A stretch of 64,000 nt of DNA, taken from Antechinus flavipes (Eukaryota). Positions 1 through 64,000 of the stretch are shown in pieces. The position numbers and the translations under genes were made by a program. Below the pieces are notes generated by a model that did no database searches, was not told the DNA's origin, and worked only from the letters and a program-made list of their open reading frames with translations. The stretch covers positions 653,232,001 through 653,296,000 of the forward strand of contig NC_067398.1 of assembly GCF_016432865.1 (NCBI RefSeq), given 5' to 3'. Within the stretch, counting starts at the first letter, position 1; each line of letters opens with the position of its first letter.

Positions 1-49
1 TAACACAAGAATCAAAGCCCCAACTCCATCTCTCTTACACCCATGTTAC

Positions 50-159
50 CTGAAGGATGTTACTCTATGCTGTGGGAGATCATCATAACTTTCAAAGCCA
101 TCTTCATTGGCATCAAAAATGGATAATCGTTCATCCGTTAACATCTCTGGCTCATCCAA
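50..159 (-). CDS. DNMT1: DNMT1 coding exon 10 (RFTS domain)
   Basis: 110 nt, ctcttag|...|gtaaca; [36 protein letters not shown](S). Confidence 0.97.
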
Positions 160-3100
160 CTAAGAGGTATTTAAAAATTATACAAAGGAGAATACTATGA
201 GAATATTAAAAGTACTCAAACTTTTTGCATCAAAATAAGTTAATTTCAATTTATTTCTGTTATTGTAACTTATAGGAAATATTTCCTAATTACTTAAAAT
301 TCTTTCTTGTTTTTCTAATCTTAAATATGGTCATGAATAACATAAAAAAAACTAATCAAAAATAACTTAAATTATCCACATCCTAGTTCCCATCTACCTT
401 TCAGCTAGTTTTCTCCACGAAATCTGTCAGCTATACTATCTGATACCTGAATTTAACCCTACACTTCTGTGTATTCACAGAAATTTTCTTCCTATCTAAA
501 ATGTATTTTTTCATATCTGTTTGTCTTATTTCCATGTCTTATATCAAGGCTCATCTTAAGTGCAATATCCTCAGTGTAGAAGTCTTTGATTCCCACCCCA
601 TCTCAGGTTTAAATTTTCCTTACATTTTTCTTATTTGTGTTTTTGCTATATATTTTCTCGCCCAGTCCTCATCACTAAATAGAACATAAGCTCATTCAGG
701 GCAGGGACTGTTTCTGCCAGGATAAAGACTTTTGTTTTTATATCCCTAGTGTCCAATATATTTTATACATAAGTACTTAATCAATAATTGTTGGATTAAA
801 AAAGGAAAAAAAAAAAACTTACTGCACCATCAGGATCTCCTTGAAAAAATTTTAGATCAGGATCATCCAGGTACTGCCTGCAATCCATACACTTAGGAGG
901 AGTAGACTACAGGGAATAACACATTAAAAAGTATTTAGAAACAGTTGTAGGAGTTACAAGAAAACCTGACACATTTATTGTTTTAAGATAGCACAGATAA
1001 ATCCTGATTTAGGCAAGAAAATTGTTTCCCAAGAGTCTAGTCATATTTTAAGTGTAACAATTTTTAAAAAAGCATTTTAAACAATTCTGAAGAAAATTAT
1101 TTTAGAAGAAAAATAAATCACAACTTAATTTAGGTTAAGTTCAGATTTTTTTATACAGGGTAATACAAAAGGACAAAACAATAAGAGTTCTTCTTTTTTA
1201 ATTAAACTTATCCCAAAAAACTATCCCTAAAACCAACCACTTAACAGTAGTTTCAAAAAGTTAACATCAAAATCAATGGGAGAGAAACCAGATAATTTTA
1301 CCATGTGCCTCCTTGTGTTGTCTTATTATTATTCTGAGACCTTCCCTACCATAGAATTTAAAGAGTGATAAAATTTAAAGCTGAAAAGATCCTAAATTAT
1401 CTGATCCAATTCCTCAGTTTACATATGGGGGGAAAAAAACCACACAAAAGATTAAAAGACATGTCCAAAATCTCACCTAGTAAACAGCATTTTTAGATTT
1501 TTAGTGTACAGGAATAATACATTTAAGAAAAACACTAATCTGCCTTAATTCACAAACATCTTACCTTTACAGGTAGTACAGGCTTCCCCTGAACTACTTC
1601 TTTTATTTCAGATCTGTATAAAAAGAACAATTAAGCAATGAAAATTCAACACTAAAACTTGGCTTCTGTTAAACAGCTTCTCAGTGATAATTTAACGCCT
1701 AATCCCATCTCAGTGAATTTTGTGCAATCCTAGGCAGGATTCATAGAAAATGCTCTAGTTGCAGTTTTTGTAAAATCTAAAATTCAGAAACTAAAAAGTA
1801 TATAACACCATTAGTAGAAACCCAAATAACTTGTCAAAATTTTAAGTCCTTATCTAATGCCTTTTGACACACAGGCTAGTGGTCTAAGATCTATCATAGA
1901 ACCGTGAATTGGTCTAATCATGCTGGAAAACAATTGGAACTGTGCCCAAAAAATTATTAAACTACATACCCTTTGACCGAATACACTACTAGATCTATAC
2001 CCCAAAGATATAAAAAAAGAAGAAACAGATCTCTACATACAAAAATATATAGTGCTGCTTTTTGTGACGATAAAAAAAACTGGAAACTAAAGGGATACTC
2101 ATCAATTAGGGAGTGGCTGAAAAAGTTGTGGAATATGAATATGATGCACTACTATGCTATACTCTAAGAAATGATGAATGTGATAAATTTTTTAAAGTAT
2201 CAGAAGATTTGTATGAACTGTTGCAAAGAAAAATGAGCAGAATCAGGAAAAATACTTCTACAATTGTAAAGATAAATAACTGAAAATTTAGGAATCACAA
2301 TTGCAAAGAACCCATAATGAAACAAGCTATCCACCTTCAGATAGAGCTAATTGACTCAGAATGCAGATTGAAACTTAATTTTTCTTTTGTCTTTTTTTTT
2401 AGACATGGCTAATATAGGAATTTGCTTTACTTGACTCTTAAGTAAGTGTACCACTGTTTTTTGGTGTTTTTTTTTTAAATTCTTGTCTTTTTCATGGTTA
2501 GAGGAGAGGCAGAAAAGGAAGGAAAAAATTAAAAGTTGAAAATTAAATTAAATTTCAAAAAAAATTATGATCTATGTTACTCAAGAATAAAACAGAATAT
2601 GTTACCAATGTAAAGAATCTTCCAACTATGTCCAGTTATACAGTCTCTGAAGATTGACCGTTTAAGCAGAATACTGGTAACATAATGAATTCTATGGGGA
2701 TAGCAATTTATGAAAAAGGGAAAGACTTCATCTGTACTAATGGGGATACCTATGTTTATAAAATTAAAGCTCTTTCCCAATGTATCACAATGCAAGTCCC
2801 TTCTTGTACTAATAAAGAAAATAAGTCCAGAGAAGACAAGAGGCTTGTCTTCCCACAGGGAAATACAGCACAAGTGAGACTATAGGGTCCCAGTTGTGCC
2901 CTCTCTTTATTGCATCACACTGCTAAACACAGTAATAAACACTAGTTCCAAAAGGACACAATTTATAAAATAGGAATTATTTCTAAGAATCCAATTAAGT
3001 AAGAAGTTCACTTTCTAATTTCTTTAGTAATGTCTCAGTTGATCTGGGTTCTGATTAGGCCCAATCTCTTACTAAAAATCCTCTAATTATCCCTTCCTTG

Positions 3101-6100
3101 TTCCCAGAGAAAAATCCTTTTAGAACACATGAGGATCAGCAAAACCAAAAAAAAAAAAAAAAAAAAAAATTCACTCCTTACCCTTCTTTGACTTCAAATT
3201 TCATTTTCTTTTCCCCTTGTTCCTAAAAGGGAATAATTAAAAATATAGAGGTAAAAAAATTTCATCAAAAGATTATGCTTAGAAAGGCATCACAGCCAAG
3301 AAGGATTTGGTCGGTGCCTCCTACTTCACTAAAGGATATGGTAAATGTAAAAACAACAAAATACACCTTGATATACTTTATAATCTAGTTGGTATGAATA
3401 GCATATGTAGTCATTAAAATATATATGTCTTTAAAGATATATTAACACATATGTACACATATTTTTATATACATTTACTAATTTTCTGTATGAGAGCAAT
3501 ATACTTTAGGATACTAATTAGAAATGCCACAGGAATTATAGAGAGAAAGTCAGAGTATTGTCAGAAGGGAATCATTGTCAGAAGGAATCTCCAAGATTCC
3601 CCACCTAGTATCCTCTTCCACATAATAATATTCCTAATGAACAGTCTTTCTGTCAAGGCACATATCACAGAAGAAAGTCTCTAACCTTTCTACTTTTGAT
3701 TGGAAACCACTCTAAGTTGTCATCCAAAGTGGAAATCATTCTTAAAATACACAAGATGTATATCTTTTCCAAATATAATTAATAATTATTGGTAGTGGGT
3801 CAGTTTAAGACCCATTTACATATTAAAATAGTACAAAAGAATTATACATTACAAAAAATAAAAAAATCTTTCTTCAAAAATCAGGCTTAGCATGAAGTGG
3901 CTACCTTTATAAGTTGCTATATTCTTTACAAAATATTTTCTTGCATGTTATTTTTTTACATATTAAGAAATAAATTCAAAGTGTAACTTAGTCACCCAAC
4001 TAGTTAGCAATGCAATCTTTTAGACTGTTTAGAACTCACATCTGGCAAGTCCAGTACTCTTTATATAATATTGCCTTTAAAGACTGCTCACTATCTCAAA
4101 CTCCCAACTAACATCTTCAGATCACTTCTACGGCTAAAATGTTTACTTGATCCTACCATTAGTCTGTATCTTTTTTCTCAGTCATACTGCTAGGAAAAGC
4201 TATTACCTCCTGACTTTGCTTTACCTCCTGACTGTACATCCACATTTCAACCTTTCAGAAGCTGGCTTCAACCACATAATTAAAGAACTACTCTCTCCCA
4301 AAGTAATTTACAATCAAAATACTAAGTCCAATAATTTTCCCTGCCTTCAGCTTTCTCGACTTCCCATAGCTTCTCAAGGTGCTGATCATTCTCCTTCCCC
4401 CAGATGTTCTCTCCTCACTGTGTTTTAATAACAAGAATCCTTTTATATTCCCCTGTTCCCTAACTAGTCAAAGCTTATAAGTTTCCTCTGCAGGATTCTC
4501 ATACATATTTTATCCTTTTAAAAGATTATGCCTCAAGGCTCTCTTCTGGTCCTCTTCTCTTCCCTCTCAAAACTCTCTTCCCTTGGTAATCGCATCATCT
4601 CTCATGGGTTTAACTATTAGCTCTGTACAGATATCTAGCCCTCATCCTTTTCCTGATAAACCTTCACTACCAATACTGCCACACTTAGATATCCCACAGG
4701 CATCTCAAACTAAACATTCTCCCAAAAGTCACCACTCTTTCTAATTTCTTGTGTCAAGAGCACTAATGAACTTTTCATTTGCATAGGTCTGCAAACATGG
4801 AGTCATCCTCAACCCTTCAGTTCTCTCCCTCAATACCCATTTCCATTTAGTTTTCAAGTCTTGTGTATATTCAAGCATATATATCCACAACATCTTTGAA
4901 CTCACGGTCTCTCCTCATAAGACCACCACCCAAATCATAGTCCCTTTTACTTCACCTAGACTGTTGTAATAATCTTCCTGTCTCCAATTTCAATCCCTTT
5001 CAATTTAGCATCTACACAGCTGTTGAACTGATATTCTAAAAATACAGAAGTGAGTTTGTCATTTTCCTGCTCAAGATGCTTCAATGATAGTTCCCTATTG
5101 GCTCTAGGATTACATATGAACTTTGTTTGTTTGACATTTAAAGCCACTCTCAAGCTGGTCTCACTATAACTTCTCTAGGGGATTATTGTTCATCCTTCCA
5201 TCTCAGAAAGGACAAGATCACACCTTACTCCATGTACTTTACACTCCAAAGACAATTGGTTGAACTGCTGCTCCCCATACATGATATTCCATTTCTCGAG
5301 TCTGTACCTTACCACAGTCTACTTCCATACCTAGAATGCACTCCTTCCTTACCATTTTGGAAATCCTAACTCCCTTTATAACTCGTCTCAAGTGCCACCT
5401 CTTACAGGAAGCTTTTCCTGATCCCTTCCCCCATGGTAGTAATGCTTTCCACCTCCCATTCCTCCAAATTGAATCTGTGTATTCATATATATGGATGTGG
5501 GTCTGTGACATGTATATATAACACATATAGTTATATGGATAAAACACATCTACAAACTATATTACAGAGAGATCATGCATATATATTATGTAGTTTTATA
5601 TGCTATATCCATATATCTGTACACTGTAAAATCAAGGGAAAGACTGTTTCATTCATGGATTTATGTCCACAGAACCTAGTAGATGTCAAATAAATACTTG
5701 TTGAATTTAATTACCAGAACTAACAAGCAGCAAAAATTACAATTTGATAACATGATTAATGAACATTGTACTACAACAAGAAGAATTTATCTTGGTTTCA
5801 AAATCCTATCCCTACACAAGGAAGAGAGGAACTTAAGAAGCTGCCAATTTGGGAGATAGGTAATTCCAAGGAATACCACCTACTGTACTATACTCCTACC
5901 TTATATACTAGCAACCATCCAGCTCAACATTTTTACAAAGAAATCAAATGTGAGGTTAGAAGAGATGGTCTGAAATATCAAGAGGCAATTACTTCCAATA
6001 GGCTATAAATAGAAGAATAACTTTCAATCAAAAACAACAACATAATTTTTTCCAGTATTACTGAAATTCAATATGATGTCCTCATCATCAATAATTTCAT

Positions 6101-9100
6101 ATATTATTTTCCCTAGAAAAATGGCTATGTGTACAAAGCAAAAAAACTGTAACTGGTAAACTTCAAGATTCTTCAAGTTACCTTTTCTTCAAGATCTTCT
6201 TCCTTCTCTATATTCATTTCTTGCTTTATTTCTCCAGTTGCCCCTTCTGATTTCCGTTTACTGGATCTGTCATTCGAAATGCAACAAATCCCAATTTGAA
6301 AAGAATGCAAACTCTTCATATCTAAACTAATACGATATTGCTCCAATGACTCAAAGAGTAACAGGTTTTATACTTACCTTGTTTACAAAAAAGTCTACAT
6401 AATTTCATGCTGATTAAAATCCTAATCTGTCTACAAGTAATCATAAAATGTCTCTATCTTCATTCCCAAACAATGATTTTGTAAAGACTGAAACAGCATT
6501 AAAAATCCTCTCACAAAATTAGCTCTCCAAAAGATATTAACAAACTCATAGCATTTAACATTTAAATGTGGTCTTCAGAAGTAGATTTTTAATATGTTAT
6601 AGAGATTATTGACCAGGCCCTCTACAAATGGAGAAGTGGGTCTTTCATAAATTACCAAATGAAAATTCTTCAAATCCCTTCCACCAATAATTCTAACCAA
6701 AATAATATTTAAATCACTATTAGTAAAGAAAAGTTGCCTAATTAAGGCACAGGCCATACTGACCCTTTTGAAAACAGAGATACAATAGTAGGTTGCTTTC
6801 CAGAGCTTCTCGTAACCCTTGAGCTAGCTGAAGATTCTGTTTAAAAAGAAAAAGAAACTCAAGGTAAACCCTCATTATATAAATGAAAACAGCACCTGGT
6901 CATAAGTACAATTTAAAAAAACCTTAAGGACAGAAGTTTAGTACTTCACCAACATGATCAAAACCCTTAAGAGGAAAAAAAGGGTAGAATGAACATAAAA
7001 TACAGGAGATACGCTACTTTTCATCCATTCAATTAATCATACTATCCTATGATTCTTATAGAAGAGTACCACAATGTCACTTCTGCTGCATCAAATCAAG
7101 GCAACTCATTGGTTCATTTTAACTCAAAAACTGGGAACAAAACGAATTACATAATCTAGCCCTTAGTAATAAAATCTACAAAAACTTAAGTGATGAGTTG
7201 TAGGCTGACAGTGCCAAAGATGGCATTTGAGGAGTTTAAGAATACAAGAAATGGATTCAGACACAGTTATTTGAATCTATTTCTTATATATCCTATGTGG
7301 TCTAATAAAGTCAAAATCATTCACAAGTACTTGTTAACTATTTCTGTTCAAGAAAACTTGAGTATTCTGTCCTAAAAATCTGTTTTATATGTAACAGGAG
7401 TGAAAAGGAGCAGAAGCTAGAGAGTCCCTCCCCTTCAAGATCAATATAACATTAAAATTATTATAAGAAACATAAATATGGCAAAGTTGAAATGCGATTA
7501 CTTTTAGCCTCGCCATCTGATTTACTTCTTCTAGGTTTTCTGGTTTTTGACAGGGATGTTGATGATCCAGTTGCTTCCTCCATCTCTACTGTACTATCTT
7601 CTTCAATACTTTTCTCAAAATCTTCGTCACTTGTATAAATACCGTTTTCTAAACAACCATTCACTTTTGAAGTGAGAGGATGGTCTCCGTTCTCCAAAAA
7701 CAGTTCTTTATTTAACAGGAATTTTACTTTGGACAAGTATCCTTCCTAGAGCAGGAAAGAAACAATTTAAGCAATAATTAGCATGTGAAAGCCCGTAATA
7801 AAGGCCAGGTACTTTCCATCAACTCAATCACTCTATTTAATATAAAAATACATCAAGGAAAGATTTGTGAAAAAGGCTCATTTCATCTTCCTGCTTCCTT
7901 CACAAGTATGCAAATACATAAGGAAATAGCAATGTTAAAAATGGGCTGCTAAGAAAACTTACTTCAGAAAGCTCTTCTTTGTGCAATTTGATCTCCAAGT
8001 CAAATAACTGATGCTGTACTTCTGCTTGCAGAAATTCATGCAATAGACTTAATTTCTTCTTAACAAATTCCTGGAGAAAAGAGTGAGGATTTAGAGCCTT
8101 AAGAACTTTCCAGCCATTTGAATTGCAAAGACGCAGGTGAATGACAATAGCAGCACACAATACAGATCCATGAAACAGAAGTAGGACCAAGAAAAGATCC
8201 TGGAGTAATTTCCAATTTCCTACACCAGCTTATTTTACAAATGAGGAAACAGAGGCAAATAGGGTTAAAGGAGTTGTTCAAGGTCACGCAGCCAGCAAGT
8301 ATCTGAGACCAAATTTGCCTGATTCTGTGTGCCTCTCTTCTTTTTGTTAAAAACAAACCAAATTGATACTTCCCACTAAAAGCTAGTATCTTGGATATCT
8401 ACAAGTAAACAGCCTAATATAAGAAACAAAAATCATCTAAGAAAGAATTACCTTTTCTGTAAGAATATCCTCATCTTTTTCTAAATCTTTAAGCCTGAAA
8501 AAAAGAAAATGTAATTGTTATATCTCTTGAGTTCCAGTTCTACATCACCAATCACTTATTAGACATTTCAAACTGCATGTATATTCCTGGATATTTTAAA
8601 CTCAACATGTTTACGACAGAACATATGAATTAACGTAAAGGAAAATTATCAAAACCAGAACAATTAATAGGAATTTGTTGTCATTCAGTCATATCTGACT
8701 GTGTGATCACATTTGGGGTTTTCTTGACAAAGATACTGTACTATTTTGTTTTCTTCTCCAACTCATTTTACAAATGAGGAAACAGAGGCAAATAGGGTTA
8801 AATGACCTGTTCAAGGTCAGTGTCTGAGACCAAATTTGAACTTGTTTTCCTGACTCTGGGGTTAGTTTTCTGTCTATAGTACCTCCTCACTGCCAGACAC
8901 AATGAATTCAACACTGTAAAAGAAAATTACTGAAAAACTTAAGAACCACATGACTAAAGCAATGACCAATCAGGACTCTAAAAGATTAATGTTAAATCAT
9001 GCTTCCCAGCTCTTATAAGTAATGAAATAGAAATACAAAAATCCTACAAACTTTTCAATCACTATGAATTATTTTCTTTTTCACGAATAAATTGTACAAG

Positions 9101-12100
9101 GGAGGGATTTGGGGGGTGGGAGTGGGAGAGGTTGTCTGGAAGGCAGTGACAATGAAACAAAAAAAAAGGGAAGAAAACAAAGAAAGGAAGATCAATTAAT
9201 CATTTAAAAAACAATAGAACAAAGTTCAGAACAAAGAGAGCAGTATTGGAACTACGGTTAAATTTGAAATACAAAAAAAACCCACCCTGGCTTTAGAAAA
9301 CAGATTTATAGTTTCACATGCAATTCTTATTTTTTTTTTTAAATACTGGAAAATGTTTGTGTTTGTTGGTGGTCATTAAGTTTATAATAATAAAAAGGAA
9401 AATTAAAGGCAGGAATCCTAAGTTTTTAAACCCAGAAACCCCTCTTGTATTTGTATTCAATTTCCATTTGTTTATTTTGGATGTACTTACATGTATCTAT
9501 ATATCTTGTCTTCTCCAATAAAAAATAAAGTTCCTTCAAAGTAGAGATTATTCCTTTTGTTTTTAATCTTTGGATCACTAGCATCTAGAATGTGAATGGT
9601 TGTCTATCCTCCAAAGTGATAAGGGCTTACAGTTTAATTGACTACTTATCCAAGAGCTGCTGCTAAAGAGATAAGATACTAACCTTCAAAATTCAATGAA
9701 TTTCTAGAAAGGGATCGGTTGGTCCTTTATGAACTACTAAAGAGTATACAATGCTTCCAAAAACATAAAGGGCATTTAGGTTCCATGAGAAGAAAAAAAA
9801 GGAGGGAAAAGGGAAGGAAAAAAGATTCCTTCCCTTACTTCAATAACTTACACTGTAACCTCAAATCACTTTAAAGGGAGCCACATTTTATTACTATCTC
9901 TTTTTTTTAGGGGAAAAAAAAAAGTCAAACATAATTCACAGATTGAGTAGAGCTGAGATTAATTAAATGAATTCAGAAACCAAAAACAAAAGAAAAAAAC
10001 AATTTTAACCCATTTCACCAGCTGTATATCAATACAAGAACCTATCAAATCCCTTTCCCAGCTCTACGTCACCTTTTTGGCTAATTAAAATAGGACGTTT
10101 TTACTCAAAGGGCTAGTGAAAAAAGGGTGATGGGAAGAGAGACAGTTTTCCATTTTAACTATGAAACATTCAAAAATGCATTTAATCAGGGGGAGCTAGG
10201 TGGCGCAGTGGACAGAGCACCAGCCCTGAAGTCAGGAGGACCTGAGTTCAAATGTGATCTCAGACAATTAACATCTCTTACCTGTGTGACCCTGCGCAAG
10301 TCACTTAACCCCAATTGCCTCAAAAAAAAAAAATATTGCATTTAATCTGTTGCTCAGATAACACCAAAGATTAACATGGTGAATATGAATATCTTAAAAC
10401 TGACTTAAAAAAAAAAAAAAAGCACAGACAAGGTGCTGAAGAAGAGAAACTCACTCCCCCAGCCAAATGGCATCCTTAACCTAAATCTGGGCTTACTCTC
10501 ATCTGCACATGAAATTATCAAGGAGCATGAAGGAGAGGAGGAAAGGGGAGAGTGGATTTTCTATGTATAAAGGAAAGCAACTGGACCTCAATGGAAATTC
10601 AATAACAACAGTCTCACCCTGCACAAGGGTCTAGCTCAGAACACTCTTTATACTGAAGAATTCACAGAAGTTCCAGGCCAAAGAATAATCTTACAGATTA
10701 AGATTAGGTCACTATTTAGTAGTGAGATTTTGAGAAATGTGTTGAATATTCCAGTGATACAAAGTGCTGATTATTGGCATTGATGAGTTTAAGAGACAAC
10801 TAGCTTTTAACAAAGTAATCTCCAACCATCTGCAGCATATTCCAAGTTAAGGAAAAAAATCATTAAACTGGGAAATGAATGCCATGCAAATTTCTTCTCT
10901 CAGCCATTAATCTATGGAATTTAAGAAAAAAGAAGGCATTACGACTGCTTCAGGTGGAAAGATTCAATGTTTAAGAAGCTACTGGAGACATCTGGTTTTA
11001 AATTATTCAAGAGAGGTTCTTGGAAGCCTGTATCTGGATATATGTAAATTAGTAGAAATAATAATACATTTAGAATCCAAGGATCTGGGTTTCAAATGAG
11101 TTGTTAAGTTGCTTCTCTGTATGATTTTTAGAAACATCATTATATACACACCTTTTTGGTTCTTTTATATGAAAAAAGAGGGAATGGACAGGATAACCTC
11201 TAAAAGTTCCTTCCAACTCTAATTTTATTATGTTACTGATATAAAATGCAAGGTGAGATGATCCAAGGTTCCAAGATCTATCACAGATTTATATAGACGT
11301 GCTCAAAAATCCAGATTACTACCAGCTACAAATCTTACGTTCATGACTGTATGGTAGCAAGAGTACCGACATTGAAATAATGGATGAGCAAAGAATAAAT
11401 AACATGATACCCATGTCACTGTTGTACAATGAGTTGAAATAGAATAATCACAAAGGTAAAAAAAAAAAAAAAAAAGCTTCAGGGATACATAAAATACATT
11501 TAGGCAATAATCAAGAACTGCTGAAAACAAATTTAGACAATAATTGTGGACTGCTGAAAACCAAAAATCATTTGATTTTTTTTAAAAATATACTTTGAAA
11601 AGGTAAGACAAGCTTCAGTTACCTTCATTTTCTTAATTAAGTCTATGACATTTCCTAAAGTNNNNNNNNNNNNNNNNNNNNNNNNNNNNNNNNNNNNNNN
11701 NNNNNNNNNNNNNNNNNNNNNNNNNNNNNNNNNNNNNNNNNNNNNNNNNNNNNNNNNNNNNNNNNNNNNNNNNNNNNNNNNNNNNNNNNNNNNNNNNNNN
11801 NNNNNNNNNNNNNNNNNNNNNNNNNNNNNNNNNNNNNNNNNNNNNNNNNNNNNNNNNAGGCTGGCTTTGAACTTCAAAACCAGTGTTTTATCCACTGAGC
11901 CACCTAGCTGCTCCCCAGAGCATACAATTTAAAAACAAACAGAAAAAATCTGTTGAACAGTACTACTATTAGATGCTCTTTTAAAGCTAGGTTTCAGGCA
12001 ACCACACATGAGGCAAAATTGAAAATAGCCCATATTTGTAAAATGAGAGCAGCAGTTCCAAAGAAAAAAGTTCCTAAGCAGCAAAGGAAAAAAAATCAAT

Positions 12101-15100
12101 TATATAGTGAGCTTGTCATTTTTATCCAGAGATATAACAACAAATGCCACTACTATCAACTTTAATAAAGTTACTAATATATGCTGCATATTATTTTGTT
12201 AGAAGATAAGAGTTTTATATCAAATTGAACCAAAACTTTAATTACTTTAGGAGAATATCTTCTAGACACAAAATCCCATGCCTGTGGCCACTCTTAAAAG
12301 AAGCAGCCTCTCCCATAAGAAAGCATTCTTCTGCATCAAGGTGAGATGGGCAAAACTGATTTTATTGATCTCTGCTTCTTTTTGTAGGGCTGGAAGGATA
12401 TAGAAAGATGTCTTGAACTTTCAGATACTAAGCTGATCTAATGTGCTGATCCTTATGCTTCCAGCAGTCTGGAATTTGTAGGTCACTCTCCCAAAATGGA
12501 GAAGGGAAAATAAAGTGGTCTCAAAGGCACAAGTCTTTTGAGCATGTTGACAATAATCAAAATAGTTTTGAGTAGTGATTATTGGTTTTGTTTTCAATGG
12601 CTGAAACAAATTATTTTTAGAAACTAAATATGACAAAATGTGCATTCTTTGAGCACTCAAAGTTTAGAGGCAATAAAAGATCTGAAAAGAAGAAAAATGT
12701 ATTTTCTTAATACTTTTGAAATAGCTTCCTAAACCTATATAGATAAAACTTTAGAAAAAAATATAATTTGCTACTCAGTCATGTCTGACTCTGTGACCTC
12801 ATTTTGGGGGTTTTCTTGGCAAAGATACTGGAGTGGTTTGCTCCTTCCTTCTCCAGCTCATTTTAAAGATGAGAAAACAGGAAAATAGGATCGAGTGTCT
12901 TGCTCAGCTAGTAAGTGTCTGGGGCCACATCTGAACTCACTTCTTCCTGACTTCAGGCCCAGTGTTCTATCTGCTGAGCCACCTAGTTTCCCCAAAATAT
13001 AATTGGAGCCATGGTAAAATTTCAACCATCTCGAAATTTCATCCGAAGGAGTCATTTACCTACTGCAAATATCAAAATGTTTTATTTTGTCATTTGTGAT
13101 AGAAATCCGTCTTCAATCAACACTTATTAAGTCTGTACAGTGGACAAGGCATTGCACTGATATAGCTTTCCAACTTTTGAACCTGGTAAGAATCATCAAG
13201 GTGACTATGGAGCAATACAGTAATCTCAGTCAGAAGAGGGGCTATTTGCCTCTTTTCTAAATGGTTCCAAACAGCCACGTTTTTAAAATTCTCAGGTTAG
13301 TTTAAACAACTTCTATGATCATCTTTAAGTACCTATATACCCTTCTAATTTCTAGGTTTGGAAGTCAGATAATCAAATTTCTTAAAATTGTATACAAGTC
13401 AAAAAGTAAACAGAACCAGAGCACCTGAAAAGGTATTATCTTACAAGTGTATAAACTTTATACCTGCATGAATTTTACATTTAAAGTCTGTTTTCCTAGA
13501 AGCATTTTATCCTTCCTAGTGATATTTATCTTTATTCTGGACAAGGGAAGCTCTCGGGTAACACAGTTCTGGACATTTAAGTGTTAGTGGACATAATTTG
13601 TATAGCTATGTAAATAAAATTTTTATTTCTAAAAATAAAATTTATTTTCATTTCAAATCTATATTCTTCTTTGTACTTGGCATGAGCATACTATAACATG
13701 GGTATAAGACACCTTGTACAAAAAAGCTACTTAGTAAATATTTGTTGTAATTAATGGAATATGTGAAATCAACAACTTATCTTCATCACAGTAGTAAATC
13801 TCCTTTAAAGAGTGCAAATACAATTACAAAAATAAATATAATTATGAGTAAAATAACTCTTACCATAGACAATAAAGTTTAGTGCTATCTAGAAATCCCT
13901 TCCCATTGGTTTTATGTATTAAGGCCTGCAAATTAAGATGATACTGATACTCTTACCACCTTGTTCTGTAACTTGTCATTTCTGAGTCCTTACTCTCCTT
14001 TGCTTTACTTATTGGACAAGGGTTAGGTTTTGTATAAAGATCCCAGGCTCGTGAAGAGGGGAGACTGGGAATAATTATAAATCAAATAATTAAGATGATA
14101 TAAGAAGGAAAATGAAAAACAATTTGAAAACCAATTAGAGGTAGGAAGGACAGTATAATGAAGTCAGAGAAGGCCTGTAAATCCACTTCTGATTCTGATA
14201 GCTATCAAAATCCCTTTTCTTGGAGGTAAATTTATAAGGATTCCTGGGTCCTTTCTAAATCTTATGATTCAAAGTGACTTGCCCAAATTTACCTAGATAA
14301 GTAGCAAATACAGAACCTGAATCAGGTCTCCCAATTCCTAATCCAACTATTAAAACTCAGCAAAATCTTACATATTCGCATTACTATACTTTTCACTGTG
14401 ATACACAGTAAATTCTCAAGTTCTACAGCAAATTGTAAAAAACTCTCACTTAGAATTATTTAAGTTGAAAATCTATTGGGGATATCAAAAAACCACAAAG
14501 AATTTGCATTAAGCACAATATTTAAAATGTTTTTATATTATTTCTAAAAAATACCAACTTTAAGCTCATTAATTAGGATTTAAATGCCTTGATAAAAATA
14601 ACACCAGTATAATTAAATGTTATTTTTTTTCTGGTGCTAAGAGCTGTTTCCCTCTTAAAGCAGTATTTAAAATAACAAATATCAAGTAATCAGATACCTA
14701 ATACTACACTTGGAAGATGTATGTTACCAAGATCTTACTAATCATAGCAACTCCTTCGTGAGGTAAGTATTTTTCCTCACTGAAATGAGTGCAAGTGAGA
14801 GAGATATTTAGTTAGTTGCTGAAGGTCACAGGGTGAGTCACTGGAGTGCCAGGATAAACTTGAAGTTCTTGGCTCTAACCACTAAAAAAATACATGGGGA
14901 CAAACGAATCTCAAAGCCACTTAATAAGGATATACTACTTTTTAAAAATGAGTGTGTGCTCTGGGTTCATAGAACAATTTCTCTGCCAAAGCAAAGTAGG
15001 CAGCTGACCTCTGCTCTAGCCACTAAAAAAAATGCCCCCACCCTTTTAAAAAAAGAATTGTCTCTTTACCTGAACATCTTCATAACTTATCTTGCTCCAG

Positions 15101-16314
15101 GAGGGAGACAAGAAAAAAATATATAAATTACGTAGCAAAGTAATCAAAGGTTATCCTTCCATAATAAAAACAATTGTAGCTAATTAATGGTGCTTGTAAT
15201 GGCACTGGAAAGAGCAAACTAATAGCTAGATATCTGATATAGGTTCCTTCCCAGGGAACTTGCATTTGCTATCACAATTACACGCAACAAACACAAACCC
15301 TTGCTACCAATCAATCTGCAGGGAAATACGATAAAATAATACTTCCAAATGAGTGACTCTGTTATTAATTTCATGAAAGAGACCAAAGATGGCCCAAGGG
15401 GGCCGTTCCTAGATCTTTACAGGCACTAAGGAGAAATGGATGAGAGATACAACTAGGGTACAAATCCTTCGGTAGAGAAAAATCCATGCCTCGGGCAGTC
15501 CTGCCCTCTCCACCTCGTGCCCCAAGAATGAATGTCTCGGGAGGAGACGCCGGAGCAAGCCCACCCCACTGGGAGGATGGAGGGGGAAGGAGCGCCCAGG
15601 GGCCTTCCCAAAGAGACGTGGGGAGGCCTGCACCCCTCTTCTTGTATGGGTCAGATGCGGCCTGCCCCCCAGTAGCCACACGCCCCAGCCTACCATTCCC
15701 GACCCCCGCTAGGGAACCAGCAAGTGATGAGGGCCCCCAGGCGGGGGCGGGGGCTAGGGCGGCAGCACCCCCCACTTCCTGTCACTGGCACCGCTAGACC
15801 CCCCGCGCCCCCGCCTCCCGGGGGCGTCCCCACACCACCACCCCCGGGCCTCCGGGCTCCAGCTGACAGTCCCGTCTGGGGGCAAGGCCATGGGCAGCAC
15901 AAGGAGGTCCCAGGCCAGGGCCGCCCGCCTCCCTCCACACGCACCTCCGAGACTCGACTCGGCGTTTTGGCGCCAAATGTCCCGGGGAGCGGGGAGGGCG
16001 GCGGCGGCAGCTACGCCAGACGGGGCCCTCGCGGACCGACGCCCCCGGAGGGACCCGCGGCCGCGAGCCCAGCCAACGGCCAACCGCCGGCGCGCGCGAG
16101 TCATCCGCCCTGACTCGGGTCCCGGCCCGGCACCGGCCGGGCCTGTCAAGCCGCCGGCGCGCGGCTGCCCCGGCCCAGTCCGGCCCGGCCCAGTGCGGCC
16201 CGAGCTCCGGTAGTCCGGGGCGAGCGATACTTACCGTCTGCGGACCTCCTCCGGCAGCAGGAGCGCGGGCGAGCCCGGCGCGGCCACCGGGGCCGGGCCA
16301 GTGCGGGCGGGCAT
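50..16314 (-). CDS. DNMT1: DNA (cytosine-5)-methyltransferase 1, 5' part (10 coding exons; 3' part lies beyond the left edge)
   Basis: Exons 16314-16235, 8494-8452, 8070-7963, 7745-7502, 6836-6764, 6266-6182, 3222-3182, 1613-1565, 906-823 and 159-50 join in frame. They give MPARTGPAP...EEVRRRLKDLEK (DMAP1-binding region), [13 protein letters not shown] box QPTIVSLF, and the RFTS start [25 protein letters not shown]...[29 protein letters not shown]. Confidence 0.97.
540..797 (+). mobile_element. L2 LINE 3' fragment
   Basis: taagctc...agggcagggactg...tatccctagtg...ttaatcaataattgttg resembles the L2 3' end; boundaries approximate. Confidence 0.55.
823..906 (-). CDS. DNMT1: DNMT1 coding exon 9 (RFTS start, CxxC zinc ligands)
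   Basis: 84 nt, cctgtag|...|gtaagt; [28 protein letters not shown]. Confidence 0.97.
1565..1613 (-). CDS. DNMT1: DNMT1 coding exon 8
   Basis: 49 nt, ttttatacag|...|gtaaga; (G)[16 protein letters not shown]; phase 2 to 0 fits neighbours; resembles recalled chicken SEIKDEITQVKTSTPAK. Confidence 0.85.
1890..2545 (+). mobile_element. L1 LINE 3' fragment (ORF2 end and 3' UTR)
   Basis: tggaaaacaattggaactgtgccc...ctagatctataccccaaagat...tcaattagggagtggctgaaaaagttgtgg is decayed L1 ORF2 C-terminus. Confidence 0.8.
3182..3222 (-). CDS. DNMT1: DNMT1 coding exon 7
   Basis: 41 nt, cccttttag|...|gtaagg; [13 protein letters not shown](G); phase 0 to 2. Confidence 0.85.
4050..5710 (+). mobile_element. 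Decayed L2 LINE
   Basis: Pyrimidine-rich L2-like segments (ctctcatgggtttaactat, catctcaaactaaac) ending in the L2 tail aaataaatacttgttgaat; boundaries approximate. Confidence 0.55.
6182..6266 (-). CDS. DNMT1: DNMT1 coding exon 6
   Basis: 85 nt, tgacag|...|gtaact; (G)[28 protein letters not shown]. Confidence 0.9.
6764..6836 (-). CDS. DNMT1: DNMT1 coding exon 5 (PCNA-binding PIP box)
   Basis: 73 nt, ttttaaacag|...|gtcagt; [24 protein letters not shown](G). Confidence 0.93.
7502..7745 (-). CDS. DNMT1: DNMT1 coding exon 4
   Basis: 244 nt, ctctag|...|gtaatc; [22 protein letters not shown]...MEEATGSS...[10 protein letters not shown]. Confidence 0.96.
7963..8070 (-). CDS. DNMT1: DNMT1 coding exon 3
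   Basis: 108 nt, ctccag|...|gtaagt; [36 protein letters not shown]. Confidence 0.97.
8205..8335 (-). mobile_element. MIR/Mar1-type CORE SINE
   Basis: ttttacaaatgaggaaacagaggc...aaggtcacgcagccagcaagtatctgag CORE sequence. Confidence 0.7.
8452..8494 (-). CDS. DNMT1: DNMT1 coding exon 2
   Basis: 43 nt, ttttcag|...|gtaatt; (R)[14 protein letters not shown]. Confidence 0.95.
8685..8890 (-). mobile_element. Mar1-type marsupial SINE
   Basis: gtcattcagtcatatctgact...ttttcttgacaaagatactg tail plus CORE. Confidence 0.75.
10188..10336 (+). mobile_element. Young marsupial tRNA-derived CORE SINE (WSINE1-like) with target-site duplication
   Basis: gggagctaggtggcgcagtggacagagcaccagccctgaagtcaggaggacctgagttcaaat...A tail; TSD tgcatttaatc at 10177-10187 and 10337-10347. 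Confidence 0.88.
11662..11857. other. Assembly gap (196 N) in DNMT1 intron 1
   Basis: Run of N; the right flank is a SINE 5' end on the minus strand. Confidence 1.
12770..12990 (-). mobile_element. Mar1-type SINE
   Basis: cagtcatgtctgactc...ttttcttggcaaagatactggagtggtttg...cacctagtttccc. Confidence 0.8.
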
Positions 16315-16660
16315 CTCGCGTGTCCAAGCGTGGAGCAGAGAGGGAGACCTGGGGGGGCGGGGGAGACGGAAGGGAACCGGCTCCAGCCGCGCAGTGGATA
16401 GCGCGCGGACCGCCGGCTTTTCGCGCGGAAACCAGAACCGCCGATGCTGGGGGTGGGAAGGGGGATAGGAGAGGGATATACCAATTGGGAGGGGGGTGGC
16501 TGGCCGGCGACGGGGCGGGGGCGCCTGAGCAACCATTCCGGGAAGGACTGAACCAAACTCAAAGGCCCGAAGGGGGGTTTTGGGGAATGGAGGCCCCGGC
16601 CCGGGTTCCGACTCTCCTCCCCTCCAGGGCAGTCCCCTCCGAACCCCGCCCCACGCGGCG
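15480..16660. promoter_or_regulatory. DNMT1 promoter CpG island
   Basis: Very GC/CpG-dense. Double E2F site TTTTCGCGCGGAAA 16418-16431, CCAATTGG near 16482, GC boxes, TTCCGGGAA 16536-16544. Confidence 0.9.
16235..16314 (-). CDS. DNMT1: DNMT1 somatic exon 1 coding part
   Basis: 80 nt from the [29 protein letters not shown](R)|gtaagt, inside a CpG island. Confidence 0.97.
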
Positions 16661-17103
16661 CTGCTAGAAAAGGATGAAGGAGATCGATATATGTCATCTA
16701 GTGGTGCCGGAGAAGAGAGCAGAGCGGCCTGTACCATGGGCAGCAAAGAGAGAGGGGAAGAAGAAATGGACTGACCCAAAACCTCTCGGGAATTCCAGGG
16801 CAAGGTTGAAGGAGAAGGGGAAAGGTAGCCATTAGACCCTGATGTTGTCGGAGAAGGTTGGATCCTGAGGACCCATCTCTACCTCTAGATGGAAGCTGAA
16901 ATTTCTCCAACACAGCCTGTCTGCACTCTAAGCTTAGCCCCTGCGTGTAGTCAGCCTGTATGTTCAAACCTTGCATGTAGTCGGTTTGTTTGGTCAGTCG
17001 CTGCCTACAGTCAGCTTGTCTTGTCCAGTCATTCCCTCTGACTAGGTGACCCTCCGACTGCAGACTGTCTGCTCAGCCCCTTCCTCTTTGGTCAGCCACT
17101 GCC

Positions 17104-17622
17104 TGTTAGAATCCTTACAAAGTGTTAACTCACTGGAATTGATAGAAACAATGTTTAAGTTTACACCTTTGAGAGGTCACACATTAGCTCATACATTAGA
17201 GTTCACAAGTCTGGGAGATTCACAAAGTTACATCTCCCACAATCCCCCTCTCTCAGAGGACCAGTCAACCTTTGGGTTCACACCTTTTAAGAGATCATAT
17301 ATAAGAAGCTCTTAGAGTCAGTCAGTGAGGAGTCAGTAGGGTAAGTCAGTTGAGAAGAGAACTGGAGATTCAAGAGAGCTGGAGGCGACAAAAGAAGCTG
17401 CAAGAGTTCTTGGAACCAAGGAGGGAGAGAGGCCTCTAAGAAAACTAATCGGGCTATTTTGGAAGAGATAATAAAGGATTTGAACTTTTAACAGTTGGCT
17501 GCATTTGAGGTGATTATTGATCTGAACTGAAACTAAGGCTGCTCCCAGAAGCCCCCCCCCCCCAAAAAAAAAAACCTCCTCCCAGAAAACCATCATATTT
17601 TAGAAAAGAAGAGATCACCACA
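17104..17622 (+). mobile_element. Solo ERV LTR
   Basis: TG...CA termini, flanking actgcc/actgct TSD (1 mismatch), TATATAA 17298-17304, AATAAA 17470-17475; 519 bp. Confidence 0.8.
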
Positions 17623-20600
17623 ACTGCTTACAGTCAGCTTGTCTGGTCCAGCCATTTTTTTTCTGTCTACTAAACCCCTAACAGACTGTCTTTTCCATCA
17701 CTACTTTTATTCAGCCTTTCTCTGTCCAGCCAGTCGCTCTATATTGATAGTTATTCTATCAACCAAACATAAACATTACATCTTGTCAACTATTGCCTAA
17801 CAGTCAATGTGGGTCAGTCTGTCTTATCAACTACCTGTCAGTCAACCTCATCTGTCAGTGTCAGTCTTTTTAGCATCAATTAATTTACTTAGTCAATGTC
17901 AGCATCATAAAAACTTAGGGTTCAGTTCAAAGGTAAGAGATCATGTCATCCAACTCTCATTTTATAAAGGAGACAACTGAGGCAACAAGATCAATCAACT
18001 TGTTCAGTGAGGATGCGTTGGCCTGTCAGTATCAGTCAGTTGATGCAATTCATTAGCTCCTATCGCCCATTTGATGATGCTGGATGTCTAAGAGTCAGCA
18101 GACCTCAAAATCTTATTGCAATTAATTAACTTTCGCATTTTTAGAGATTCTTTCAAAAGCTCTGGGCTTGAACCTGAAGACTTCCATCCTATAACTGACC
18201 CCCCCCCTTTTTTTTTTCTTATTCACTAAGGGAAAGGAAAGAAAACTATGCAAACTGGCATTCTAGGCTGTTAGTAAGTAAATTTTAGTGGAAAAGTGCA
18301 GAACTAGAAAAGGCTTCAAGCTAATGCAAGAGTTTTCACTTGGAACATTTTTCCTGTTCCCAATTACAGCCGCTTGCTGGGATCCCAGGGGTAGAGGCAG
18401 AGTTCAGAAGTGGAACAGTCAAGAATCTGAGTCTCAGCCAAACCAAGGTCAGACACAGTAGGAAATGTACATTGCCAGTGACATAATGGCCAGTCAGCCA
18501 GAAGACCAATGAGCTGAGTCATCAACAAAGCAGTAGGGTTAGTTACCCACATGGACTGGCAGCTTGACTGAGTTCCCTCTCTCAAAGGTAGAGGACAGTA
18601 AATGTAAACAAGTCCAGGGGCCTTGAACTGTTAGCACCTCCCCTTCTCAGCCCAACAGAACCAAAGAGCAACCCAGACAAGCCAGCCTTCAGTGTCCAAA
18701 GCTCCTTTGGGCTTTGAATGACCCTATTCCCACACCTCTGACTCAATCAAGCTATTGAGTTTTGTATAAACTAATGCCCCAGGACTCTCTCACTGAAATG
18801 CAGTAGAAAAAGCCTGGTGGAATACCCCCTCTTACCTGCTGAACTGGGTATTCTAGTCTTGTCTGGGGCCCAGAGTAGGTTTGAGAGTCGTGTGTATGGA
18901 GGAATGGGGTACAGGATCAGATTCCCTGACCTATCCCCAAACTATGACATGGGGTGTGGCCCCAGACTTTCTCCAGAACATTTTGTATCCATGCTCAGCT
19001 CCCCACTTTTTTCTGGGCCTGGCTTATGGGAACCACTCTGTCCTCCACAAAATTGGAGGAAATAGGTCATTCCATCTCTATGGGACAGTTCTGGATTAAA
19101 GAAAGCTGACTCAAAAGTCTTTTTTCCATCATTGGGACTTGGGGTCAATGTTGCTAACATTCCACAGAGAGGGAAAATGAGGCACAAAATAAGGGATAAA
19201 CTACAGAACTCAATGGCTCATTTTAAAATGAGTTTCCAAGTGCCACATGCAAGCATCTCTTCAAAATTCCCCCACCATAGCCCCACCCAAATGCCATATG
19301 GGGTTGTATCCACTGGAGGAGCTGCTCTCCAATGCCTCTGGCCAAAAGCTCAACTTTCTAAACAAAGTTGTCTCCAAAATCTCATTCTTCCTGATCTTAA
19401 GTGGAGTTGGAGGCCCTGGGAGGGGTTAGTCTAAAAAGAGTATGTGCCTAAGCCAAGAGGGCACCTTGAGTGTCTTTGTGAAACTCAGATCTTTTTCTAT
19501 CTCTCTGTACAGGTTTTTTTTTAGTATCTGTATGTGTAGAATAGCTGTGTGTATGCAATACACTCTCTTCTTTTTTCTGTACCTAAAAATAGGAAATAGG
19601 TGTTTTCTTTGGGGTTGTCTCCTTACATACATATTTAAGAGCACTCCTTATGTGGTTTAGTTGTATATTGCTGAGTATTAGCAAAAAAATAGAGATTCAT
19701 GATTTGGAGAACTATTCTCACCTTCATCCCAACTGCCCAAACTCTGGGGAGGAAATCTGAAGTTCACCGTTAGGAGCTTCCTCACTTTATGCCCAGTGTA
19801 AATAGAAAGAGAAAATCAAGTTATCCTGGAACCCAAGAAGGCGGGCTGACTAGGGAGGGGTTCTAGAAGTCATACATCTGGAGCTTTTCCATGCCTTAGT
19901 TGGAGTTGTCAGCCTTTACCTTCCTCTGGGGATGAGGGGATGGGAGAATGGCCATCTGTAGTGGTGGTGACGGATAGAAAATCACCGCTCTTCTTTTCCT
20001 CCTAAAAAAGAGGGGGGTGTGGATGGTTTAAAAGGACACTAAAAGTCTGGATGCCTGGATTCTCTTCAGCTGTCCTTGGAAAGGAGGTGGTGCTTCCTCT
20101 GTGCTTCAGTTTCCCCATAATCCTGAAGGGGGGATTGTTCCAGAAGAATGCCCTATCAGTGGGGGGTAGGGGGCCCGCAAAGGGAAGGAATGTCTTTTCA
20201 GGGAGTGGCCCAATGTGTATCAAACCAGCCTCCAGAGAACATGGTGTTCCCAACTTTGTTGAATGTACGTTCAACTCCCCTATCCTGCTGACAAATGCCT
20301 ACGGAAAAGTCCCCAGACGGCAGTAAATGTTAGGGAATCAATAAATCATTAGGGTTTTTTTTTTGAGGGGTGGCTACCTTGAGTGAAAGGACAAATCCGT
20401 TTAGAAGCCACCAAGATCCAATCTTTAGGATATGGGGAGGGGCCTAATAGGAGCAAAAAAGAGGGAGGTTTCTAGGGCCCTCTCCCCCCCCTCCCCAGTC
20501 ACCCGGTAGCAACCAAGATAGGGAGGCAGACAACCCACCCCCACCCATAACCCCTGAATAGATATGTGTCCAGAGGCTGACTCCTCAAAGCCTGGATATA

Positions 20601-20685
20601 AAGGTCTCCTTCACCCCGAGCAGCAGGACCCCCGCAGAAGACAGTGCTCAAAATGGAGACCCTGAGAGAAGTCAAACTGAACTAT

Positions 20686-20691
20686 TTTAAT
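20686..20691 (-). terminator. Candidate S1PR2 polyadenylation signal (ATTAAA)
   Basis: First canonical-type hexamer I found on the minus strand after the stop; U-rich sequence follows; not confirmed. Confidence 0.35.
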
Positions 20692-21045
20692 CAATCCAAG
20701 GTCGGGCTCTTTGGGAAGGGAGAGCTATTTGGGATTTCCCAAGGCAGACATGGTCCGTAGTCTGTCCCTCTCCCCCCTTTTTTTCTTCATTGCAATTGTC
20801 TTTGGTAAAAAGTCTCAGAGTCCCTTGAGAACCTTTTTGCCCATTAGTGACAACAGGGTCCGGGTGAGATCCTGATCCCACCCCCAATGGGAATGACTTT
20901 CTAGTCATTCAGGAGCCTTAGGACCGGAAGGAGAGAACTGTTTCTCCCTCCCCTTGGGTTACTTCAACAAAGACCAGAGAAACAAAAATGTGGAACATTA
21001 AAATTACAAGTCACTGAGAAAAAACAAAGGGGTGGGGGGATGGAG

Positions 21046-21050
<5 letters not shown>

Positions 21051-21091
<41 letters not shown>
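21051..21091. repeat. (CA)n microsatellite
   Basis: About 20 perfect CA units. Confidence 0.97.
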
Positions 21092-21094
<3 letters not shown>

Positions 21095-21371
21095 AAAGCA
21101 TATGCTCTCACAGATATAAATATACATTTTCATTTGTACCGTTTGGTTCCCTTTCATCCACAGGATACCAGATTTTTTTCTGTGGATTTAGGGGGTGTGG
21201 AAGGACAGCAAGCCTCAGGGCATTCATTCTTCCAACTCCCATTCAATAGAACTTGAACTGGGTAATAGCCAGTCAGCTAGGGTTGGAAGTGTTCTACAGG
21301 AAATGATAGCTTGTAGGGGTGGGCAAAGAATGAATAAATGGGGAGGCAAGCCACGAGGACAGAAGGAAGAC

Positions 21372-21695
21372 TGAACTTGGGGTCCCTGGTGAACATAGCA
21401 TGTGACCCCCACAAGAACTAAGCCCAGTCTGGAATGTCAGGAGTACTCCCCTCCTCCCCAGACTGCTCTAACCAGGGAGGGGGGGAAGATGACAGAAGAC
21501 CTGCAGGGGGAACCTGGCTCTGGGGGTCCCTGGTGAGAGTAGCCTGTGACCCCCACAAGAGCTAATCCCAGTTTTTTTCACCTCTAATCTGGGATGTCAG
21601 GAGTACTCCCCTACTCCCCAAACCGGTCTAACCAGTGATGGGGGGGGGGAGGAGATGACAGGGAAGACCTGAGGGGGAACCTGGCTCCTGGGGGG
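21372..21695. repeat. Diverged ~145-170 bp tandem duplication in the putative S1PR2 3' UTR
   Basis: ggggtccctggtga...tgtgacccccacaaga...atgtcaggagtactcccc...tctaaccag...agatgacag...aagacctg...gggggaacctggctc occurs twice, plus a partial third start. Confidence 0.85.
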
Positions 21696-22215
21696 AGGCC
21701 TTCCACAGATGGGCCTCCTCCCTGTTCCCCCAATCCTCCACATCAAGTCTGGAACTTCAGCTTCTTCTCCCTTCATTCCCCACCTCCCTCCAGCAGTGTA
21801 CTTAGCCACAGAAGCCCAGAATGGGGCTTGCACCCTCCCCCTTCCCATCTTGTGATTTCCCAGCATGTGGTGGGGTGAGGAAAGGAAGGAGCTATAACTG
21901 TCAGCTGTCAGATTTGGGGAAGCTGTGGACTTGTGCAGTTGGAAGGACAGAGAGGGAGGAGTCCCTGAGCCCTGCAGAAACTGGAAAAATGGAAATTAAA
22001 GGCATTAGCTATTTACACAAGGGAAGGAACAAGGAAGGGGGGTAGCAAACAGGAGGCGCTACCTGGGCAGTGGGAACCACCTCAGCTCCTTACAGCTCTC
22101 CACTCTGACATCAGGCTTTTGGGAAAGAGCGTTTTGTCTCACCTCCCATCCCCGGCCCCTCTTGCCCCGAGACCCCGTTGTGGTTCCCAAGATGCACCTG
22201 CTGACAGCCACCCCC

Positions 22216-23268
22216 TCACACCACCGTGTTCCCCTCCATGAAGGTGGGCGACGTGGGCATGTGCGTTCCCCGCTCCAGGGAGCTGGAGCTCCGGAGGGGC
22301 AGGAGGCAGCGGCTGGGGGCCCCCCCTCGGTCCTGGCGCGTCCGCGGCCCCCAGCAGCACAGGGGCCGGAGCACCTCCCGCCGCAGGTCTCTGCTGCGCC
22401 ACGTGTAGATGACCGGGTTGAGCAGAGAGTTGCACGTGGCGAAGGCAAAGAAGTAGTGGGCTTTGTAGAGCACGGGGCAGGCCCGGACGGGGCAGGAGGT
22501 GTCCAGCAGGAGCACGATGAAGGCCGGCAGCCAGCAGACGATGAAGACGCCCAGGACGATGGTCACCGTCTTCAGGAGGGCCAAGGTGTGGGGCCCGGCC
22601 AGCTCGGCGTGGCTGGAGCGCACCGCGCAGTAGATGCGCACGTAGAGGGCGACGATGGCCAGCAGGATGGCCGTGAAGACGGTCACCACGAAGAGCACGT
22701 AGGACTTGGCGTAGAGCGGCAGCACGGTGGAGCAGGCGTCCAGCCGGCCCAGGCAGTTCCAGCCCAGGATGGGCAGCCCCCCGAGCGCCAGCGAGATCAC
22801 CCAGCAGGCCCCGATCAGCAGCAGCATCCGGCAGCTCTTGTCGCTGCCGTACACCTTCACTTTGGCGATGGCCACGTGCCTCTCGATGGCGATGGCCAGC
22901 AGGCTGAAGACGGAGGCCGAGAGCGTGATGAAGGCCGTGCCCTCTCGGACGAACCAGAGCAGCGGCGTCAGCTGCAGCGTCCGCGGGCCCGACAGCAGCG
23001 TGTTGGCGATGAAGGCCGCGCCCGCCAGCAGGTCCGAGGCCGCCAGGTTGCCCAGGAACAAGTACATGGCCGAGTGGAACTTGCTGTTCCGAGCCACGGC
23101 GGCCAGCACCAGCAGGTTCTCCAGGATGATGGCGCAGCACAGCAGGACGATGAAAGCCGAGGCCGCCTGGCGGGACGGCGTGTCTGGGGGGGCCGGGGTC
23201 TCCTTGGTGAAGTTGTAGTGTTCAAACACCTTGTGGGGATTCAGGTAGTCTTCGTAGGGGCTGCCCAT
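22216..23268 (-). CDS. S1PR2: Sphingosine-1-phosphate receptor 2 (350 aa, intronless CDS)
   Basis: MGSPYEDYLNPHKV...ENLLVL...AIAIERHVAIAKVKVYGSDKSCRM...CWLP...NPVIY...SSSLERGTHMPTSPTFMEGNTVV. 7-TM GPCR with the S1PR2-specific C-terminus. The ORF track start at 23322 is a non-ATG extension. Confidence 0.99.
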   Translation of the reverse strand: MGSPYEDYLNPHKVFEHYNFTKETPAPPDTPSRQAASAFIVLLCCAIILENLLVLAAVARNSKFHSAMYLFLGNLAASDLLAGAAFIANTLLSGPRTLQLTPLLWFVREGTAFITLSASVFSLLAIAIERHVAIAKVKVYGSDKSCRMLLLIGACWVISLALGGLPILGWNCLGRLDACSTVLPLYAKSYVLFVVTVFTAILLAIVALYVRIYCAVRSSHAELAGPHTLALLKTVTIVLGVFIVCWLPAFIVLLLDTSCPVRACPVLYKAHYFFAFATCNSLLNPVIYTWRSRDLRREVLRPLCCWGPRTRQDRGGAPSRCLLPLRSSSSLERGTHMPTSPTFMEGNTVV

Positions 23269-23368
23269 GGCCAGCCCCCGCTGGGGTGGGGTGCTCTTCC
23301 ACACCCCACCCCGCTCCCCCACGAAAAGCCAGGTGGGCTCAGCGGGCGGAGGCCATGGGTGGCGAGAG
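23269..23368 (-). other. S1PR2: S1PR2 exon 2 5' UTR portion
   Basis: Acceptor ctgactgacttgtgtttccccccgcag| immediately upstream of 23368. Confidence 0.65.
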
Positions 23369-25849
23369 CTGCGGGGGGAAACACAAGTCAGTCAGCAACC
23401 TGAGGAGACTGGGGGCGGGAACAGCGGCCCATCCCCAGGCAGACCCTGATGCTCCAAGCGAGGCGCCAGAGGGTCAGGAGGGACAAATTCTCACCATCCC
23501 CCCAGCGTGCATTTTGCTTAATGCCACTTGCCAACCTTCACTCATCACCATTTACCACCTGTTCTCCTTCCAAACCTCGTTCAAACTCCAGCCCTGCCAG
23601 GAGGCCCACCCTGACTCCCCTTCTCGGCCCCTCAGTAGCTACAGACCCCATCTGTACTATGTCCTCTGGTACCCAGGAGTCTGGCACTTTGTCAGACAGA
23701 ATAAACTTCCTCACCCAAACTGTGAGCCAGGGTCTTCCTCCTCCCCCTCCTCCTAGAGTGCCCGGGTCCGGCTTTTGCACCCTGGGCCCATGATGCCCCA
23801 GGCCCGCCTGAGGGAGGCTCACCTGCTCTGCATCATCTCCCAGCCGGGGCTACAGCCCCATCACCTGAGTGATCCCAGGTGCGCGGGAGGGGCCACCTGG
23901 CTGAGCCCCACGCGGGTTCTTTTCTGAGGCTGTTTTACTGGGCCCTCCGAGCCAAAAGCTCCTCCATGCCCTTCTCTCTGTGGAACCACTCTGAAGCTCA
24001 GCATGAAGCCCCACCCCCAAACTTGAAGAAGTCTGGGGCTGCAGACTTCCCCTGGCCTTAGAAGGGCACTCTGAACTAAGAAAGGGACACACACACTTTG
24101 TCCAGTCTTGTGCATTAGGGGGATGGGGATGAGGGGCTGAGTCAGGGAGGAGACAGCGCTTTTTCAAAAACAACTCTTTGTCATCAGCAGGATGGGGGTG
24201 GGGGTGGAGGGTGAGCTCAGACGGGTGTCCCAGGAGGAGAGACAGGAGGGGGGGAGGACCCCTGTGCTGAGATATATTCCAGATGTGCAAGGCCTCTGGA
24301 TTGGGGTGGAGCCCACGCTCCAGTCATATCCGGTCCAGGGAACTGATGAGGGAGAGAAGACTGGGGGATGGGCAGCATGAGGAGCTCATGGGAACAGGGG
24401 GGGACTAGGAGAATGAGAAGAAGTTGGGGGGAGTGTCCAGCTTCCAAATGAGAAATTTCCAAACACGGCAAATGGAGACATTGCTCAGACCGGGAAGGAG
24501 AGATGTGTGTCAGGATCGTACAGCCAGATTCTTGCAGAGACATATTCTGAGTCTCCCGGCCCAACTCAGAACAAGAAGGGGCCTCTTCTAGGTTGTACAG
24601 GGCAAGGGGAGAGGGGTGGGGAAAGAGAATCTCTGCAGAGAGAAAGCTTCCCCAGTTCATCCAGTTTCATGCTCCCTGTCAGACCAGCCTCTCCCATATA
24701 GGAGTGCAATTGTATCCCGCCCTTCTCCCCACCCCCACCCACTCACCTCCTCTCATCTCAGTAGGTGCTACTCCATATCCCTGGGCCTCCCCTCATGGGG
24801 TGGGATAAAGCCTGGGAGGGGTGCCCACAACACAGGTGGTAGGGAACCAGCTCCCCCAAACTCCATCATAACAAGAAACAGGAGCCCCTTCCTTCCCTGT
24901 CTCCATTCCCACAGCCAGCTTGGTCCTGACAGATAATACCTCCCCCTGGGACTGGGAATTCACCTTGTGTGGGTCCCTGTGCCCTGGGCCTCCCTAAGCA
25001 GCCCTCGCCCAAGACTCCCGCAGGCCGCCCAGCCTCGGGGGTAAGCATGCCCAGGACTGAGGGTCTGGTCCTGCAGGGCTGCTTTGGCCTGGTTCTCTGC
25101 TGCCGGGGATAGGGAGGGGGGAAATCTGAGGCAGGAGAGAGGGCATCAGTCTTGGTTTGGAAACAGAGGAGGATTTGTCTGTCTCCCTCCCGGACTGTGG
25201 CCCTGCCCAGCTCAGCTGACAGAGGCCCCTTGTTCCCAGGACTCAACCTTGGGCTCCATGACATCCTCTGCCAGATGGAGTTCAACCAGAGGCAACTGCC
25301 CCGGACAGGACTTACCCGCCTGGTCTAAAGCGGTGACAAAAGTCCCATAAAGGAACCAGGGACTCTTTGGGCTCTTTCCCAGCCAGAGAAAGGCCTGTGC
25401 TTGACTGTTTCACAGAAGCCTCACCAAATTCAGCAGAGGACAGTGTCCCTTTGAATTCTCAGGCTGATCCTTGGGCTGCTTTAAGAAGGCAAACAGAAAA
25501 CTCTTGACTTCCTTTGAGGAGGAAAGTTAATGCTAATTGTAGACCTTGAGTTGGGTGGAATTGAAATATTGACTAAAAGAACCAGATCCCTAAGCTGTGG
25601 CTTTCTCAGACCCACATAGGGACTCACTACCCAAGTTCTGCCTCGGAACACCCACTCCCACGGGCGGTTTTTGGTATCTGCCCAATGATTTCTCCCTTCC
25701 AGAGCCGGGGGAGATTCACCGATTGATTGACAGTCGATTTCGGAAGGAAAAAACTCATCTGGACACCCACCAGCAGGTTCCTCCTCCTGCTCTCAGACAG
25801 AGTGCGGTCATGCATGTAGGAAACCCAGGCCTGCCCCACACATAACCCC

Positions 25850-27860
25850 GGCCGCCGTCGCCAGCTCTCACACCCCAGGCTGAGGCCGGACCCCTCCGGA
25901 AGTGGGCTCGCCAGCCTTAGGGTCCCCCCCAGGAGCTCACAGATGGTAAACCGAGGCCCTGACCCGCCGCCTCTGCACTTCCCAGGGCGAGGGCTCAGGG
26001 GGTTCTCTGTGCGGGCCAGGGGAAGGAGATGTCAGGCACTAACCCCGGCTTCACCTCGAGCTGCAGCGGAGCCCGACTCAGACTGCGGCCGTTTTCTCCT
26101 TCCTTGCCCGGAGCCACGCTCGGCTGCGCAAGAGTTAAAGCCTTTCCAGTGCGGGCTGCGGAAATGGCCAGACCCAAAATGGAATGAGGGGCCAGCAGGA
26201 CAGGGCCGAAGCGGCCTAGGGAGGAGGGAGCGGAGGGAGAAGCACGCGCGGCTGGCTCTGAGCTCGGGCAGCCAAGGAAAGCCTATGCAAAAGAGCCCGG
26301 GCCGAGGGCCCCGGGGCGGGGGGAGGGGAGGAGAAAGGGATAGCTAATCTTATCTCCCTTCTCCTCCCCCTCAATCCAATCAAAACCCCGGGCTAAAGGA
26401 TAGCTCCGACGGTCCCACACATCCTAGTTCCGGCCTTTTCTGCTCGGAACTAGGGTGCCCTAAGGGACTGGCCCGAGCACCTGCCGGCCGGCACTTCCAA
26501 ACGCGGGCTCTAAGCATTAGGAGCCGCCACTGGGAAATGTCCATTAAGTCTAGGAGAGATTCTTATCTCCCTCTCCGGATATAGCGGCCAATCTAGGCAG
26601 GAGCCTGCACTGGAGGCCGACTACGAGAAGCCCTTTAAGGGCAGGAGAGCTTCTAGGCTCCGTATTCCGAGGCGAAGGCCTGGGACCTCAGGGTCTCCCG
26701 GGGTGGGAAACAAGGTCGCTGTTCAATCCCCTAGCTAAATCTGAGTGCATCTCCATGGTGACGAGGGCCCCGCCCCCACGGGAGTCCACTTGTGCCTTAT
26801 CGCGCCCCTGGAATGCTCGGTATCCACACCGGGCCGCCCCTCTTATCTCCGAGGTTGTGGCCTTTTAGCCTTGGATTCTCCTCCGGCTTAGGCCCCTGCT
26901 CTTGTGCCAGGCGTCGGACTCCTTCGTTTTCCCCGCAGGGGCGATTGTCGCCTGGAGCCCAAATATCCCTCCCAAGCATGACACATCCAGCAGCCGGGTT
27001 CACTTTCCCCTGAGCCCTAAAACTCTGGATAGAGGGGGCTGGGGTGCGGGAGGGAAAATTAGGGAAGGGAAGAAGGAAAGAGGGGGCGGAACCAGGAGGA
27101 GCGAGGGGAAGTGGCAAGGTGTCTGAGTCCCAGGGAAAGTTCTTCCTTAAAGATGGGCAGGGGAACTTCTACGAGTCACCCAGACACAGATCCTGGGGAG
27201 CGACCCAGGGCCGAGACCCTGACAAAGCCTAAGGGTTCCATGAAGAGACGAAGGCCTGTTCCACTCAAGATCCCTTGCCTAGGGCTGCGTCGTGGGCCCT
27301 GTGCCCGAAGAACATCTGACGATCATGAGCCCCTAGGGAAAGTCCCCGCCGCCGCTGCTGTGAGTCAGTCTGGAGTCCATGGGGGCCTCGCGGGGAGCCG
27401 GGATCAAGCACACGCCGAGACACCCTCAGTGACACGCGCGAGTTCCCGGAGGTCCCTGACAACGCTTCCTTGACTCCATGTGGTTCTCGTTTTGCCTTCC
27501 GAAGTACGCCCCGCCATTCCGGGAAAGGGGAAGGAAACTGAGGCAGCAGGCAGCAAAGGAAGCAGAGAACCAGCCGGATAGACGCCCCTGTTTCTGGGAA
27601 AGTTGACTAGTCCCTTGTTCCTCTGTTGGGTGGACTTCAGAGTTCCTGTCTCTACCGCAGAACCTCTTTGGCAAACCACGAGAGTGGGAACTCCGGCCCG
27701 AAACAGTGTGCCGGGTTCCTCGGCCCGAGTCCCGTCTGACATCGCCCGAGTCCCCAGGAGCCCCATCACCGCCCCTATTCCGTTCACTATGAAAGTACAG
27801 ATTCCGCCTCCGCCTCCGTGCAGACTTCCTGCCATCCGAGAGGAGGGAAAAAGAGGGGAG
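25850..27860. promoter_or_regulatory. CpG-rich intronic regulatory block of S1PR2
   Basis: CpG-rich and non-repetitive. ETS ccggaagt ~25895, kB 27336-27347, AP-1 27361-27367, GAS 27517-27525 and 27592-27600. Confidence 0.55.
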
Positions 27861-28275
27861 GGGAGATGCGAAGAGGGGGTCAGAAAGAAGAGCAGAGGGT
27901 CTTCAGAAGGCGGAGAGGTCCCCGCCCTCGGATAAGAGAAGCGGACATAAAATTTCCCTCTGGACTCTCAAAGAACTTGTTAAGTTGGGGAGAGGGAAGG
28001 GAGGAAAGCCCTGAAAGAAAAAAGGAGGAAAGCCCCCTATCCGTGCGACCCGGCTATAGGCCAAGGTGGAGGAAGGGGAAAATCTGTGTGTGCACGCGCC
28101 CCCTCACTCGGCCACAGGTCCCCTCGCCTCCAGATCCCACTGGCCCCAGTGGGACTGGGACCCGCGCAATCCGGGCGGAGGGGCTGGGGAGGGAGCCGGG
28201 GCAGCGTCCGCTGGGAGCGTGCTGCTGCTTCCCTCTTCTTTCACAATGACACTCTCCCGCGCGCCTCCCGCTCAC

Positions 28276-28520
28276 CTGGCTCCTGCCGGGCCCGGCTCTG
28301 CCTCCGACTCTGAAGCCGCCTCTCTCCCGCGGCTAGTGCGGATCCCTAGGCCGGGCCGGGTCGGCCCCAGCGCGCAGTCTGAGCGCTCCGCGTCCCCCTT
28401 GCGCTCCCACAGCGGCCGCGACTCGGGCTGGGGCTCCCCAGCCGGCCCGGCTGTGCCTGGGTCGTGGGGCGGGGAGAGCCACCGCCTCTGCAGCCAGCTC
28501 GCTCCTCCCCGAGCCCTTCC
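28276..28520 (-). promoter_or_regulatory. S1PR2: S1PR2 non-coding exon 1 / promoter CpG island
   Basis: CpG island ~28050-28620; donor CCAG|gtgagc at 28276/28275; CCAAT near 28555; 5' end approximate. Confidence 0.6.
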
Positions 28521-30534
28521 CCCTTTCTCCTTTCCGGACGCGGCTCCGCCACAGCCAATGTCTTCCAGATGTGGCTGAGCCCCGCGCCTCTGGAGAGGTG
28601 GGAGGGAGGCCGGGGAAGGGGCAGGAGGAGAGAAAGACCGCTAGGATCTTGGGGTAGGGTAGGGATTGATTAGGGAGAGAGGAATTGTTGGGGCGGGGGG
28701 AGGGAGGAGCACAAGGGAGCATACCTGAGAGATTAGAGCAGCTATCTCAAAAGACACATTTCTTCAATGTCCAACCGTAGCAAGCTGGGGGAGGAGGGCA
28801 GAGGGGGAGGACTATGACTTCATTCTGGCCCTAGACTAGGGCAGTTGGAGGGACAGTGTCCCTTGTCACTCTGAGCCACTGGAAGCCCAAGCCTCTCACC
28901 TGACTCAAGCACTCTGAGACAAAAGAGAGTATCGTTCCCCTCCCCCGCCCCACCAGGTGCCCACTTAAATGACCATTCTTTCAATTCTGAAAACAAGACT
29001 GGTTCTGTGACTTCACTGGTCCACAGATCTACACAGCCCCCCAGATTCTTCCTCCTTGCCTTCCCACCTCCCAGGGGCCTTACTGAATATAGCCCTTTTC
29101 TCTCAGCAGCCCATATCAAACCCAGCCTTCTCCCTGACTTCTTTCAAATAAGCTGGACTTTCGTTATCCATAGTAATTTAGTCTGGGGTTTTTTTCCCAG
29201 GGAGCCCTGCAGTAACCTGGGAAGTGGAGGGGCCAAGAGGTACAGAGACATGTGATTTCAAAGGGCATACAGATGATTGTAAACATTGAGAGTCCTGGGG
29301 AATACACAGAGGGGCAAATTGGGAAGAGGGCCCAAGGTTTCTTCCTTATTAGGTCCTTATTCTAGAATGGGTCTGCCCTCAGACTAATACACTGTTTATC
29401 TCCCCTGAGCTCACTCAGGTTTGTTCAATTAGACCACCATTTATCTCCTTTTCCCAGTCTAGAACCTTATTTGACCCACAATTCAGATACTATCATTTAT
29501 TAGAGTCCTGATTCTTAATCTCCTCCCTCCCTAAACTGGAACCTTATCCTCAAAGTAGCCTGTTCTTTAGTTTAAACACACCTCTAAAGCCCTCTAGACT
29601 TATTCCTTTCTATCCTCAATTCAGAGGTAATCTTTCTTTAATTTCTCTCCCAGAATACACATCTCTGTCCCATCGAAAATGCTGCTTTGTTAGCTTTAGC
29701 ATCCCTGTATTTTTTTAAAGCCCCTATAGATTCCCACTATAACAGAAGTATATGGGGCCAGGGCTGAAAAATTCAGAGTCTGGGAAGATCATGACTGTCA
29801 TCATCAAGGGACTGAGCCATGTGTAATAGAGGAGCCAGATTGGGCAGTGTACATGGATGTCAGATCTTGAATAGTTCCAAAATGGGCCTTTTTCTGGACA
29901 TTAGCTCTGGGAAGTGTCTATAGGCAAAAGGAACAACCTTCAGGCCAGGTGGCTATTGTTTCTTTCTTCCTCATCCCTCCTTGCCCAGCAGAACAGATAG
30001 ACACCTGAGTGTAATACAGAAAGATGAGTACTTACCTAATCATTGAAGATCTCTGAGCGGATATCTCTTCATCGATTCAGGAACCTGAAAGCTGCTGAGG
30101 AAGTCACTTTGCTCCTTTTCTGTCGCCTGTTTTTAGTCATCTCATTGCATTTGCGGTTCATTGCCTCCAATTACAGAAATGGGGAAGACAGCGTCTGTGA
30201 AATCACCCCGTCTCCAGACAAGTGATGAATTCATATTCTCTCCCTACAACAGAGACTAAGACTGACCTCCAGATGGTCTCAGATTCAGACCCATATATTG
30301 GCTGACTTGGATTCAGAACAACAAACCCATAACCCGAAGATACAGTCACTCTTACCTAGAGAACTTTGGTCTCAGACTCATTTACAACTCAATTTCTCAG
30401 TCTCACAGACAAATAGATTCAAAAAGAACTTCACTGTATATAAGATAAAAAAGTGTGAGCTAGTAGAAGACAGTACAGGTAAGTGGATTCACAGAAGTTT
30501 GAATGAACTAATCCTGGGTAATAAATGGTGCTTA

Positions 30535-30640
30535 AAATTTGGGAGGGTGCAATTGGGGTTAAGTGACTTGCCTGGGATCACACAGTAGCAAGTGTTTGAG
30601 GTCATATTTGAACCCAAGTCCTCTTGAGGACACATGGTAG
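30535..30640 (-). mobile_element. CORE SINE
   Basis: gcaattggggttaagtgacttgcctgggatcacacagtagc...atttgaacccaag. Confidence 0.75.
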
Positions 30641-30789
30641 ATTGGGGGGTGGGATAAGAAGGAAACTGTCTCACAGAAAGTTAAAGCCCTGGGCTTCTAG
30701 TGGCTCAGAGTGGGAGAGTGACAAGGGACACTGCCCCTCCAACTGCCTTGGGAAGGTAAGCAGTGACACTCTAGCAATCAATGACTGAA

Positions 30790-31930
30790 CTCCAAGGCTG
30801 GTACTCTATTCAATGTATCACCTAGATGTCCTGGATGATGCTATTTCTATTCTATTTGGAAACTAGATGTTTCTAGTTGAGGGTCCCAGGGATGTGTCCT
30901 TAGCTCAGAATTGTTCAACACTGTTATCGATGACTTAGATGAATATCAAATTTATAGTTGACGCAAAGCTAGAAAGAATAGTTCAAACAATTCACAGAAA
31001 GATGTGCTCATCTTATTAAATCTAATAGGAATAAATATAAAGTCTTCAAATGAGATTCAAAAAATCAATTTCACAGATCCACGATGGGGAAAGAAACAAC
31101 AATTCATGTGAGGAGAAAGAGATTTTAGTGGACCAGAAGCTCAATATGAAACAATAGGGTGATAATCTTAACAGCCCAAGACTCAAACATATTTCCTCCT
31201 TTGCAAAATGAGGGGATTGGACTAAATAGCCTCTGAGGCCCCTTCCAGGTCTAGATGTGTGAAATGATGTTAAGCTGCATTAATGAGAGAAGTAACAATC
31301 CCATGGTCACTGCCCGCTTCATCTGTGTTGTTTTCAGTTTAGGACACCATGTTTTCTGAAGAACTTTGTGGCAAATTAATGAATGCAGAGTACTTTGACC
31401 ATGCAGGGAAGGGGATTGTGAGTACTCCCAAAGAAAATTGTGTTTAGTTTGGAGAAAGACTTAGAAGAACCTTGCCCTAAAGTATTTGAAGGATAGCAAA
31501 ATGGTAGAGTGTATAGGAATCTGTGTCAGGAGAATGGAAGAAGTGAGTTCAAATCTGCTCTCAGACCCTTACTAGCTATGTGAGCCTGAACAAGTCATTT
31601 AATTGTTGTCTGCCTCAACTTCTTTATCTGTAAAATGGAAGTCATAATAGTTCTTACCTCTGAGGATTCTAGATGCTAGATTCTTGATGCTAGAGAACAG
31701 AACTAGGTGGATAGTTATAAATTTTAGGGAGATACATTTAGGCTTGTTGTAAAGAAAAATTAGAGCTGCTTAAAAGTGGAAGAGGGTCCTTGTGATGATA
31801 AGTCATCCCTCAAGGATAACTCTGATGAATATAGTAAATGATCACTCAGGGAATGTAGATGTAATTTCTATTCAGGTCCAAGTTGGAATGTATGCCTCTT
31901 AAGGTTTCCTCCAATTCTAAGTTTCTGTGC
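30790..31930 (+). mobile_element. Fragmented L3/CR1 LINE with nested MIR pieces
   Basis: gggtcccagggatgtgtccttagctcag...ttcaacactgttatcgatgacttagatg...gttgacgcaaagctag resembles the CR1 RT remnant; MIR at ~31525-31660. Confidence 0.65.
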
Positions 31931-34084
31931 TATTCCGACATACAGATTCAGCCCCTTAGTGCTTCTCTCATATGTCCCAAGTACAGAGCCTACAGATGAC
32001 CCACCACTCTAGCCCTACCTACTTCGCTGAATATATAAAGAAGCCACCTTTATGTTTGGAGAGGGGCAGAAGGGACAAGAAGCTTCCTTTGCCCTTGTCA
32101 TTCTGGATCTGGAACCTCTAGATGCCTCTTTGTTGTACCACCTGGAGTCCCTCTGGACAACTTCCATCAGATTCATACATACCTACCCCTAAGTTTAATT
32201 AGTGGAGTGAGATGAGAGTAAGAAGGATCTGTGGTCCCATGACCCTTACCCCACTGGACAGTCATTCCTTGGTGACAGAACCAAGACCCGAGCCTTGACT
32301 CCAATCCCTAGTCCTCCCTTCCTTGCCTGCCAAATGTTAGCATCTGACTGGGAGTAGAATGTTCAGGGAAAACTGGGGGGTGGGGGGAGGACCGCTTTAG
32401 GGGAGAAGGTCAGAGCTACCACTCCCCAACATCCCCAATGTTATTTTAGCCCCAAGTGACAACTGGATCCAGGAGTGGGGGAAGGGATTGCCTGCTACAG
32501 AGAAGATTTCCAGATGTTCTTCTTGGCACTCTGAAGGGATGGAGGGGATGAAGGAATGGGAATATGAGGGGGTGGGGCCCAGTTTTGGCTGGAAGAGTCA
32601 CTGGGGGGGGCCTTGAAACTCCAGGCCCAACTCTAGCCACGTCTACAACTGTGTAGTAATCTTGTATCACCAGCTTTCACAGGAGGATCAATTAACTCTG
32701 TAGGAGTTAGGAGTGGATGCAACATGAACCCTTCCCCACAAATATCAAACCTAATAGGGCCGGCCCAGGTCCTGTGTGTGGATGGATATCTGGCAGTAGG
32801 GGAAGTGGAGCAGCTGTTCTGGACTCCCAGTTACCCACTCCCCTCCACCTATTGTCCCCATCAGTATAAAAGCAAGAGCTCCTCATACACATACACATAA
32901 CAGAAAGCTGCTTGAGGACAGTGACTCACATTTTGTCCCTAGAGCTTAACAGGGTTCTGGGCACCTAAGAGACCCTCAATAATGGTGTTGAATAAAACTG
33001 TATTTGCATGTCTTTTTTATGACCATAAGCCCTTTGAAATAATTTTATAGATGAAGAAACTGAAGCTCGGAGAGATTAAGGTGATATCAATTAGCTCCCT
33101 TGGGGGTCACTTATATCTCTGTGAAGATGATTTCAAAATTTACATTTCTGATCTTCATCTTTTTCCTGAGATCCAACCCATTCTGCATTCCCAATTGACT
33201 TGTGAGCATCTTTTTCTTGAATGTCTAATTGATGTCTCTAATCACTATGTTTGAAATGGAATTCATTATCTTCTCCACTAAACCTAAATCTCTATCCCCT
33301 TTCTCCAATTTCTTGTTTGTAGTCAGCTAGTTATCCTGATTCATAATGTCAAAGTCAAGCTCAGTTCTTTGTTTTCTCTCATTCTTAATAGCCACTTCAC
33401 AAAAATTAGCTTTACAAGAACTAGATTGGGGGATGGGGGAAATAATTCATGTGGAAAAAGATATTGAGATTTTAGTGGACCATAAACCCAAAAGGAGCAA
33501 ACGGTTGTCAGTAGCCAAAAAAAAAATATCTAACCTGTTTACTCATATGCAAAGTGAGGAAGTTGGACCAGATGGCCTCTGAAGTCCCTTGCCTCTAGAT
33601 CTGTGAGCTCATGATCTTTTCGGCTTCAGGAATGAATCCAGAGCATCAGGAATTAAAATGAGTTGCCAAGACTTGTTGATTCTATTTCTACAACACTTCT
33701 GTCTCTCTTTTTATCAAAATCATCATCCTAATTCAAATTCTTATCACTTCTGGATAGAATATTGCAATAGCACTCTTTTGTGGGGGTTGGGGGGACATTT
33801 ATTAACTTATTTTAGATTTTTATTTTATTTTACTTCTGTTCCAAACTCTTCCACCCCATCCATTAAGAAAACAAGTAAATATGCAGCATTATAAATGTGT
33901 AAATATGTTTAGAAGAATTGCACATGTTTAACCTATATTGGATTACTTATTGTCTAGGGGAGGGTAGTGGGGGGAGGGGAGAGGGAAAAATTTGGAACCC
34001 AAGGTTTTGCAAGAGTGATTGTTGAAAACTATCTTTGCATGTTTTTTGAAAATAAAAAGCTATTATTAAAAAAAGTTTTTAAAA

Positions 34085-35000
34085 AGAAAACAAGAAAAAC
34101 AAAACCTATTACAGATATGTATAGCTGAGGATAGCTAAATGGCCCAGTAGATAGAGCTCTAACCCTGATGTCTGGAGGAGTTCAAATCCAGCCTCAGACA
34201 TTTACCACTTACTAGCTGGGTAACCACTAGCAAGTCACTTAACCCCAATTATGTTGCAAAACCAAAGCAAAAATCAAAACCAACAACTCACAAATATGTG
34301 TAGCTATGAAACACATATTTTCATTTTAATCATGTCCAAAAGAAGGAGAAAAAGAAGGGAGAGGAGGAGGAGACAGAAGACAATATCCTTCAATTGCATT
34401 AATTCTATTAGCTCTCTATCTGGAGATAGCTAGCATGCTTCATGATGAATCCTTTGTAATTGTACTTAGTACATTAGATACTGAATTTTATAAGTGATTA
34501 TCTTTATAATATTGCTGTTACTATATAAACTATCGGGTTCTGTTCACTTTACTTTGCATCAGTTCATACAAATCTTCCTAGATTATTCTGAAACCATTTC
34601 TTTCATCATTTCTTCTTCTTTTTTGTTTTGCTTAGGTTTAGGAATTAAGTGACTTGCTCAGGACCACACAGATAGGAAGTAATAAGTGTCTGATTTCAGA
34701 TTTGAACTCAAGTCCTCCTGACTTCATGGCTGGTGCTCCATCCACTGCTTCATCTAACTGCCCCTCTTTCATCATTTCTTTCAACACATTTCTTTCAACA
34801 TTGAACTGATATGCCATAATTTGTTCAATCAATCCCCAATTGATGGATACCATCACAAGTTTCAATTTCTTGCCTCCACAAAAAGAGCTGCTATAAATAT
34901 TTTTGTCATATAAGTGTATTTTCTCTTTATTTTATCTCTCTGGGGGTATGGATCTAGTAATGGTATGACTGGGTCAAAAAGTATACACACCTTAGTAGCT
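34085..35000 (-). mobile_element. Old L1 3' fragment interrupted by two SINEs (~34127-34250 +, ~34630-34765 -)
   Basis: ctgttcactttactttgcatcagttcatac...ccataatttgttcaatcaatccccaattgatggata...ttttgcctccacaaaaagagctgct. Confidence 0.7.
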
Positions 35001-35024
35001 TGGGGGGCAACTTTTGTTGTTATT

Positions 35025-35265
35025 CAATCATTTTAGTTGTCACTCCTCTGACTTTTCATGACTCTATTTGGGGTTTTCTTGGGAAAGATAACTGGGGTGG
35101 TTTGCTTTTTCCTTCTCTAGCTCATTTTACAGATGAGAAAACTGAAATAAACAGGGTCAGATGACTTACAGTTAGTAAGTATCCAAAGCCAGATTAGAAC
35201 TCCTTAAGAAGTTTCTTCCTGACTCCAGAGTCAGCACTCTATCCACTGTGCCAGCTAACTGCATT
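35025..35265 (-). mobile_element. Mar1-type SINE
   Basis: ttcaatcattttagttg...ttttcttgggaaagataactgggg...attttacagatgagaaaactga. Confidence 0.75.
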
Positions 35266-35506
35266 TTGGGCAGCTATCAATTCATTTAATTAATAATTTA
35301 ATTTTTTAATTATTAGTGATTTAGATCATTTTTTTAATATGGCCATGAATAGCTTGGATTTTTTTTTCTCTGAAAACTTCCTGTGCTCTGACCTTTGACC
35401 ATTTATTAATTGGATGACTCATTTTTGCAAATGACCTAATTCCCTATATATTTTAGAAATGAGACCTTTGTCAAAGAAATTTGTCTTCAATAGTAGTTTT
35501 TTTTCC

Positions 35507-35643
35507 CCCCTGAAGCAACTGGGGTTAAGTGACTTGCCTAGGGTCACACAGCTAGGACGTGTTAAGTGTCTGAGGTTACATTTGAACTCAGGTCCTCCTG
35601 ACTTTAGGGCTGGTGCTCTATCCACTGTGCATCTAGCTGCCCT
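35507..35643 (-). mobile_element. WSINE1-like SINE
   Basis: gaagcaactggggttaagtgacttgcctagggtcacacagc...tgcatctagctgccc; imperfect TSD cttcaatagt/cttcaatggt. Confidence 0.85.
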
Positions 35644-36182
35644 CCTTCAATGGTGTTTTACTTATTCTTTATGCTTCCAACCTTTCCTTTCTCTAATCTA
35701 TATTCCACATAGCTGTCAAAATAACCTTCCTAAATTGAATTTCTGGCCAGGTTACTTCCCTGCCCAACAATCTTCAGTTGCCCCTTATTGTTTCTAGGAT
35801 AAAATGTCTCAGCTTGGCATGTGAAGCCCTTCATGATCTAGCTACAGACCACTTTTTAACATTTAATACTAGTCTTCTTTACAGTCTACGTGACAAAACT
35901 AATTTCTTTTCTGTTCCATGAATTCAGCATTCTATTCCCCTCCTCCTTGCCTTTGTATAGGCTGTACTTCTTTTCTTCTTGATATGTACTTATTCCTTCT
36001 TCACCTTTGTCTCCTACACTCTCCACAGGTGTCACTTCCTATCTCCCAGTTAGTCAACTTATCTTGCATTTACTTATCTGAATACATGTTGAATCCTCCA
36101 GTAGCATACAAGCTCCAAGAAGAAAGATAAAGAGTTTTCATTTTCTCTGTATTCTCAGCTAGTACATAGTAGATTCTTAATA

Positions 36183-36400
36183 GGGCATCTAGGAGGTGCA
36201 GTGGACAGAGCACCAGGCCTGGAATCAGGAAGACCTGAATTCAAATCAATCTCAGACATAATTTGTGTGACTCTGGGCAAGTCATTTAACCCTGTTTGTT
36301 TAAGTTTCTCATCTGTAAAATGAGCTGGAGAATGAAATGACAAATCATTCTAGTATCTTTGCTAAGAAAACCCCCAAATGGAGTCATGAAAAATCAGAAA
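36183..36400 (+). mobile_element. Mar1-type SINE
   Basis: gggcatctaggaggtgcagtggacagagcacc...ctagtatctttgctaagaaaacccc. Confidence 0.8.
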
Positions 36401-38079
36401 TAAATAAGATCCTTTTTAAAAAAAATAGGTTTTTATTTTCAAAATACATGCAAAGATAGTTTTCAACATTCTTCCTTGCAAAACCTTGTGTTCCAAATTT
36501 TTCTCCCTCCCCCCAACAAGTAATCAAATATACATTAAACATGTAATTCTTCTAAACACATTTCCACATTTAAATAAGATTCTTAATAATGCTTAATTTA
36601 ATTGTCCAGGGTCACACATTTTGTTAATGTCTTACACAGGATTTGAAGTCAGGAAGACTCCAAGTCCTGGACTTTTTTTCTTCTTACTTCCATATGGCTT
36701 CACTCAGAATCACCAAAATGGGCAGAAGAAAAACTCAAAAGTTATCTATCAAACTCAATCTTGAGCAAGACTACACTCTATAACTTTCCCAAAAGGTGGC
36801 CACCCAAATGCTGTTTAAAGATCTTCACCTTCTGCACAGCCTTTCCCATCCCCAGGCTAGCCCTCATCGGATGGTACTAAGGCTTGGCCCACCTTACTTC
36901 TCTTACATACACTTAACCCCCTCCCCCACTTCCCATCACCACCACCACTCCTACCCCAAGGAAACAGAAATTTCCAGAGCCTCCTCCACATGCAAAACAG
37001 AGTGGGGGAGGGGTTGGGGGTGCCCCTGGGGATCTTCCCTCCTGCCGTACTAACAAGCAGGGCAAAGAGTATCTCCTAGAACGAAAGGGAGCTAGAGTGC
37101 AGCTCCCCCTCCCTCTGGATCCCACCCCGTCTCCCCAGAGCTGGACGTCTGGTGGGGATGGCCCGGTTCGGGCAGCAGAGACGCAGATTCAGTGTACAGT
37201 GGCCAGCGTCCAGAGCTCCGTGCTCTTGGAATTGTTCACGGTCCAGCTCGGCCCTGGTGGGTCTCTGTGAAGGCAAAGCTTGGTGCGCTGCCGCAGTCTT
37301 CCCGAAGCAGTCTGGTCAGAAGGCCATGGGAGGGCTCACGTGGGCGGGCCTAGTTCCAGACTGACTTAGGCGTCTCCACAGCCTGACCTCGGCCGCCCGC
37401 CCCGGACTGGGGAGAGGCAGAGGGAGACACCTGTAGCTCTCCTCTGCAGCCTGGGGCGCTAATCATGCTGCGGGTGAAGGAAAGCCTGACCCCGTTGACC
37501 CAGGAGGCTCTAGCCTGACCACAGTACCCCGGAAGGGGCATGCTGGTCACCGTGACTGGGGAGGGAGTGCACAGATCGCACAAGCCGCATTAGCCTCCCG
37601 GGGTTACCCTGAGAAAAAGGATGCCTAACTCCGGTGCCCTTGGAGAGAGGAGGGCCAGAACGAAGATGCAGCTTTACTGAGTGATGGGAATACGGGGGAG
37701 GGTCCTGGGGGTACCGCTAGAGGAGTCTGAGTGCAGACGCTTGGTAAAGAGCCAGACTTGGTGGAGAACCCTCCCCCCAGCACCACCAAGTTGCATGGTC
37801 TTGGGCAGACGTCTTTTTCCGGGTCTCGGTTTCTTCAACTGAAAAATGAAGGAGTAGGGCAAGACACGTCTGCGGTCCCTTCAGGATGCTTGTAGCTACG
37901 TCTCCAACCTCCATGTAAATTCAGCTGGGATTGTCGTTATTATTATTTCGATCTAAATCTCGGGTTCTGAGCCCGGGACGCTCCTGGAAGACCGGGGGAG
38001 ACCCCCAGCGGAGGCTGGGGCAAGGGGACAGGATCACAGAGGTTCCCGTTCCTCATTGATCTCAGCTAAACCCCGCCTC

Positions 38080-38345
38080 TTCCCGCCCACAGAGGGAGTG
38101 GGCGGGGTGACAAGGAGAAAGACGTTTACCTTGGGCGCTGAGAGGGCGGAGTCTGTCTGGGGGCGTGGCCCTAGTGGGCGGAGTTGAACATAGTCCTCAG
38201 CGTTTGTCCCTCCCCCCCGTGGGGGGAGGGGGCGGTGTCCAAGCTTTCCCGCTCAGAATTCGAGCTTACGCCATCTGTCGCATATGATGTCATTTCCGGG
38301 CGTCCAGGAAGTTGTTCTCTCTGGGTGTCCGAGCCGGTTTTCGCT
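38080..38345 (+). promoter_or_regulatory. MRPL4 TATA-less CpG-island promoter
   Basis: GC boxes, tttcccgc (E2F-like) 38245, cgccatct (YY1) 38269, tandem ETS/GABP ttccgg 38294 and caggaagt 38305; typical of nuclear mitochondrial-ribosome genes. Confidence 0.7.
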
Positions 38346-45529
<7,184 letters not shown>

Positions 45530-45569
45530 CCTCCAGAGTGACTGTGCTTCCCCACTCCTGGCATAGCAA

Positions 45570-45575
45570 AATAAA
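45570..45575 (+). terminator. MRPL4 polyadenylation signal
   Basis: AATAAA 40 nt after the stop, followed by T/GT-rich sequence. Confidence 0.75.
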
Positions 45576-48184
45576 GAGTATATTTGTCACTTATTGCTAC
45601 CTCCTCTCCCAACTTTGATAAACCTGAATTGCTGCATTCTGGCAAGTGTCAGGAAGTTCTGGCTCTGACTCTGTCCAACTTTCTTCTCAAAGTATCTCCC
45701 TCATTCTCTTTCCCACCCACCCTTCTCCTTAAGCAGCCTCTGTTTTTTCTCCCAACAAGGATTGGTCAGTGAATCAGGTTGCCTGATGCCTTAGAGGAAA
45801 TCCTAATTTTCCTTTCCCCTGCAAGCTCAATCCTGCTTCCTATTTCCCAATTATATACCCCTTAGGGAAGAGGAATTTGCCCTCAAACCCTAAAGGCAGC
45901 AGAACATCTGTTTCCTTTTCTTCTCTTGTCCCTCCTTTTTCCTCCCTTTCCTTCCCAACAGAAAGTTTGCTTCTTGACAAACCAGGCAACCCCACATTTC
46001 AGGTGACACCTCTCTCATTTCAGCCCTATCCCCAACAGTTAACAGCAGATGAGATTAGAACTGAGGCTTCTGGGTACTTCCCTCCCCCTCCCCCCTCCCC
46101 ATCCCTTCATTCTTGATTGCAGGCTTCCCCTTGCATTGTCGGGGAAAGGACTATGAAAACCTGAGCAGTCTGAACAGAGAAGTCCAGTCATCCCCATGCA
46201 GCCGCATGGGGCCGCTCTTGGCCACAAGTCCCGGGGTTAAGCCTTAGATACCCTTTGTTCAGTTTAGCTTGGGGAAAGTTTCACCTAAAAATAAGCTGTA
46301 CATTCCCACCCAACCGCTCAGGATTTTCCAGACCCGACAACCTGAGCTTGGGTTTCCCAAATCCCAGAAGACCTTGTGATTTAATTAACTTTCTCATACT
46401 TTTCCCTCTCAACATTCCCTCTTCAAAATACCATAGGAGATCTGGCACTGCCAGTCTGGTGAAGTCACCTTTGGACTAGGGTTGAGGAGGGGAAGGAATG
46501 AGACTCTCCGATTGGGTTTCTCTGAAACTTGATAAGGGAGAGGCTGTCTCACTTTTCCGGCCCTGGAGGGGTGAGGGAATTGGAATTGGAATAAGATTGT
46601 TTGTTCAACTCGGACTGCTACTCCAGGAATGTGAGGGAGGTTGGGGCGGTCCCCTCTTGGGGTCTCCGAGGAAGTGAGGGCTCCGGAGATGAGGACACAG
46701 CCCTCCAGTGTCACTGCATTCCCGGCATAGGCCCCCCTCCCCTTCCCTTTCTGCTCGGAGACCTCTTTGCCCTGTGGACACCATGGCAACAACTCAGTGT
46801 GGGTCCCACAACAGGAAACTGGGGGAGGAGGGGAGACTGTAAGGCCCAGCCATAAGGGGAAGGGGAGAACCAGTCTGGCAGACCCTCCATCAGAGAGATA
46901 GGAAAGAGGCTCCGGAATCATTTCATCGAGTTCCCCCCCCCCCCTTCCTCAGGGTTCCCAATTCTGGAGAGGTGGGTGAGCAGGGACCGGGACTCCGGAG
47001 GCACAAGCTCAAGCCATCCTTGAAAGGGCTTCTGAGATAGGGAAGATGGAGCCTAGGCTTCCTGTCCCCTTCCCCACCCACCCTCTCAGCAATGCTGGGT
47101 TCCGGCTGCTCCTGTAGTCCGGTCCCGGTTCAGAGCTCCCTGACTGCTTCAGCGGTGAGAGTGCTGGGACGGGCTGCTGTTTGAGTTTCTGCCGAAACCA
47201 AGCTCTATCCTGGGTGTCATTGCATTCCCGATGTAGGTCTCCCTCCACGAAGCCCCTGCCTCAGGAACAAAATCCTTCTATCCTTTGCTCCTGGATTTTC
47301 CCGACAGGATAGGGGCACATTGCTGTGAGCGTTGAGAGATGGGGAGGAAACATCTCTTCCCTGGCGAAAGGCCTTAGTTATCTGGAGGGGAATCATTCAC
47401 GGAGCCAGAGATTAATCAGCACGTCCTTGCACAAGTGCCTTCTTCCTCTTTCTCCGAACCCCACTGTAGCCCCAGTCCGAGGGAAAGGGAAATTTTAGTG
47501 CTGGCAATTGTGACCACAGCTTTTAGAACAGACTAGGGTGGCGAGGAGACGGCATGGTGATTCAGCGTCACTCCAGATGTCTCTCTACCCCTCCCACCGC
47601 CTCCCGCCCACGGCCATCTCACGAGGCGGGGGCTAACGCCGGGACCGCGCTGTCAGGGGCTCCAGCCTGCGGAAAAGTTCCGCATTCCGAAAGTTGCTTG
47701 AGGGGGATGGGGGGGGGGCGGAGAAGAGCCCTGAGGGCTACACCCTCCCGTTCTTTCACTGGAGTCCGGAGTTCCTGGGTCCCATTCCAATCACCTTCCC
47801 CATCCCCTCGCCCTCCGTCCCTTCCACTGCCATCTGCTCTGACAATTCTCGCTTCTCGAGCTTTAAAAACGCTGGAAGACTCCCGAGATGAGAAAATGGG
47901 AAGAGCCTTCAAAAACAAAACCAAAGCTTCAGGAAAGCAAACGCTGGATCTAAGCAAAAAATACATTTTGAGTGGCCCAAATACATTCAAAAATCTTAGT
48001 CAATTAAAAATAATAATAACGCTAATCTATAGATTTGCCGGATCCTCAATCTTCTAAAGGTAGAGATGGGCTAGGTATCATTTTCTACAGGATATGACTC
48101 CATCCTCAAAACTCGCCGCCGGATCCCTCTCTGGCCCCTAGACGACCCCATAACACACTCTTCCCCATGACAGGTAAACACTGT

Positions 48185-48387
48185 TTGCTTAACTCTGGAA
48201 ACTCCTGAACTGGGAGGGACTGATCCCCTGCGTGCTCCCCCTCATACCTCCAAATACACCCCCCCCATCCGGAAATACCGGGCAACTTATTCTGGAGGGG
48301 AAAGCGTGAGGTTTCCGGGAAAGCAGGACCGCCTTCCCCCCTCCCTCTCTCCAGTCCAGCCCCTAGTCACCAAGGGAGATCATAAAA
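48185..48387 (+). promoter_or_regulatory. ICAM1 proximal promoter: C/EBP, NF-kB, ETS, GAS, TATA
   Basis: TTGCTTAA 48185-48192, TGGAAACTCC 48196-48205, CCGGAAATA 48269-48277, TTTCCGGGAAA 48312-48322, CATAAAA 48381-48387; same order as the characterised human promoter. Confidence 0.85.
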
Positions 48388-48459
48388 GGAGCCCCGCACT
48401 TCGGCTTCGCATTCAGCCCGCCCCGCAGACTCCGGCTCGTGCCCGACTCCTGCGCCAAC

Positions 48460-48526
48460 ATGAGAGTCCTCAGCTCCCTTCCCGCTCTTCCTGCGCTCTT
48501 GCTCCTGTCCCTACTCTCATCTTCAG
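48460..48526 (+). CDS. ICAM1: ICAM1 exon 1 (signal peptide)
   Basis: 67 nt, [22 protein letters not shown]|gtgaga. Confidence 0.9.
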
Positions 48527-51500
48527 GTGAGACCCTCGGTCTTGGTTAGCTCTCCTCGCCCCCAGCCCTGTTCCAGACCCCTTGCTTTGCCCCGGGAGGG
48601 ACCAACAGGAGAGCTGCCTGGAGGAGGAGGCACTGTCCTTAGCTGTTCTGGGCTGGCATCCAGTCCCGAAGCTGCAGCTGACTGCTCTGGGTCAGAATTG
48701 AGGGTGGGAAGGAACTTGAGACAACTTTTGAAACACTTGGAGGTGGCAGATAGGATAGAAAGGAGTGAAAAAGTCCCACCGCTCGCTGACCGAGAAGGGG
48801 GTTAGGGCGGGAGGGGGAGTCCGAGGATGGACTGCGTTGGTCTGGAAGGAAGCCTTGTGCCTCGGGGTGCCAATCCCCTCCCCCCAGAATGGTTTTCTCT
48901 CTCTTCAGACGCCTTCGTCTCCCCCTCCCGTCCTCTCCCAGGGGAGAAGTCTATGGTCCCCATGGCGGGGGAATTCCAGAGCTGGGTTCCCCGAGGAAGT
49001 GCTAACAGAGTCAAAAGCGCCCAGGCTTGGGGTGGGGCAAACCCGGGGGGAGTTCCCTTCAAATCTCCGGAGATTAGTTCCTGGGAGACCGACTCAAAAC
49101 GTGTGTGTTGATTGTGAAGGGATAGAAGCGACTCCGTTTCCAGGGCCAGACTCTGGACTCGCGGTCTCTCCTTGCAGGAGCCCAGGAGAACCCCACCAAG
49201 GTTCGGGTCTGGGTGGATCCCCCAAACCCCGTGATCCTCTTGGGGACTGAAGTAACTGTGAACTGCAGCAGCGACTGCGCCGACCCCCTCGGGATCGGCC
49301 TGGAGACCAGGCTGACGAAGGCCGAGGAGAGCTCGGGGACCCACTGGAAAGCCTTCAGGTTGAGTAACGTGACCCAAGATAACAGTCCGCTCTGCTTTGT
49401 TAACTGTCGCGGAAAGCCTCAGGGCATCGCCAAGGCGAGCATCACGGTGTACGGTGAGTGAAAGCGCGGCGGTGTTGGGGGGGACTCGGGGCTCGGCGCG
49501 GGGGGCGCCCGGCAGGTAGGGGCGCGGGGGTGGGGCGTGTGCGTCCAGTTTCGAGGAAGGGCGGGGAGCTTGCCTTTGGTGGAGGAGAGAGTGACTGAGT
49601 GAGTAGCGGGAAGGAAAGGCTGGGTTGGGCAGGCAAACAAATTCCCCGGCCGCGGCATCCTCGCTTAGGAATTCACTTCAACAAAACAAACACTTGATGC
49701 TACTGATTAAGGCTCTGAGGGAGACGGCAGGAAAGTGACTTGTCGGAGCAGGGTCCTGCCCCCGGGAGCTCACTGCCTGAACTTGGAACCGGGCTCGGAT
49801 AATTACAGCTGGGTCGGCAGGCTCGCCGCGGGAAAAGCAGGGACCCAGCTAGAGTGGTCGGGGATTCGGAAAAGGTCGCGTCCGGAGGAGTGGTCGGGCA
49901 GGAACACTGGGACGCGAGAGCGGGTCCTCTCCCCCGGTGGGACCCGGTTCCGACACGTTCCCTCGGAGAGGGGGAGGCCGCTTTCCCCCGCCTCTCCCAG
50001 CCCCGGCTGCCTCCCCTATAGATCCACGCGACAAACATTGAGCACCCACCGAGTCAGAACCTGGTGCCGGCCCCCGGAAGAGATACAGTTTGAGAGAAAA
50101 CACAGTCCCTCCCTGCCCTTTACTAAATGCAAGACAAATGACCATCTGGGAGGTGCAGGACAGAGGGCCAGACTGCGGAGGGCTATGAAACGCTAGGGTG
50201 AGGAATTCGGCATTTATTTAGTGCGTGAGCTATTTCCATGGGTAACAGAAGGGTTTTTGAACAGAGGAGTGATATTACCAGATCTGTCTTTAAGGAGGAT
50301 TTTTATTTTTATTTTTGATGGGGAAGAAAGTCATGAAGAATAAAATGGAGTAAAGAGGAGAGTAGAGGAAGAGGGAGAATGTAGATGAAAAAAACAGTTA
50401 GGAAACTTGCAAATTTTCCTGTAGTCGTCTGCCCTACAGCCTTGAATGAGCGGATACTTTCAGCCTTCTCTTGCTATGGAAAGTAGAAGTGAGGAGGGGG
50501 CTCCCCTATTAAGACTCTTCTGCAAGGGAATCTGAGCCTAGGTCAGAGCCAAAGTCAAAAGTTGTAAAGGTCAGATTGTACAATGAATCAGGCTAGGCCC
50601 TGCTTCTGGCACCTTCCACCTTCCTGTCTGAACTGAAACCAAAATTGCAGCCTTCAGTGCAAGTGTGTCGAAATCTCCTCAGGTAATAGAGCCCCTCTTT
50701 GTCCAGAAGTGTTTACATGCCTACTGAACCTGGCCTAGCTTGTTTCTCCCTCTTAGCCAACAAGAATCAGGATTAGGGTAGAGACTGGACCCGTGATTTC
50801 ATGAGTGTAGGGAACTCTCAGAGAAGGAAATTCCTACCACCAAACTCTCTAATGGTATTCTAAAGGAATACCACTACTACCTGCCATCTAGGGGAGGGGC
50901 TGGGGGCAAGGAGTGGAAAAGTCGGAACAGAAGGTTTGGCAAGGGCCAGTGTTGAAAAATTACTCATGCATATGTTTTGCAAATAAAAAACTATAATAAA
51001 AATTTTGAAAAATTGCCATCTAGGAGAGGGGGGGAAAGGAGGGGAAAAATTGGAACAAAAGGTTTGACAATTGTCAATGCTTTAGAATTACCCATGCATA
51101 TAACTTGTAAATAAAACGCTATTAAATTTTTTTAAAAATTGAAAATTAAAAAAAATACCATTAAATATTTTTAAACCCTTTGCAAATTAGAACATATAAC
51201 CCCAGATTTATAAGCCTTCCCCCAAATGGACCATGACCTATTATTGATAAAACTATGCTGACATGAACTACAGCTTCCACCTCTTTAAAGATTTTTGCCA
51301 GGAATTGAAACCAAACTTATTTTGTTGTTGTTTTAAATCAATAACTCTACTTTCATAGCCAGTAAACCTGCAAGTGCATCCCTTCCTTTCATCCAGTATG
51401 TCTATTCAATATAATAAGAACAAATTAAAAAAAAAAAAAAAGGGAAAACAATTCTGCAAAACCAACCTATCAACTGAGACTACAATATATGTAGTGCTCC

Positions 51501-54500
51501 ACATCTATAGTTCCCTATCCCTTAGTCAAAGGAGAAAAGTTCATCTTCTCATTTCCTCTTCAGGGCTCACTGGCCTAGAGTTAGCAAGTTTTTATTCCCT
51601 GTAGTTTGCAAGTTTTATCTCTCTTCCCTTTTTAAAATTCAATTTTATTTTGTTGTTAAGTTTCAAAATCACTCCCCATTCTATCCTTTGCTCTGGTCAT
51701 CAAGAAAACAATAATACAATAGCATTATAAATATGCAGCAATGCAAAGCATATTTCTACATGAGCAATGGCTCCTTCTTTGGGGGGAGGGGAACAATTGA
51801 TGTTAAGTGACTTGCCAGGGTCACACAACTAGTGTCTGAGGCTAGATGTGAGTTCAGATCCTGATTTCAGGAGCAAAGTTCTACCACTCCAACACTTAAT
51901 TGCCTCAGCCCTCTTTTTTTTTTTTTTTTTGAAAATTGAGAAGCTGTTTGTTTTTTTCTAGTCCTCTGGATCTATTCTCTGTTCATTAGAATATCCCTGA
52001 CAATTGCTCAGCAATGGCATCCACCACTTCTTTCAGTAAGGGATGAATGTATCAGAAAGTACCATTAGGGACTTTCTTGCTATCTTCTTATTTTCCTGGG
52101 TATTAACATCCTTTAGTCATTTTTGTTCCTTCTTTTCCAATCCAAAGGTCTTTTTATTTATTTTTTAACTCGTTGCTTTATGAATCATGTTGGGAGAGAA
52201 AAATTAGAGTAAAAGGGAAAAACCATGGACGTGATAAAAACAAACAAACAAACAAAAAAAGTGAACATAATATGTGTTGATTACATTCAGTCACCTTAGT
52301 TCTTTTTCTGGATGCAGATGGCATTTTCTATCCAAAGTCTATTGTGTTCAATATTCCTGGTTCTGCTTGTTTCAGTCAGTCTCAGTTCATGTCAATCTTT
52401 CTAGGCTTTTCTAAAATCAGCTTGTTATTTTTTTTTGAAAATAATATTCCATTATCTTCATACACCACAACTTGTTCAACTATTCCCCAAATGATAGATA
52501 TCTACTCATTTTCCAATTCTTTGCTACCACAAATAGAGCTGCTACAAATATTTTTGCACACGTGGATTCTTTTTCCTCCTTTATGATTTCCTTGGGATAT
52601 GGACCCAGTTATAAACTTGACTGTTGAGTCAAAGGATATGCACAGTTTTATAGCCCTTTGGACGTTGCTCCAGATTACTCTCCAGAATGGTTGGATTCGT
52701 TCACAACTCCACCAACAATGCATTAGTGTCGTAGTTTTCCCACATCTCCTCCAACATTTATCATAATCTTTTCCTGTCTTCTTAGCCAATCAGAGAAATG
52801 TGAGATGGTATATCATAATAGTTTTAATTTGCATTTTTCTAATCAATAGTGATTTAGAATATTTTTTTCATATGACTATAGATGGTTTTAATTTCATTAT
52901 CTGAAAATTGTCTGTTCATATCCAAAGGTCATTTTTCTAAGCAGAAAAAATGAACAAAAAAATGAATAGCATGACTCAATCTTCTCTTGGCTGTCATTTT
53001 TTTTTTTGTCCATCCTGTGTGCAATGTTGACCTGATTTATCCCTCCTTTAATCTTTTTATCTTCCTCTTTCCTCCAATGACAAGGCCCGGGCAGCTCCGT
53101 CCAGCCTGCCTTCCCACTCACCTGTCCTCGTTCCTTCCCTGCCCCGCAGAGCCGCCAAGGAGCCTGGAGCTGAGTCTGGAGCCTTCTCAGGAGCACTCTT
53201 CTATCCCGATCCCCCTGGGCCAGAACATGACTTTAAGCTGCCGCCTGGCAGGTGGGAGACCCCGGCAGCACCTGACGGTGGCGCTGCTTCGGGGGACCCA
53301 GAAGATAAGCAAGCAGCCGGCCCCAGAAAGTCCCCCCGATACAGTCGTTGTCGAGTTCCCCCTGACGGCCACGAGGCAGGATGACGAGACCAGCTTCTCC
53401 TGCCAGGCTGAGCTGGACCTTCGGCCCCGGGGGTTGGAGCTTTATGAGAGCAGCTCAGCCCCCCTGAAGCTCTCCACTTATGGTGAGGGATTGTGGGGGC
53501 ACTGAAGGGTAGATTGGGGGAAAGCAGGGCCCTGGGAGGGTTACAGCCACTTACGAATATGAATGTTCACAGTGTTGACACATAGTTGCTGCTTATTAAG
53601 AGGCTATTCCCTTCTCCCTCCTCCTTCAGAATTTTATTCTTGAGAGTTACTCATCCCTCCTCAGTTGATTTACCCAGTTCAATATTAGCCCATGGGGTCT
53701 TCTTCCCTAGCACTTCCCTGAAGGAAATTATCCTTTCCCTAAGGGAGGATGACTTTCCTTTCCCTGCTAATTGGACTCTATTTTTCTTCCTCCTTTCCTC
53801 CAAGACATAGCACCAGGGCCCCCGAACCTTACGGCCTCCCGGGTCCTGGAAGCTGGGACCAACAAGCAGGTGAGCTGCGAAATGGACAATCTGTTCCCAG
53901 TGGAGAGAGCTCAGATACAACTGTCCTGGGGAGGGCAGATCCTGACTCAAAACAGCACTACCCGACAAGGCGACCGGCTGAGGGCCACAGCCACAATCAC
54001 GGCCCCGGAGAAGGGTGATCGAGAGCTGACCTGCAGGGTGACGCTGGAAAACGAAACCAGGCAGATCTCAGAAAATGTGACAGTCTACAGTAAGGATGGA
54101 GAGGGAAGCTGAGCGGGGCTGGCCAGGTGGGAGGGGCCAGGGAAGGCAGGGATCACAATCCAGGCTTCCTCTCCTCCAGACTTATCAGAGCCCACTTGTA
54201 CGGTCAGTGAGCCCATCGAGAAGGGAAGCCTGATAAACTTGACCTGCCAGGTCGACCCACCGGCCAGGGCCGTGTTTGAAGGAGCTCCATCTAATGAAAC
54301 TGATAGGCTATCCCTGATAGTCCAGGAGAAAGACAACGGGCGCTTGTTCACCTGCTCCGCTATCCTGGAGCTGAGGGAAGAGAAAATCACCAAGAACTGC
54401 ACCCTGAAAATAAACTTCTCAGGTGAGTGACGACTCCCACCTTCTGACCCCTTCTCTCTTTTTGTGGCAAAGGCACTGACCTCTCCCTCCTGCCTCTGGC

Positions 54501-55838
54501 TGTTCAGAGAAATTCAGTGTATGTGCGTAGGGGGCAGGGGCAGCTGGCACTAACCATCCTGGTATCCAGTCCCCCAAAGCTGGATGAGGAATGCCCAGGA
54601 CACTGGATCTGGCCAGAGGGGACTGAACAGACCCTAGAATGCACAGCCAGAGGAAATCCAGCCCCCGCTGTGAAATGTGTCCTAGCAAACAAACGGGGGA
54701 GATATTAGTTGGGATTCCCCAGTGGGTCACACGGACCCTCAATAGTACTTGCCTCTGCACCGCTAACAACTCCCTGGGAGAAGCAAACAAGTCTGTGCGG
54801 GTGGTCGTGCAAAGTGAGTGACCAGGGAGCTGACCTGGGAGGGAGGGAAGGGTGGCTCAAGTTCGGGAGCAGGGCCTTATTCTGAGGGGACTGAGAACAA
54901 GGTAAATTTCATCTCTTAGAAGGCAGGAAAGCTACACACACCCCCCCTTTTCTCATTGATGAGCACAGAGCTCTGTAGTTTCTAGATAAATCAGTGTTCA
55001 ATAAAATGGATGAATGAGACAACATTTTAGGAGGGTCACAGAGAAACCCAGGCACAGACTAATGAAGGCTCTGCAGCTGGGGAATTGTCTGAAGAAACCG
55101 GGTATGTTTAACCTGGAGGAAAAAAAAAGCATTAGGAATAGAGAGGCAGGAAAAATATATCTATTCTATTGCACATGTGTAACATTTATTAGATTACTTG
55201 CTGTTTGGGGGGGGAGAAGGAAAGGAGAAAAAAAACTAGAACACAAGGTTTTGCAAGGGTGAATGTTAAAAACCATGTGGATGTTTTGAAAATAAAAAGC
55301 TTTTAAAAAAACTATAACTATTCTATTATCTCTAGGAAAATGTGATAAAATTACACTTGTTCTGCCTGAAGCCAAATGAGGTAGGGGTAAGGAGGAAGCA
55401 ACAGAGAAGATTTAATCTCAACATGAGAAAAAAAAAAAGCAAACTTCCTAAAAATAGAATGGGCTGCCTCAGTGGTGAATTCATGTTCATCATCACTGGG
55501 AGTGTCTGAGCCTAAAGAATTTAGGAAACTTTAATAAGGGTACTTCCCCTTGGAGGGATTCGATGGGATTTGCTCTGCAGTCCTGTCCAGTTCTAGAGTC
55601 TTGAGTAAGACAGGGCCACGGAATACTCATTGAGTTCTCCTTCCTTCCAGTCCATGAAGAAATGGACCTGACTCCAGTTCTCATCGGCATACTGGTCAGC
55701 GTGCTGGCTGTGAGTGTTCTGAGCTTCATGGGATACATCTATTACCGGCAGCGGCGAATTAGGAGTTATGAACTGAAGAAGGCACAGGAGGCTAGAGCCA
55801 TGCAGCTGATGAAGCCAGAGGCCAAACTCTGCCCCTAG
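48460..55838 (+). CDS. ICAM1: Intercellular adhesion molecule 1 (7 exons; exon 6 frameshifted as assembled)
   Basis: Signal 48460-48526, D1 49178-49453, D2 53150-53482, D3 53805-54089, D4 54180-54422, D5 54570-54813, TM/cytoplasmic 55651-55838. All phase-1 junctions except D5. GLET integrin motif, [16 protein letters not shown] tail, syntenic position. Confidence 0.92.
49178..49453 (+). CDS. ICAM1: ICAM1 exon 2 (Ig D1)
   Basis: [21 protein letters not shown]...WKAFRLSNV...[21 protein letters not shown]; four Cys; Glu34- and Gln73-equivalent residues present. Confidence 0.96.
50870..51140 (+). mobile_element. Two adjacent short L1 3' tails
   Basis: Each starts at tgccatctagg and ends with a polyA signal and an A-rich tail. 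Confidence 0.75.
52140..52965 (-). mobile_element. L1 3' fragment with internal deletion
   Basis: Reverse strand gives decayed KCWRRCGK...LMHCWW...FWRVIW and REMQIKT motifs. Confidence 0.8.
53150..53482 (+). CDS. ICAM1: ICAM1 exon 3 (Ig D2)
   Basis: [26 protein letters not shown]...[23 protein letters not shown]. Confidence 0.96.
53805..54089 (+). CDS. ICAM1: ICAM1 exon 4 (Ig D3)
   Basis: [31 protein letters not shown]...[21 protein letters not shown]. Confidence 0.96.
54180..54422 (+). CDS. ICAM1: ICAM1 exon 5 (Ig D4)
   Basis: [12 protein letters not shown]...NLTCQV...[16 protein letters not shown]...[10 protein letters not shown]|gtgagt. Confidence 0.94.
54570..54813 (+). CDS. ICAM1: ICAM1 exon 6 (Ig D5), disrupted by two apparent 1-nt deletions
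   Basis: [36 protein letters not shown] is in one frame and [39 protein letters not shown] in another; 244 nt versus 246 expected. Confidence 0.85.
55651..55838 (+). CDS. ICAM1: ICAM1 exon 7 (TM and cytoplasmic tail)
   Basis: [62 protein letters not shown]. Confidence 0.95.
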
Positions 55839-56269
55839 AGGGGGGTCCCACCCTTCCCTGCACAAGCACTTTTTTGGAGAGCCCCAGGGCTGGCCCCAAA
55901 AGCCTGAAGCCTGGGCCGGGAAGCTGCCTGAGCTCTTCCTGGCTGTCAGCACAGTGCGAGAGCTTACTCACCTCTGGCTTTGAGGAACCTGCAGTCTCTT
56001 TGGAGCCACATAACCAGGGGGATGGGAAGCCGAGGTGATGAGAATTGTGGGGCTGAAAAAGATGTGGCTGACTACTGATCCCTGGGACCCAGGGACCTGG
56101 GAGCACAAGAAGGCTCCTGTGGAGCCCTGGGCCTTGCCCAGCACAGAAGGATAAACACTAGCTGAGGGCTGCTTCAGCACTTGGAGCTGGAAAGAGGGGG
56201 AAAAGGTGGAATAAGGCGGAGATAGTTGGGTGTCCTGGCCCATAGCTTGTGGTCTTTTCTACTCCTCCC

Positions 56270-56275
56270 AATAAA
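56270..56275 (+). terminator. ICAM1 polyadenylation signal
   Basis: AATAAA ~430 nt after the stop. Confidence 0.6.
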
Positions 56276-56406
56276 ACTTGACCAATGTCTCTGACTCTAC
56301 TTCTGGGGCAACCAAACACTGGTCCCCTACTCCCCAACCTGACCTTGGACTCGGTGGGAAACAAAAGCATCGGAAGGGTGGAGTGGGTGCCACGGACTGT
56401 CAGTGA

Positions 56407-56980
56407 TTGGTTGGTTGGTTTCCTTCATTCTCAAAAAGGACCCAAATGAATCACTGGGTTTGAATGGAGTTAACGTGTCTGACTGAGGTCATCCGAGCTC
56501 TCTGAGCTGTCACAGGTTGGACACAGATAGTCCCTATGAAGGCAGACTCTCTAACTTGGCCCATCTTGAGTTTTTTCTGAGCTAGTTCAGTTGTGCTTTC
56601 TCAGAGAGGGTACACCGTGCTGGGAGGCGTGTCCTGTGCCAGTGTCTCCCATGTCATACAATCAATTCTAAATTTCTTGAGTGTCTTTGTTTCAATTTTT
56701 TGGGCTGCCTTGTGAGTACTTGCCCTGGGTGAGCTCCCTCAGATAGTCTTTTTGGTAATTTGACATTTGAACAATGTGCCCAGCCCAACGCAGTTGGCTC
56801 TTCGGTACAGCTGGGATGTCCGGTAGTTTTGTTCCATAAAGGACCTCGGGGCCCCATACCTTCTCCTGCCTTCAGAATCTCCCTAAGGCAAGTGAAATGG
56901 AAACGCTTCAGTTTCCTGGCCTGGCAGACTGTCCAGGTTTCACAGGCACACAATGCGGTCTGCGGCTCTGGAGACCTTCA
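56407..56980 (-). mobile_element. RTE-clade LINE 3' fragment
   Basis: Decayed ACETWTV...RKLKRFHFTCLREILK...WAH...LPKRL RTE RT C-terminus; caac-repeat tail. Confidence 0.85.
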
Positions 56981-57476
56981 GGTTGTCGGTCAGTCTGACA
57001 CCTCCCCTCTCCCCCACCTTCCTCAGATCTCCCAGACAGTGAATTACCTCTGGCAGTGAGTGCCTGCTCATACACGCACAAGCCCTGAAACACTCACACA
57101 CTCTGTCTCTTTCCTTCTTCCTCCCTCCCTCTGCCTCTCTGTCTGTCTGTCTGTCTCACATACCCACACAATAACTGAAGAGTTCCATTAAGGGGGAATT
57201 CCATTCTCCTAAGGTGGCCTATTTAACTACTGTGGGCCAGCTCTCCTTAAGCACTTCTCCCTGACATTGAGCTCCTTGCTCTTTTTTCTTATTTCTCTTA
57301 TATTTTTACTTATTTCTTATTATTTACTTATTTCTCTTTGTTCTACCCTCTGGGAGCAAGCAGAACATCCCTAATCACATGATGCTCTTTAATGAATTGA
57401 AAGCATCTATTAGTCACACTTTCCCCCACCTTCTTTTCTTCCAGTTGAACATTCCCAGTTCTTAAAAAATTTTCTT

Positions 57477-57753
57477 GCTAAGCATGGTGTCTGCATCTGT
57501 CATCCTTGCTACTAGAGGATGGGGTTGGTGGATTGCTTGAGTTCTGAACTGCAGCAGCTGAAATAAATGAACAAACAGGAATGATGAATGAGTACCGACA
57601 ATGGTTAGGAGTAGGGGACCATCAGGTTGCCTAAGGAAGACTGAGGCTGCCCAGATTGGAAAAAACAGGTTAATGGTTCCATGCAGAGCCATGAGTGACT
57701 ATTGTATATCCAGTCCTGGGGAAATTGGGAGCCGCTGTTTCAAAAACAAAAAA
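57477..57753 (+). pseudogene. Degenerate full-length 7SL (SRP) RNA retrocopy
   Basis: Colinear anchors to 7SL: gctaagcatggtg...ctgtcatcc.tgctact, ggattgcttgagt, ggggaccatcaggttgcctaagga, gcccagattggaaa...caggt, tccagtcctggg, then an A-rich tail. Confidence 0.85.
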
Positions 57754-59147
57754 GTCACATGGCAGGCTTGCTAATGTGTTTCCTAAAATGAAACATCCAG
57801 AAATGAACACAGTATTCTATGGATAGCCTGGTATGTCGAAGGACAGCATTAGGCTCACCCTCTGATTGAGTTTGACTTTCACTTTCATTTTATTAGATTT
57901 TGTTGGGAGGTTCAAACTGCCAAGACTTTTTTGGAATACTCTTGCATCCAATGTCTCAGCTCTTACTCTAGCTTTGTTTCATGTATAAATTTCATAAAAG
58001 GGCCCCAAATTTTATAAGCTTAAATAAAGGTCTTTATTTAAGTCACAGATAAAAATACTAAATAGCACTGGTCAAATATGGAATCCTGAGATCCTTTGCT
58101 TCTGAATGGGCATGGAGCCATTAATCACTGACTTTTGGGTCATCCCATTCAGGGAGCCCTAAAGCCACTTAATTTTTACAATTGTCTAGCTCTCCATTTT
58201 TAAACATTTCTAGCTTGGTGCTAGAGTAAACTCACAAAGGCATAGTACAAAATATTTAAAATTTTTGACAAATAATAGGACTTTGGTTATTTTGGGGGAT
58301 GGAGAATTGCTATAAAAAATTTCTGAGACACAGTACACAGTACACAGGGACATAGTACATAGAATACACCGAACTGAGAAAGCGTGAGAGCTCCAGTCTG
58401 GCCTAAAATCTCTTTTTTTCATTAGTGAGAATATTATGACTTTCTCAAAATCCTTTGTTAAAACTATATACCTACAGTAGTCTTATGAAAGCTCTACCAA
58501 CCTAGAAACCTGGTTGAAAAGGGGGAGGAAGATAGTTCGATATGACCTTTTCCTCCTCTGACACTGAATACTCTCTGACTTAATGGTGCATGGGATATCT
58601 ATTATGTCTCTTGGAGAACAAATATCTACTTCCTAATCCCCCTTTGGGAAGAACTTTATATCCATGGCTTATCTTTAATACCTTCAGTAGTCCTTTCCTT
58701 TCTTCTTTGCTGCTTCAACTTCCCAAATTCTTCCTCTCCTGTCACTTTCCCTTCTTCCTTTTATACTGACACCCATTTTTAAAGTAAACATTTTATTTTA
58801 TTATACCTAGGAGCGGGGTAAGGCATTCCTGTTCCTCAAGGCCCTTTGCTAGCTCCTTTTCTAAGAGGAAGCCCAGCCTTCACTCCAGCACAGTCAGACA
58901 TTCCCCTTTCCCCACCTCCACCATCACTTCCTAACTTCCTATCATATGTCCAAAGATCCACTTACATACTTGCTCCCACACAGAACTCCAGGACCCTGTT
59001 CTGGCTTATCTGGCTCAATGGCCAGGGGAGGGGGGGTTGGAAGAGGGGTATAGATGGATGCACCCCCTTCTGACAAACTCTGTCAGGGGGTGGGGGAGAG
59101 TATTATCCCTCCTGCTGGCTCTTAACATAGAGGGCCTCAGAGGGCCA

Positions 59148-59173
59148 GGGTGGGGCTGCCTGTGACCTTATCT
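59148..59173 (+). promoter_or_regulatory. ICAM4 erythroid-type promoter (CACC/KLF box and GATA)
   Basis: gggtgggg 59148-59155 and cttatct (AGATAAG on minus) 59167-59173 just upstream of the ATG; no TATA. Confidence 0.7.
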
Positions 59174-59213
59174 CTGTGCCTTCCGAGAGGCCCTCAGTCC
59201 CGGGATCCTCGCC

Positions 59214-59277
59214 ATGAAGGCACCCTCCCCTCTTGCCTTCCTGATCCTGCTGCTGGCTGCCGCTGGTGGTGGCCAAG
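59214..59277 (+). CDS. ICAM4: ICAM4 exon 1 (signal peptide)
   Basis: gccATGA; MKAPSPLAFLILLLAAAGGGQ|gtgaga; phase 1. Confidence 0.85.
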
Positions 59278-60964
59278 GTGAGAAACTGAAGGGGGTTGGA
59301 TAGGACTCGGCTAGGAGGCCAGTCTCCTGGACTGATCTGGAACTTTAGCAGACACCTTCCCCAGGAGTCCCCTAGGTGCTGAGGTTGGGGGCGGGGGGCT
59401 ACAAGAGGAAAGATGAGAGATTATAAGTAGAAGTCTGAATCCTTCACTCTGTAACTTCTTTCTCAGGACTCCTGGATTGTGTGGACTGTGGGTGTATAAG
59501 GTGGGGAGGGGAATGAAAGCCTGGAGGCCCTCCTCCCCAAACTCCCCTTCTTCATCTCTCTCTTCTTCCTAGCCTCAGTTGGAGGCTGACGGGTTAGGAG
59601 TATTCCAAGGTCTGTCTCACCCCTTACTTCCTAAGGGGCTTCCTTCAGTGCCAGAGCATTTCTGAGCTCTAATATGGCCTTAGGAAAGGCCAAGATTAGT
59701 TTGGAATGATGGGATCAAGGGAGAGAAAGTTCGGGCGCCTGGGAGCTCAGAAAATTGACCCTCTCTTCATGGCTCCCTCCACAGAGGCCCGCAGGCCCTT
59801 CTGGGTTCAAGCCTTGCCCCGAGAGGTGAGCGTATCCCCTGGCAGTTCCGTTTGGATTAACTGCAGCACAAGCTGTGCCCAGCCAGAAGCCTGGGGACTG
59901 ATCACTTCACTGACTCAGGGCAAAAAGGTGGCAGGACCAGGATGGGCCGCTTTCCAGGTGCTGCATGTGAGGAGGTGGGATTCAGCGGTCCGATGCTTCT
60001 TCACATGTGCGGGAGAAACCCAGGAGGCCACTGCCACAATCAGGGCCTACAGTGAGTGGAAGGGGTCAGCGCCCTGGCTCTCAGAGCCTCCCGGGTGGTC
60101 GTGGGCTGGAGCTGGCTCGGCCCTGGGACGTGTGGGGCTCCAGGGGTCTCTGGCTTCCAGCGGCTGAGGATTGGGAGGGCTGTAGGGCTCAGAGAGGATG
60201 TGGGTGACCAAAGCGGTTGTCTCCACCCTGCCTCTCCCTTTCCCCAGGCCCCCCGAGCACCGTGGTCTTGGAACAGCCGCCCCTCCTGGACCTGGGCACC
60301 GAGTACCAGTTGCGATGCCGGGCATTCTTTGTCTTCCCTGTGGAGAGGCTAACTATGATCCTGAAACTCGGGGGCAGAGTCCTGTGGTCCACTAGCTTAG
60401 CGGGATCCGGTGACAGCCTGTACTCAGCCAATGTGACCTGGACCTTCACACTCCATCCCCGCCTCCAGGACATAGGGCAGCTCATGTCCTGCCATGCACA
60501 GCTTAACCTAAACAGCGTCCTGGTCACTCGAAGCTCCAAGCCCGTGAAGCTCCACTTCCGAGGTAAGGTCCCAAGCGGGAGGCCCACCCACAAGGGCCCC
60601 GTGGGAGGTCCTGGCTGTGGGAATTAGGGAGTCATTGCTCGCTGCCTGCTTCAGCTGGAGAAGGAGGCTGGGCGGGAAGGAACGGGGTGCTGGGAGAGGA
60701 GAAAAGACGGCAAGATACTAGGAGGGAAGGAGAAGTGGAGCTTCAGAAAAGCTCGCTGACCTCACCTCCTGCCCTTCCTTCCTCTTTTGTGCAGAGAACC
60801 CGTTGTCTCGAGTGGTAGCCTGGGTCGCCTTAGCAGCCCTGGCTGGGCTCCTGCTTCTTACGGCTTCAGGTGCGTTCCTCCTGCAGCCCAGGGGCCAGCT
60901 GCAGCCAAAAGGCGCCTGCCTCCCCCAGGTGGAATCCCAGCTGAGAAGGTGTTTGGGACGTTGA
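59214..60964 (+). CDS. ICAM4: Intercellular adhesion molecule 4 (LW glycoprotein), 4 exons
   Basis: Exons 59214-59277, 59785-60051, 60248-60562, 60795-60964 in frame. PFWV...NCSTSC.QP...QGK...GPGW...FQVLHVR.W...TCAG (D1 lacks the GLET Glu), VFPVERL...ANVT...CHAQLNLNS (D2), TM, short tail. Confidence 0.94.
59785..60051 (+). CDS. ICAM4: ICAM4 exon 2 (Ig D1)
   Basis: ctccctccacag|EARRPFWVQALP...ATIRAY|gtgagt. Confidence 0.94.
60248..60562 (+). CDS. ICAM4: ICAM4 exon 3 (Ig D2)
   Basis: SPPSTVVLEQPP...YQLRC...SSKPVKLHFR|gtaagg. Confidence 0.95.
60795..60964 (+). CDS. ICAM4: ICAM4 exon 4 (TM and tail)
   Basis: ENPLSRVVAWVALAALAGLLLLTASGAFLLQPRGQLQPKGACLPQVESQLRRCLGR*. Confidence 0.88.
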
Positions 60965-61399
60965 CAGCAAGAAGTGACGGGACAGATAAAGGCAGAAAGC
61001 CGAGCCCCAAATAGTGCCTTTGACCCTATTGGCCTCCTAACAAACTGGAAAGGATGCTCCTCCTCCGGCCCTCCCTCGGATCCCCGAGCCAGCCGGCCGT
61101 ACCGGCTTAAGTTTAAGGAAACGGAAGTTCCAGCCTAGCCACAGTCCTGGGCTCCACGTTGTTGGGCTCTTCGAGCAGCAAAGAACTCGGGTGACCAACC
61201 CGGGGGAGGGGAAAGACTTCCAGCGGAGGGGGAAGACACCTGGGTCCAAATCTCTATGTTGCTATAGCTGTGTGGTCTTGAGCAAACTACTGAGCCGTGG
61301 TTTTTCCTCCTAAAAAATGAGAATAATCCCTACCTCACTGGTAGTAAGTAACGTGCTTCTTAAACCTTAAAGACTATAGGAATGCTCGCGCTCCATCGG

Positions 61400-64000
61400 C
61401 TCGCCTTTCTGCCCCCTCCCTCCCCCCGCCCCTTCCCCCGTACTGCTAGCGCACTGGCGGAGCTCTAGACCACAGTCCGTAGCCAGATGCGTCACCCCAC
61501 ATCTTTCACAAGGTAGACTCTAGACTACCGGCTTCCGGTCTCCGGATTTAGAGCAGGAGGCCCAGGGGTCTGAATAAGCCCAGGTCCGCCGGAGCCTCAA
61601 GGTCCCCAATCACCCCCTGTTGGGAACGGAAAATCGGGGGTGGGGGAAACCAGGATGACAGTCCGAGTCTATTGCCTGGGGGTGCCAGAGCGGGCGGGGC
61701 CTCGAAGGAAAGAGAAACCCCAGAACCGAGGCTTCTCCCCATTTGGCCCCCATAACCGGGCCGCTCTCCCCACCCCCGGGCGCCTTATCGAAGCGCAGCA
61801 GTAGGCGGAGAAGGCGGAGTCGAGTGGGGAGGGACTGAGGCCACATGGGGGGCTAGCGGTTCAGAGGGCCATCGGCTTACAGACCAGACCCTGGGACCCA
61901 ATTGGCTCGGCTCCCGCGGGCGGAACAGATCTGATTGGTCGGTTTACGAGCCCACAAGCCCTATGGTTTGCGCGGAGGGCTAGGTGAGGACAGAGGAGGG
62001 GGCTGCGCCTAGCCGGGGCCCAGGTAGGTCCATAACGCGTTGGTTCCCTCGTGTAGCGAGCTCAGGGTTCTGCTCAGAAAGACCTATTTTCGGCTCTCGC
62101 ACACAAGAAGGCCTACGCAAAGACACTCGTCCCTCCCACGCTTAGTAAATCCGGACACCAACGAAAAGCCCCTAATTGCGATTTCCACCGACACGATGCG
62201 CGCTGTACACATGCGCTCGTGCACACTCCGGCACACACGCACACACACGCACGCACAGACTCGGCTGTCTCCAGAGGCAACTGGGCTCTGCCTCCCACCC
62301 TCCTTTCGGTGTGTGGTGCGCGGGGGCGCTGAGAACAACGGTCCCTGACTCTCCTGAGCTAGTAGGACCGTGAGAAGCCGCTCTTCGGTGAAGGAAGGGT
62401 GGAGCCAGGAAATGGGAAGAAGAGAAGCGCACCCGACCTTTGGGATCCCCGGGACAGGAGAGAGTAGGAGGGACCACCAAGAACCCCCCCTTCCTACACT
62501 TGCCCTGCTCTCCCTCAGCCCTCCCCCGCCACACCCCGCCGCCCGCCGGGGTCTCAGCCTCGGAGAAGTCGTCAGCGGCCGGCCTGCTTCGGGTCTCCTA
62601 GGTTCGAATCTGGCCCAGGCCGTCCCCAAGGGATCGTTCGCAGAGCTCCGCTCCCCTCACCCCCACCCCGACTCCCCGTAGGGCCGCCGTGGCCAGGATG
62701 GGGGCGGGGCCTGGGGAAGGCTTTTTGTGCCTGAACGGCCGGGGAAGGAAGTCTGAGGTTAACAGCACTCTCAGCCTGCGCGGTTTTTCGCCATCGAGCC
62801 CAATTCCAGCCGTCAGGCGCGGGTGGTGTGGGAGCCGCGTCCTTCCTTTCACGGGGCCCGGGGAGATGAGAGTAGTCTCCTCCCCGCGGGCGGGACGGAG
62901 CTGACGCGTGCGGGTTCCAGAAAGCCTCCGCTGAGGCGTCGCAGTTCACACCTACTTCCCGCCCCCACGCGCCCGGACTTAGCGGCCCAGTGGCTATTCT
63001 CCCGGCGCTGTGGCCGCTCGGCTGGGGTTAGCGAGGCTTGGTGGGCACGGCTGCGTGGAGGGGCGAGAAAACCAGCCCTCGTTTCCAGCCGCGGAGGCTG
63101 CTGGAAAGGTTCCCGTGGCTCAATTTAATTCAATTCAGCAAGCATTTGTTACGCACCTACTATGTGCAAGACGGTGGTAAGCGCTGCTGGAAACGGCAAT
63201 CCCGAGCCAAGGATGCTCCAGTTGCCTAAGGGTCTCTCGTTTCTTGTTTCCTCACGCTTCTGAGCCTCGCTCCTGCTCTCCTGCTCCTCTCCGCTCCCCT
63301 CTTCTCTCCTTCCTCTCCTGTCCTCTCCCCTCTTCTCTCCTTCCAGCCGCCTCTGCCTCTGCCTCCTCCTCCTCCTTGGATACCAAGTTACCAACGTTAA
63401 ACCAATCCCCAAGCGCAACTTGGCCTCCTCCACACCCTGCCCCGCCCCGCCGCGCCGAGCCCAGGCAAGCGTCCTCCCCGTTTCTCCCTCTCGTCCTCTT
63501 CCTCACCCTCTCCATCTCCGCTTCCCTGCGCTCCGGCTCCGCCGGCAATGACCTTCTCTCGGCCGCTGCTGCTCCGGGCACTGCTCGCCCTTGTGGGGTC
63601 CCTCTGTCTGGGGCTGCTTGCCCTCTCAGGTAAGAGTCGCCCCATCCCACGCCTGTAGGACCTGGACAGGGGGTAGGTATCCCCGACTTGCAGAAGCGGC
63701 TGATTCCCCGTGGAGCTGCGATCCGTCTGTGTCGACCTTACAACCCCAGCCAGCCAGGGGAGAAGTGAATGGTAGCCCATTCCGCTTAGGCCCCCAAACC
63801 CGCTCCATCCCCCACCCCGGGCCGTGCGCGCTCCCGCCCGCCCCCGCGGCACGCGGCTTGGGGGCCAAGGATCTCCGACGTTCCTCTCCTTTTTACCAAG
63901 TCCCGAAGCTCTTGACACTACTTGAAGGATCAGGAGGAAAGTGAGACTGGAGATTTCTCGCTCAGTGGCTAAGATCTCAGAAGGCATAGGAACGCGAGAA
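61400..64000. promoter_or_regulatory. CpG island between ICAM4 and ICAM5 / ICAM5 promoter
   Basis: Continuous high CpG density; ETS, CCAAT and GC-box motifs. Confidence 0.75.
63548..63629 (+). CDS. ICAM5: Intercellular adhesion molecule 5 (telencephalin) exon 1, signal peptide; gene continues beyond the window
   Basis: 82 nt, MTFSRPLLLRALLALVGSLCLGLLALS|gtaaga; matches the recalled human MPGPSPGLRRALLGLWAALGLGLFGLS in length and splice context; syntenic position. Confidence 0.85.

Follow-up and report, generated by a model that had tools for sequence, protein, structure and literature searches.

The window, that is, the whole 64,000-nucleotide stretch of Antechinus flavipes DNA under analysis (196 of its letters are N), carries an ICAM1 gene whose exons all lie on the + strand. 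Exon 1 (48460-48526) contains the start codon and the signal peptide and ends in phase 1. It is followed by the exons for Ig domains D1 (49178-49453), D2 (53150-53482), D3 (53805-54089) and D4 (54180-54422), the last of which ends in phase 1 at the donor CAG/GTGAGT, and by an exon for the transmembrane helix and cytoplasmic tail (TM exon), whose coding part (55651-55838) closes with the TAG stop codon at 55836-55838. Between the D4 and TM exons lie 244 nt (54570-54813) in which three-frame translations, a marsupial alignment, structure matches and RNA identify the former D5 exon, now a skipped pseudo-exon. Transcript contigs of a public run (X3, described below) fit this plan: the first 333 nt of one contig match the length of the D2 exon, a joint links 54089 to 54180, and the same contig stops at the D4 donor.

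The translations of the six coding exons of the window occur unaltered and in succession in a public 463-aa A. flavipes protein named "ICAM1-like" (P0098), with a single residue, from the split codon, between each pair of neighbors. Exon 1 accounts for residues 1-22, the D1 exon for residues 24-114, the D4 exon for residues 322-401 and the TM exon for residues 403-463, with the D2 and D3 exons found between D1 and D4. The comparison was made exon by exon, without a joined spliced model. The coding exons other than D5 total 1389 nt (463 codons). In the public automated annotation of this species, D4 is already joined to the TM exon and D5 is skipped. An earlier sequence-only reading of the window had held that the D4 and TM exons are both in phase 1 and that skipping D5 leaves an in-frame product of 463 aa; the exon sum and the identity with P0098 bear this out.

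We identify the gene as the ICAM1 orthologue, upstream of ICAM4 and ICAM5, because it combines ICAM_N and PF21146 domains, because the order ICAM1-ICAM4-ICAM5 is that of Sminthopsis, and because its D5 has human ICAM-1 domain 5 as best match. The ICAM_N family (Pfam PF03921) matches window positions 49213-49458 with an E value of 7e-23, and PF21146, an inner Ig domain of the ICAM-1/3/5 type, is present in the D3 exon (E 4e-28). The D1 exon contains GLETRL, a conserved L/I-E-T motif found in P0098 and in every marsupial ICAM1 protein fetched, whose acidic residue is the integrin contact in human ICAM-1. Translation of 55662-55835 gives a hydrophobic stretch, judged by eye to be the transmembrane helix, followed by a short basic cytoplasmic tail. 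Window positions 54281-64000 are collinear with a Sminthopsis locus that holds ICAM1, a 271-aa ICAM_N gene, ICAM5, and GATA, Fer2 and RRM genes; by position, the 271-aa gene is ICAM4. Upstream of the coding region, the motif TTTCCGGGAAA occurs at 48308-48327, about 140 bp before the ICAM1 start codon, with CATAAAAGG about 60 bp further downstream. The first of these motifs appears to resemble the GAS element through which the human ICAM1 promoter responds to interferon-gamma.

The D5 exon is bounded by an acceptor AG directly before 54570 and a donor directly after 54813 (GTGAGT), and two -1 frame changes are needed to read it through. Carrying the D4 frame into the exon yields 21 codons and then TAG at 54635-54637, the first stop that would be met if D5 were included after D4. 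The conserved N-terminal half of D5 (PPKLDEEC...KCVLANK) is read in the frame that starts at 54571, which is closed by TAG at 54706-54708. The conserved C-terminal half (...VVVQ) is read in the frame that starts at 54570, from which it exits in phase 1, fitting the TM exon at 55651. Among solved structures, the N-terminal piece is best matched by domain 5 of human ICAM-1 (7bg7, 1z7z, 1p53, 2oz4; E about 1e-9). The exon coordinates and length, the two stops, the positions of the C5 and G5 runs and a TGC codon at 54750, all put forward in the sequence-only reading, were reproduced on the sequence.

Alignment over D5 with four marsupial loci, those of Sarcophilus, Sminthopsis, wombat and brushtail possum, resolves the lesions. 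Lesion 1 shortens a run of six C to five (54571-54575, -1): the ancestral exon start is a T followed by six C, wombat and possum have C6, and Sminthopsis and Sarcophilus keep the ancestral length. Lesion 2 is the loss of the A from an ancestral CAGGGGG (-1), which now brings C54694 next to G54695. The G5 run at 54695-54699 is as long as in the ancestor; what was lost is the A before it. Both lesions had earlier been placed in homopolymers; that placement stands for lesion 1, in the C run, and falls for lesion 2, which removed a base outside any run, so that lesion 1 alone sits in a homopolymer. Two further changes mark the exon. The F-strand Tyr codon, TAC in all four aligned marsupials, reads TGC (Cys) at 54750-54752 and is Antechinus-specific, and an 8-bp indel at 54781-54788 is polymorphic, being present in the window, in Sminthopsis and in Sarcophilus and missing from other individuals of the same organism.

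To set the window beside independent data, contigs of four public runs were placed on positions 53700-55900, which provides evidence at the contig level, with rare variants dropped. X1 consists of whole-genome short-read DNA contigs from the same organism as the window. X3, also from that organism, is evidently an RNA run because its contigs are spliced. The C5 run at 54571-54575 is present in the contigs of both, as in the window, and both lack the 8 bp at 54781-54788. The G run adjoining lesion 2 is itself polymorphic: the window and X3 carry five G (G5), X1 and X9 four (G4). X9 (organism C) differs from the window at 88 of 1534 letters, a divergence of about 6%; it has the 8 bp and the ancestral C6 but also a 3-bp deletion of its own, and its D5 exon would be 241 nt long and likewise out of frame. 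It appears to share lesion 2, as it shows no inserted base there. X5 (organism B) contributes, in place of a contig over the exon, a short piece at 54570 without an inserted C, which is weak evidence. No contig of the four runs shows an inserted base at lesion 2, and none carries a repaired form of D5 with C6 and a restored second site. Three D5 haplotypes with different frame-breaking states in one species would fit a neutral remnant.

These contigs bear directly on the possibility that the D5 exon is truly intact at 246 nt and that a base was lost in assembly from each of two homopolymers. The A. flavipes assembly rests on PacBio continuous long reads, with short reads used for polishing (PMC9290055), and lesion 1 does sit in a C run, as such an error would. 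Short-read DNA and RNA contigs of the same organism nevertheless repeat C5 and show the second site without an insertion, lesion 2 took an A from beside a G run that has its ancestral length, and further frame-breaking variants (G4 and the 8-bp deletion) segregate. The RNA, moreover, skips the exon, and the public annotation arrives at the same 463 aa. We consider an assembly artefact extremely improbable. The sequence-only reading had left a choice between a real four-domain ICAM1 and an assembly error: the contigs with C5, the RNA joint and the public protein support the former, and the agreement of X1 and X3 with the window contradicts the latter. The mapping of short reads over the lesions that it had proposed, carried out here with assembled contigs, reproduced C5 and left the second site unrepaired.

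Inspection of the X3 transcripts reveals a GT..AG joint that takes D4 straight to the TM exon, from 54422 to 55651, at a word depth of 98. A contig of 862 nt, at word depth 74, consists of exactly D2, D3 and D4 and ends at 54422; the contig of the TM exon reaches a depth of 167. The sole X3 contig over D5 spans 54393-55266 at a depth of 16.6; it is unspliced and shows no branch at either D5 border. Joints into or out of D5 are absent from the X3 RNA contigs. That is to say, of the two junctions that had been set against each other beforehand, 54422 to 55651 was found as predicted and 54422 to 54570 was not found at the contig level. The joint creates a Val codon. The D5-skipped form is the main transcript form, although a minor isoform that includes D5 may escape contig-level data. 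A transcript that included D5 would be expected to be a target of nonsense-mediated decay, as more than 50 nt would separate its stop from the last junction downstream. Were this decay to hide such an isoform, some of the skipping seen in the contigs could arise after transcription. A different D4 donor at 54426/GT, which would carry D4 into the frame of the N-terminal half of D5, was considered and rejected: the RNA uses 54422, and lesion 2 still breaks the frame. Within the intron between the D5 remnant and the TM exon, positions 55106-55327 form a very high-copy repeat, with a summed contig word depth of about 1e6 in every genome run examined and many loose ends and repeat-type joints. This repeat probably explains a constant word share of about 0.1 in many runs of organism D.

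Other marsupials were reached by a search with the D3 exon, without a profile, which led to a 543-aa ICAM1 of Gracilinanus agilis; that protein as query gave the list of marsupial ICAM1 proteins. Products that contain D5 are found in wombat (546 aa), brushtail possum (544 aa) and Gracilinanus (543 aa), and the shorter isoforms of koala (483 aa) and tammar (491 aa) likewise have D5 sequence at their ends. In contrast, the automated public model of Sarcophilus harrisii ICAM1 is 463 aa long and joins D4 to the TM exon, and the longest Sminthopsis crassicaudata product on record, also an automated public model, is a four-domain protein of 464 aa. A second search, with P0098 as query, found no D5-containing dasyurid protein among its relatives. 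In a second Sminthopsis isoform (P0102, 437 aa), the C-terminus diverges beyond D4 and resembles the TM exon translated in a different frame.

At the DNA level, the check in related marsupials that the sequence-only reading had suggested finds a D5 remnant in three dasyurid genera and an intact D5 in wombat and possum. These intact exons measure 246 nt in wombat and 237 nt in possum; each has an open frame and is used in the protein of its species. The Sarcophilus remnant is 247 nt long and carries an added A, a TGG to TAG change at a conserved Trp, and a CGG to TGA change. The Sminthopsis exon (positions 290-535 of its locus) is 246 nt, fully open, with all Ig hallmarks and intact splice sites. 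Antechinus and Sarcophilus have no frame-breaking lesion in common, and Sminthopsis has none at all; therefore the D5 frame was intact in the dasyurid ancestor.

This distribution lends itself to more than one history. D5 may have been lost separately in Antechinus and Sarcophilus through coding lesions, with skipping or nonsense-mediated decay as the consequence. The want of any shared frame-breaking lesion is what such a history predicts, and a dN/dS below 1 within dasyurids would fit a late loss. Values for D5 within dasyurids are indeed 0.4-0.8, but the functional D1-D4 exons give 0.86 (Antechinus versus Sarcophilus), so the measure cannot discriminate and is uninformative on relaxed constraint. 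The Sminthopsis exon, moreover, is open and yet left out of the longest annotated product, which points to skipping that needs no coding lesion. The splice signals of the three genera also share features. In all three, the CTAAC branch-point motif of the D5 acceptor is separated from the AG by 2 bp less than it is in wombat and possum, and the pyrimidine tract is poor. Their D4 donor is the full consensus CAG/GTGAGT, as compared with TAT/GTAAGT in diprotodonts, and the TM-exon acceptor has a long pyrimidine tract. Weighing these observations, we regard separate loss by coding lesions as improbable, while granting it more room than any other alternative considered here. Constitutive skipping probably arose once, on the dasyurid stem and before the frame decayed, because even the open Sminthopsis exon is left out of annotated products; each lineage would then have gained its own lesions.

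A second history holds that D5 is kept as a regulated alternative exon and is not simply dead, which we think unlikely. Under this history, inclusion in Antechinus and Sarcophilus would lead to a premature stop, and D5 would act as a poison exon or yield a secreted D1-D4 form with a short novel tail; this part seems to us equally doubtful. In Sminthopsis, inclusion would produce a five-domain receptor and the exon would serve as a four/five-domain switch, a proposal to which we give as little credence. Continued or occasional use of D5, above all in Sminthopsis, is likewise a slim prospect. All three dasyurids nevertheless preserve the acceptor CAG and the donor GTGAGT, Sminthopsis has an open frame along all 246 nt, and one koala model ends right after D5, so that soluble splice forms are at least modelled in marsupials. 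D5 is also no more diverged than the introns around it, and less so on the Sminthopsis branch. On the Antechinus branch the rates are similar, with 11 of 244 D5 sites changed compared with 11 of 359 in the flanking introns, and on the branch comprising Sminthopsis and the stem the corresponding counts are 7 of 244 and 26 of 359; the numbers are too small for a firm test, and the branch counts offer only a hint of slower D5 change on the Sminthopsis branch.

Several observations weigh against a regulated exon. The X3 RNA contigs contain no D5 junction, and their unspliced contig crosses both borders of the exon unbranched, while in Sminthopsis the longest product on record has 464 aa. Each of the four D5 changes that are specific to Sminthopsis replaces an amino acid, and after so few substitutions an open frame is expected by chance in about 0.7 of simulations. 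In Antechinus, two polymorphisms, the G4 variant and the 8-bp deletion, speak against constraint. Loss of D5 use may still be more recent, or incomplete, in some lineages, because the splice sites are intact, divergence is no faster than in the introns, dN/dS stands at 0.4-0.8 and the Sminthopsis frame is open.

Four things are shown: the lesions, the RNA joint from D4 to the TM exon, the match of the window's exons to the public 463-aa model, and the presence of D5 in non-dasyurid marsupials. We are confident in one overall explanation, namely that D5 is a decaying, dead exon skipped by the mRNA and that Antechinus and its dasyurid relatives make a four-domain ICAM1; skipping probably came first, in the dasyurid ancestor. 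In this explanation, the sixth ICAM1 exon would once have encoded Ig domain 5 and would now be dead, with the spliceosome joining the phase-1 D4 donor at 54422 to the phase-1 TM acceptor at 55651. Weak D5 acceptor signals set against a consensus D4 donor would be a possible cause of skipping. The predicted product is a type I membrane protein of 463 aa with four Ig domains, D1-D4, which would keep the signal peptide, the LET motif of D1, D2-D4, the transmembrane helix and the basic cytoplasmic tail. Once skipped, the exon would have been freed from selection and would have begun to decay, reaching in this species two fixed 1-bp deletions and a Tyr-to-Cys change, with G4/G5 and the 8-bp deletion still segregating.

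In human ICAM-1, LFA-1 binds D1 and Mac-1 binds D3. The four-domain receptor would retain both domains and may be expected to serve still as an integrin ligand; the product is likely a working ligand whose height above the membrane is reduced by one Ig domain and which does without the membrane-proximal domain.

ICAM-1 is a textbook five-domain adhesion receptor. The five-domain ICAM-1 (CD54) of eutherians and non-dasyurid marsupials occupies the same locus with one Ig domain per phase-1 exon, and the dasyurid gene resembles it in its ICAM_N domain with the LET motif, in D2-D4, in its single transmembrane helix and in its basic tail. Unlike it, the dasyurid mRNA lacks the membrane-proximal D5, and the window product has four extracellular Ig domains where the five-domain form has five, with 463 aa as against 543-546 in wombat, possum and Gracilinanus. 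Variation in domain number is itself familiar in this family, as human ICAM-2 and ICAM-4 have two domains and ICAM-5 has nine, and in these proteins too the N-terminal integrin-binding domain is kept. These are old paralogues, however, whereas here an ICAM1 orthologue has changed its domain number within one marsupial family, with the remnant still recognisable.

A close parallel lies in mouse, where whole phase-1 Ig-domain exons of ICAM-1 are skipped in frame to give shorter membrane-bound receptors (PMC4863998). These isoforms (D1D2D3D5, D1D3D4D5, D1D2D5, D1D4D5 and D1D5) all keep D5 and are minor beside the full-length protein. The same review describes full-length ICAM-1 as mostly dimeric and assigns LFA-1 and Mac-1 to separate binding domains. 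In Antechinus, in contrast, D5 is the domain that is lost, and its loss is fixed in the genome and appears constitutive. An ICAM-1 without D5 is an architecture absent from the isoforms given in that review. The A. flavipes genome paper (PMC9290055) does not mention ICAM, and the literature searched contained no description of a four-domain ICAM-1 or a dead D5 exon in marsupials or dasyurids. The gene models are already public, and the domain loss is one for which no published description was found.

A marsupial family with D1-D4 only would offer a natural experiment on what the membrane-proximal domain contributes, for example to receptor height, dimer presentation and shedding. It would also show exon loss caught part-way: of the three genera, one has a frame that is open yet skipped, another a frame with light damage and the third a frame with more, and the window species still carries segregating indels. 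For annotation, the 463-aa models are right and should not be "repaired", and the locus is a worked case of a "broken exon" in a long-read assembly that turned out to be real. The architecture also matters for reagents used in the immunology of dasyurids, the Tasmanian devil among them.

Two further features of the retained domains were noted. In a comparison of Antechinus with Sarcophilus, dN/dS is about 1.2 for D1 and D2, as against about 0.55 for D3 and D4, values which suggest that the ligand-binding end of dasyurid ICAM1 is evolving very fast. D4 has four cysteines in Antechinus (..PTC.., ..LTC.., ..FTC.. and ..KNC..) as compared with the canonical two in Sarcophilus and Sminthopsis, and the extra pair, situated in what is now the membrane-proximal domain, appears to be Antechinus-specific.
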